A DNA stretch of 64,000 nt from NCBI GenBank assembly GCA_964234715.1, contig OZ174288.1. One strand, written 5' to 3'. The DNA is from Podarcis melisellensis (lineage: Eukaryota). Position 1 is the first letter of the stretch. Each line of letters begins with the position of its first letter. The notes under the pieces are model-generated. The model was not told the DNA's origin. It ran no database searches and worked only from the letters and a program-made list of their open reading frames with translations. The translations under genes and the position numbers were made by a program. This document shows, piece by piece, positions 1 to 64,000 of the stretch.

Positions 1-28
1 CTTCCAACTCAGAGAATGGCAACCAAGA

Positions 29-440
29 TTTATTTATTATTATTTGTTTATTAAATTTATATACTGCCCTTCCCACATATGCATTTAAAAGGTTGTAGAA
101 TAATCAGCCAAAGCCTGGGAGAAGAATGTTTTTGCCTGGCGCCTAAAAATATATAATGAAGGCGCCAGGCAAACCTTCCTGGGGAGAGCATTCCATAAAT
201 GGGGAGCCACTGCAGAAAAAGGCCTGTTCCCGTGTTGCTGGCCTCCAGACCTCACTTGGAGGAGGCATACGAAGAAGGGCCTCAGAGGATGAACAGAGTC
301 CAGGACAGTTTATATGGGGAGAGGCTGTCCTTGAGGTACTGTGGTCCTGAGCCTTTTAAGACTTTATCGGTCAAAACCAGCACTTTGAATTGGGTCTGGA
401 AGCTAATTGGCAGCCAGTGCAGTTGGGCCAGGATCGGTGT
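29..440 (-). mobile_element. L2 LINE 3' fragment
   Basis: (TTA)-rich tail followed by sequence typical of squamate L2 in antisense (agagcattccataaatggggagccactgcagaaaaaggcc ... cagcactttgaattgg ... ggcagccagtgcag). Confidence 0.65.
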
Positions 441-1277
441 AAAATGATCAAAAGTCTGGAAATCAAGCCTTGTGAGGAACAGTTGAAAGAACTGGGTATG
501 TTCAGCCTGGTAAAAAGAAGACTGAAATGAGATATAATAGCCATCTTTGCAGGTGGCGCTGTGGGTTAAAGCCTTTTTAACCTTTTTAATCTTTGCAGGG
601 GACGCAGGTGGCGCTGTGGGTTAAAGCCTCAGCGCCTAGGACTTGCCGATCGAAAGGTCGGCGGTTCGAATCCCTGCGGCGGGGTGCGCTCCCGCTGCTC
701 GGTCCCAGCGCCTGCCAACCTAGCAGTTTGAAAGCACCTCCGGGTGCAAGTAGATAAATAGGGACCGCTTACCAGCGGGAAGGTAAACGGCGTTTCCGTG
801 TGCAGCTCTGGCTTGCCAGAGCAGCGATGTCACGCTGGCCACGTGACCCGGAAGTGTCTCCGGACAGCGCTGGCCCCTGGCCTCTTAAGTGAGATGGGCG
901 CACAACCCCAGAGTCTGTCAAGACTGGCCCGTACGGGCAGGGGTACCTTTACCTTTACCTTTTGCATATCTAATGGGCTGTCACATGGAGGATGCAGCAA
1001 GCTTTTTTTCTTCTGCTAGGGAGGGTAGACCTGAACCAGTGGATTCAAATTACAAGAAATAAGATTCCAACTTAACATCAGGAAGAACTTTCTGACAGTA
1101 AGAGATGTTTAGCAGTGGAATTGACTTCTTCAGAAGGTGGTGGACTCTCCTTCCTTAGAGATTTTTAAGCAGAGGTTGGATGGCCATCAATCATGGATGC
1201 TTTAGTTGAGATTCCTGCATTGCAGGGGTTTGGACTAGATGACGCTCGTCTCTCTTCCAAATATACAACTCTATGAT
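441..1277 (+). mobile_element. CR1 LINE 3' fragment interrupted by a Sauria SINE
   Basis: CR1 ORF2 end and 3'UTR motifs (gaactgggtatgttcagcctgg, aggaagaactttctgacagtaagag, cctgcattgcagggg.ttggactagatg, ctctatgat). Confidence 0.85.
598..963 (+). mobile_element. Sauria SINE, full length, young
   Basis: tRNA-like head with A box (gtggcgctgtggg) and B box (ggttcgaatcc), CpG-rich body, (ACCTTT)n tail. Confidence 0.92.
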
Positions 1278-2201
1278 CATAGTAGCAGAAGTTCCACAAG
1301 GCCCACTCTCACATTCCTGGAATATCAGTCAATTTTTGATCAGTGACAATATTTGATTGGTCAGTTGATAAGCATGCCAACCCTAGTTGCTTTTAAATCT
1401 ATTCCTACATTTCTTACAAGGGGAGATCCATTTTAAGAGGGGGAGAGAGATGAATGTATAAGGGATCTGGAAAGGAAAAAGCTATTTTTTACAGTCTTGA
1501 TAATGAAAACTACTGTGAAATATGATAGCATCAAAAATAAATGTGACAGTAGTTTAAAAATCTAGGATTTTGAGAAGAAGCATTGTATTGGCACTCCTGA
1601 ACTACGGTTCATATTATCATCCCAAATACTATAGAATTCACCAGAATTGCTTGTAGTAAGTCAGAACAGCCCCCAAGAGCTAATAAGATGAAACTGTGCT
1701 GTCTCAGTTCTTCTGAACAAAACAGAGCTGGCAGCTTCCTCTGTTGCCACCTAGGATAGCTGGCTCAGCAGACTGATGTTTATTCTTAGCCTCTAGCATT
1801 GCTGTATCCCTAGGTGAGGAAAGGAGAAACTATAGTGAAGTGTGAAATAAAGGATTGAACTGTTTATCATATATGTTTGATCCTTGTATTACTGTTTAAA
1901 TGGGAACACATTTAGAATCAGTCTAAATTTAGATGAGTGGAGAGTATATATAGTTCAGGGACAGAGCATCTGCTTTGCATGGACATCATCTTATGTTCAA
2001 TTCTTTACATCTCTAGTTGAAGATTCCCAGGTATTAAACCATACTGGATAGCTGGGCCAATTGTTATATGTTCTTAATCCCAGGGCCAGTATCTTCCATG
2101 TTGAAATGCATCTGAGGTCATAAATGATATGATTGAAACCCTGCTGGCATTGTAACTTGAGAGCTCATTCTTGCACCCATTTAGCATACTTGTGAAATGG
2201 A

Positions 2202-2267
2202 AACAATTTTTTAAAAAAATTATTTTGTTTCGACTACGGCAGACCAACACGGCTACCTACCTGTAAC
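2202..2267 (+). mobile_element. Penelope-like element terminal fragment
   Basis: Same end as the 43331 and 50952 copies (ggcagaccaacacggctacctacctgtaact); flanked by direct repeat tgtgaaatgga (2191-2201, 2268-2278). Confidence 0.65.
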
Positions 2268-3399
2268 TGTGAAATGGAGAAAATGTTGCTTCATAGTTTA
2301 TACTTGCTACACTGAGGACAAAGCTAGACCTATTATTACTCTCACAAATACTCTCACTATAGCAGGCAACAGAAGTTACCAGCTGATATTCAGCCAGTGG
2401 ATGCATTGGAGAACATGTCAGCCTAACTGCAAAATTAATGCATACTTTTTACCTTCCAGTAAAAGGATGTTGTTTATCCACATTAGCAGAGGCCATTACC
2501 CTTTTACACAGATTTCATTGATTTGTTTGCAGGCTTTTAACACTCTGAGAGGTCACCTTAGATGCTATATAGAACATTGCCTCTGGCATCTATTGTTGAC
2601 TGCTTATTGGCTCCACAAATAGTGCCCTTTGATTTTATTATAGATGGGGAAATTTCCTTAATTAGTTCTGCTTCAGAGTGAAAACCATATATTATCCTCA
2701 TGGATAAGTGTTCAAAAACTAGCAGCTTCATTTAGCTGGTCTCTTGATATACATTCTGAATGTTTCTACTTCTGTGTTGCTTTCAAGTGGCATCAAATGT
2801 CATTGCATGCTTGTTTTGTTGCTTGAGTGCCAAAAGGCTGACTTTGAATGACATCCCACATACCAGACTTTCCACAACTTCAGGCATCTTTTTGCACAGA
2901 GATTTTCTCATGGGCCACTTCCTTTGCTGTCCTTCCAAGTTGCAGACGTAGCTTTGCTACCTCATTCACAACCATGTAGTATCTTTGCATTAGTAATAGC
3001 AGTTGTGTTGTGTATAAGTGAGTTTTTAATATTGTTGGAACTTAATTCGGTTTCACTATAAAATTATTGTGTTCTTGTTACCCTCTGTTGACCAACACGC
3101 TCTCTTCTGACGACTTTCAAGTGTTCCACAAACAGCTATAACTGTGGGTGGGAGAAGAGAGCATGCTGTTGTTTTAACTTTTACTCCTCATAATACTGGA
3201 AAGATTCCAGGCAAAATCAGCTAAATACATCATTTTTTCATCAACTGTACAGATGCTTATGACTTTCCCACAAAAAAATCAAAGGTTGTCTTATACTTTA
3301 TAAGAAAAGAAGCAGCAACACTTAGCTTTCATATCTTGACCTGTTCTAATCCAGCTGGGGTCAGGTCTAATTATTGGACTGAATAAGCCTTGGTTGCCC

Positions 3400-4570
3400 T
3401 GATAAATTACATTTCTGTCGGAAGATGGACAAACAATTGCAACCTTGTTATACTTTCTTGATCTGTCACCATCTTTTGATACCATTGACCTTTGTATTCT
3501 TCTGAACTGTCTGGCGCACTATTTTGGTCCTATTGTCATAGTTGAGTTCAGAGAATAGAATTACGTAATGATCTCTTGACCCTCTGGCAGTTATGCTGTG
3601 GGGCACCACACAAGAAGGTGGCATTTTGCCTCCAGTGCTATTTAACATCTACATGAAGCCACTGGGAGTAGTCATTAAGAGATTTGAGTAGGTAATCCCT
3701 AATTTTTTTTCTCTGTAACATCTGAATCAGCACCGTTGGTGAGCGCTTCCTGGGTCCAGATAATTGGTCAATTTCCTACTTTGGATGGGATTGTATTCTC
3801 TCTGAAGGAGCAGGTACAATCGTCTCAGAGTGCTTTTGGATCCATCTCTCCAGGTAACCTCGGTGGCTATAAGTGCCTTATAGCAGCTTCAGCTGGTAAG
3901 ACAGCTATTATTGCCATTTCTGGATCAGGATAGCCTGGTCACTGTTGTCCATGCATTGGTAACTTCCAGATTATTATATTTTTCATTTAAAAAGTTGTAA
4001 CTAAAAAAATTTACAACTGTAATTTAAAACATACAGGAGGTTAAAATTGCAATAAAATAGACTAAAATGCATTGAAACTTCTACAAAATTTCTAAGCATT
4101 TGGGTAGGCTTGTCTAAATAAGAATGTCTTCAGCAGGCCTCAAAGACTGCAACACACTCCCTGTGGAGCTGTCCTGGAGATTGACCCAGAAGCTGCAGCT
4201 AGGGCAAAATGCAACAGCTCAGTGGCTCTCTGCAGATCTGCATCATATTATGCCCTTGCTGAAATAATTGCACTGGTTGCCACTTAGGTCCCAAGCCAAG
4301 TTCAAGGTGCTGGCTTTGGTGTTCAGAGTTTGCTTGAGACATGACAAGGATACTGTTTCATTGCTTATATATACACCATATCACTGCATTATTTAGAAGA
4401 GGGTAACCTACAGGTACCATATTATTTGGAGGTCCTTTCTGAACCATATTGCAACCAAGTCTTTAAGTGTGACAGCACTTACTTTTTGGAACTCCTTCAT
4501 GTTTCATATCAGACAGACACTGTCTTTAATGTATTTTCTGTGCCTGTTGAATACTTTCTTCTTTCCATAA
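3400..4570 (+). mobile_element. Degenerate L2 LINE (RT region remnants)
   Basis: Remnants encoding VLFNIYMKPLG (~3635-3667) and KLQLGQNA (~4190-4215); many stops and frameshifts; boundaries approximate. Confidence 0.65.
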
Positions 4571-4652
4571 GCCTACTAAGTGGACCTGCCCCCGCCCCCG
4601 ACATCCCAGTTCATTTCTGAATTCATTTGAAATTCTTTTAACTTTTTATTTA

Positions 4653-4720
4653 TTGTTGTTTAGTCGTGTCCGACTCTTCGTGACTCCATGGACCAGAGCA
4701 CACCAGGCACTCCTGTCTTC
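4653..4720 (-). mobile_element. BovB/RTE LINE extreme 3' end
   Basis: Minus strand ends gagtcacgaagagtcggacacgactaaacaacaa, the BovB-type terminus; flanked by a ttatttattgt direct repeat. Confidence 0.75.
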
Positions 4721-5236
4721 TTATTTATTGTAGTAAAGTAAAATTACTATGAGATGCTTCATAGGAAGCAATTTATAACTAAAATAAATAACAGTAATAA
4801 TAATAATATATCATTTTAGACCGTTCTAATGCTTCACACCTTTTCAATATGCCTGCAAGGTAAGGCAACATTATTACTCATATGTATTGCAGTTTTAGGG
4901 TGCTGAAACTCAAAGGATTGACTTAAAGGATTGTGGCTCACCTGAGCCCACCTGGAAATTTCGTGGCATGTTACAGGTTTACTCCTAGTAAATTCCTAGA
5001 GACATTTGGGTGGGAGTCTTCTTTGTTCAAGTTAGTCTACTAGCCCTGCTGCAGAACTGATTGTATGAACCTGCAAATTAGATAATGCATATATGTACAT
5101 GTAAAAACATATCAGAAATGGTGATCTGGGAGGGATTGAGCCTATGCCTTTGCATCTTTTACACATGTATCTTCTACTTAGAAATTCATTTGTACCCACA
5201 AAAATATAACAAAGGGTCTCTAAATTAGGCAACAAA

Positions 5237-5240
<4 letters not shown>

Positions 5241-5272
<32 letters not shown>
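5241..5272 (+). repeat. (GATT)8 microsatellite
   Basis: Directly visible. Confidence 0.95.
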
Positions 5273-8200
5273 TTAAATTCTTACTAAGCTTTTAGAGTTT
5301 AGTGCACCCTTAGTTTAAAGTCTTATTGGGAACAACGAAAAGCTTCATAAACTTTTTTAAAAAGTATTGTTTGCTGTGATCTTACTTGGGATCCTCATTC
5401 AGATCCTCATTCAGGGACAATGGAGTGTGCCTCTGGGGGTGAAGACTAACTGCTGCATTAGCAGCACTGAAAGTGATGTCACCGTAGAATAAGCCTGTGC
5501 TGTGTGTATGGAGCTCTTAGGGCTGCCCAGAAAACAAGACCCCACTCTCAGCCTTGCTGATGTGCTGCAAAGGAAAGGAAAGCAATACATTTGACACCAG
5601 CCGGGCTGCTGGGAGTTGCCGGAAGGTGGCGTACAATGTGCCATCCAGCCGTCTTAGGGATTCCACTTTGGATTTGTGTAGAGTCTACTCCTTAGCCTTT
5701 TCTCCTCTCAAAGATATCCTGCAAGGCAGCAGAGGTTTAGGATCAGAGTTTTCCTTCTCTCAGATGGGAGATTGACAAGCCCCATCTGCCCCTCACTTGC
5801 CTCTACAGCATGTGTAGAAATCGCCTTCTTTGCCGTTAGACCCAGTATTGGTCTCATCTGCTCAATCTGCCAGAGCCTGTCTTCACACACAGGGGAAGTC
5901 CTGGAGTGTTTGAGACCCATCAGCTACCCTCACCTGGTTTAGCTGGCCATTCGAAGCCATTGCCGGGTTGTCACTGCTGTTGCATGCTGACAGCTTCTAG
6001 CAGCCACAGGTGAGAGCTGATTGCAGGATGGGGACCAAAGGTGGAGAAACTACTTCAGAAGGAGCACAATGTGTTCCGTACCAGAGGTATTACCCTCTCC
6101 TAACACTCCCTACACCCCATAGTAGTCATCCAGTTTACATACAGTTTGCATGTGAGACTGTGGGGTGACCACACCTGCTGCTGATATGCAGTTCCTGGAC
6201 CTCAACATGTTAGTCTCCTTGAATTACTGGCTCCATGGGAAGCTTTATAAATTTAGATTTTTTTAAAAAAATGAAACTACATCTTGGAAATTTGTAGTGA
6301 AACTTTTTGCTTTTTTGTTAGCTATGTGCCACAGCCCTAGTCAAGATCTAAGTCTTCCAGTCCTGCAGCAGGCAGAGCATGTCTTCTGTGAGATCTGTGT
6401 GGAGGTCATAATATAGCACAGTTCTGGAGGGTACAGAGCACTTCATAGAGTATATATCCTAGAAGGGATTGAAAGTCAGTCACATGGGAAAGATAATCTT
6501 TTGAAGCTCTGAAATGCAATCAGAATTTAGTTCCATGCCTAGCCTGTAATCAAGGGTATGATCAGCAGAACAGACAGACCCCATCCAATAATAGGAACAT
6601 TACCTGGTTTAGTGCAGCATCTCTGTGATTATCTTAACATTGCTTGAAAAGGAACTAGTGCATGCTAAACCTGGATGTACAAGAATGTTGTTTTTCTACA
6701 CTCCAAAGTAGCTCTCCATGTTGCTTTCCAAAGCTCTCAAGACCTTGCAGCCTGTTAGTGACAAGCATGAAGAGGTTGAAGTCTAGGGAGCTAAGCCCAA
6801 AGGAGGCAGTCAAGGGTCAGCCAAGGTCCACTTTTCCCTTAAACTCAAATTTCTTTTCCCGTAGAGTGGTCAAAAGGGAGTGATTCAAGTCCAGTAAGAA
6901 GCAAACTTTTCTCCATCCTGGCAGGAAATAGTATATAGTATATATAGTATGCAAATTGTCTTTACAAATAGATGTTAATATCCATATAGGAAAAGGTCTC
7001 TCTGATTCTGACTGTCCAGTCTCTGAGCCAGTTTAGATGATAGCCCTCCTTGTTCATGTGTACCTCCTCCCCTCCTTTCATATAGAGTGCAGTTTCTAAA
7101 TTTGGCAGTGCCTTATTTATTGGCAGTGCCATCTTTCCATGATACCATGATGAAAGATTTTAGATAAGAGAATTTGGGAGAACCTGCAGTAAATTGCAAT
7201 TCATGAGTTATATTCTATATATAACAAATAATATTTGTTATTTTCAAAGTATTGTACAGTAAATAAAATTAAAGGAAGGTGAAAGTGAAATAAAAGCAAA
7301 TTCTATTTTATGAATGGAAAGGGAAGTGAGAGGGGGGCCAGTTACCCATTGTATCTCCTGATTGCAGTGTGAATACAGGTATTGAGAGTGAATATTGCTT
7401 GAACATGCCCAGGATCCAAGTATTCTGGGGAAAAAGTTGATTCGAGTTAGTGGATATTGCAATACCCACTAGCAGTGTACTTCCCTACCCTCTAAGAAGA
7501 ATGTCCGCATTCAGGGCTCCAGGTTGCTTGGACCAAAAGATGTGCAGTGGTATTTGACACCTGGGAGAGTTTCAGGAGAAGAAAAGTGAAACAAAACACC
7601 TTCCCACATGGCCTTTCTTTGCTACCCTATAAAGCACTAGACAGCTCAGGGTGATCTTAAGCATTTAATTGCTGTATAGTGCAAGAGGTGTTCTGAAGAG
7701 TGGAACTGGAAAATGTGTTCCTTTTCCTTTTCTTGGAAGCATTCCTATATAGTGCAGGAAGGGAAATATTTTCTGCTTTAAACTGATGGCACACATACCC
7801 TTCCAGAATACTTACTAAAGGCTACATTGAGCTAGTAATTTCCCACTTTTCTCCCGGAGTCCATTTTCCTTCCCCCACCCTCACCTGGCACACTAACATT
7901 TTGTGTCTCAGCTCACTCACAGTCTGTCCTGGTTCTTTTAGAACTTTTCCTTTGTCTCCTGAGGTGGAAGTGAAATCTACCCATAGGGAAAAAGCCATAG
8001 GATTTAGCACAGTGGGGGTTATGCATCATTTGCCCCAACAACTAAAGCATAGTGAATGCACAGGAACTACTATCTTTCATGTTAAATGTGGTCATGGAAA
8101 TGTCATCTTCAGGTAACAGGATGAGTAATAGAATATTTCTTATTTCTGTAGGCACACATTCCATGAGTTAAGGAAGTTCACAAACCTTTGAGCCATTTTC

Positions 8201-8805
8201 ATTTTGTTAAAAAAATACCGTTCGTTCCTGCTGCAAACTTATATAGTTCTGTATAACCAGAGAAGTCACTTGAGTATGTACCATTACCTTAGTTCTGGGT
8301 GGCCCTGTTTCACTTACAAGCTGATAAGCACTCAACTGCCTGAGTCCACTATTAAAGGGGAACATTCTTGGTGATTCAGGGGAAGTAATAAAAGCCTAAT
8401 AGCTAACTGTAATAATTAAAAAACAACAACCCAGAAAGAGAGGTCCATTGTAAATCTAGATTGAATTTCTATTTTCTTAATAGTTTGTGCAACAGTATGT
8501 GTCTATTAATATACAGTACCATGCTTTCTATGCTGTAGCTGTTTTCTTCACCAGGTTTGCAAGCTGATATTCTTGGAAGGAAAATCAACAATTCTCTATA
8601 TCTGTGACAGCATCTCTGTATCAATATGTTCTATTGAATTTCCCTATTCTTACTGCAGTTTTACTATTTTGTTCAGTGTATCTAACATATGGCAGAAAAA
8701 TAACATTATTTGATAAGTATATTATAGTTAAGTTCTTCCTTAAGACAGTTTTCTGCTACCTTATTGTTCACAAGTATGCAAATACAGCTGGCCCCCCATG
8801 AGCCT

Positions 8806-8811
8806 TTTATT
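8806..8811 (-). terminator. Candidate polyadenylation signal (AATAAA) for GPER1
   Basis: tttatt on + strand ~160 nt downstream of the stop; more distal sites are possible. Confidence 0.3.
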
Positions 8812-8969
8812 AGTTTCTAACCTTAATGAAATGCAGATTTGAGTAATGTGTAATCTTTGACATATCATCATAAAAATAGTACAAATCTTTGTGCATAGGA
8901 CAAAGTATATGATTTTGCTATTAGCATTGTGATCAAGTTCCATTATGGTACCTTTAAATACAGGCTAAA

Positions 8970-10040
8970 TTAAACTTCTGATTGCTCGTTGCTATCAGGA
9001 ATAACAGATTTCAGGGTAGCATGACAAAACCGGTTTAAAACAGAGACTTTGGTTTTCTGTTCAATATACAATTTCAGTTTCTCTCTGAAAGTTTCACCTA
9101 GGAAGCTGTAGATAAGAGGATTCAAACAGCTGTTTGAGAAGGCTGCAAGGTTCACAATGTGTCCGGTTAAGGGATAGTTATGTCTGAAAGACTGGTCCCT
9201 TGATGAGGTTTGCTCTGTCTTTTGAAGAAGTTGCACACTTATGAAGACATTTTCAGGAAGCCAGCAGATGAAGAAGACAAGGACAACAACAAAAATCATA
9301 CGAAGAGCTTTCTGTCTGCGTATCCGCAAACTTCTGTGCTTGTGGGCTCTTATCAAGACTCTTACAATTAACGAATAACAAAGGCCTATAATAGCAAAAG
9401 GGATGATAAACCCTAAGGTTATTTCTAGCCACTGTATTTCTTCTACATCTGCAAAACAAAAGGAAACCTCCCCAGCATGTTGCAAATGTACAGCTGTGAA
9501 GGGCACTAGTGCTGCCGAGATAGATGCCAACCAGATGAGGCCACAGCTTAATCTGGCATGTTCCATGGTGCGAAATAAGTTGGACTTCATTACTTTTGCT
9601 AGTGCTATGTATCTGTCAAAACTCATCCATGTTAGGAAGAATATGCTGCTATACATGTTGATTTGAAGGAACAATGACATAAAAGTACAAATTATTGTGA
9701 TATCGTAATACTTTTCGTCGAGATTAAAAACTTCGATGAGAGAGTCAGCCACCAAAATGAGATCTGCTACTGCAAGGTTTATGAAATATAAGTCTGGAAT
9801 AGTCATCTTTTCACGAAAACTTATGTTCACCACTAAAATAAGAATGTTTCCCACGAAACCAATAGGAAAAAGGAATATTGTGTAAAGGCATGATAAGAAA
9901 AGACCTATAATGTATTGCTGGTGTTCTGATTTATCCGCGAGGCTGACAGTTTTGTTTTCATTGCATAGATATGATCCATTTCGTTCAAAATATGTGCTGT
10001 TACAAAGTACTTGAGATGTGGACGCTGTGAAAATTTCCAT
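8970..10040 (-). CDS. GPER1: G protein-coupled estrogen receptor 1 (GPER1/GPR30), single coding exon, 356 aa
   Basis: Contains the hallmark GPER1 sequence [69 protein letters not shown], plus [18 protein letters not shown], [36 protein letters not shown] and a C-terminal PDZ-type SEV. Confidence 0.98.
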
Positions 10041-10373
10041 GGTATGTGCCTCTCTTGGGTATATCGCTTAGAACTTCAGTACCAAAGTGCTTAAATTGTT
10101 GGTGAATCCAAAGAGATCTGTAGAAGTCATATTTCGTATTCTGCAAAGGCAGAATCAGTTTAGGTCAAGACTTGCAGAATTTCTACAGTACCTTAAGAAA
10201 ATGGTAAGCAAGAATCAATTGATATGTTCTATAACACAGGAACTTTTGTATGGTAATGATGATTTCAGGTGTATACATATTTCTTCTATTGTAATCTTGC
10301 TTAGAATTTGAAAGATGCTGAATCATAATAGTTCTGTTTACTTCAGTTTAGCAACTAATGAATCTTGTTTGAC

Positions 10374-10403
10374 CTGCAATTAATAAAAAGGAAAATAATT
10401 AAT
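10374..10403 (-). promoter_or_regulatory. Putative splice acceptor of the GPER1 coding exon (exon starts ~10373, ~330 nt of 5'UTR)
   Basis: Minus strand reads ttattttcctttttattaattgcag|gtcaaac: pyrimidine-rich tract plus CAG|G. Confidence 0.55.
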
Positions 10404-12826
10404 CTCCTTCCTGTAAAAATGAAAGAGTTCATTGTTTATTAACATGAATGGCCTTAACATCTGTTCATGTATATCCATGATGCTGTCTTTGTGAATTTAG
10501 TTAGATGAACCACAAATATATGAATGTATATGTTCAGTGTAAATGTTTTTGGGATCATTTTAGGATCTATATGGTGGCAATGAGCAAAACATCTTTTTGG
10601 CATTGCTCTTATGAGAAAAGGATAAAAATCAGGACTAAAGCCAGTTTTGGAAGAAATAAAGGATCAACTTTCTGTTGTATCATGTTCTTTGTTTTCATAG
10701 ATAATTATAGAAATCCTAACATATAACCCCTACAGCACATGCTTTGGCTGCAAAACTGATAGCTAGAGGAAAAGTATGGGACCCTTCTGATTCTTACTCT
10801 ATTTTTCTCACAGAGGCTTAAAAAAAGAGAGGCTCTTATAGGTCTGCACATTTTAATTGCTTTTCAATTGTATAACAGAAGTCTTTGGGGAAAGAATATT
10901 TATCTCTTAAGCAGTTACCTTTTCTATCTGTGTTGTTAGATGATTTGTGAAATTATAAGGAAATAAAAATAAAGCAGATTACCACAGATGATTAAAAACT
11001 TGAACTGGATTATGTAAACCTTGTTGCGAAAAAGCAATGAGCAGCTAAGATTCTTACAGCATTTTAAGTATATGGAAGTGGAAGCACATGTAAATAAGAT
11101 GTAAACTCTGTTTGGCCTAAATATCTCTGACCTAATTTTTGAGCCAGATTGAAATATTACATACATTTGATTATTGAGACCTATCAGCCTAACCTCTTCC
11201 AGCGCAGTTGGTAGTAGAATGCTGTGTGCAGCTCTGGTTGCCTCATCTGAAAAAAGCTATTGAGGGGATGGTGAAGACAATAACTGGTTTAGAATCTCTA
11301 TGAAAATAGACTAAAGATAAGCTATTTTTAGTATAGAAGGTGGAGGATCAAGGTGGCAGTGGCAACATGATACAGTTTTATAACATGAAAAGTGTAATCA
11401 GAATACCTTTCCAAATAGTTCTCTCCATCCAGTTAAATGGATTGACATTAATATGTGTTTCTTTTTACAAAATTTGTTACCACAAGCTGTGGTGATGGTC
11501 ACCATCTTAGATGTCTATAGAAAATAATTGGAAGGATACATTTATTAATAGTGATTAGCCATAATAGTTTAAAATAAAAAGCCCAAGTTTTGAGGTTGTA
11601 TACCTCATGAGTACCAGATCCTGGGAACATGCTTCAGAGAGATACTTATTTCCCTCTTGCTCGGCTTTTGAATATCCAGAAGTAGCCGGTTGCTGTTGGA
11701 GACCAAATACATGCCTACCCAGAAGTGAGTTGAATTCAGTGGAACTTACTCCCAAGTAAATGTTCATTGGTTTGCAGCCTTAGCCTGGTCTTAGTCTTAA
11801 TTTTTACTATATTATATGAAGGCATGCATAAAGTCGTTTCAAGGGGTTTGTCATGTTTATTTCCAGAAAGAAAATTTATTTTCACTTGTCCAAAATAAAA
11901 TACTTTGTTGTTGAATTACCATGAGGCTTGTAACAACATCTTTTTAGATTATTTCCTTTTTAAAAAAAAAAGCATAATCTTGTAAAAAAACTGATTTTAG
12001 TAGTAGAGGGTTTAAGAATAACTCAGCTATTTTTAAACTTGCCAATCTTTATAATTATTGTTTCTGCAAGGTAGAATAAATCACTTTTATACATCACTAA
12101 AAAGCAGGCCAATGTAAATATTGAAGGGAAAACTATATTTTAAATAGTAGTGCATCAGTGGCATTCTGATAATGCTCTGGGTTCTGCAAGAAATCTAAAC
12201 GATTTCAACAGCGTTCATTATTTTAAATTGTTCTTACCATCATGTGTTTTTAGGATTCATTTTACCTTACACTAATGTGTATTCGTAGGTTTTAACTGGT
12301 CTTGAGCTGGTTTCTTCCTAACCACTGGTTGGCTAATTTATGTTTAATCACATCACTATCACCACCACCAATTATAAAAATTAGTGCTATTCAGATTATT
12401 CTAGGTTGAATTGAAGGCAGTAGTGTATTGGTACAGTTAATTTAGAACTGAATAAACATCCGCATTTTAAAAAGATTGTTTAAGATACTTAAATGGTTTA
12501 TAGCAACAAATCCAAGTCTTCCTGCAAGTCTTACCACTATAACAAAGCTTTATAGATTCTTGTAGTTTCTACAATTTTTGTTGAGCTGACATCATTTTAA
12601 AGGCTAAAATTAACTCTGTTTCTGCTGGTTTATTTCTCTTTGCCAGTTCAATCTGTAAATTAAAAAAAAGCAACAACATTTTGAGAGATGTGGGATGTTT
12701 GCCTATTTTCATCCCTCTTTTGCTTTTGGGATCCTACTTCAAATACAAAAATAAACTCAGATGCCAGTACACTGAGCACCATTTCACAGATTCAGCTAGA
12801 AGAAGCACCTTCAGCATATACCACTG

Positions 12827-13037
12827 CTTGGCTGTACAGGCGTATAGCAAATGCAATTAAAAGAAAAACAGAACTCAAAAGTGAAGAATGATTCTTTAAC
12901 ATATGCTTTAATAACTAGAGTGAGATATCCCTTGGCTGTGCAAGCTTATAGCGAATGCAATTAAAAGAAAAACATTAAAACTCAAAGTGAAGACTGATTC
13001 TTTAACACATGCATTAATAACAAGAGTGAGATATTCC
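12827..13037. repeat. Diverged ~105-bp tandem duplication
   Basis: cttggctgt...aatgcaattaaaagaaaaac...gattctttaaca...agagtgagatat occurs at 12827-12930 and 12931-13037. Confidence 0.9.
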
Positions 13038-13040
13038 TAC

Positions 13041-13450
13041 CCTCTTTCGTGAGTCCTGTTTTCCCTTCTTAATCGCTTGCATGTTTCGGTCAGCTCAAGA
13101 GGTATTCCCATCGTGATGTATTGCATTGTGGTGTTCATCATTGCTATCATTTTCCTGCAACAAACTTAGCTGTATCATACATTCAATGTATCGGTGCTGC
13201 TTCTAAATCGTGATGCAGCAGGTGGAGGCTTGGGCTTCATCTGCTGCTGAAGGAAGCTTGTTGATAACTGCACAAACACCACCTGGCGGCTGCCAGAATT
13301 GCTCTGCTGACTGTGGGAAAAGAAGTCTTGAACAGCTACGTTAAATCCTGTTTTCTCAGTGGAAGGGACAAGACTATAGTGCATGTCCTCAGCAGACTTT
13401 TTACTCCGTGTGTGTTTGTGTGTGTGTGAGAGAGAGGGGAAGAATAAAAT
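13041..13450 (-). other. Candidate non-coding upstream exon of GPER1
   Basis: Donor-like GAGG|GTAGGA at 13041/13040 on minus strand; repeat-free, mildly CpG-containing segment ending at a (GT)n(GA)n tract. The 5' boundary is a guess. Confidence 0.3.
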
Positions 13451-16434
13451 ACCCATTCCTTTCTTAAGCAGCAGCACCCAATGCCTCATTCAAACTGCTT
13501 TTGAATGTTTTGAAGCAGTTAGGGATATTACACCAGGTTGGAGTGGGTAAATGCTGTTTAAAGGGGGAAAGCTCAAAATTCCACTTGGCAGGCCTCCCAG
13601 GCCCATGGCAGCTTATTGGATCCTGGCCACAGCTGGGTATGCTGAATTAGAAAACTTAAGATAGAGGGGGAAATTGGGATTTCTGCGGATCATAAATTAC
13701 CTATATTATATTAAAATAGTGCTTAAAAAGCGCAGTATACTCATAAGAAGTTCAGCTTTCTGATAATTTTTTCATTTTAGAAAACAAAAAATCTGTCTAG
13801 TTCTTACGGTTGTGAAACTATGCTTGAAAGTTCTGCTGCATGAAGTTGCCATACCAACACCTACCCTAAGTGTACTTCAGTAATACCATTGTACATCTGG
13901 GTACAGCATGATTTTAATACAGTTTCCATTATCTGATCCTGTGGTGAATAAACTTCTGGAGTTCACCTTGAATGCATTTCTCCACTGCCCCAGAAGTGCC
14001 TTACCTAGCCTGGTACCCACCATACATTGTGGAATATAATCCCATTATCCCTGAGCATTATTCATGCTGGCTGGGGGTGATGGGAATTAGGGTCCAGTTT
14101 CTGAAGGACACCAGGTTGGGGTAGGCTGCTCTGGAACCATGGTTGTTCAGCAAACCTTTCCCTTGTTCACTTCTCTGCCAGATAAGCCCTGTGTGCCTGC
14201 AGTGGAATCTTGGTGCATTGTAGAAGATTCTGAGGAATGTTATGGGGCGTGTTCGCTGCACCATCTTGGGGGGGGGGTGAATTTCAGAGGAGCTTGATGC
14301 AGTTTGAAAATCATTGCTGCAGAACCCAGAAATCACAATTTTGGTCATTATTTCTGGCTGTTGATAGCCTTTATTCTAAACTATGTATGTATGTACAATC
14401 CGGTTTTTGCTCAGAAACCAAACGTGAGATTTAACATTCACTAAATTATTCTGTATTTTGTAACACATTCCAGTGCATCAGGGACAGCCAATATGGTGCC
14501 CTCCATATGTGAGCTCCAACTTCCAGTAACCTCAGCCAGTATGGCTAGGGCTCAAGTATCAAGGGAGCTATAATTTCAAACATTGGCTACCCCTGCTCTA
14601 CATGTCACCTCTTTATTATTCCTTTTTCATGCTTGATGCTAAGAGTGACCTTTTCTAAACTCAGTTTTTAAAAACTACCTGTATGCATGCTTTTCAGGTT
14701 AAGAATCCAATTATTATCCAGTGGTATTGTGCTCTATATTTTACTGCATGTCAATATTTTATAGTTGAAGCTAGCAAGACAGACACTAAGTAATCATACT
14801 GCTGTGGGCATCGGTGGCTCCCCTGTCATACCTTAGAATCTCTGCTGTTGCTGAGATTCCACTTGCTGGCATTTGGTATCTCCACGTAGTAAGATGGAGT
14901 GAAATTAGGTCAGCGGCAGCAATTTATCAGAGTTCCATTTGTGACTAGGTAACAGTTATCGCTGTTCAATTTGGCATATGTTTCCTCACATTTTCAAAGA
15001 ATGACCCTTGTTTTCGAATACCCAAGCTTTAGTGCTCATACTTTCTGAGCGTTTAACAGGTGTGCTGGGTCTATCTACAGATTTCTGTCACAAGTGCATG
15101 CAACGGCAAACTTACATTTCCCTCCATCTGAATGTAACAGATGCTGGAGTGGGGAGAACAGCTCCATGGAAGCAGGAGCAGTCAATGGTAAACCTCACAT
15201 CACAGAGCAGTTTAGTTCTAGCTTGTATTGTACATATCACTGTTCTAATGCTCATTTTATTTTCTCGGTATATACCTTTATTGGGTTCTTTGGGCTATTC
15301 CTTTCACACAGTAAGATAAATGGCTATTAGTCATGACGTCTATATGGAACCTCCATGTTCAGAGGTAGTAAACTGCTAAATACTAGTTGCTGGAGTGTGC
15401 AATAGTTATTTTGTTATTGTATTCATAAGTTGTTTTATTCCAAGACACCCAAGAAAAGACTTAAAATTTCAAACTACTAAAACAAATAATAAAAAATGTA
15501 AAGTTGGCCTTGTGAGTTGAGGGGTCAGTCTGACTGGAGCAAGTCCTGATGTTTCCTTTGTCTGTTTGCCTGCCTGCCTCACTCTCTTCTGCCTTCCCAC
15601 AGGGTGGATGGCATCCTTTGGATCCATAGGGGAAGGGTTTAATTTACTGGAGCAGGCCCTGATGTTGACCATGCCTTCCTTCCTTGCTGGCTTCTTCAAG
15701 CACTTTTGATACCCAGGTCTCTGATCCCCAGTCCCCTTCCCATACCTTTTCCAGTCCCATGAGATCCCTTGGATTCTCTGTAGTTTGCCCTTCTTCCTCC
15801 CCCCCACCCCCAAATCAGGATGCATCTTTCCTTTGGTGGATTCATTTGAGATCAGATAATGCTTAGACCCCCCCCCAAAAAAATACTACTTGCTTAAGTG
15901 TGGGTAGATGTTAAAAAATCCCCTCTAATCCCCAAAGGAAAAATTTGAAAACTGTTTGAAGAGGCTTGGAAATGTCTCCAGCTTAATAGAAGCTAAGGAT
16001 CAGGTTAACTACACAATGAATTATTAGTTTACAGTGTAATGGTATATGTGTCCACTCAGAAGTAAGTCTCTTTGTGTTTAATGGGGCTTATTCCTAGATA
16101 ACTAGGTACAGGATGGTAGCATAGGCTTCAGTTTAGAGTTGGCAATTGGCTAAATCGGGGTTCTTGTGCCTTTAACAGTTGTATGACAGGCAGACATTCA
16201 ACAGGTTAAGCCTTTTATAGAATGGAAGCACAATTACAGAAAAAACTTCACCATGACTGTGCTACCTCTAGTTTTGTGTATACTGTGGCCCCATGGCAGC
16301 CATGTTGTGACTGGTGCCCACAGCATTCTCTAAAAATTGGAAATCTGCCCATGTATCCAAAATAGTTGGTGACTCCTGTTTTATGCAGACAAAGGCACTT
16401 GCGGAGGGCGCAAAGCAGGACCATGGCCTAGGTA

Positions 16435-16783
16435 CAGTGGTGCCCCGCAAGACGAACGCCTCGCAAGACGAAAAACCCGCTAGACGAAAGGGTTTTCCGT
16501 TTTGGAGGCGCTTCGTAAAACGAATTCCCCTATGGGGTTGCTTCGCAAGACGAAAAAAATCTTGCATCCCCCCGCGGGTTTTTTTCGCTTTTTTTCGCCC
16601 TTTTCTTAAGCCGCTTATCAGCTGTTCCGCTGATAAGCCGCTTAACAGCTGATCGCTGGAAGCCGCTTGACAGCTGTAGCGCTAATCCGCTAAGCTGTCA
16701 ATGGGCTTGCTTCGCAAGACGAAAAAACCGCTATACGAAGAGCCTCACGGAACGGATTAATTTCGTCTTGCGAGGCACCACTG
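16435..16783. mobile_element. Non-autonomous Tc1/mariner (Tigger/pogo-like) MITE
   Basis: TIRs cagtggtgccccgcaagacgaa / ttcgtcttgcgaggcaccactg, TA on left, internal cgcaagacgaa repeats, CpG-rich. Confidence 0.85.
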
Positions 16784-16930
16784 CATGTTCAAACATCCCA
16801 GCAAAGAGGCTTGACGGGGCTTTTGGTCCCTGGGCCTGAGGTTCTCACCCCTGTCCTAGAGGCAGCTAGTTGGTTGCTCTGGCAAGCAAGATGCTGGAGT
16901 AGATGGTATTTTATATTTGATCCACTAGAG

Positions 16931-17105
16931 CAGGCATAGGCAAACTCTGGCCCTGCAGATGTTTGGGACTACAATTCCCATAATCCCTGACCACTTGTCC
17001 TGTTTGCTAGGGATGATGGGAATTGTAGTCCCAAACATCTGGAGGGCTGAGTTTGCCTATGCCTGACTTATACCCCGCCCATCAAGCTGGGTTTGCCTGT
17101 GCCTG
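16931..17105. mobile_element. hAT MITE with duplicated right terminus
   Basis: TIR caggcataggcaaac / gtttgcctatgcctg (17051-17065) and a second gtttgcctgtgcctg (17091-17105); 8-bp TSD cactagag at 16923-16930 and 17106-17113. Confidence 0.88.
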
Positions 17106-19459
17106 CACTAGAGCTCTTATGCTTTTATGGGCAGTGCTAATCAAACGATTAATATTGTTGGATTAATCAAATGCATTCCAGTAGATTAAAATTGCATTTG
17201 CATATGAATAAGAATAATTACTTGGAATAAAAAAGCATGCTTTCTTTGGTTGTAGACATTGGAAATGCATCCCCCAGGTCACAGCACCTTAGCCTATTAA
17301 TTCCCTCCTGTATGCGGTGGAAGGAGAAATGCTACTTCTGATGGAACTTGCAGTCTCTGTGGTGTTATATAAAAGATAATTTTAGAAATCTATTTCCTGA
17401 TTAAATTTTTAAATGAATTAATCTGAATGAATTGACTAAACATTGCAGCCCTAGCTTTCATATCTTGTGTAAAACACAACAATGTACTTGATTCTGCCAC
17501 AAGTATCAGTCATAGTTCCTCTTCAAGCCTACTGAAATTTAAACCATAGCTTTCCATTTATATTTTTAAAATGCAGAGACTACAGAAAAATGGGATATTA
17601 AAAGCACATCAGATCTCCACAGGCTCCGGGTAAAAAGCTAATGCAGGCTTAGAATACTTTCAGTATACTCTAATAATTCTCACTCATCTTTGTTCGGATA
17701 TGGGTGATGTTCTTTTCCATTTGGCTTATGGTTTACTATAATAACATTTCCTTAATTGCTGCAGGAAAAAAAACACTACTGTATCTGAATAGAAGTAGAC
17801 AGCTCTTCCCCATGACTGGAACAAACATCCATACACTAAAATGCTTCTAATATCCTACTTGTGCTTGCTATAAAAATGAATTATATAATAATTGGAAGAT
17901 CATTTAGACTGCTGAAATATTTTTAGAAACATTTATTAACCATATGCATTGAGAAAACTTGAATTTGGTTCACATTTTGATAGCTGAAAAACAGTTGTTG
18001 ATTCTTGTTGATCATATCATCATAAACATAATCTATCTATATATATATATATATATAATAGCTTCTAGCATTCTGTCACACTCTAGTGAGATCAAGAAAT
18101 GGAACACAGGGCAGGGCTATGCAGATGAAGGATTGGGGAAAGTTTTTTAAATCAATGGCTGGGATCACTAGGGGTGGGGATCATGCTTAATACCTCCCAT
18201 AATAACAACCCTGAGTACATCCTTCATTGTTTCCCAATTCAGGGAAAGTGTTACACTTGGAGGTCCTGTTGTAGTCAGGGCAGACCTTAGCCTCAGCCCC
18301 CTAATATTAGTTGGTCTAATATTGACTGGCATAGATGTTGAAAGGCTCTGATGTGTCTTCACTACAAAATCCCTTCTAACATTTTCCCAACAACTATTGC
18401 AATGTATAAGCTCACAATGTTACAATATTTTCTTGCGAGCTATCTCAGACATAGAATCCCCTGAGTTCTTTCCTGGCACATATGTTTACTACATCCCAAA
18501 GTCCAGCCTGTGGCAGTAGTTGATGTGTGATTTTGTTGTAGGAAGTTGGTGAAACAAAGATACCCTTTGTCATTACCAAAAAACAGTCCAAAGCAATAGT
18601 TTGCCTTGGATATACATTTCTCTTTTCATTCCAGAAGTACTGTATTTTGAATAAGCCAGTCTTCTTGATGAGAAATAAAACTATCATTATTAATAATGAT
18701 TATTATGTTGTACATGGTGCCATAACCATAGACGACACTTTACAGAGTAGCATATGGGAGAGAAAGGTTCCTGCCCTAAGACACATAATTCCTGACCATC
18801 AGCCAGGGTGGTTGGGGTTTATGGGAGCTGGAATTCACAGCATTGATGGGCAGCATGTTGCCTACCCCTGCTTCAAGGTAAGCCTTGAACCAGCAGATAA
18901 CGCTCTCTCTGCATGAAAAGAAAAAGGCTCCAACACCCTGTTAGATCTTTCATGCCTTCCTTGCCTTACATTCATTTCATTTACTGTTAAGAAACTCCTA
19001 GACTGTTATTTATTACCCATCTTAATGAAAGAACTACTGTCTTCCTTGCATTTTTTTCTTGCTATGTCTTTTGACATGATTTTATTTTTCTCCAAAACAT
19101 TTAAAGAGGCATGATTCACCATGATCACATGGACACATTTCATCTTACTATACCACATTATCCCCAATAGCACCATTCTCATTTTAAATCTTTCATGTTG
19201 TTGGTCATTGTTACATCAATTAGATCTTTTGGCAAAGGGGTGCCCAAATGTATTTAACACTTCCTGCACCCGAAATAATTAATTTACCTTAAGCCCAGAA
19301 CAGCTGTTCTGGTTTATAGAACCTGTATTCATGTCCCATCCCACCCTGAAATATGACTTTTCCATTTCCACTGCACAGCAGTTAGGCTGTCTTGAATATA
19401 CTGCACACTTCCAGCAAATACAATGCCCTTTTGCAACCCCTTGTTGTTTAAGGGAACTT

Positions 19460-20755
19460 ACAGAATGATATAATTGTATAATTGGAATGGGCCCGATTCT
19501 AGTCCAGCCCCCTACAATGCAGGAATCTTAACTAAAGTGACCATGACATATGGCCATCCAGCCTCCAATGAAGGCGTGTCTGCCACCTTCTGACGAAGTC
19601 TATTACCATCAGAAAGTTTTTCCTAATGTTTAGTCGGAATTTCCTGTCTTGTAACTTGAATCCATTAGTTTGGGTCCCACCCTCGGAGCAGGAGAAAACA
19701 AGCCCCATGTGGCAACCCTTTAGATATTTGAAAATCCTCTAGTCTCCTCTTTTCTGGGCTAAACATACCCAGCTCCTTCAACCTTTCCTCGTAAGGCTTA
19801 GTTTCCAGTCCCTTGATCATCTTGGTTGCCCTCCTGTGCGCACATTGCAGCCTGTCAACATCCTCCTTGTGGTGCTAAGATTTGGACATAGTAGTCCAAG
19901 TTGGTCTGACTAAGGCAGAATATAGTGGTGATTTTCTCTTGATCTGGACACTGTACTTGTGTTGATGCAGCCTAGAATAGCATTAGCTTTTTCTGCTGCT
20001 GCATCACACTGTTGTCTCACATTAAGCTTGTGGTCCAACAAGACCCCTAGATCTTTCAGGCATATCCCATCTTATATTCTTGCAGCTGATTATTCCTGCC
20101 TAAGTGTAGAACATTACATTTGTCCCTACTGAAATTAATTTTGTTAGCTTGGGCCCCGTTCTCCAATCTATTAAGGTTCTTTTGAATTCTGATTCTGTTT
20201 TCTGTGGCATTAGCTACCCCTCCCAGTTTGGTGTCATCTGCAAATTTGATGAGCATCCCCTCATTTCCTTTATCCAAGTCATTTATAAAAATGTTGAACA
20301 ACAGACGCAAGACAGAACCATCCCATGTGGCACCCCACTTTGTCCCTTTGTTCCAGGATGATGAGGAACCATTAATGAGCACTCTTTGGGTTTTGTCGGT
20401 CAACCAGCTACAAATCCATCTAACAGTAACCTCGTCCAACCAACATTTTACCAGCTTCTTCAAGAATATCACAGGGGACTTTGTCAAAAGCCTTATTGAA
20501 ATCAAGATACACCACATCCACAGCATTCACCAATCCACCAAGCTTGTAACTTTATCAAAAAAAGAAATGAGTCTGGCATGACTTGTTTTTGAGACACCCA
20601 TACTGGGTCTTCACAATCACAGCATCCTTTTCTAAGTACTCACAGACTGACCATTTAATTATATGTTCTAGGATCCTTCCTGGTATCAAAAAGCTGATGG
20701 ATTGGTAGTTACCTCAATCTTCTCTCTCCCCCCCCCCCTTTTGAAGATGGGTACA
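19460..20755 (-). mobile_element. CR1 LINE fragment including degenerate RT (ORF 20056-20526)
   Basis: LFNIFINDLD...LIKFADDTKLGG...KCNVLHLGRNN are CR1 RT motifs; CR1 3' tail near 19460-19560. Confidence 0.92.
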
Positions 20756-21381
20756 ACTTCTAATCTCAGAGCCTCAATGTCTATAATTCAGTATAACTAG
20801 TTTGCCTGTTGTTCCGTGCAGTGCTATTCCCTTCTGTTCACTGGAAAGCCTTTTAGAAGCGCCCACATTCAAGCAGGCTGGATTCTGAAAGCTGGACTTC
20901 TTAGGCTAGATAATTCCATGGGTGGTGTTTATTGGTCCAGGATTGGTGAACAGAGAAAAAGGGCCCCCTCTGCAAGTGACTTGTATCCCTTATGAATGTA
21001 TGTTGGGAGGGGGATAAAAATGTACGGACTGAAGGATTATGGTGTATGATAACTTAGTTAATTTTGTTGCTGTAAGAGTCACTTGTAGAATAATACATTA
21101 ACTTCTAGGTGATGCACTTCTTTATCAAGATCTCCCTTCACTCTCCCATGCAGTCTTCCATATTCATTACCCCTTTGTTGATCCTGGAAAAGTTTCTTTT
21201 TATAAAAGCTCTTGACCATGTTGATGTCCTGTTGTTCACTCTGCTATCCATACATCAGCACACAACAACGACGTGCAATAGCAACACAGGAGGAACATTA
21301 AGTAACCATGATTGTAGCTTTCAGCCCCAGCTGGAGAATATTTGTTCCTCAGGTTGTAAGAATAAATAAGCTTGCAAATCT

Positions 21382-21387
21382 TTTATT
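21382..21387 (-). terminator. Candidate polyadenylation signal (AATAAA) for the orphan GPCR
   Basis: tttatt on + strand ~70 nt downstream of the stop codon. Confidence 0.35.
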
Positions 21388-21456
21388 CCTTCAGGTTCTG
21401 TATGTTGGCAGATTTGTAGCTTTTTTCTTCAATGCTAATATTTTGGAAGGCAAAGG

Positions 21457-22497
21457 TCAGTGTGATCCATTTTCAGAGGGCCCAGATGAGACTTCAGCAC
21501 GAGTCTCTGGTATTTCAAGAGGACTGTTACTAGCATGTCTCCTCCTGCAAACTTTTGTGAGATTAGTTATAACATTCAGTAAACCGATTCTGCATGGTTT
21601 ATGAAGGCAAAGAATGATAACTAAACTAACACAGCTTTCGCTGAACAGCAGGATCTCTGCAATATTCATTGTCAGCTCATTTTGGGGTGTCCCTATTATC
21701 CTCTGTATCTTCAAGCTGGTCCTAGAGAGAATCATACTGTTGTAAAATAGACGACACACAAACATTGTTATTGTAATAACCAAAACAGTCAAATATGGGT
21801 GAATATTGTCTCTAGAGGGATGGATTTCCGGCTGAACTTTTTTAACAAACGTTAGAATAAAGCAGAGAAGCTTGGCCAAAGATGGAATGCAGAAGCCAAA
21901 GGTAAATTTAATAATCTCGTATTCAGGCCATGCAAATAAAGGATCTAATTGGCAGTCTGTTTCTTCGTGGTAATTCTCCATTCCCAGCAGTGCCACCACT
22001 ATTAGTGCAGCACAAAAGGCACATATCAGTGCAAATGCAACAGATACCATAGGGTTTTGATGTGCCTTACTAATTAAAGCATTTTGGGGTGGGTGCCTAT
22101 AAAGAAAAAAGCTAAGCACCATGAGGACAAGAAGGTACTGAGAGCTGAAGTAATTCAAATTGAAAAAAAACGACAGCGTTCCACACTCAAAATAGGATAC
22201 TTTGAGATAGGCAGGCCTTGTGATGATGGTGAGCGATAAAAGAATCATTAACATGTTGCTGATGGTGTGAGCAAAAAGCATTATATCTAATTTCTCATTG
22301 GTGCGCTGCATATGGTTCTTGATGAGGATGCCTAAAATAACAATCCCAGCTAGTAGACCAGTTGGTACAAAGAGCGTAATATAGCAGTGCATAAATCTTG
22401 ATATTACATGTTGTGAGAATATGATGTCTTCAAAACTTGTGAATGAATCTCGGCTCTGGCTTGGGTACTTCATCCAGGTCATATTATGAGAGACCAT
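21457..22497 (-). CDS. Orphan class-A-like 7TM receptor, divergent GPER1/GPR146-related paralogue, 346 aa from ATG 22497
   Basis: Uninterrupted ORF with seven hydrophobic segments, an N-terminal N-M-T sequon, Cys3.25 (FECGTL) plus ECL2 Cys (TDCQLD), TM5 GFCIP and TM7 FSESC, aligning by eye to the neighbouring GPER1. The non-ATG extension to 22554 overlaps a splice acceptor. Confidence 0.88.
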   Translation of the reverse strand: MVSHNMTWMKYPSQSRDSFTSFEDIIFSQHVISRFMHCYITLFVPTGLLAGIVILGILIKNHMQRTNEKLDIMLFAHTISNMLMILLSLTIITRPAYLKVSYFECGTLSFFFNLNYFSSQYLLVLMVLSFFLYRHPPQNALISKAHQNPMVSVAFALICAFCAALIVVALLGMENYHEETDCQLDPLFAWPEYEIIKFTFGFCIPSLAKLLCFILTFVKKVQPEIHPSRDNIHPYLTVLVITITMFVCRLFYNSMILSRTSLKIQRIIGTPQNELTMNIAEILLFSESCVSLVIILCLHKPCRIGLLNVITNLTKVCRRRHASNSPLEIPETRAEVSSGPSENGSH

Positions 22498-22528
22498 TCT
22501 TGTGAAGAACTTTGGTTGCTTGGTGTTT

Positions 22529-22560
22529 CTGCAAACTGGAAAACAAACAATCAAAGGACT
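22529..22560 (-). promoter_or_regulatory. Putative splice acceptor(s) of the orphan GPCR coding exon
   Basis: Minus strand agtcctttgattgtttgttttccag|tttgcag|aaac: two AGs (exon start 22535 or 22528) 31-38 nt upstream of the ATG. Confidence 0.6.
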
Positions 22561-24112
22561 TTAAATGTATAGTCAAAGCAGAAGAAAAGTGAGAAAGTAC
22601 CACCGCATATCTTTGGATTTTTAAAATGTCAAAATGTGCTTACAGTGCACCCCAGCTGCAAACCGTAGAGCTCTGTGCTTTGTCAGAAAGGAATGTAGAG
22701 TTGCTGTTGAGCCTGAGTACAATGTTACTTACTTAAGAGTAACTAGGGCAACCTAGCCAGATGGGTGGGGTATAAATAATGAAATTAGTAGTAGTAGTGG
22801 GAGGTGGTCTTGAGACAGCTTCACAAACAATAGAAAATGATGTTTATAGCCTCTATGGGGGAGGGCTTAGTTATTATAATAACTAGAGACACAACCATAG
22901 CCCCAGTAAAAGGACAGGGCGCTCTATTGTCATCTGGTCATTACACTGTTATATCTTTGAATTCCACTATCACAAGTAGATTCAGTAGCAGTTCTACCCT
23001 CTTAGTGCACATTGTGGCTATTGGGTTACTATGTTCACAGTGATTGTTTCAGAATAGTTGTGAAGACTACAAGACTGCAGCAATAGAATTTGAGCAGTAA
23101 TATTACGACCCTTTAATTTTAAATATCCCCAGTCTCATGATGGAACTATTGGAGATTGGGGAAAATAATTGTTTTTAAAAAACTTTTTTAAACACCTTTA
23201 TCTGATTATACTCTTTTGTTAGCTTAGAACTGTGTGTATGTGTTTATAGCAGTTATAAATTCCTAAAGATAGGGTTTTTTAAGGTGAAGCTGACAGGGAA
23301 TTAACTGTAATAGCTCAATCATGTGATGCCATCATGATTCTGTTACCATGAAAAGACATCACTTTCTCTTTTAAACAAATAATAGACTGTGTAAAAAGAT
23401 ACAATAGTTGTTTGCTCTGCAGAAAATGACTGCCATAAATATGGAATGTGTAATTTTATAGGCTACCTAAAAGCACGATTTGTACGTTATCAAAAAGGTG
23501 ATTTCCATATACTTTGTTGAAAGAAATCTGTTGCTAATATTATTCGGAGGTTTTTTAAAAAAGGATTGTGCTGCAATAGGATAAACATTTCATATTTTAA
23601 ATTATGTAGAAAACTATATGGAGCTTTTGGAGTGTAATTATTAGTACATTTTAAAATATAGCTTCTATTTCCCAAGCTTTGTGCTCATATTAAAAGATGT
23701 TTTAGCATATCTGCAATTAAAAAATATAGCAGGCTATGTTTGCTATTTCGTCTTCTGTTTCCTTTGTAACATAAGCATTTCAGTTTTCACATTAATCCCC
23801 AGATTTAATACTGTGGTTTCTTCAAATCATTCAATAATATGCAAAGCTGATCCATTCAGGCAGAGTGTATATGTACAGTGAATTGCAGGGACACTGCAAT
23901 GCCTTGGGTCTCCTATCAGAAGTTTCCATAGAGCCTCATCTAATAATGGAATAATGTTTCTCCCTAAGACTTTCTTCCATAGCTTATATGTTGTTAGTAC
24001 AGTTCTGTCAATGTTAGAATGCTGTGCTTTAAGCTACAGTGAAAGTTTAAGGCTTTGGTTGTATGCCTCATTTAAGAAGACTAAGAAGAGCCCTGCTACA
24101 TTACGCCAAACA

Positions 24113-24327
24113 CAGTGGTACCTCGGGTTAAGAACTTAATTTGTTCCAGAGGTCCGTTCTTAACCTGAAACTGTTCTTAACCTGAAGGACCACTTTAGCT
24201 AATGGGGCCTCCTGCTGCCGCCGTGCAATTTCTGTTCTCATCCTGAAGCAAAGTTCTTAACCTGAGGTACTATTTCTGGGTTAGCGGAGTCTGTAACCTG
24301 AAGCGTATGTAACCCCAGGTACCACTG
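24113..24327. mobile_element. Tc1/mariner MITE (CAGTGGTACCTCGGGTTA family)
   Basis: TIRs cagtggtacctcgggtta / taaccccaggtaccactg + TA; same family as 32628 and 42550, opposite orientation. Confidence 0.88.
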
Positions 24328-24538
24328 TATTCATCTAGTTTACCATCTTTGCATCTTACGTCCCTTAGAGACTTAGAAACAGGACATGAAAACAATAGTC
24401 CTTCCCCAGATCATGCCTCCAAACATGGACTTCAGCTTGGAACTAATGTCTTTTGAACTCAGTTGGACTTTCTTCTCAATAAACATGCACAGAATTAGTC
24501 TGTGAGTATGTTAGACACAGCTGAAATATTAGCTTATT

Positions 24539-24558
24539 CACACACACACACACACACA
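24539..24558 (+). repeat. (CA)n microsatellite
   Basis: Directly visible. Confidence 0.9.
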
Positions 24559-27397
24559 CCCTGACATCCAGCCAAAAATGGCACCCATGTTGACTTTCAA
24601 ACAGTTGAGATCTACTATAAAAATACAGTATCAATAACAAATATTTCCAGTTGTTGGGATACGGGTATGTATGTGCAGAGTGGTGTAATAACATGGGCTT
24701 TTAATTTATTTATTAGACTTCTATCCTGCCATTCCCCCCTCTCCCCTTGTTCTCGCAATAGCCTTCTGCTGTACATTAGGCTAAGGAATTGTGATTTAGG
24801 TCCTTCAGTAAGGCCATGCTAGACGTGAAGTAAGTAGGTCTTGTGTTGCTTTCCTTTCACTGTGAACAGCAAGATGGATAGACTATCTGATTCAAATAAG
24901 GACCATGGTGGGGGTGAATACTCCCTCCCATAGTCCTGATTCAGCCCCCACCCCACCACTGGCTGTTAGTTAAGGGGTGGGGAGGAAGAAGCCCTGCAAT
25001 AAAAGCAAAGCTACCACAGAAAAAGCTATATATGTCTCCTGCCTTTCACCCAAAGAACTTTAAGCAGAATATTTGTTTTCCGTTTCCTTCCTACAAATAC
25101 CTTGTGAGGTAGAATTAGGCTGAGACAGTGACTGCCTTGGTTTTATAGCCAAGAAGGAATTTTGATCCCCAGTTTCTCCAGTCCAAGGTGTTCAAGATTG
25201 AGAGAGCCATGGGATATAATGGTTAAGGTACTGGCCTTTGATGCTTGGACTTTGACCAAGAAGACACAGGATCGAACGCCTGCTGTGCCACAAATCCCTC
25301 TTCATGAACTGCAGGCCAGATTTTTGTCATGTAATTTGGTCCTGAACAGTTATGATCCCTAGCTAGCAGGACCAGTGGTAAGGGATTATGGGAACCGTAG
25401 TCTCAAAACATCTGGAGGGCCGAGTTTGAGGAAGCTGTTCTAGAGCATCACAGGCAGCATGGTTGCATCATTGGCTGAATTATGCTAGATGAAATCAACA
25501 AAACACTTTCCTGTACTGAGGCTTCAGCAATAAGTTTTGGGGGCAGCTTTTTCAATTAGGTATCTTTGCAGCAAGAACCCACAGCTTACAGTAGAAAGGT
25601 GGAGTTGGCTAAAATGAGGTAGCTTTGAAATTGGGATTTGGAGCACCCAGAGCATCAGATGCAAGAAAGGGAAGGTGGGCTGCACACAAAGGACATTAGA
25701 CTAAATTGTTAAGTGGGAGGGAGGGATTTATCTGCTCCACTGGCAATAGCTACCTAGCACTCAGTGATTAGTTCCTTTCCATTTTGCTACCAGAATGAAC
25801 TCTGTTTCATTAATGTAAGTTGAAATGAAACTCACTTGTGGGTTAGAAGAAGAAGAAACAGATTGTTTGCTAACAGAAGAAAAGCATTTAGTGAGAGCAG
25901 CACATCCGCAAAAGCCTGAGCCACTAGGTTATTACAATAATTATACCATTTATAAGACACTGAAAGAGTGTTCAAAGCACATGACATATTATATCAGTGA
26001 CTCTTAAAAAGCAACTTTATGATGTAGGCCAGTATTAGTATCTGCAAATGTTTGTGTTGAGCTTAGTATTAGTACTGCCATTGTCTACCTTTCTGCTTCC
26101 TGACTCACAAGCAAGCTGTCAGGCAAAGTGGCATTTAATAAGCATATTTGTAAGTGGCAATCAGAGTTGTGATTGTTGAGCTTTTTTAAGGAAGACCTCA
26201 ATATTTATTTTTTTTACAAACCCCAGAGTTTTCCAGTTGACTTGCCTATGAAGATCCAGGACAAAGCGCCGCCTTTCAGAAATCCCCCCCAGACATCAAT
26301 TCCGCCTTTGAAATCCCAGTAATGTCCTGGAAAATCCAGACGTGGGGTAGCCCTGCTTGTGATACAATGGATCTAAGTTCTGATAGAATAATATAAGAGT
26401 AGTCTACAGCTTGAGTGTTGAAGAAATGCTTTCCATTTGTGCACTGGCAGAGTGCATTCAACTAGAATAATAGAATTGTAGAGTTGGAAGAGATCCTGAG
26501 GGTAATCTAGTCCCGCTCTGCAATGCAGGAATCTCAGCTAATCTTGAATGCATCTTTTGGATTTGAATTCTAGGGAACTCTTAGATTCATTGCATTTTGT
26601 GTTGCCTGAAAAACACTCAGCAGGCGGCAAATGCATCAAATGTACATCACCACATAGTACATTCTTAGTAAAAACCTTATAATGGCATTGAGAATTCCAT
26701 TTTGTAAAATAAAATGAAAAACATTTATAACTGGAAAGGGTACCTTTTCTGTTAGTGAAGAAAAAATTACATGGAGGTATATAGATTGTGAGGTTCTTTA
26801 ATTTCCATTACTCTGGGAAAATAATTTTTACCACCACCTTTCTCTGATTACCTAGCATAACAGCAAATTTACTGCAGCAATTCTAGCAAGCTGCATGACT
26901 TGTGCATCCCTTCACGTTGTTTAGTGGCTTCTGCAGAATGAAGTGTCTTAGAATATCATCATTTCATGACAACAGCTGAAATTACAGTCAGAACGCATTA
27001 GGTTTAAAGCCATGGATTTCATACTTTTTGCTTTAACGCAGTCCTTCTCATATTACCTTTTCTGCTGAGGATCTTCTGCATATCTTCCATTAATGGGTGT
27101 TGCAGAGCATTCTGGGAAGTATTCTGAGGTGCGCAGTCAGTTTATCCAAAGCACTAACCTAGACATTGGGCCTCATACTTACCACACGTGAAGGGAATGT
27201 CTGTCCTATAACAAACCCAACATTCTTCTTTGGATGCTTGTTGCATGCAAGGGAAGGCATGTTGTAGTAGGCAAGCTTTTAGGGGAGTTTCCCATATTAC
27301 AGATTTTTCTCAGTGCAGAACCTCTCTTTTGCTTCCAAGGAACCCCCAGGGTTTATTTGGAACATAATTTGAACAAGGAAATAGCATTTATTCCTAG

Positions 27398-27408
27398 CAC
27401 GCACGCGC

Positions 27409-27439
<31 letters not shown>
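27398..27439 (+). repeat. (CA)n microsatellite with CG-interrupted 5' part
   Basis: Directly visible. Confidence 0.9.
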
Positions 27440-30400
27440 AATCGTCCTGGCTTTTAGAATATAACTAGATTGGAGCCTAATAGTTAAAGGTTTATTGTTC
27501 ACTATGTTATGTTTTAATAGTTGGATTTTGTTTATGTTTTAGTTATTGTTGTACTGTATTTCTATTTTAATGGTGGTTGTTAGCTGCCCCGGGCAGGATA
27601 TAAGACAAATGAATAAACACATTTTTTTAAAAGTATTTTTAAAAAGAAATGAATGCAGTTCTTTTTTAGGATATGCATTTGGTTTCTTTTTTGAAAAAAA
27701 TAATAATCTGTATACTGTTCACTTCTGTTTCTCAACTTCTTTCTGATCTTTTCTTTCACTGATGATTCTTCCCCTTATTTCTTTCTGACTTTTTCTTACT
27801 CCTCCATTTTAAAGAAAGCCCTTCTCAGGCATTGTGCTGCTAGTATGTTAGGCTTTATTTGTTTTGGCAGTGAATACAAAAATGTTCTGAAATCCTGTTC
27901 TCAGGCTCAGACACACAGCTAATAAATTATCCTTGCGTCCAATAGATGGAGCCGAACCATTCCCCACAACACACAGGAGAGAACTACAGGAGGGCAAGTA
28001 CTGTGAGGGAAATCTCTTGAGAAAGGCAGAACTTGAAATTATTTCCCCCTTGCATGCGTTTGCTTAAAACACTCAAGTCTGGGCATTTCAGTTTAATGAA
28101 TTAAACTGACGACTTATTTGAAAGCTTCCAAGCCGCATTACTATGTTTAGGAATCGTTGTTTTAGAAACCAGATCTATTTTTGTATAGATGCTTAGCATA
28201 TGACAGCCCTTCCCTGGTTTCTTTTCCCAACAGGAGAAAGAAGTTTCTTTTATACAAGCAAGCCTTGTGCGCAACTGGAGTGTTATTGCTATTTTAGCTG
28301 TTTAGTGTAAATGTGTTTATAATTCTTTGCAAAAGATGGTTCTAGGGATTCTGACATAAGTTAAATTAAGAGACAGGATTTGTAGAGGCAGAGAAATAAA
28401 AAATGGAGTTACTTATACAGTTGATTACAGTAAGAATTTAACTGAAGGAATACAGTTTCTACAGAAACAAACAAATTGAGAAGAGATTTTTTTTCTTCTA
28501 CACAGAGGAAGAATGTCAACAGTGTTGTGTTTAAAATCTGTTATGTGTGCAACTCTTGCTTTAGTCTTATTCTAAAACAGTAGAAGGCAACATTCCGGCT
28601 CAGTAGAAAGTTTTGATTCCTCCTCCCCACTTCCTTTTGTTTAAATAGTTGAAGCATCTGGCTTCTTGCACATTTAAGAATTCTGTGACACTTTAATTAT
28701 TTATAAAAGGATACTAGAAGAACAGAAAAATCCTGGTCTCTTTTGTTTTCATAACATTTTTTTTTAGATGTGGTATTTTGCTGCATTTTGTGCAGCTTTA
28801 AGCATATTACTGAAGCAAAGAGGTTGAAAGAACAGAGTTCTTTTCACACTGTTTTTGGTCCTTAGTGATGATGAAAACATTTCATATTTAAAACAAAGTA
28901 GGTCACTTACCCGTGAAACAAAATGCAGATGCAACAGGCTGATTCTGTCTTTATGATCAGATTGATGAGGAAAATAAGTTTTAATGCATACTTGGCTTCC
29001 TGTGTGTGGTGACGTGCTCAGTTCGAAAACTCAGACAACAAAAAAGCACAGTTCTTCTGTAGGAAACAGGAACTTGGTTTCATGTAATTCAAACCATACA
29101 CGTTGCGATTTTAGCCCGCGTATGGCTCCATCATGTGACTTTAAAGTTTGAGTTGACCTACACAGAGTGATGTTTGGGTACTCCAGAACAGAAAAGTAGT
29201 GTTTAGTCATATATTTCTGAGTCTTTGAGGCCATCCAGTGGCTTCTCAGTTATTTTAAATCATGAAGCCATTCTACCCCTATTCACTAATACTGGAAGTA
29301 TGTTTTCACATGGCCAGATGTTTAGCATTTTCAAAATGCTGCACAAGTAAATATAAAATAAAAGTATTTTATACAAGTAGGACCTGCAACAAAATATTAT
29401 CTTATGGAGGCTTCCTGTCCAGGATTCCAGCCAGTCCATTCCATTCACCGCTCCTCTCCCCTGATCTCCCTCCCACTAACAGTCAGTCAGCTTTCCATGC
29501 CCACTGAACGTGCTCAGTGATTTGGCTGTTGTGAAAGTTCATTTCCCTTTTTTTTAAACATATTTTTATGCTCCTTGAAACCTCAGAGTTCTCTGGCCTG
29601 CTGATAGTTCCCTCTTACGCATAAGCAGTGTTTATTAGGCTACATATGGACTAGAAGAAGTGAGATCGCTAGAAGTATAAATGGTAATGATTAAAACACT
29701 CACACCCTTACCTCCCCTCCTTCCAGAAGCTGATGCTGAATACTTTGCCTAGAATCAAAAGTTTGGAAATAAAGATTCCTACCTTCTTGCTGGGTTTGGA
29801 GGCATAATTGTGGCGTGTCCCTGAAATAGCTTGTCCAAAATACCCTATGCATTAAGAGGTTATATTTAAGACAGGGTTTCCCAAACTTGGGTCTCCCAAG
29901 CTATTTTTGGACTACAGCTGGAAACCCAAGTTTGAGAAACCTTGGTTGAAGAGATAGTCTATTTAATCTGCTCACTACTAACCCATAGTGTGCAAGATGG
30001 CTGAATACAATTGTAATTAATGACAATTCTCAACATTTTAATTGACACAGTGCTGTAATTTTCATGCACATTTCCCTCTGACAGTTACTGTTGCTATTCG
30101 AAATTGAATGAGGAAGAAAAAGTGGGCATTCTTTTCAAATGTGGTTTCTCTTGAACACTTATTTTTATAGTCTCAATTTGATTCAGTTGAGCAATCATAG
30201 GATACAGTCATATGAGCTCAGTAAGAAAGTAAACTTTATTCGGATAGCACACAAGGGGCTGTTTTAGTGTGAGTTTTCTTTTCTTTTTTAGTGGTTGGTC
30301 AACTGATTTAGGGCTAACTTTCTGCAGTTCTAGGAGGTTGCAGTCTTTATTAAAGCGAGCATTCAGCAAATTTAAGAGTTTAAATCATTTGCGACTTGGG

Positions 30401-30697
30401 TGCATAATCATTATGAGAAGCCTGTAGCAAACAGACAAGTGTTTGCAATATAAAGACTTCCTAGTTAAGAAGGAGCTTATGCATCAGCTGACAGCCCTTA
30501 CACCCCTTCTGACAGTGAGGTAGCTGAAAACAAAAATCACACTCTCAAAGTAATGATGTGTGCTCAATTACAGACACACAGTTGTCTGATGCATTATTGG
30601 AGAAAGCCTTAACAATGGTTGATTACACTCAGTACTAGCTGGTCACAGTTGCAACTCAAACGACACCATTTGGGTTTTTCATGGTATGAAACCTAAG

Positions 30698-30851
30698 CAT
30701 GGGTGTAGCCAGGAATTTTGTTAGGGGGGATAGGACTTTTGTTAGGGGAGCAGAACCAATGTGATTTGTCAGTGAGTATTTCTATTGTTTTACTTGATAT
30801 GGGGGTGGGCAGCTGCCCCCCCGCCACCGCCCCCCCCAGGCTACACCCATG
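30698..30851. mobile_element. hAT (Tip100-like) MITE
   Basis: TIRs catgggtgtagcc / ggctacacccatg; near-perfect 8-bp TSD aacctaag / aacctaac. Confidence 0.75.
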
Positions 30852-30970
30852 AACCTAACCTGGATCATTTGAGAGTGTTTGGTTGCACAGCATGGGTGCA
30901 CATCTTGGCTGAAATGTACACCAAGATGAGTCCCAGGGGAAAACAGGGTGTTTTCCTCAGTTATGACAAC

Positions 30971-31146
30971 AAATAATAATAATAAATGATAATGATGATA
31001 ATAATAATAATAATAATAATCACCACCACCCTGCCCATCTGGCTGGGTTTCCCCAGCTACTCTGGGCAGCTCCTAACAGAATAATAATAATAATAAGTGA
31101 TAAAACATCAAACATTAAAAACTTCCTTAATAGGGCTGCCTTCAGA
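30971..31146 (-). mobile_element. L2 3' end with (AAT)n tail
   Basis: (aat)n then ccctgcccatctggctgggtttccccagctactctgggcagct ... agggctgccttcagat. Confidence 0.65.
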
Positions 31147-31278
31147 TCAAACCAAATCAAAATGTTACTGGGTCTGGTTGCCTAAGCAAATAAAGATGCT
31201 TGTCAATAAGAGTGTCAGCTTTCAGGATCAGAAACGTGAAAATTGTAGAATAATTTCCAAGGTTTTTCTCCTTGTGAG

Positions 31279-31685
31279 CAGTGGTGTAGCTAGCCACTCG
31301 TGTGCCCGGTGCGGTGCGTGCGTCCTGCAGCCGGGAGCAGGGCGAACTGCGTGGAGCCTCTGGCCACCTCCCCCTCAGCTGTAGGGCGGCTGAGGGAGAG
31401 GCGGTAGGCAGGTGGAAGCCCCACGCTACCCTTTCAGGCAGCGTGGAGCCTGCAGGCGCCCAAGCCATCACGTCACTCCCAGGAAAGACACGTGGCTCGG
31501 GCAAACTACAGGCCCCGCGGTGTGGTGCCCATTGCCAGCCGTGTTTTGTTACGTTTCTTGACTGAACTAAAAAGTTTAGTGAGCCCATTTTTTAAAATAA
31601 AAAACCCCACTCATATTTTTGTAACCCCCCTCAGTGATGACACCTGGGGCAGCCTGCACCCACCACAGCCCTTCCTCCACCACTG
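31279..31685. mobile_element. hAT (Tip100-like) non-autonomous element
   Basis: Ends cagtggtgtag / ctccaccactg; perfect 8-bp TSD cttgtgag (31271-31278, 31686-31693); GC-rich interior. Confidence 0.8.
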
Positions 31686-32069
31686 CTTGTGAGTGATGAT
31701 GCACAGACAAGTGCCTCTCCCCTTCCCCTGCTCTGATACTCTCTGGACTATTCCTCTGGAGCTGCACATACTCCACTGATCACACTGGTCAAGGTATGCT
31801 ATAATAATGCTATAACTGGTGGCTGCCATGTGCCTCGTTCAAGCTGAGCAAGTTGCTGGAGCTTTGTGCAAGACTTTAAGTGATGCAAAAAAGTTTTGCA
31901 AAACCCTAGGAGCCAGTGAATTTTCTGGGAGCCAGGCTAGAAGCAGAGAGAAATGGAGATCTGAGCATGCCAATGAGAAAAGGGATCCTGGTCTCACTAG
32001 TGCATTTTGCTCTGCTCCTCCACCCCCCACCCCGACTTTCAGATAAGGTCAAGTAGGGAAGTGCTAGAC

Positions 32070-32205
32070 CAGGCATAGGCAACCTTGGCCCTCCAGATGT
32101 TTTGGGACTACAACCCCCATGATCCCTAGCTAACAGGACCAGTGGTCAGGGATGATGGGAATTGTAGTCCCAGAACATCTGGAGGGCCAAGGTTGCCTAT
32201 GCCTG
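32070..32205. mobile_element. Palindromic hAT MITE (136 bp)
   Basis: Long TIRs caggcataggcaaccttggccctccagatgtt / aacatctggagggccaaggttgcctatgcctg; TSD tgctagac on both sides. Confidence 0.92.
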
Positions 32206-32627
32206 TGCTAGACCTCAAGCTTAGCAGTGTTAAAGTGGTAACCTAGGTGCTCCCAAGTAAGGAAGGCTGGTACTATGGCTCAATAGATAGCTCTGCATTT
32301 TGTTGTTAAAGCCTGTGTTAATGTGCTTATATCAAAAATAATGGCCCAGCAGAATGGTTTCTGCTATTGTAATTAAAGGTGTCTTTGAAGCAGGCAGTGT
32401 AGTGTGGAACAGACTTGTTTAGTGGGTTCTGTACCTCGATTTCCTCTGAGGTTTCAGCAAGGATTAGGAGCATAATGTGAACTTAAGACCTCTTGAGTAA
32501 AGGGGACAGGGTGTGGCGTCTGCTAAAGGCACAACTATGGTATAACTTGGTTGAACCCTTGGGCCTAATTGTAACTGATAAGACTTATGCAAGTCATTAT
32601 ATGTGTTCCTGCTGCATATGTAGAGTA

Positions 32628-32833
32628 CAGTGGTACCTCGGGTTACAGACGCTTCAGATTACAGACTCTGCTAACCCAGAAATAGTACCTCAGGTTAAGA
32701 ACTTCGCTTCAGGATGAGAACAGTGCTGCAGCGGGAGGCCCCATTAGCTAAAGTGGTGCTTCAGGTTAAGAACAGTTTCAGGTTAAGAACAGACCTCCAG
32801 AACGAATTAAGTTTTTAACCCGAGGTACCACTG
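32628..32833. mobile_element. Tc1/mariner MITE (CAGTGGTACCTCGGGTTA family)
   Basis: TA-cagtggtacctcgggtta ... taacccgaggtaccactg-TA. Confidence 0.9.
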
Positions 32834-33495
32834 TATATGGATGCCATTTATTTAGCTAAATTATAGATAACCAACCTGAGGCACCAACAGGGAAGTGGTC
32901 TGTGGCGCTGCAGGACTGGAGCAGAAATGTAGATCTACTACAGTATTAATAGGCATTATTATTTTCTTACTATTTAAATTATTATTTACAGCAGGACTAC
33001 TGTTTCATTAATTTCTATACAGCAAGCTCACATAAAAATATATGTATACAGTGTACAAAATATTCTGTTATCACTTGCAAAATAAGTCTGTACTGTATGT
33101 TAATTTATGTTTCAGTTTCTGTGCATGTTTATGTTATTGTTTGCTTACGTTATCTGTTTTGTTACTACTTAACTGAAAACCTCAAAAACAATTTTTTAAA
33201 AAAATTTAAAAATGTAACAAAAAATAAAATACACAGAGGAAACAAGTTTGTCAGCTGGCAAGAAGGGTATTAAAAATAGTAAATCTCAAGTAGAATGGCA
33301 CGATCTTAAACTTAAGCAGTGTATATAGGTGTATATATAGTTTCTCCCTTAAATTAGTGCTCCTCAGAGTGTTCATTATTCATTCCAGAATGAATGTAAT
33401 TGATGAGAGAATGTTGTATTGCATTCTAGAGTTAACCACAGGGTGGCGTTTCTGAAGGAACAACAATAGCCTGGTATTTCTAAGGGTGAGCTGCT

Positions 33496-33845
33496 CATAG
33501 ACTCAATTGTAGAGATAGAAGGGACCTCGAGGGTCATCAGCTCCAACCTCCTGCAATGCAGGAATCTCATACATGACAGATGGCCATCCAACCTCTGCTT
33601 AAAAACCTCCAAGGGAAGAGCGTCCACTGCCTCTTCTAGGAGTCTGTCCCACTATCAAATAGCTTTTACTGTCAGAAAGCTTTCTCATAACTTGAAACCA
33701 CTGGTTCGAGTCCTAGCCTGTGAAGCAGGAGAAAGCAGGATTGCTCCATCCTCCATGTGACAGCCCTTAAATATTTGAAGATGGCTATCATATCTCCTCC
33801 CAGTCTCCTCTTTACTATACTAAACATACCCAGTTCCCTGAACAG
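33496..33845 (-). mobile_element. CR1 3' fragment
   Basis: Antisense CR1 3'UTR and ORF2 end (cctgcaatgcaggaatctc, ccatccaacctctgcttaaaaacctcc, aaacatacccagttcc). Confidence 0.85.
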
Positions 33846-35803
33846 CTTGTCAGTATCCTTGACATGAGCACCAAGACATGAAAATTGTGATTGCAGCCAT
33901 CAGCAAGGAAAAGAAGTATTGTTTGTGAGGTTATTTCCCTCCATGGCACCTGAGGCTGCAGCCTGAAATGAGTGGGGAGATCCTGTGTGTGCTTATGTCA
34001 CTTACTTGGTTCAGGCAACCATGGTTTATATTATATTTATATTATCATGAACAGGCGGCAGTGATACTTGGTCTCACATGCTCCCTTCTTGTCCTTTTTG
34101 TGCAAGGGGAGAAGAGTGAATAACCCCACTTCCATTCTTCCAACACATTCCAACTTGTAGAACTGCGGTTCCGCAGTGATTCTGGGACGGCATTCAGCTA
34201 TTTGGGGTGACTCCTCCCTCTGACTTTAGCAAGCAGTGCACAAAGTTTTGACCACCTTGTCTTGGAGAGGAACCATTTCACACCCTCCAAACTGGTCCCT
34301 GCCTTAAACTGTGAGTGGTTGGGTCCACGGCTGCTTTCCCTCTTTCTGATCTCTCTTTCTCCTTCATGGATCTTTTATTCACTCTATTGATCTTCAGCCT
34401 TTCCTCCCTCCCCTTCCTCTCCCCCATTTCCTAGGATAGGGCAGAGCACCCAGCGCATGGCGAACAAGAAGGCTGCAGAACCAGCAACGCAGCGAGGGAG
34501 CCATGGTCTTTTTTAGTGGTCTCCATACAAGGAGAGGCCATCTGTGCTTAGAGACAGCCCACAGTAGTCACAGTGGATTGTATTTTCCTCCCACTCATAT
34601 GCAGAGGGGGAGTAATGCTTGGTACTGAGTAAAGGAGGCTGTAACTTGCTATCCAATCCCTTCCCACACCTGCCTTTGGGTCAGCCAGGACCTTCTCACC
34701 ACATGATGACCAGCAGAAACGCTACAGTGCCCTCCAAGCAGAGCCACTGGGAAGAGTGCAAACAATCTTCCCATTTCCAGCACTCATTTTTGGTAGAGCC
34801 TAAAAGCAGGCCACTTAGCACTTTCTACTATGGGAGCAGGGTGGGGAGGAATTCTTCAAGTTTCTCAAGTGCGGCTGGTGGTCAGGGAAGTGAAAGCGGT
34901 AAGAGTCCTCACAAACAGCAGGCCCTTGTACCCCCACAAGAAGAAGAAATCCCCCTCAAATAGCCATAAAAAGCTGGGCATAAGAAGAGGAGGCATGTTA
35001 AGTTAAGAGATGCGAGAGCCCAGAAAAGGGGGACACCTCCTTTTCCCGAAGCCTTTTTGTTTGTTTGTTTGTTTCCCCTTCAAAAAATTGAAAAACCGAA
35101 TTATTGTTATTTGGGGGATTATGAAATACTTTATTTTAGAATGATGAACAAAATGTTGAAGACGAAGTGCTCATATATTTACTTGCCCAAAATAATTTCT
35201 AATACTGTGTAACAGGAAGACTTTTATGCAAGAATGTTGGTAGTTAATGTTTTATTGTTGGGGCCCATAGGTATTTTAGGAGAAATTAGCACAGTTTTCC
35301 TTCTCTTAACTTTGGACCCCTTTAAATAAATCAGTAAATAAAGGAATAACAGTAGCAGCTGTTATGGGTCCTCCAAGCCCCTTGTGTCGTTGGCATTACC
35401 TTGAGGGTATTGTGTTTTGGTGCCAGGCCTGATTGGGATGATGTGGTGATGATGAGTTAACAATCTGATTGCTGGGTTCTTCAGCAGCTGAAGCTTCTTG
35501 ACATTTTTAAAAGATAGCCCCTTATAAAGCACATTACAGTAATTATACAGTCCTAGCTTTTATTAGAAGTTGAATGACTGCAAACTTAATCTAGTGAAAA
35601 TACCTCTCCTCTTGTCTACCTTCAGTATATTGTAGAGTGACTGGTTTGGTGTAAGAATTTAAATCCAGGTATGTCTCAGGATACAATGGAGGAGTGCTTC
35701 TTTGAGGGTGAAGTCAAGCTGTTGTACAGACTGATACAGGAGAGACATGTTTTGTTGCAGTTGGGACAGATGAAGATGATATAAGATAGATGAAGAATTG
35801 AAA

Positions 35804-35936
35804 CAGAGAATTGTAGAATTGGAAGGGATCATGAGGGTCATCAGGGCCAATCCACTGCAATGCAGGAACCTTTTTGCCCAGTCTGGGGCTCGAACCCATG
35901 ACCTTGAGATTAAGTGTCTGCTGCTTTACCAACTGA
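35804..35936 (-). mobile_element. tRNA(Lys)-headed SINE with CR1-type 3' tail
   Basis: Minus strand tcagttggtaaagcagcagacacttaatctcaaggtcatgggttcgagcccc joined directly to cctgcattgcag...gatgaccctc...cccttccaattctacaattct. Confidence 0.7.
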
Positions 35937-36664
35937 AGATATAAAAACTTTGGGAAAAGATGACACAAGTTGAGGCGGGGATGGATTTTTATTAGTTTAT
36001 TGATTTGACATAAATCTCTCCCCATTTAGAGGAGATCTACAAATCATAAACCATTTTCAAAAATACTAATCTTTACTCTGAGAAAAGTAATACTGTTAAT
36101 AATGGCACTGTTGTGCTGACTTTCAGAACACATATAAATCATATACAGTACTCTTTAATGATCTAGAGAAGTTTATTTTTAAATGATGATAAATTTGTAT
36201 CTTAGGAAATAATTTAATAAATTCTTTAAAATGTTCTTTTTACATCAGTAGATTGCTTCTCTCTGCATATATACAGTAATATTCATTGTAATGTCAGCTT
36301 GGCTCATATATACAAAGTAACTGGAAACCTTCAGGCATTGAAATGGAAAGGCCCCACATTTTATAAGTAGAAAGTTAATATGCTTTAAGAAAGAACATAA
36401 TTCAATTTTAATTCTTTAAAATTCTTTATCTTCACTGCTTTATATTTCCCCTTAAACTCATAGCTTTTTATTGGCATAAAGGTGGCAGACCTGTTGTCTT
36501 CTTAGTTATTTATGTGAAAGCTTATCTGAAAATCACATGTGATGCAAAGTTTATGGAAGTGTGTTTGCAATTCCTGTTCGGCATTGTAGAGGTAAAAATA
36601 GCACAGGGTGGTTTTGTGGAACATTATCTGGAAAGCAGCTAAAAGATCAGGTGATTTACACGTG

Positions 36665-36666
<2 letters not shown>

Positions 36667-36705
<39 letters not shown>
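36667..36705 (+). repeat. (AC)n microsatellite
   Basis: Directly visible. Confidence 0.95.
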
Positions 36706-36708
<3 letters not shown>

Positions 36709-37265
36709 TTTAACCAGTTTAAGAGAGAAAACACAGAACTGGGAAATAACCACAAATGAAAAAGTGGCTCAAAATGTAGAACAATCTTCATATTAATGAC
36801 TTACAGAGTTGATTGCATAAAAAGTAACCTTTCCATATATCTAACATGCTGCCCTTTTCGATTTTCAAAGTACTGTTGCTTTTCTAGAACATTGCACTGT
36901 ATCGTAACTCAATTGAATTTGAGCTTACTTCCAAGTAAAAAGCATGCCTGAAGTGCAGGAGGCAGGAGATTCTGTTGACTACGCAAAGGCAGATAGTCAG
37001 GCCCTTGATACTTATATTGGGCCTGATCAATCCAGGGGCTTCATGGTGTCTGCCAATCACAGGGACTGATGCTGGGGTTCAAGCTTATATCTAAAACGAA
37101 ATATCCAAAGAGCTGAAATGAAAGTCCCAGACATATTGTTGAATAAAGCTCATGAAACTAACTTCTGAAAAAGCATTATTTCAAATCCATTGTGATGTTT
37201 TAAGTGTTACAGAGCAGACCAACAAAAAGAAAAAGAAAAAGTAAACAAAACTTCCTAATGCATTA

Positions 37266-37897
37266 CAGTGGTACCTTGGTTCTCAAACGCCTTGGTTCCC
37301 AAACGCCAGAAATCCGGCAGTAAGTGTTCGGTTTTTGAACGTTTTTCAGAAGCCAAACGTCTGATGCGGTTGTCGGCTATTGTTTCCAGGGTGCCTGCAC
37401 CAATCAGAAGCTGCACCTTGGTTTTCAAACATTTGGAAGTCATATAGACTTCCAGAACAGATTAAGTTTGGCGCTTTTGTTTTTGCTGTTTTGCGTTTTT
37501 GTTTTTGAGGCTTTTTCAGTTAATTTGTTTTTATGACTGTGTGGAACCCAGTTCAGCTACTCATTGATTGATAGTGAAACTACGGAAATGGATAAAAGCC
37601 CCCCATCCAAACAATGACTATTATCAGTGCAGGTAAGAAAAAAAATTAATTTTAATTTTTATCATATACAATACTGTCTTATTTATTTTTTAGTACAGTA
37701 AATTGATTATTGCTTTCATTTTATGGATCAATGGTCTCATTAGATAGTAAAATTCATGTTAAATTGATGTTTTAGGGGTTGTTTTTAAAAGTCTGGGACG
37801 GTTTAATCTGTTTTGCAGGACTTTCTATAGGAAAGCGCACCTTGGTTTTGAAACAGACTTCTGGAACGGATGAAGTTTGAGAACCAAGGTACCACTG
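37266..37897. mobile_element. Non-autonomous Tc1/mariner (Tigger-like) element, 632 bp
   Basis: Perfect TIRs cagtggtaccttggttctcaaac / gtttgagaaccaaggtaccactg; TA on both sides. Confidence 0.9.
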
Positions 37898-39720
37898 TAC
37901 ACACGCCTCGTTTTGTGGATAAATTTACATTTTCTGAAGCAGAGAATTTTGTGAGTGGCAAAAGAAATTACTGATATTCTGTCTTCTGCAATTTAAGAAT
38001 GTTTGTGGAATTTACAAAGGAGATTATTCCAGTACCAGTTCACTATGCTTAGATTCGTTTTTAGAACACACCTGGCAATATTAATAGACCAGATGTATTT
38101 GGTTAAATATTTCTCTACTGAGAAGGAGTCTCTACTTTGATAGGAACAGATTTGACAATATAAGGGTTATAGCCTTCTGGGCAGTTTCAGTGCTTAAAAT
38201 AATAAAAGGCCATTGTGATTTTATAATGCCTACGCAGAACTGAAACACCAAGTAGATACTGTAAATCAGAACATCAGGTCCTTAAGTCATGCAATTTCAG
38301 CTTTGTTTTGTTTAGCTCTTTTTACAACTTGTGTAGCACAAAAAAGCTGAATTTAACCTAAGTGAATCTGATTTTTTGATAGTCGAGTCTACAGACCTAA
38401 ACTAAGAATTGTGAAATATCCTGTATTTTAGTCCACTCAGTTCCAAGAACCACTGTCTTAGAGATCCCTTCCAGTACTACCTTGACAAATGATGTTGTGT
38501 GGCAGCAAGAGAAGAGAGCAATCACCCCAGATGTCTTGCTCACTCATTTATGCAGTGGAAATAAGATGCTATGTTAAGTTCTTGCCAAAACTATCTTATT
38601 AGTGCATATCAGGACCAAATGGGGCTAAATGTCCAATTCTGATGTAGAATTGGTATGCTTTCAATTACTGAACCTATGGGGTTTAACTGGAGCTGCAGTA
38701 GGAAGTAAATAGAGTTTTGTATTAGTGGAGAAGATACCAGGGGAAACCTTGCATCTCTGGTACTGATAATAATATTTTGGTGTTAAACATACTTGGACCT
38801 TGGACCTGCAGTGAAATTAAGACTCTGAATATGAAATACTGAAGGACAAGTCACTTATGAGGCTAAACATGTGAAAAATTCAGAATCATGCACTCTGTCA
38901 AGGGGATTTGGAGAGCATTGGGGGGAATATACTGTGATGGTATAAATAGTGTGAAAACGTAGTGTGCCATTAACTTACATTTATGTGATCCTGCTGGATA
39001 GTCCTTTATGTGGACAAACTGCAACAGAGTGAAGTTATATTAAAGAGAGTTTGAAGAAAATACACGTAACGGAAATATGCATTCAATAAATGAATGTAAC
39101 TATATTTTAAAAGTAACTTAGGATGTTTCATTAAAAAAATATGTCTTACTAATAGAATCAGAATCAGGCTGTGAAGAACAGAATGTAGCTGTATTAAAGT
39201 GTGGATACGAGCAAAAATATTTATGTGCATCATTATCCATCTCTACAGCCTGATTTCTCCATGTATAGTGCACTCTGTGTGTTCATGAAGCAAAACAAGT
39301 TTTTTTCTTAGGCAAAAATGAGCAGCCATTTGCATATATCTGAGGTGCTTCTACAAACCCACTAAGATTTCCAGTTTCATCCTTCCACCTGCAATGCCCC
39401 ATACTGCACTGAATGGTGTTCTGGATGGTCTTTGACCTTCTCAGATGCTATGTCTGGAGACAACTGGAACTATAGAAGGGGCGGCCTGGGATGTATTGAC
39501 GCTTGAGGTAAAATAAAACCCACTGCCTGAGACTGCCACCTCACCTCATGGGTGGCCCTGAGCAGCAGTGCATGTGTGCACAGGATTTCTTACGTGGCCC
39601 TTCAGAGCCTAACCTTTGCCTGCTCTTTTCACTGACTTGCAATATGTGACAAGAATGGAAGAAAAGCAGCACCATCTAAGGAGGAAGTGGGCCAAATCAG
39701 CTAAAAAACTAGGGCTAGAA

Positions 39721-40173
39721 CAGGGGTCTGCAACCTTTAAGACAAAAAGAGCCACTTGGACCCGTTTCCGAAGGAAAAAAAACTGGGAGCCGCAAAATTC
39801 GTCATTATAAAAATAACTTTTTTGTCACTTTTTATTATTTCTTTGTTTGACCCCTCAGAATTACTCCTCCTCATAGAAATAAACATTAAATTAACAAGTT
39901 ACCTTTTCGTGTGTGTGTGTTCTTCACTCCCCTTCAAAACAGTGACCAGCATACATGCCCCTTACAATGTAGCGGGAAGGTGACGGCGGGACGGTGCGTG
40001 ACTAACGCACGCACCGCCCCTATGCGACGTCACAGCCAGTACAGCGCCCGCCACAGTGGGGAGTGTCGGGGCGCACAATGCGCCTCCTCCCCTCACTAGT
40101 ATCTGCCCCGGAGCCGCGGCAAAGGTGTAAAAGAGCCACATGCGGCTCCGGAGCCGCGGGTTGCAGACCCCTG
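39721..40173. mobile_element. hAT-Charlie-like MITE, 453 bp, young
   Basis: TIRs caggggtctgcaacc / ggttgcagacccctg; 8-bp TSD ggctagaa; CpGs intact. Confidence 0.92.
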
Positions 40174-41269
40174 GGCTAGAATGATCAGAATCCTGCTCCT
40201 GATGCATTTCATAGGCTGCATATCCACACAAGTTGCTGTTCTGTGGCACAAGTGAATTAGAGTTCCCTCTCTTCTGTCTTTCATTTAATAACGAAACGAT
40301 AACAAACACTTGTAAACCTTTAAAGTTACTCCTTTCCATTACAGAAGTAATACTTTTAAAACCACAATTATTTAGCCCCTAAAATAATGTAGTTAATTCA
40401 CATGAATATTTGGGGACCATAACAATTAGATACACACTGTTTAACCCATGTGCTTTTTAATTTTTTCATATTAAATTTGTCCTTCATTTTATTAGGTAAA
40501 GCAATATTTTTGTTTTTCTTACTTTTTCTAAAAGTGGCTACTTCTGACTGATTGAAATGTTTTTGTGATACAAAGTAAGAAAAAACATATAAATGCTTCT
40601 TTTGATGCATTGCTAAATGTAGGAAAACATGAATAATTAAAGATACATTAAAACAAATATTAATTTGCAAATAATCTGTTTTAGAATTGCAAATAGACCC
40701 TCCTTTTACAATACAATTTTGCAAAATAAGCAAGAAAATATAATTAAATACTAAAGTAATTTTATCCTTGATACTTCATTGTTTAGAGTGCTACACAGTT
40801 GGACCAGTATGATCATTAGTGGAGAGTATCTCAATGAAAAGGTACTCTCCTCATCTTGAAATAAAACCACTTTGTAGAATTAAAAATCATGTTATTTTAT
40901 ATGGAACATAAAAAATACCATATTTGTTTAGCTCTAGAAGATTACAAAGTGCTAGGTGTTCAGTCAAAGCTTTTTGGCCCTCTAGTGATTTTCTCCTGGC
41001 AGAATTCTCAGAACAAAGCTCATATAGTGTAACTGAATCAGTGCATTGAAATCTCAGAAATCAAAGGGTAACCTGCAGATGGAATCTGAACAATTTTCTA
41101 ACCATCTTCATTACCTGTATAGTTTAAAACTGAGAGCTCCTGATTTACAGTGTTAAACCCCCTTTCCTGTCATCCTTGCTAGGTGACCTGCACAAAAGAG
41201 AAACTTGGAGAATAAGAGAATAAGCTTTCCAAACTAGGTTCTGGCCCACTGGCATTCATTCATTCATAC

Positions 41270-42271
41270 CTACGTTATAACTTGCTGAACAACCGTGCGT
41301 TCATGAGAGCACCCTTGATTTCCACAGTGCAGTTTTTTGAGCAGCCTTCGCAATTTGATTGGAAAGTTTTTGTTGATGTATCGGTAAAGTAGAGGCATGA
41401 CAAAACTGCTTGAAAAAGCCAAGAATTTTGACAGTCCCTTGGTAAAATGTAATACTCTAGTGTAATTTTCATCCGTGACTTTTCCTTGCATACTAGTTAA
41501 TGTGTTTACTAGAAGAGTTACATAATAAGGTGTCCATAATGTGAACTGTGTACAAACAGTAGCAATCAAAAGCCTGTGTACTGATGGATCTAGTCTTCCA
41601 GTGTCTTGGTCCAGCGGTGTTGCCTCTTTGCGTATTCGCAGAATTAACACAAGCGCATACAGCACAGCAATGGCTGGTACGACGTATCCAATAAAAACCA
41701 TGATGGCATCTGCTGCTTCTTTGTTCTGCATTTTGGAACATTCTATTATTTTAGTGGAGACATGGTTGCAGACATAAAACAGAAGCGATGAAAAGCTGGT
41801 AAGCATAGCTCCTCCCCAAATAAATCCACATACATGTTTTGTGTTGTATACACTAGACATGTAAGTTCTTGGCAAAGCACGTTCAATGTAGTAGTCCAGG
41901 CTGAGCAGTGTGGTAGAATACATGATAACCAGAGACGATACATTGAACAAGATAAGCAAGGTAATGTAGACTTCATTGTTGAAACTCCAGATGGCCCATT
42001 TTGTACTGGCAGGTCCTAGGAGGTACATTGGTGCAATAGCATTGATGATGAGGCCAGCAATTGCAATATTGACAAAGTAAACATCTGGCATGGTCATAGT
42101 TGCTTTGTTGTATAGGTTGACTAGCACCAGTAGGGCATTATAACACAGGCCAATGGGGAAACAGATGATGAGGTAGAGCAATGAAAAAATGGAAAGTACA
42201 AGATGGAAATCATGGCAAAGATGCTGGTCCTCTATGCTTTTGGTACCATTGAAAGATTCGCAGTTCCACAT
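41270..42271 (-). CDS. GPR146: G protein-coupled receptor 146, single coding exon, 333 aa from ATG 42271
   Basis: [10 protein letters not shown] start, [120 protein letters not shown]; length equals the 333 aa of human GPR146. Confidence 0.97.
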
Positions 42272-42315
42272 AGTGACCTTAACGTGTATGTCTTCTCGGC
42301 TGGTCACCAGCTTTC

Positions 42316-42340
42316 CTAAACGGGGGAAAAGACAGTATAT
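42316..42340 (-). promoter_or_regulatory. Splice acceptor of the GPR146 coding exon (exon starts 42315)
   Basis: Minus strand tactgtcttttcccccgtttag|gaaagc, 44 nt upstream of the ATG. Confidence 0.7.
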
Positions 42341-42549
42341 ATCATTTAAAAAAAAAATGAAAACAATTCATCATTTTCTTTCATGTAGATATAGTGCTAT
42401 TTTTCTAGAAAAGAGGTACGGAACTCACCATGAACATCTCACTGGTTCTGTTATAATCGCAATGGTGCCTACCTGAGAGGTGCTGCAACTGAGTTCTGGA
42501 TGAAAAAAAGCCCTACACATTATTGAAGTTTAAAATATCATTTAGAGTA

Positions 42550-43239
42550 CAGTGGTACCTCGGGTTACTTCGCTTCAGGTTACATACACTTCAGGGTACA
42601 GACTCCGCTAACCCAGAAATAGTACCCCGGGTTAAGAACTTTGCTTCAGGATGAGAACAGAAATTGTGCTCCGGTGGCACGGAGGCAGCAGGAGGCCCCA
42701 TTAGCTAAAGTGGTGCTTCAGGTTAAGAACAGTTTCAGGTTAAGAACAGACCTCCGGAACGAATTAAGTACTTAAGGCCCCATTAGCTAAAGTGGTGCTT
42801 CAGGTTAAGAACAGTTTCAGGTTAAGAACAGACCTCCGGAACGAATTAAGTACTTAACCCGAGGAAAAAAAGGTAAAGGTAAAGGTACCCCTGCCCATAC
42901 GGGCCAGTCTTGACAGACTCTAGGGTTGTGCGCCCATCTCACTCTAGAGGCCAGGGGCCAGCGCTGTCCGGAGACACTTCCGGGTCACATGGCCAGCGTG
43001 ACGAAGCTGCTCTGGCGAGCCTGCACCAGCGCAGCACACGGAAACGCCGTTTACCTTCCCGCTAGAAAGCGGTACCTATTTATCTGCTTGCACTTTAGGG
43101 GTGCTTTCAAACTGCTAGGTGGGCAGGAGCAGGGACCGTAGATGGGAGCTTACCCCGTCGCAGGGATTCGAACCGCCAACCATGCGATCAACAAGCCCTA
43201 GGTGCTGAGGATTTACCCACAGCGCCACCCGTACCACTG
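42550..43239. mobile_element. Tc1/mariner MITE with internal 82-bp duplication and right TIR split by a SINE
   Basis: TA-cagtggtacctcgggtta; 42694-42775 is identical to 42776-42857; right TIR ttaacccgag|gtaccactg-TA is interrupted at 42865-43230. Confidence 0.88.
42865..43230 (-). mobile_element. Sauria SINE
   Basis: (AAAGGT)n tail on + strand, body homologous to 598-963, B box ggattcgaacc, head cacagcgccaccc. Confidence 0.9.
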
Positions 43240-43383
43240 TATAATTTTATAATTTGAAGACTGGAATATAAAGTCACCAAGGCTGGAATATAAAGTCATC
43301 AATTTCCTTGTGCCTGTCTAGGATGGCATGACAAAAAAAATTCCTTCCAGTAGCACCTTAAAGACCAACTAAGTCAGTTCTTG

Positions 43384-43422
43384 GTATGAGCTTTCGTGTG
43401 CATGCACAGCTTCTTCAGATAC
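43384..43422 (-). ncRNA. Second hammerhead motif (GPR146 sense strand; 1-nt insertion in stem II)
   Basis: Reverse complement reads GUAU-CUGAAGA-AGCUGUGCAUGCACAC-GAAAGCUC-AUAC. Confidence 0.55.
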
Positions 43423-43438
43423 GAGTATCTGAAGAAGA

Positions 43439-43476
43439 GTATCTGAAGAAGTGTGCATGCACACGAAAGCTCATAC
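43439..43476 (+). ncRNA. Minimal type-I hammerhead ribozyme motif (PLE-associated)
   Basis: GUAU-CUGAAGA-A-GUGUGCAUGCACAC-GAA-AGCU-C-AUAC: conserved core, stem II, palindromic stem III, stem I GUAU/AUAC. Confidence 0.65.
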
Positions 43477-45800
43477 CAAGAACTGACTTAGTTGGTCTTT
43501 AAGGTGCTACTGGAAGGAATTTTTTTTGTTTTGACTATGGCAGACCAACACGGCTACCTATCTGTAACTAGGATGGCATGCTTCATGACAGCTATTTTCT
43601 GCTTAGCATGGCTGTGATACTGACTGGATAATAATTGCTGCTGTTTAACCTAAACATTTCCTTCCTCAATTTAAGGTGTTTTTCTCTTGGAACCACAGCT
43701 AGCCTTGTTTTTATGTTGAACCCCTCCTATATTGTGCTCTTGCTCCTTTTAACTGATCTGGTCATTCTGTTTTTCTTCTCTATGTGTTTGGAATGACATT
43801 CGATGAGACCTAAATGGCATTACCTTTCTCCCTTCTTTTAAACGCTGCCTCAAAACTCTCCTCTTCTATGAAGCCTTTGGCTTAACCATACAAGTTCTCA
43901 TGCCCAGTTGAAAGGAAATCTAAGCAGTATAACAGTACTTGTACATATTTTGCCCCTGTGATCCTTGCCTCTTTCCCCTGCTGTCAAAGCATAAATCTTA
44001 AACTCCTTGGGCCAGGGATATAACATTTAATCTGTGCATCCAAAGAACTCTGATATGAATTTACCAACAAGCAAACTGAGGTTGAGACCTATATAGTGGC
44101 AGTAGCTGTATCCCAGTTCTTAGCCACATCTCCACAGGAAGATGCTTCTTCAGTTAAAAGGTGCACAACCTACTCTAATAGAGTGCTGCTGCCAGCAGAA
44201 CAGAAAAGCCTCTAGTCTCACTGGGGCTTCTGCAACAGAGTCCTCTAAGGACAGCAGTGCCACAACTTTGAGGACAGTTCCAGCTCCACATTTGGAAGGG
44301 CACTAACTACAGACTCATCTTGTGGAAGTGCATCTGTGGCTGGCACTATTTTCCCTTCATCTTCTGGTTTGGAGATACCGACTTCATTCCCGGAAGAATT
44401 GCTGGGGGTGGAATGCTTTGTATTTTATAATTTTTAACAGTGTAAGCCACCTTGAATCCCAACTTGGGAGAGAAATGTAGTATAAAATATATTAAACAAA
44501 TAAATAAGGGGATTCTTAATTCATGGTCATGGCACCTCCTCTCCCCCTCCCTCCCTCTTCCCGCTCTTTCTTTCTTTCTTTATTTCAAAAAAGCAAAATC
44601 AGGCTATACCCTTAAAGTGCATTCAGAGCACATTTCCCCATCAAAGAATTCTAGGCAGTGTAGTTTGTTAAGGGTTGCTGGGAATTGTAACTTTGTGAGG
44701 GTTACTGTGTCCAGAATTCTTTGGAAAAGTTTGTAATACTGATTGACATGGTTGCCTCTTAGCTACACAGGAATAGCTTGGCTGAGGTGTGAAAAGGAAT
44801 TGCGTGGGTGTGCAGCTGGAGAACCTGGCCCCAAATCAACTTAGTTCCACTGCTGTTGTTTTTAAGCACATGTGTTTTGTTTGTGTTTTCAATTATGCAC
44901 CCCTAATCTATCTCAGGAATCAAGAGAGCTCCAAAAGTTTTATCAGGCACAGAAGTGGCTGGATAATTTATAAGAACTGACCTCCCTCTCATAAGACAGT
45001 TTTCCCTTCTGGAGCAGCAAGCAAATGCTTTTGCAATTGCTTTGATCATAGCTTAATTTAAAGGTGTGTTATTTCTGCATATAATGATTTCCTATTTTAT
45101 TAAACTGAAGGATTAGCATAGCATACCTTATGACACTTAAATAACATATGTTTATCTTGAAAATCTAAAGCACTGCACATAATTCAACTGAAAAAATATT
45201 AAGATAATATTCAATATTTTAACATCATGTGTACATGAAACTGATTTCACTGAGTCAGGATATTGCTCCATCTAGCTCAACAAGGTTTCAGGCAGAGACA
45301 GCAATACCATGTCAGTTCTCAGTCTCCTTTTTTTAAACTAAAGATGTCAGGAATTAAACCCTGCAACCTTCAGGTTGCAAAGCATATGCCATACCCCTGA
45401 GTTGTGGACCCGCCACAACTGAGACCAAGCAGAAACCCAGGAAATTTGAATATGACTTTCTTTGATCCAATTTACCAAACACTGCTACTATGCAACTTCC
45501 TCTCAATTCAGTGGAAGAAGTTAGTTCTAAGGAAATAAAGTGATTAGGCAGCAGTCACTGGTGGATTGCATCAGTACCATAGACTTACGTGTAAACCTGC
45601 AATCTTCACTACCTCTCTTTTGTCTTTTCCAAGACGGGCAGGTTATCAATTCATACCTTTAGACTTAGTCCCACACAGCCATTATTTAAACAATATTATC
45701 TCTCATCATATTTCTTATGCAGTGAAAGTGGTCCCAGTGTTTCCTATATAATGCCAAGATAAACCCTCCATAATCCCCAAGATTAACTGGGGATTTTTTT

Positions 45801-46000
45801 GAAGAACATAAGACGAACACTTCTAGATGAGGCCAAAGACCCATCTCGTCCACCTTCCTGTTCTCACAGTGACCAGTCAGATACTTATGAGAAGCCTGGA
45901 AGCAGGACCTGAGTGCAGCAGTGCTCTTCCCACTTACGATCCCCAGCAACTGGGATACCGTGGAGGTAGAGCATAGCCACCATGGGTAATAGCCATGATA
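45801..46000 (-). mobile_element. Old SINE with LF-SINE/CR1-like 3' tail
   Basis: aagaacataag...gatgaggccaaagacccatctcgtccac...ctgttctcacagtgacc...ccccagcaactgg; related fragments near 1950, 16880, 24080 and 58550. Confidence 0.5.
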
Positions 46001-48320
46001 GTAACTGATTTTTGGTGAAATTATCATGGTTATTCTTTCTGTTACATCATTTGAGTAATAAAAAAAGTACATCATTTGAAAGCCCACAATAAAAATTTAT
46101 CTAGGTGGTAGTGAGACATCCCTACCCCTATCCCAATGAAATCGGGGTTTCAGTCTGAAAAAAATTGTATTTTGCTAGATAACATGTCATTTGATTCGAT
46201 TTTGTTTATTTTTCAGATAAAAAATGCAATTTTATAGTACCTAGAGAGCAGTTATTCCTGGTAAGGTAAAGTACCATGTGTTGCTTAGTACAATAAAAAC
46301 CTTTGTGTGAACGTGTGTGTTTCTCCAAAGGCTTATACTGTATTAAGTTTTAAATAAATTTTTGCTTCTTTAAAATATTGTACTACTAAAACTTTTTGCA
46401 TAGCATTCACTCTGTTTTGATTCTCAATTCTTACAGCTGTCATGCCCACTGCCTTACCTCAAACTCCCTTTCCCTGCTGCTACGAAACCTCTTAAACTCC
46501 TACCTTCAATTCATGTAGCATTTTCCTTTGTACTTCGGAGTCCAGATATGGCTGATAAATAACATCTCAGGAGAAGAAAGCATGCCGAAGGGTGTTGCAT
46601 TTTCCCTCTTGGAACACATAGTGATCTTCTGCGATCACCAGGAGCCTTACACAGCTTGGTAGTTTTTCTGCATGTGTGCTGCACTTGTTTTTCCTCTAGT
46701 AAATTACTCACAAAGTTTCTGCTTCTCTTGGCAAGCCAAGGCTAGCTCCTCCCTTTCTCTGTTTACAGCCAGTTTCAAGAAACAGGAGGCTGATCTCAGA
46801 GGGGAGTGTTTCCTGACATTACACTCTGCTGAGTGTTGGCTGCTTCTGATTGATTGGTAGAAAGGGAGATGTTCCTGGAAGACTCCAGTTTGGTGTTCAG
46901 TTACAGTTGCTCTATCTCTCTCTCTCTCTCTCCCTCCCCCCCCCCCCCACTAGCTGCCTGCCTTTTTCCAATTCCGCTGGGTTAGTTTACTGCATTCTCA
47001 GTAGAAAGCAGTTTTGCCCTTAGCTGGCAGATTCCATTGAAGGTATGAAATGTCTTACGGGAAACTGTTATTGGGAAAATCAGTTTTCTCTTTTGATTTT
47101 TTTGAGGTTAAGATATTCTGGGCAGCAGGGCTTAATTCCACTGATTTTTTTTATAATTAAAACATATCTTAGCATTGTGTATATAGATCTTGACAATGAA
47201 CAATTCTAAAAGTTTTTAGATATGCTATAAGCCGCCCAAATTGGCTGAGGTATAAATAATGATGATGACAATGACAACAACTAATAGCTACTAGCCAAGA
47301 TGGCTATATTAACTCTTCTGTTGGACGCAGTAGGTGCCTCTGGATAAAAGGTGCTGGGAATTATAAACAGGGCAAATCTTTCTATGATGGTTTTACTCCG
47401 TCTCTCTGTCTCTCTCTCCACCCCCTCCCCGCCCCCCATTTCAAAATCAGTTTGCAGTTTAACAGGGGGAAGGTGCAGAATCATTATGAAAATTCATCAG
47501 CATTTTACTGTGCATTTCTCCTTATATAACCCTTTTGTGTGCAATTTACAAGGATAATATAATGCATTTTTGTATGTTGTTCATAACATGCTTATAGGCT
47601 TATCAGAATCAACTAGTTGGCCATTGTGAGGGCAAAATGCTCAGCAATATATGATATGGCTTTGGTCAGATCCACCAGGGCTCATCTCAATTTCTTATTT
47701 TAGTAATTTTTTTATATTATCAAGAGTACTGTATATCCAAGTGTATATACAGAGAATTACTAGGAATGAAAGAGTTGCACTGACTCCCTTAAGGGTCTCT
47801 GTTTATTTGTTTAGAATATTTATATAGCACTTTTCTATTTTTTTAAAAAAGTTCTCAAAGTGGTTTACATGGTACAAGGTGGCATTAAAAAATGTTTCAA
47901 TGAGGTTGTTTACAGTCTCAGCATGGGCAGGCTTCCACATGTAGATCCTCCACCCTAGAACAAAGAAGCAGACTCCCTCACCATATGCCAGATGTTTACT
48001 CAGATTCAGGATGTCTTGGCCTTGGTAATGGGGCAAAGAGCAAACCCTGGTAGAAAGAGCTATTATCCCCTTGCCCCACACCAAATCTGAGAGGCAGCAG
48101 CAGTGTCTAGGTCAGGAAGTCAAGATTGTTCCAGACTTACAGATCTTCTCACAGACAACTGATTTGAGGACAGTTGATGAAGTTGCCCTTTTTCCTTGCT
48201 GACGTCACTGGCTGTTTCAGTCTGCAGTGGAATTAACAGTAGTCCCTCGCTTGATGTACACCCGCTTGATTAGATCTTGCACTAGTCAAAATGGAATTTT
48301 GGGCTTTGAATAGCTGACAA

Positions 48321-48687
48321 GCAGGTGGCGCTGTGGGTTAAAGCCTCAGCGCCTAGGACTTGCCGATCGAAAGGTCGGCGGTTCGAATCCCTGCGGCGGG
48401 GTGCGCTCCCGCTGCTCGGTCCCAGCGCCTGCCAACCTAGCAGTTCAAAAGCACCTCCGGGTGCAAGTAGATAAATAGATAAATAGGGACCGCTTACCAG
48501 CGGGAAGGTAAACGGCGTTTCCGTGTGCGGCTCTGGCTCGCCAGAGCAGGGATGTCACGCTGGCCACGTGACCCGGAAGTGTCTCCGGACAGCGCTGGCC
48601 CCTGGCCTCTTAAGTGAGATGGGCGCACAACCCCAGAGTCTGTCAAGACTGGCCTGTATGGGCAGGGGTACCTTTACCTTTACCTTT
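48321..48687 (+). mobile_element. Sauria SINE, near-identical to 598-963
   Basis: Same body with a few substitutions and an 8-bp tagataaa duplication; (ACCTTT)n tail. Confidence 0.92.
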
Positions 48688-50116
48688 ATGCCACATCATA
48701 AACCATTTCTGAAACTACTGACACTTTCAAACTGAGCAGATTGAGTGTTGTATGTTCTGCTGTTTGAAAAAAGTAATCTAAAGTTTGTTTAAAGTCATGG
48801 AACTAGTTTCATGATTCTTCGTAGCCTGACCAATGTCCAGCTAATGTCGTTAAACCTGGCTCATACAAAACTGTTGCTGTGCTTTCATGTCACCCACAAA
48901 GCAGCCTAATCTTAAGATTGCAAAAGATAGGATTTGCCAAGGGTTAGACAAGAGTAATGGCACAAAAGTCACTGATATGCTGGTGTTTCAGAAATGGCAT
49001 GAAAGGGTTTTCAGCAGAAACATGCATGACAAAAAGGTTAGAAACTGGTTGCCTGATAGCGCCTTATAATTGTTCGGGCTAATTAAAACACTTACTGTAA
49101 TGCAGCTGAAAGGTTTACCATTAAAAATGAAGCTAATAATCATTAAAACACAAGCACAAACACTGCACTCTTTATTAGGCAATGACACAAGGATATGAGA
49201 GAATTTGCTTGTTGCTTTGTGTGTATGTGTGTGCTCTGTAGCATACTAAGCAGACTTACTATTCAACCTCCAATATACATCATGGATAATTTTCAGGATA
49301 GTTGTTTAACAAAAGCGAACTCTTGGGATTTTTAGCTGCATGATCTTTAGATTCTTTTGACTTTTATTTAACCCTCACTTAACAAACATATATTTTACAT
49401 GTAGTACTCACTAGAGAATTAAAAACATTAAATGGCAAACTTGTAGCTGTGCTCAAGTATGTCATGTGTTCTTGTTTCCTTCCAGTTCACTTTCTTTGTA
49501 CCCATTGTTTTACATCAGAGACAACCAATGTGGCACCCTCCAATTGTTGGACTGCAATTCCCATTGTCCCTAGCTTTGCCCTTACTAGCTGGGGCTCATG
49601 GGAGCTATACTCCAGCAACATCTGGAAGGCACCACATTGGCTACCCTGTTTTACATAAATAGTGAATTTTCTTTTCCTGCATTTATTGTACAGAACCTAG
49701 TCAATTTCAGTTGCTATAGGGCTCTGTGGTACAGCACGTGTTCTGTGTCGTGTAATAGGGAGGGCAGATTGGGCAATAGGATAATCTTTCACTTGCAGAT
49801 GGATGAGTCACAATTACTTATAACACAGGTATTTAATAGATGAGTTTTTTTTTTATTTTAATAAGTGCAGTAGAAAATCCTGCTTGGTCAAGGGTGTTGG
49901 CATGAATAACCTACAAAACTTTTTCCCAAGCCTGTCATTTATTATTGCATGGTGGCGCCTGTGACCAGTTTGACTGGTGGGAGGTTGCAACCATCAGTAT
50001 CATATAATGGAGATTGTGCAGTGTGGGTGAAAGCAAACAAGCTATTTTCCAGTGTAGTATTCCATGGTTGTTGTTTTTTTTTTAAAAAATTGCCAAATTA
50101 TGCCTCCTCCTTTTGT

Positions 50117-50465
50117 TAAAGGTAAAGGGACCCCTGACCATTCGGTCCAGTCGCGGACGACTCTGGGGTTGTGGTGCTCATATCGCTTTACTCGCCGAGG
50201 GAGCTGGCGTACAGCTTCCGGGTCATGTGGCCAGCATGACTAAGCCGCTTCTGGCGAACCAGAGCAGCACATGGAAATGCCATTTACCTTCCCGCCGGAG
50301 CGGTACCTATTTATCTACTTGCACTTTGACATGCTTTCGAACTGCTAGGTTGGCAGGAGCAGGGCCGAGCAACAGGAGCTCACCCCGTCGCGGGGATTCG
50401 AGCCACCGACCTTCTGATCGGCAAGCCCTAGGCTCTGTCGTTTAACCCACAGCGCCATCTGCGTC
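50117..50465 (-). mobile_element. Sauria SINE, different subfamily
   Basis: aaaggtaaagggacccctgaccatt...cttccgggtcatgtggccagcatgac...ggggattcgagcc...cccacagcgcca. Confidence 0.9.
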
Positions 50466-50951
50466 TCTTCCCATTTTTAATTTTGTTTGTTTTTCATCCT
50501 TGGGGAGCGTCCAGGAGCATGGAACCCAATACACTTAGAACTTAATGAGGTTAATGGAACCCAGCCTGAAATTGTTGTGTGGTGAAGAGCGGGTAAGAAA
50601 TGCTTTAAACAAACAAACAAAAATAACTTAGAGGGGATATGGATTGGAGTAACGGCAAGTGAGAAGAGTTAAGCACCAGTTCTGTGCTCTAAAGTTCTCC
50701 CTCCCAAAGCAGATTTTCATTTTTAACCAGTGTTTGTACTCAGCTACATGTTTGTGTAAATGTGTGATTACACTTTAGTAGTTCTCATTATCTCCTAGTC
50801 CAATCTTGGCAGGTAAATTTGGTGTAATTTGCTGTTAACATTTGAAATCACCTTTTCCTGGTTGTTGATCTCTTTAATCTCTTTGTGCATCTTCCACTGC
50901 TCCTTAATGAGGTTGGCCTACTTCTATGATCCGTCATATACATTACTAAGG

Positions 50952-51064
50952 TAGTTACAGATAGGTAGCCGTTTTGGTCTGCCATAGTCAAAACAAAAAA
51001 AATTCCTTCCAGTAGCACCTTAAAGACCAACTTTAAGGTGCTACTGGAAGGAATTTTTTTTGTT
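50952..51064 (-). mobile_element. Penelope-like short palindrome lacking the hammerhead
   Basis: aattccttccagtagcaccttaaag-accaa-ctttaaggtgctactggaaggaatt; same family as 43331; flanking attactaaggtagt / attacaaaggtagt. Confidence 0.75.
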
Positions 51065-53061
51065 ATTACAAAGGTAGTGGAAGATCGATGCAAAGAATGC
51101 CTTTATCTTTCTTCAGATTAGAAAACCATTCAGAAAATATACTGTTACAGATCTGGAGTAACGGGGGTGTGTGTGTTTTTTTGGGGGGGACGACGACCTA
51201 TAACTGCTAGAGTTAGTGAATGTTAGAAATAAATAAATAGATCATGTTTGGAGTAATGAAAGGAACATGCCAGACCAGTGAAGAATACAGGCTGAACCAG
51301 TTCTCCTGTTCAGGACATCACTGATAGCGATGCCATTAAGAACACAAGGAGAACTAAGTACTGGGCCATTAAAGAAACATTGACCATGCAGCTGCTGTTT
51401 GTCCCCCTCCCATCTGTGTGTTATTTAGCAGAAGAAATACCAGAGTTAGGAGGGGGAGGTTACAGGAGGTGTGGTATCAAACAGGAAGAATGTGGTCCTT
51501 TTGAAAAGAGTTCTGGATAAGGGTGGGGCGAGCAGACACATGGGGAGGAGTTGCTTGGACCAAGGGTTCTTGGGAAGAAGGGCAAAGCCAAAACTCCAGG
51601 TAGAGACCCTGTGGGGTAGAACCAGATTGACAGGCTAGGAAAGAGACACAGAGATGGTGTGCAGGATGTTTTGGACTCCAATGCTGCATGGCTATGGGGA
51701 ACAAGCCCTGCTTGAGATGTACTACTCTGAACTCTCTCCAAAGTAGATCCAGATGTAAATATGTGTACAATAAGCCATATTTCTTAAAGATACTGCCTTG
51801 AGCTCCCAAAAGAAACACGACCCCAGGTGAGCACCTGAACCCCCTGGAATTTTGTTACCACTTAGCAGAAATTGGGGGGTGGCACAGAACTTTAGTAACA
51901 ATACTGTTCTGCCCTCATAAATTTAACTTTATTGCAAAAACTTCACAGAAGCAAAACGGTCAACTGCTTTAGCAAAATAACAGGTGACTGAGGCAGCCTA
52001 GCAACCTGAAGTACAAATGGATAAGAACGAGCCAGATTGATCTCTGAAAGAGATGCTGTAAGCAACAAATAATCTGTATATTGTAGGATTTTTCTTCTTT
52101 TCTCCGAATCTCCTTTCAGCTTTCAGTTTCATTAATCTATATTAAAAATAGATGTATACATGAAATCTGGTGAGATCTGACATGGTTCACTTGAGATGTG
52201 TGCTGACACAAATCATCGTTCCAAGGCAATTCAAATCTCCCAAATTGTTGGCCGCATTAGTTTCAGTGTGAGAAATGACGGTACTGTTGATTTATTGCAG
52301 CTTGGCTGTTTCAGAACTGAATCTGCCTCAATGAATTTGGCACTACAGAAGCAACAGTTCATTTACTAACCCAAACTCCATTTGTTGAAACTTTGTGAGT
52401 TTAGACTTTGTGAGTGGGGAAAGAAGTGAAACTTGGCATCATGGGAATATTTTCCATAGATATTCTTTTGCCAGTTGGAAAAGATTCACAGGCGGCACAG
52501 ATGGTGCTTCTCCTGGAAACCATTATGCTGTGCTACTTCCTGTCAATAAAACAAGTGAAAGTCGACCTAGTGACTTATCAGCAGTGCATTATGCTGGCTG
52601 CAGTGGAGTTTCCTGTTGAGAAACGGGCTCATATTCTGTGGCCCCAGAATGCCAGGACTTGTAATGCATAAATATTTCCAGGAAATGCATTGAAACAGGA
52701 TATTTTCTCCCGTTGGTGTTCATAATAAGGATGGTTGCTTTGGTTTGCATTTCTGGTCTTGAATGTTCAGGGTAGCTACTTTGTGGCTGAAATTACTAGG
52801 AAGCGTGCTAATTCCCAATCAAACCATTCTCTCTTTACTTAATCCCTAGCAGAGTTGGTAGCCTTAAGTGTTCTTACTTTATTAAAGTGTGTAAATGGAA
52901 GTTAGTTTCATTGATTTTACTGAACATTTCTTCCTATTATATTTACTAGGCTACACCTTTAGTAACTTTTGACAGTGAATTAGAGTGCAATTTTCCTACC
53001 AACTATTTTTTGTTCTACATTATTTCTAATGGTGCAGACAGTAGCAACATAATTAGGAAGT

Positions 53062-53885
53062 AATGTTGTCACCTTTGGTCAGGCAAAATAAAGGACAGGT
53101 CAGACAAAATATGGGACATGTTGGGGCAGGGAATTTGGGGGTTACAAATTACCTGGTGCAGAAATGACTTCAAAGCAATCCATTACAATGGCACACAGGG
53201 GTTACAGTGGTTTATTCAATTAAAAAAAACAAACCTATCACTCTCCATCCCACCCACCTCTGCCCATGCAAAAACACTCGTACCCAGTCCCTCTGCTCTC
53301 CACTGAATGGACAGACCAGGCCCATGCAACCCCTCTTCACTCTCTGACACTGAGTCTCTGAATCTCCATCTTTGATGCACCTGCCTCTGCCCATGCAAAA
53401 ACTCTTTCCCCCCATTCTCCATCAGGACCGTGCAAACCCCTCTCTCGCTCTCTGAGTCTGACCCATCCCATCCCCTCTGTCCATGCAAAAACCTTCTCTC
53501 CCACACTGGACCAGGGCCCTGCAACCCGTCCACACAAAATCTGAGACTCCACCATAGCAGGCCTGTGCACAGCAGACCCCATCTCTCATGATCCGTGACC
53601 CATCTCTACCCATGCAAAAACTCAAATGCCTCCTCCTGACCCCACTCTCTGCCCATGTCCTGCGACAACTCTCACTCTCACTCTTGGCTCTCCTCCTCCT
53701 GGACTCATCCTCTGCCCACACAAACTCCTGCTCAGGCTCTCACTCCTCTCCTCTCACTGGACCCACTCTCTACCCGAGCAGTTTTGAGGATGAGGAGGAG
53801 GATGAGCTGGAATACACGAAAAAGGGGTCCAATTTGTCCAGAAAAAGGACAAATCACATTTTTCTAGGGATGGGTTGCAACCTTA
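53062..53885. mobile_element. Probable old hAT-type element with internal degenerate minisatellite
   Basis: Degenerate ends (tgttgtcacc ... ggttgcaacctta), subterminal ggaca motifs, recurring ctctgcccatgcaaaaac units at 53259-53730. Confidence 0.4.
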
Positions 53886-55135
53886 CCGGGAATCTGATTG
53901 AAATGTTTCTAAATGTTAGATGAAATGTTTCTAAATGTTAGATCCTTGAAGCAGGGACAGTTGGTGAAGTTAATCAACCAGTATTAACCATTTTCTTTTT
54001 CAACAAGTCACTTGTTAATGTTATTCATGTATGTATTATTATTACTTGAAATTTCTTGTGCATCTTCTTTTCTACTGTCGGTTTAACTGAAGTCCTTTGT
54101 AATTTATGCCAAAATGTTATTTCACTAGTTGCATAAATGTTCTTTGTCCATGAGCACTATTATCATTATCATTATTATTATACCCCACCTTTCCCCCTGA
54201 TGTGGAATATTCCCCTGATACTAAGCATAATCTTAGTATTTTTATATATAATTTTAATGTAATGGGGGAATATCTATGCAGCTACTGGGCAGTGTGCAGA
54301 AACTTAGATATTTAAGTATTGTTTTCCATTCACCTGAGATTAAATAGTACTCAATGGGTTAACTCCCAAATTCCAGTCACTTTCAAGCTTTGAATTAATA
54401 TAATAAATAAATTTGTTATAGCTGTTGGTCCTCACAGGATGGTTGTGGTGTAATAAGGATGTATACTATGATAGATATATAAATCAGATTGATATTGATG
54501 CTTAGGCTGTCAGACTTACACAAACCTATATTTCTCCATTGAGAGGTATGTGGAATTTTACCTGCTAAAGAGGTATGGTATTGTTGGTCTGCAGTAGTTG
54601 CTAAGTTCCAAATTTTCCTTTACAAAAGGGCTTCATTTATAAACTAGTTCTGCAGGAGTGCATGGCTCCTGTCAGGCACATTTTTCTTTTAGAAAAGAGC
54701 TGTTTGTTCAGACACAATTGATTTTCTGCTACCGATCATTATTTGAATCAACAATCATATAATGTTTACCAGCAAGACTATTCATATCTGCATTTAAACA
54801 TACACAGATATTTCAGTTCATCTTTGACTCCTGAAGTCAGTTAGATAATATTTCTGTATATTTCAATTGGAAACTAAGGAGCAGGTATTCAGAACATTTT
54901 TGTAATTTTGTCTCTTTAGCTTTTTTAGGATTTACAGTATATAGAATATCTAAGGTTCTGTTATTAATTGCTTAGCTCAGACCACTTCTGGGGGGAGTCT
55001 GCTGTACCAAAAATAACAAAGCTGGCTTTGTAGCACCTTAAAGACAAAAAAAAATGATTATGGTACAACGTTTTGTGGACTAGAGTCATAGAATCATAGA
55101 ACTGTAGAGTTGGACTAGATGAGGGTCATCTAGTC

Positions 55136-56107
55136 CAGTGTTTCCCAACCTTTTTTGGGCAAAGGCACACTTGTTTCATGAAAAAAATCTCGAGGCACAC
55201 CACCATTAGAAAATGTTTAAAAAATTAACTGTGTGCCTATATTGACTATATATAAAATAACTCTCTTTAATAGGCATCAAATAAACACAAAGAAAGTATT
55301 TTATAATTACTTTATTATGAAATAGGACGCACCTACTTTTTTGGGGGGGGGAAATAAAGGAAATTTTTTTCCCTTTATTTCCCCCCCCCCCCAAAACCAG
55401 GTCGGGGAACAGTGGGATGGCGGTGCTGCGCCTCCCTGCTGTCCTCGAGCTTGTGGGGCTGGCCCATGTCTGCCTGGCGTGAGGGGCGCTCTGCTTCAGG
55501 GCGCCCCGTGCTGCCAGCTGCCGCCCGCAAGCCTTGCGCTCCTGGGGGGAGATCCCCCGGGTGCGCAAGGCTTGCCGACACCAGCGCGGAGCACGGGGCG
55601 TCCTCCGAAGGGCGCCCCGTGCTCCGCGCTGCCAGCTGCCGCCCGCAAGCCTTGCGCTCTCGGGGGGAGATCCCCCGGGTGCGCAAGGCTGGCCAACACC
55701 AGCGCGGAGCACGGGGCGTCCTCCAAAGGGCGCCCCGTGCTCCGTGCTGCCTGCTTCCGCCCGCAAGCCTTGCGCTCTCGGGGGGAGATCCCCCGGGTGC
55801 GCAAGGCTTGCCGACACCAGCGCGGAGCACGGGGCGTCCTCCGAAGGTTGCCCCGTGCTCCGCACTGCCAGCTGCTGCCCGCAAGCCTTGCGCTCCTGGC
55901 GGGAGATCCCCCGGGTGCGCAAGGCTGGCCAACACCAGCGCGGAGCACGGGGCGGCCTCCGAAGGGCGCCCCGTGCTCCGTGCTGCCGGCTGCCGCCTGC
56001 AAGCCTTGCGCTCCCGCCGCCCGACTCGCCCGCCTCCCTCCCACGGCACACCAGGCAACGTCTCGCGGCACACTAGTGTGCCGCGGAACACCGGTTGGGA
56101 AACACTG
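55136..56107. mobile_element. Young non-autonomous hAT element (972 bp) carrying a GC-rich tandem array
   Basis: TIRs cagtgtttcccaacc / ggttgggaaacactg; TSD atctagtc (55128-55135, 56108-56115); inserted in a CR1-type tail that itself lies within an older PLE-like fragment. Confidence 0.92.
55499..56013. repeat. 118-bp GC-rich minisatellite, ~4.4 copies, each unit palindromic
   Basis: Units start at 55499 (111 bp), 55610, 55728, 55846 and 55964. Confidence 0.95.
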
Positions 56108-56874
56108 ATCTAGTCCACCCCCCTGCAATGCAGGATTAATTTATTAGTTGACTTAAAAATTAATCTTTAAGGTGCTACAATATTTAGCTGTTTCAGCCAA
56201 AACTTCTTTTGAGTCTTGCTTAATACTACAGTAGACATGCAGATACCAGACTTAAATGAATACTTCGTATCTCTGTCTATCGTTCATATATATTGTGAAA
56301 CAGGATTAAAAGTTCTTTTGAATCTGTTAGCATTAAAATACCAAGGCAAGTCTGTTACAATCTAATGAAGTTTCATCTTTTGCTAACCATCTCTTCTAAT
56401 GACTTAATAAAAATGCAGCTGGATTGCTGACTTTAACTTATTGCAACATAAAATGTAAAATCACAGCTTTGTAATATTTTGTGTACCATTATATTTCTTC
56501 CTTAAATCTGTTGGTATAACCTTGTATTTTATGAATGACAAAATAGAAAGTATTAAAGTTACTGATCCATTTTAATGTATACAATACATATTTCTAGAAA
56601 AAATGCAGTAAAGAAAGTTGATCTAAGGTTAGATGAAGTTTAATTAGATATAAGATCCATAATATTGAACCAAAGATATCTACATACACAATTTCCTAAC
56701 AGATTACCTTTTTAAAAAAATTATGAATCGTCTCACAGGTGCTTACTGCCTTCTGATGCAGAAGTTCTATGCTTTTGCTCATTAACTGTTTCCCTGTATT
56801 ATAGCAAAAACAACACCCTTTAATTCCCTTTGTTTTAAAAAGCAAGCTACAAAGCAACGTAGCTGAACACTCAC

Positions 56875-57155
56875 CTGGTATGCACTACCCTGCCTCAGAG
56901 TGAAGTATGTAGGCTTCTTGACAGCAGGCAGAAACATTTTGCTCCTCAAATTGGAACTTTCTCAGAGTAAGTTCAGCAAAAGCTCCAGTGTCTCATTTCT
57001 GTAAAGGGTAAACAATAGCTGAGCTTAGGAGAAGAACGCTGACTCCACCACATCACTGTTGTTAGTGGCAATGAACTCCATGTATTCACGTGACCTCCCC
57101 CAACACATACACACACAGCATAATCCTTTAAGCTTCAGCTGTACTCTCCGATTGG
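56875..57155 (-). promoter_or_regulatory. Candidate GPR146 non-coding first exon and promoter
   Basis: Consensus donor CAG|GTGAGT at 56875/56874; upstream on minus strand an E-box TCACGTGA (57086-57093) and a CCAAT box (57151-57155); repeat-free region. Confidence 0.4.
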
Positions 57156-58920
57156 CAGAGAGCTCTGTTACAAAATCAAGCCCTCCACAGTGATATCTCT
57201 AAGTGATTAAGTCAGGAGGGTGAAGGGGCATTAATCATGAGGTCTGATTACTGCCCTGAGGCTGATTTGCCTTTGCAGCAGTGTAGAGAGAGTCCTGAAC
57301 GCTCTCTGTATTTTTTGAAACGGCATCACATTTAAAAGGCATTTTTCTAGTTAGAGAACTGTTAAACCTCTAAGACAGTTTCATAATAAAACCATTATCA
57401 AGTGCACACAGGCCACGGGACCACAATAGGGAATAAGCATTGAAGCTGTCTTAACTGAGTAGTCTTGTTAAAAAATAGGAATACTGGGGCATGTACATTT
57501 CCTTTGCAGATTATTCCAGGAAGGTTCTTTTTTTTTTTAAGTCAAACATAGCAGCATTACCTTATTAATAGAAACATAGCCTTAGGAAGAACAGTATTCT
57601 AAAAAGGAACTTACAATTTTACAGTGTAACGAGGATTTCAAAGTACAATGCAGTACAACAGCAGGATTATTTAAACCAAGACTATACTACTGTATATTAT
57701 TTCTGCTTATTAAAATTGCCTTTTTGTGGGTTTTAATTTTACTGTATGTTGCCTAGAAGCTCAGTTAAGCCTCTGGAGGTTTCCTGTTTGGCCCTCAATA
57801 ACAGTCACTGCTGTCAGAAATATGCTGCCTCTTCTTATGCACCTTCAGGGTCCCCCCCCCCCCCCGCTGCCAGAACTCACTGGAACTCAGTTCTGGCATC
57901 TCTCAGGTCAGTGCCATTGCCATTAAAGAGTATGAGGGAGGTGTTCATGGTGAGTTCTGGCACCTCCTTTTCTAGAAAAATAGCACATCACTTGGCATTG
58001 CCATACGTTGAATGTTGGACAAAGCATCCTCAGTAGATCCACTTCATGTATTGTATATGAGGAGTGGAAACAGAGTTTTCCCTCTGACCTCAGGTGCTCC
58101 ATGCAAAATGAAAATGACTGTGCTGTTGCAATGGTTGGCATTTGGCAGGTCTTGGTGCCTTAGAAAATACCAACCCTTGGCACTGTCTGGAGACAGGCAT
58201 GTGGGTTCAGACACATACATTGCAACAGGCCCTGTCAGTGGCTTCTTCCTCAAAAGCTCTGATGCACCGGCTCTTTTACTGCCTTTTATCTTGCCTGAAC
58301 ACCAGCAGAAGACTAGCTCCCTTTTGCCTGCATCTCGGCTCAAATAGGGAAGCAATAAATTGAAGTGTATAAGGAGTAGGCATTGTCAGAAGCTGTGTGG
58401 TTCATGCTGGAGTCTTTGCTGCATTGAAAATATGGTCCCAGTTTAAAAATTAGTTGCCAGCCAGGGCTTTAGAATAAACTCATTCCTTTTTTTATTGGAT
58501 TCCTTATTCCCAGACTCGAGATTTTTCAGTCAGATTTTTAAATGGAGCGGCATTGCACGCAGAAGGCCCCACATTTAATTCCCAGCATACACAATTTTTA
58601 GAAGAAGGATTTCTGAAAGATAGACTTTCCGGCCCTGCTATGTGACACCCTGGAGAGCCATTGTCAGTCAGAGTAGACGGTACAGAGTAGGATGAACTAA
58701 TGGTTTATATGCTCTTCACATGTTGGTTTTTCAGTTGTTTAAAATGAGAATTAAGTTGTGTGCAGCTTATTCTACCATTCTGACAGTTTTACTTACTCTT
58801 AAGCCATGTCTTCACAATATGAAAATTACCAAGCTATGTTTTTGCTAGCAGCTGAGTAGCAGAATCTTATTGGTTACTCACTCATATACACGAGCTGGAA
58901 TGTGTGCAGAGAAGGGAGAC

Positions 58921-59270
58921 AAGATGATAAAGGGTCTGGAAATCAAGCCTTGTGAGGAATGGTTGAGGGAGTTGAGTATGTACTAGTCTTCAGTTATCTG
59001 AAGAGCTGTCATATGGAAGATGGAGCAAGCTTTTTTTTCCTGCTCCTCCAGTGGATAGGACCAGAATTAATTAATTCAAATCTGAATAAAAAAAGGAGAG
59101 AGATTTTGTCTAAACATTAGAATGAATTTTCTGACTATGGGAATTGTCAGCATTGGAAGGTGCTAGGCTCCTTCATTTGAGGTTTTTAAACAGAGGTTGG
59201 ATGGCCTTCTGTCTGGGATTCTTTAGCTGTCATTTCTGCATTGCAGGGATTTGGACTAGATGACATTAGT
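58921..59270 (+). mobile_element. CR1 3' fragment
   Basis: gggtctggaaatcaagccttgtgaggaa...aaacagaggttggatggcc...ctgcattgcagggatttggactagatga. Confidence 0.8.
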
Positions 59271-60889
59271 CAATGTAGTAACATTGGCTTCCTGTTCTTT
59301 GGCATTATTTGATTTGTGTTGGGAGAGTTTAGGTGTTGGTGTCAATTTTGTATCATTAACAATGATTTGTGAACAATCAGTTGTGTAATATAATATTCTC
59401 TGGGGTTTTTTTTTAATTGATGCAAACATTAATTATACCATGTAGACTTTTAGGAATTGTAGTAATTTATATATGGAGAGAGCGAGCGTGTATGAGTGAG
59501 CGAGCTACTTCAATATTACAGGTGGGGTTTAAAAATTGCCCAACTATGTTGTTGCTCCATGTTTTGAAAGAGGCATATTGATGTGAAGGATGCCATCGTT
59601 TGTGGTATTCTGCACAATGTAGATGAGGTGGCTGTAATGAGGGGTGAGAACAGGAGTCATACTCCCTTGACAACTTAACTATTGGATTTGAAACTACTGC
59701 TGCTTCTTCTTCTTCTAACAACAAACTAGATGATATTTGTTGACTTTTTGTTTTTGTTTTAATAGTTCCATCATTTGTTTTAATAGTCCCATAGTTACCT
59801 CACCTCTTGAAGCAGTCACTTTCTAAAAGTATAAGTGAGGCCGTGCAACAAAATATTGCTGTGGTGAGGTTGTGTTTCTGTTTTCTGGCTTCTCCACCAC
59901 TGGAAGGATGGCTGGGACCCTTGAAGGTATCCAGAGTGGAAAAAACTGTCCCAACTAAGGAACCCTTGAAGACCAAGGTCATGTTGGCTGTCAGTAGAGT
60001 CTATGGCCATGTAATGAGCTCTGGCTGAGACTCAGGTCATGGCTTTGTTGGACTTTGATTCTGCACTCCTTCTTTCCATCCTCTTGTTTTCTCTATTTGG
60101 GAGGTGGGGTGGTATTCCCTCCCTTTTTTTGTACTGCAAAGTTCAGCATTCACCTGAGCCTGCTGATAATTTTCTTTTGTGAGTAGGTGGCGCTGTTTTG
60201 GCTACATAAGGATCGGTGCTAACCCCAAGATGGCATATGTGCTGGGGGGAAAGTAATAGCTAGAGTCTTGTGGCTACCTAGAAGATAAGCAGATTTAGCG
60301 TCAAGCTTTTATGAGAAGCATGAAGTGTATCCTCAGTTGGCAAATATATATCCACATATGTGCACAAAGGGGGCAGAAAGTCAACAATAAATCCTCAAAG
60401 CCAGGAAATGTATTGGATAGTGGTGGGTCTGTAACATTTATGTATAGATCAAATCCATGCAAGAACACATTCACAACACTTTGCTAATACTACCTTCTCC
60501 AAAGGTTCACAGAGGGCATTCCTAATCCTCAGGATGATGCCCCCTTCTGGGGCATGTAGGCAGAACCATTCACAATTACTTCACCAAGGGGTAGGGTGAC
60601 CTTGACTCATAAACCGACTCTACCTAGTTAGCCATAATGTTGGACCATATTGGTGATTCTAGGAGCCAAACTCTGTAGCTCCAAGCCCTTTGAACAAGTG
60701 GTCACATTTTTCCTATTTTGCTCACATTTAGATGGTTTTTTTAGGGGCCATAACACCAGCCCACGAAGACTCGGGGCTGAGAGTGTTGTTAGTGGACCAA
60801 AAGCCATGTGTCTTCAGCGTGATAGGCCTGCAGCCATATTTTCCCTGCTCCATAGATTCTAGATTTCTCTGCTGTCCTTCTGCACCAAG

Positions 60890-61069
60890 CCTGTTCAACA
60901 GTGGAACAGACTCCCACAAGAGGTGGTGGACTCTCCTTCCTTAGGGGTTTCTAAGCAGAGGTTAGATGGCCATCTGTCATGGATGCTTTAGCTGAGATTC
61001 CTGCATTGCAGGGGTTGGACTAGATCACCCTTGGTCTCCTCCAGCTCTAGGATTCTATGATTCTGTGAT
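60890..61069 (+). mobile_element. CR1 3' end
   Basis: gaggtggtggactctccttcc...cctgcattgcaggggttggactagat...gattctatgattctgtgat. Confidence 0.85.
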
Positions 61070-61817
61070 CCCAGGGAATAGAGCTGGCACAAGCTAGAAG
61101 TATGTGGTGCACTGTGGGTGTGGGCGTGCACTGCGCTTCTATTTAGATTGCATGGAAGGGTACAAAGGTCAGAGGCTAGAGAAAGTAAGATTTCCAAATC
61201 CATATGGCTTAAAGAACACATACTCTTAGCCTATAAAGTGTTAGTGAAAGACCTATTAATAGGGTTATTGCTGCCCACTCTTTCTTGCAGGCAGCAGCTT
61301 CAGCGGCCTTTGAGGGTGATATCCCTATTCTCAGTCAGTAAGCCAGTGTCTTATACTTAGTAGCCAATGGCTATTACAATATAAATCATTAAAACAAATA
61401 ATCGGAAGAGAAAGTTAGAACATACTGTTGTGAGGCTTTTTTGGGGGGGGTGTCAGACCCCTCTAATCCCTTGATCCAGCAAGTGTTAAAAGCTAATCAA
61501 GCCTTCTAATTCCTGAAATAGGCAAGGTAACTTCCTGGTGAGGCAATGAAGAATTAAGGGACTTGGTGCAAGATTGCAAATTGGTGGAGGGCCCTCTCCC
61601 TACAGAAAAAGCCAGAATGGAGAACAGAGTTTGGCAGTGATGTGACCTAGAAGAAAAGCTGGGGAGAGAGTCAGAGCAATTTTTGAAAGCAAGGTTTGAT
61701 TTCTGTTTGAATCCAAGGCTGCGGCTGTGGGATAAACAAGACCCTTTGGGGGGTGTTATTGCTGTGAACACCTCCATCACAGGCTCAAGTTGCATAAGTG
61801 TGTAAATAGACCATATA

Positions 61818-62055
61818 AAATAGAAACTCGGTTTTCGAATGTATTCCATTCCGGAAGACTGTTCGACTTCCAAAACATTCAAAAACCGAGAACTGAAAGC
61901 GGAAGCCTCAATATAATAGGGAAACTCAAAACGGAAGCTGTGAGGCACGTTTGGCTTCCAAAAATTGTTCGAAAACCAAAGCAGGTACTTCTGGGTTTTC
62001 GACGTTCGAAAGCCAAAACGTGTCAACAGAGAAGTCAACAACTGAGGTTCCACTG
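61818..62055. mobile_element. Degenerate Tc1/mariner MITE
   Basis: Right TIR caactgaggttccactg; decayed left TIR; internal ttcga/ccgga motifs like the other Tigger-type MITEs. Confidence 0.6.
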
Positions 62056-64000
62056 CATCCTAAATACACCACAGTCTCCACTAGGACTCATTCCAAAAGG
62101 AAACACAAACCCTGGGTATGTGTCTAGAACCCCTGGAGTCTCACACCACTCAGAGACTGGGGTGGCATGCAACAATACATTTTCAGAATTGCAAATTATT
62201 AAAGCTTATAATCACAAGGTTCCTCAAATCATTTAGATGAAAAAAGAACTCCTCTTTGGAACTTACTGTATACTGTTTTAGGTCAAAAACATATCCTGTG
62301 ATTTTTCTTGCTGCTAGCACATATAAAGAGGCGTTATAGGAAACAAACCTGTCTGCATCAACCAGTAACTATCTAATTTTGAAATAATCTGATTAACCTT
62401 CCAGAAAATTCTGTAGTGAATAGAAAAATACATCCCTATGTGAATTATACAAAAGGCTATACAGGATATGCTGTGCAGTGTCTTTGTTCTGGCCTGATAT
62501 ACACACACAAAGATGGTCATTGGTTGGCCTGTTAAAGAATTTACCAGTCCAGTATTCTGTGGGCATAAGTTGAAATGAAGCTGAGTAAACATGTCTAATG
62601 GGTGCGAAAATTAATTCCCTTAGATAAGCAGCCTTTTGTGGTTTGTTTGAATTTTCATATACAAACCGCTGTACAAATCTAATAATCTAATCAAATCATG
62701 AATCTTAACATATCATTACATAAAATGATATTACAGCTGAAACAGTTACAGCATTGTTTATAGGTTTCTCTGTTCTGGAGATCTAAAAACTACAGCTTTG
62801 CTAGATATTGATTTGGCCTTACTGAGTTTGTTTCCCAGTATAGAATCTTATTTTATTTTATTTTATTTTATTTTTATATCACCCTTCATCCATAGATCTC
62901 ATTGTGGTTCACAACATAAAAATACAAGAACAAAACACAAAACACATAATAAAAACAAGAACAAAAACAAACCAATAAGAAAGCAAGAACTTTCTGCTCC
63001 TGTTAACAGGGTTGCCTCCACCTAGGAGATATTTGGTGCCTTTGAGAAGGGGCATGTTATACACAATTCTCAAATACAGGACCATAGGATTGTATGTCTG
63101 CTCTGCTTTGTTTGTGTACATTAAGAGAAAGCTTTTAGATTACTTCAGTTTTAAGTAATACACCAAGTTTCAGCTTAGATATATATTGTTGCATCTTTGG
63201 CATCTGTTCACATGTTTACTAAACATTACTAATAGAGTTTCTTGCTCTGCAGATGGAACACTTGGCCACTGAGTTCTGCAGCAGTTGTTGGGACAGTATG
63301 ATTGGTCCTCAGGAAGCCTAGGAGTATTACTGCTCTGTGAAATCAGAATTATTCATGCACTCAGGGAGCCTCTGAAGAAAATGGAAATGTTTTTGCCATG
63401 AATTTCTGTTCTCTGAGTCTCCCAGACGACATTCCACCCACCCTTCTTTCTGGGGCCAGCATATAACTTTCCACTAAGAATTAAAAGCATGGATTCTGCA
63501 AGTGCCATACATGTGAGAGGGGCCTCTACGGACTTCTGGGTTCAATTCCCTTTCTCACTCCTCTTTTCATACATTATATTCATCATCAATAGTTGTATAT
63601 GGGATTTGCTTTGAGGTAACTCACATACCAGTTGTGTGTTTTGATTCCGCCACCCCCTTTCCAGTTTGGGGTTAAGAGGTTGCTTGCTCTTCCAGTTTAG
63701 ATTAGAAGTCAGGGGAGCAATGGGAAATGATCCTGCCTAGGTGTTCCAGAGGGCGAAGCCATCCTGATGTGGACAACCACAGTTACCCCATTTCATGGTC
63801 TTTTGGCCCCACTAATTACAGTTTCTTTCCTCTGTACCTGTGTGTATGTCTCCTAGGCTTTAAATTACCAGTGTATTTACTAGTCTTTAAGCTGTTATAA
63901 AACTCTGTTTTGTTTGTGCTTATCTAAGTGAGCCCTCACATTTCTTTACCTACATAGCTTTCAAATGCAGCTCAAGGCAATTTTTTTTATCTCCTATGCC

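Follow-up and report, generated by a model that had tools for sequence, protein, structure and literature searches.

A conserved seven-transmembrane gene without DRY or NPxxY between GPR146 and GPER1 in Podarcis, orthologous to mouse C130050O18Rik

What kind of gene lies between those for GPR146 and GPER1 in the lizard Podarcis melisellensis, with an open frame of receptor length and almost none of the motifs by which class-A receptors are recognized? The window, meaning the whole 64,000-nucleotide stretch of contig OZ174288.1 (assembly GCA_964234715.1) that was analyzed, had earlier been read by eye. The original prediction took the frame to be an intact orphan GPCR, an ancient tandem paralogue that had been lost in mammals, had its signaling motifs erased and might be a decoy, an arrestin-biased receptor or a heterodimer partner, with no annotated gene known at this place in human, and several of these points have fared differently from one another. 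The relevant parts of the window are:

8970..10040, minus strand: GPER1 coding exon, 356 aa; 99% against Podarcis raffonei/lilfordi GPER1 and 89% against quail GPER1
20978..21456, minus strand: 3' UTR of the orphan gene, minimum extent, covered by the transcript contig and stranded reads
21457..22497, minus strand: orphan 7TM coding sequence, a single exon of 346 codons plus stop (ORF listing, homologues, dN/dS, AlphaFold)
22498..22528, minus strand: 5' UTR within the coding exon, 3' of the acceptor used by the RNA contig (AG 22530-22529)
41270..42307, minus strand: GPR146 coding exon, its ORF listed from GTG; 76% against gar GPR146

All three receptor-like genes are on the minus strand, with GPER1 downstream of the orphan frame and GPR146, whose start is likely the ATG at 42271, upstream of it; the orphan gene is itself housed in an intron of a WKF-domain (C7orf50-like) gene on the opposite strand. 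In the ORF listing its frame is open over 21457..22554 (minus strand) with the ATG at 22497, and the 346 codons, acceptor, ATG and sequon described earlier are all present in the sequence. The sequon is N-M-T at residues 5-7, and an H-N-M-[ST]-W motif is kept across tetrapods. Two acceptors stand in tandem 5' of the ATG (...ttttccag/tttgcag/aaac), their AGs ending at 22536 and 22529. The AG at 22537-22536 is the acceptor conserved across species, a YAG 20-60 nt 5' of the ATG being kept in all 7 species compared, lizard and stoat among them; the RNA contig instead uses AG 22530-22529. An Rfam search of 20000-28000 gave no match.

Runs X1 and X5, on which the expression data draw, are taken to be RNA by guess. 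Record 1 of X1 is a transcript-like contig of 2150 nt that tracks the window from 21001 to 22529, its record beginning 23 letters past 21001, and that departs exactly at the acceptor, with some 600 nt continuing elsewhere; this remainder has no placement within 22530-27000 at ≥95% identity. Stranded reads over the gene are from one strand only and occupy bins 21001-21600, neighboring non-repeat bins being empty. Together these data support transcription of the orphan gene from the minus strand, and its splicing, in Podarcis. Of the two AATAAA signals, at 21387-21382 and 20933-20928, the former is the nearby one that had been pointed out; it is there, but transcripts read through it, and since both the contig and the stranded reads continue for 400 nt or more beyond, the real 3' end lies further downstream. 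A further contig joint, 22441 to 26470 with 13 extra letters, is present in two runs and is a probable assembly artefact because 26470-26530 is a common repeat tail.

On comparison of sequences the orphan frame represents in Podarcis a single-copy family of jawed vertebrates, and it is the orthologue of mouse C130050O18Rik. Family orthologues at 23-98% identity were found in squamates, tuatara, turtles, crocodilians, birds, amphibians, ray-finned fishes, a shark and mammals, the sauropsid homologues alone numbering 126 (52-98% identity). Loss in mammals thus has to be abandoned: the mammalian orthologues include those of platypus, marsupials, afrotheres, carnivores, perissodactyls, bats, moles, shrews, camels, tree shrew, colugo, lagomorphs and many rodents. 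Nor is the gene unannotated, being LOC114584942 (98% identical) in Podarcis muralis and C130050O18Rik in rodents. All the family's names are placeholders, however (mouse C130050O18Rik, rat LOC102546864, elsewhere 'uncharacterized LOC...'), with rodent members titled 'RIKEN cDNA C130050O18 gene'. The absence of an annotated human gene, as had been remarked, fits the finding that no primate was among the protein homologue matches, primate DNA being outside the search; a single human protein, among the hits to GPER1, was set aside. Ruminants, pigs, cetaceans and most teleosts likewise gave no hits. In a tree run with GPER1 and GPR146 the family forms one clade on a long branch (support 100/99), separate from both and ordered much like the species tree, with the Nannospalax 'RIKEN cDNA C130050O18 gene' nesting in the mammal subclade. 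The setting is also shared. In quail and leatherback turtle (the latter sequence being the main coding exon only, from its ATG) the orthologue lies within the WKF gene, and GPER1 follows it at a distance of 8-9.5 kb. P. muralis, Elgaria and stoat likewise have the WKF host at the locus. Gene models of gar and of GPR146 share one cluster, including a fused 792-aa model.

The literature on the family is slight. C130050O18Rik has been described as a GPCR-like transcript of microglia and macrophages that depends on CSF1R and that most vertebrates other than primates possess as an orthologue; it is lost from the brain of the Csf1r-knockout rat, and in mouse the orthologue is expressed by microglia and by the majority of tissue macrophages (PMC7941205); expression, with down-regulation, is also recorded in RAW264.7 macrophages (PMC3716731). 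The vertebrate GPCR cartography of PMC6504862 lists the clade neither near GPER1 nor among its 'other families', and a literature search by gene name found no functional study. Between the rodent proteins and that of the lizard there is some 39-42% identity; they belong to the same orthologous clade, have the family motifs in common and share the WKF/C7orf50-like niche, as examined in P. muralis and stoat. Macrophage expression is documented for rodents alone (PMC7941205), and mammal members differ from the lizard protein in having lost P5.50 and in having a shorter tail.

Is the product a class-A receptor at all? Pfam PF00001 (7tm_1) gave no match to it at E≤1 and matches just 1 of 31 family members at E≤0.01, yet the AlphaFold model, built on a 63-sequence alignment, is a seven-TM bundle with helix 8 (pLDDT 88.6, pTM 0.84) of class-A fold; an earlier input of 21 sauropsid sequences had given pLDDT 61 and weak Foldseek scores. 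Foldseek TM-scores against class-A receptors now reach 0.78, and VIA Z values against class-A structures are 25-26.5 over about 270 residues (GPR30: Z 25.2, 19% identity). GPER1 heads the profile search of the PDB (E 4e-14), ahead of GALR1 (8e-11), CCR3 (2e-8), CCR6 and CXCR2, which bears out the idea of a very old kinship; hhalign pairs the family with GPER1 at 98% probability (E 8e-14), and BLASTP aligns the protein with the window's own GPER1 at 23% identity over 300 residues (E 8e-12). With GPR146 hhalign gave 84% (E 8e-6) and BLASTP no significant match. Given the strength of this profile and fold evidence, a sub-threshold Pfam match to Voltage_CLC was dismissed as noise. As modeled, the orphan protein is a class-A-fold 7TM protein whose nearest characterized relative is GPER1, and from that relationship the family most probably originated by an ancient tandem duplication predating the split of sharks from bony vertebrates. 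An orthologue or subtype of GPER1 it is not: identity is 23%, the clade is separate and long-branched, and the true GPER1 is next door.

The by-eye motif alignment to GPER1 was reproduced by BLASTP. In a MAFFT alignment, in which two GPER1 sequences accompany 63 members of the family, N1.50 is replaced by G51, D2.50 by N81, DRY by S129-F130-F131, W4.50 by L157, W6.48 by R249 and NPxxY by S291-L292..I295, with P6.50 also replaced; C6.47 (C248) and P5.50 (P205) are retained, and the C3.25-ECL2 disulfide pair (C105 and C182) is invariant in the 63 sequences. DRY and NPxxY are missing from all 63, shark included. 'Erased' is a misleading word for the canonical motifs: what stands in their place is an equally conserved set particular to the family and already present in the shark member. 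The consensus at the microswitches is G, N, a hydrophobic triplet, L, C-R-L-F and S-L-x-x-I, and ECL2 carries CQLDPLxAWPEYEIxK, TM6 CRLFYN and position 7.39 an invariant Glu. In residue terms the invariant set, nearly all of which belongs to the outer half, comprises R94-P95-x-Y97 (ECL1), C105...LSFFxN (outer TM3), C182-Q-L-D185-P-L...Y193..K197 (ECL2 and outer TM5), C248-R249-L-x-Y252 (TM6), and E274 and A280-E281 (outer TM7).

A protein that Pfam 7tm_1 does not recognize and from which every hallmark motif is gone might be thought a decaying relic, its open frame a chance survival in the lizard. Against this stand intact frames in more than 190 clusters, which range from a shark up to mammals, the invariance of the family-specific motifs, spliced and strand-specific transcripts, and pairwise dN/dS among orthologues (NG86) of 0.14-0.25. 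No orthologue examined interrupts the frame, and with dN/dS that low a chance open frame is excluded. The reading as a pseudogene is refuted by the present data and deserves next to no residual credence; the gene is, as had been supposed, intact, and it is under purifying selection and expressed.

That selection is unevenly spread over the protein. Of the positions conserved at ≥90%, the outer half has 31 and the inner half 5. Over 25 matched taxa the entropy is 1.29 bits outside and 1.93 inside (p 9e-10), with 16 invariant columns outside and none inside, whereas GPER1 in the same taxa runs in the opposite direction (0.56 outer, 0.32 inner, p 0.006) and has 81 invariant positions in its cytoplasmic half. 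Partitioned in the same way, omega comes to 0.12-0.21 outside, against 0.20-0.45 inside, and the family is least conserved in ICL1-3, the inner halves of the helices and the C-tail. As read from these alignments, selection on the orphan gene is mainly on the extracellular half, the mirror image of GPER1.

What might such a protein do? The best explanation overall, with a probability of roughly 55%, is that the gene is a C130050O18Rik-family orthologue whose product would be a ligand-binding 7TM protein without classical G-protein activation. Its conserved extracellular pocket would receive a ligand that is itself extracellular and conserved, and that might be cationic or a peptide, as suggested by the invariant Glu at 7.39, a residue that chemokine receptors also use. 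The role would be that of a binding, scavenging or decoy receptor, or of a co-receptor, and by analogy with rodents the site of action would be cells of the macrophage lineage; that ligand binding in the extracellular pocket, absence of classical activation and the macrophage-lineage setting all hold jointly has somewhat less than an even chance. The poorly conserved cytoplasmic face and tail fit a decoy or binding role better than conserved arrestin coupling. More tentatively, the family could be an unrecognized class of macrophage-lineage, ligand-capturing 7TM proteins, fixed before sharks and bony vertebrates separated and lost in primates, with a pocket formed of Glu7.39, Arg6.48 and CQLDPL...YE..K for a cationic, peptide or chemokine-like ligand, and with no conserved G-protein or arrestin interface. 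If true, the family would amount to a decoy, scavenger or co-receptor of ancient origin that stands apart from the known ACKRs.

Missing DRY and NPxxY are not proof of absent G-protein coupling, some divergent, motif-poor receptors being still able to signal, and a minority view that should be kept in mind, though it seems unlikely, is that the orphan protein engages G proteins or arrestins through a non-canonical network, perhaps constitutively with ECL2 as a built-in agonist. In such a network R6.48, E7.39 and E7.45, for example, might substitute for the CWxP and NPxxY switches. The class-A fold with helix 8, the conserved H299-K-P-C-R and C317 region, the kept C6.47 and conserved charged residues within the bundle that could form a new switch are all in keeping with it, as is the motif-poor state of the neighboring GPR146. 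The inner half too remains under purifying selection (omega 0.2-0.45), so that a lineage-adapted intracellular partner may exist, and ECL2, highly conserved as it is, may serve not as a ligand site but as a tethered agonist or a lid belonging to the protein itself. It is harder to reconcile signaling with a cytoplasmic half in which none of the positions is invariant over 25 matched taxa where GPER1 has 81, with ICL1-3 and tail being the most variable parts, or with the want of DRY and NPxxY in all members down to the shark. More improbable again is an accessory subunit or heterodimer partner that binds no ligand itself and modulates another membrane protein, be it GPER1, GPR146 or some receptor of macrophages. 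More than 400 million years beside GPER1 and GPR146 and the lack of signaling motifs would suit it, but conservation, judged from sequence, gathers in the loops and in the outer helix halves that line the pocket rather than on surfaces turned to the lipid. Expression also tells against such a partnership: in rodents that of C130050O18Rik tracks macrophages (PMC7941205). GPER1 is more broadly expressed.

Comparison with better known receptors places the preferred reading, binding without classical activation, in context. GPER1 and the orphan protein, at 22-23% identity, have in common the class-A fold and the C3.25-ECL2 cysteines, and their genes, which lie on one strand, each have one coding exon preceded by an acceptor; GPER1, unlike its neighbor, retains N1.50, D2.50, DRY, CWLP and NPLIY, and at 89% identity between lizard and quail it is most conserved in its cytoplasmic half, the reverse of the orphan. 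GPR146 is likewise a divergent, orphan-like class-A receptor of the same gene cluster and the second-nearest named cluster by language-model features; homology to it is weak, and 7tm_1 recognizes 99% of its Atlas cluster. Profile similarity to the chemokine receptors CCR3, CCR6, CXCR1 and CXCR2 (E 1e-8 to 1e-6) is weaker than that to GPER1 and GALR1. ACKR1-4 have, like the orphan family, lost the DRY-type G-protein motif. ACKRs keep NPxxY and usually CWxP too; the orphan gene lies outside the chemokine-receptor loci and has far more motifs missing. Shared with the ACKRs are an acidic 7.39, invariant in the orphan family, and immune-cell expression in rodents (PMC7941205).

The gene itself was already known, as an uncharacterized LOC in many genomes and, for its rodent orthologue, from one mention as a GPCR-like macrophage gene. 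What is added here is its age, at least that of the common ancestor of sharks and bony vertebrates, its constant place between GPR146 and GPER1, the lack of DRY or NPxxY at any time in the surveyed lineages, and selection chiefly on the extracellular half, opposite to GPER1. From age and synteny, motif absence and outer-half selection there follows a testable hypothesis for this orphan, that of binding without classical transduction. Expression in rodent microglia and macrophages, with apparent absence from primates, means that there could be a hidden species difference touching the models of macrophage and microglial biology that mouse and rat provide. Even within the family there is some latitude: position 2.50 is D or E in fishes and amphibians and not in amniotes, and so mechanism may differ between clades.

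The intact frame on which the original prediction rested is confirmed: the candidate, an orphan seven-transmembrane (7TM) gene, lies between two single-exon receptor genes, all three on the same strand, and its reading frame remains open upstream of the ATG as far as 22554.

8970-10040, minus strand, GPER1, single-exon receptor gene
21457-22497, minus strand, candidate coding sequence, intact, 346 codons from ATG (ORF listing)
41270-42307, minus strand, GPR146, single-exon receptor gene

The window's GPER1 is 99% identical to that of Podarcis raffonei and P. lilfordi, and the candidate 98% identical to P. muralis LOC114584942. Shortly 5′ of the candidate ATG, two splice acceptors stand in tandem, the one AG ending at 22536 and the other at 22529; in lizards, python, alligator, quail and stoat, a pyrimidine tract followed by YAG is found 20-60 nt 5′ of the ATG. 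The AATAAA pointed to earlier is present as a signal but does not mark the end of the transcript, whose 3′ end lies past it. Directly downstream of the 3′ UTR, on the same strand, is a LINE fragment (20056-20526, minus strand) with a 156-aa ORF and reverse-transcriptase-like motifs (…FADDTKL…). Elsewhere in the window, a GC-rich tandem repeat at 55506-56016 (118-bp unit, 4.3 copies, 91% matches) is the source of long, spurious ORFs that run over 55206-56128 in each of the six frames.

Coding sequences of the candidate's orthologues were retrieved from six further species, each of them intact, and pairwise dN/dS (Nei-Gojobori) is 0.14-0.25, omega for the window sequence being 0.16 against P. 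muralis and 0.23 against Elgaria (dS 0.42); no joined spliced models were used, and for leatherback turtle, where an isoform has a coding exon further upstream, the sequence was taken only from the main-exon ATG. That the gene is a pseudogene, for which ratios near 1 or frameshifts would have spoken, is effectively refuted. A 2150-nt transcript contig, from a run presumed to be RNA and a related Podarcis (~2% divergent), tracks the window over 21001-22529 and departs from it exactly at the AG acceptor, the junction anticipated by the original prediction, with ~600 nt further mapping elsewhere, which is how a spliced mRNA would look. Raw-read coverage in two stranded RNA-seq runs is low across 21001-22600 and zero in the non-repeat bins flanking the candidate; the first mate is always on the plus strand, which, given the usual library type, means minus-strand RNA, and since the host gene is on the opposite strand these reads are not host-intron signal. 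The candidate is a real, selected and expressed gene.

The original prediction took the gene to be unknown and lost in mammals, and neither view survives. A word-index search gave 126 homologues at 52-98% identity, all sauropsid among the 120 matches listed, spanning squamates, tuatara, turtles, crocodilians and birds. Exhaustive search of representatives, together with cluster names, added newt, frog, sturgeons, bichirs, bowfin, gar and Arapaima, and further a shark (Mustelus) and mustelids. With the stoat protein as seed, a second search returned 71 clusters, taking in platypus, at least six marsupials, afrotheres, dog, seals, horse, donkey, rhinoceros, bats, moles, shrews, hedgehog, camels, tree shrew, colugo, hare, pika and many rodents, two of the rodent entries carrying the name ‘RIKEN cDNA C130050O18 gene’. 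Among the family matches of this protein search there were no primates, in agreement with PMC7941205; a GPER1 control search of the same database returned several. Artiodactyls besides camels, and most teleosts, were likewise missing from the family match lists.

In a maximum-likelihood tree all family members form one clade (support 100/99), with fish, amphibian, mammal and sauropsid subclades matching the species tree and with GPER1 and GPR146 outside, which indicates 1:1 orthology. The gene order is also conserved: quail and leatherback turtle both have GPER1 8-9.5 kb downstream of the candidate orthologue, on its strand, and these two, like P. muralis, Elgaria and stoat, have the orthologue within the opposite-strand WKF-domain (C7orf50-like) gene. 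By tree and synteny the candidate thus belongs to the orthologue group of mouse C130050O18Rik and rat LOC102546864. In gars a fused gene model joins the orthologue to GPR146; one such, P0163 (Atractosteus spatula, 792 aa, named ‘GP146 protein, partial’), is an annotation artefact that incidentally shows the gar genes to be adjacent.

Microglia and most tissue macrophages express the mouse gene, and the rat transcript is among those that disappear from every brain region in Csf1r-knockout rats (PMC7941205). After Brucella infection of RAW264.7 macrophages the gene was ~1.8-fold down-regulated on microarray (PMC3716731). Our literature search found no functional study of the family, which is unmentioned in a survey of vertebrate class-A clades (PMC6504862). 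One sentence in the literature already covers the gene's existence, GPCR-like nature, wide vertebrate distribution and primate absence; what appears to be new here is that the family reaches down to sharks, its own motif set, and a polarity of conservation reversed relative to GPER1.

BLASTP aligns all seven helices with the window's GPER1 (23% identity over 300 residues, E 8e-12), and this, with motif mapping from a 65-sequence alignment, reproduces the motif table drawn up by eye. N1.50 is G51, D2.50 is N81, DRY is S129-F130-F131, W4.50 is L157, W6.48 is R249 and NPxxY is S291-L292..I295; P5.50 (P205) and C6.47 (C248) are kept, and neither C3.25 (C105) nor the ECL2 cysteine (C182) varies. 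None of 63 family members has DRY or NPxxY. Judged from these alignments, the class-A motifs are replaced rather than eroded, the family having the conserved set listed here.

Positions invariant or at least 90% conserved in 63 sequences, shark to mammals
TM1: R34, Y39
TM2: D71, S88
ECL1: R94-P95-x-Y97
Outer TM3: C105, L108-S109-F110, N113, Y116
ECL2: L170, G172, C182-Q183-x-D185-P186-L187-x-A189
Outer TM5: Y193, K197, G201
TM6: C248, L250, Y252, R259, K263
TM7: E274, A280-E281, F285, S288-C289
Helix 8: H299, C317

Position 2.50 retains D/E in amphibians and most non-teleost fishes and is N/S in amniotes, and P5.50 is kept in all groups but mammals; these changes are lineage-specific, later secondary losses. 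The Pfam 7tm_1 model, proposed earlier as a check, does not detect the candidate protein at E<=1 and detects only 1 of 31 family members.

The AlphaFold model (63-sequence alignment) is confident (pLDDT 88.6, pTM 0.84); besides seven helices and helix 8, it shows ECL1 and ECL2 with short beta-hairpins. It can be overlaid on class-A receptors of the peptide, chemokine and opioid types, as well as on GPR30 (TM-scores from Foldseek up to 0.78; VIA Z 25-26.5, that for GPR30 being 25.2 at 19% identity). Against solved-structure sequences the family profile ranks GPER1 first (E 4e-14), then GALR1 (8e-11), CCR3, CCR6, CXCR2 and CXCR1; profile-profile comparison gives 98% probability with GPER1 (E 8e-14) and 84% with GPR146 (E 8e-6), whose profile is shallow. 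The candidate is a class-A superfamily member by fold and profile homology that the Pfam model misses and that lacks every one of the activation microswitches. Because it is adjacent to GPER1 and matches it best, the simplest history would be that a tandem duplication took place in the GPR146-GPER1 region long ago, before the gnathostomes radiated. Treatment of the candidate as a GPER1 subtype was considered and rejected. It resembles the atypical chemokine receptors in lacking DRY, as does its rodent orthologue in immune-cell expression.

Where, then, is the constraint? With helix boundaries from the AlphaFold model and each helix halved, of the positions at least 90% conserved in 63 sequences 31 fall in the extracellular half (the ECLs and the outer halves of the helices) and 5 in the intracellular half, ICL1-3 and the tail being the most variable regions. 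Over 25 matched taxa, column entropy averages 1.29 bits outside versus 1.93 inside (Mann-Whitney p 9e-10), with 16 versus 0 invariant columns, whereas GPER1 in the same taxa has the opposite pattern (0.56 versus 0.32, p 0.006; 67 versus 81 invariant columns). Partitioned dN/dS in sauropsids is 0.12-0.21 in the outer half and 0.20-0.45 in the inner, with the termini at 0.22-0.63; the inner half is therefore relaxed yet not neutral.

This class-A-derived 7TM protein is constrained at its extracellular pocket and loops, while its cytoplasmic face lacks all the conserved transducer-coupling residues and varies freely among lineages. The reading we favour, at a probability of roughly 35-40%, is that it binds a conserved extracellular ligand without classical G-protein activation, in which case it might serve as scavenger, decoy, binding receptor or co-receptor and, by analogy with rodents, would act in macrophage-lineage cells. 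E281 maps to position 7.39. Glutamate there is characteristic of chemokine receptors, in which it anchors cationic ligands, and the parallel may be a lead to the type of ligand. A non-canonical or constitutively signalling receptor, working through a novel network of charged residues (R6.48, E7.39, E7.45) or with ECL2 acting as tethered agonist, is somewhat unlikely, and an accessory or heterodimer subunit, also among the roles first suggested, distinctly more so. The arrestin-biased role suggested with it is a possible one that draws no support from the tail and intracellular loops, both poorly conserved.

Two further features of the RNA data deserve mention. Contigs of two studies join 22441, within the candidate coding sequence, to 26470 with 13 letters inserted (depth 11 in run X1, 31 in run X5, both runs presumed to be RNA); 26470-26530 resembles the common tail of a reptile/bird repeat, and the joint is probably an assembly artefact. 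Short segments at 24100-24335 and 25350-25430 stand out by huge RNA depth, seen on both strands (up to ~2e5 as contig word depth and ~300 as raw depth, versus ~1 across the candidate), with numerous internal joints and loose ends; neither matches Rfam at gathering score, and they are probably abundant SINE-like interspersed repeats transcribed genome-wide.
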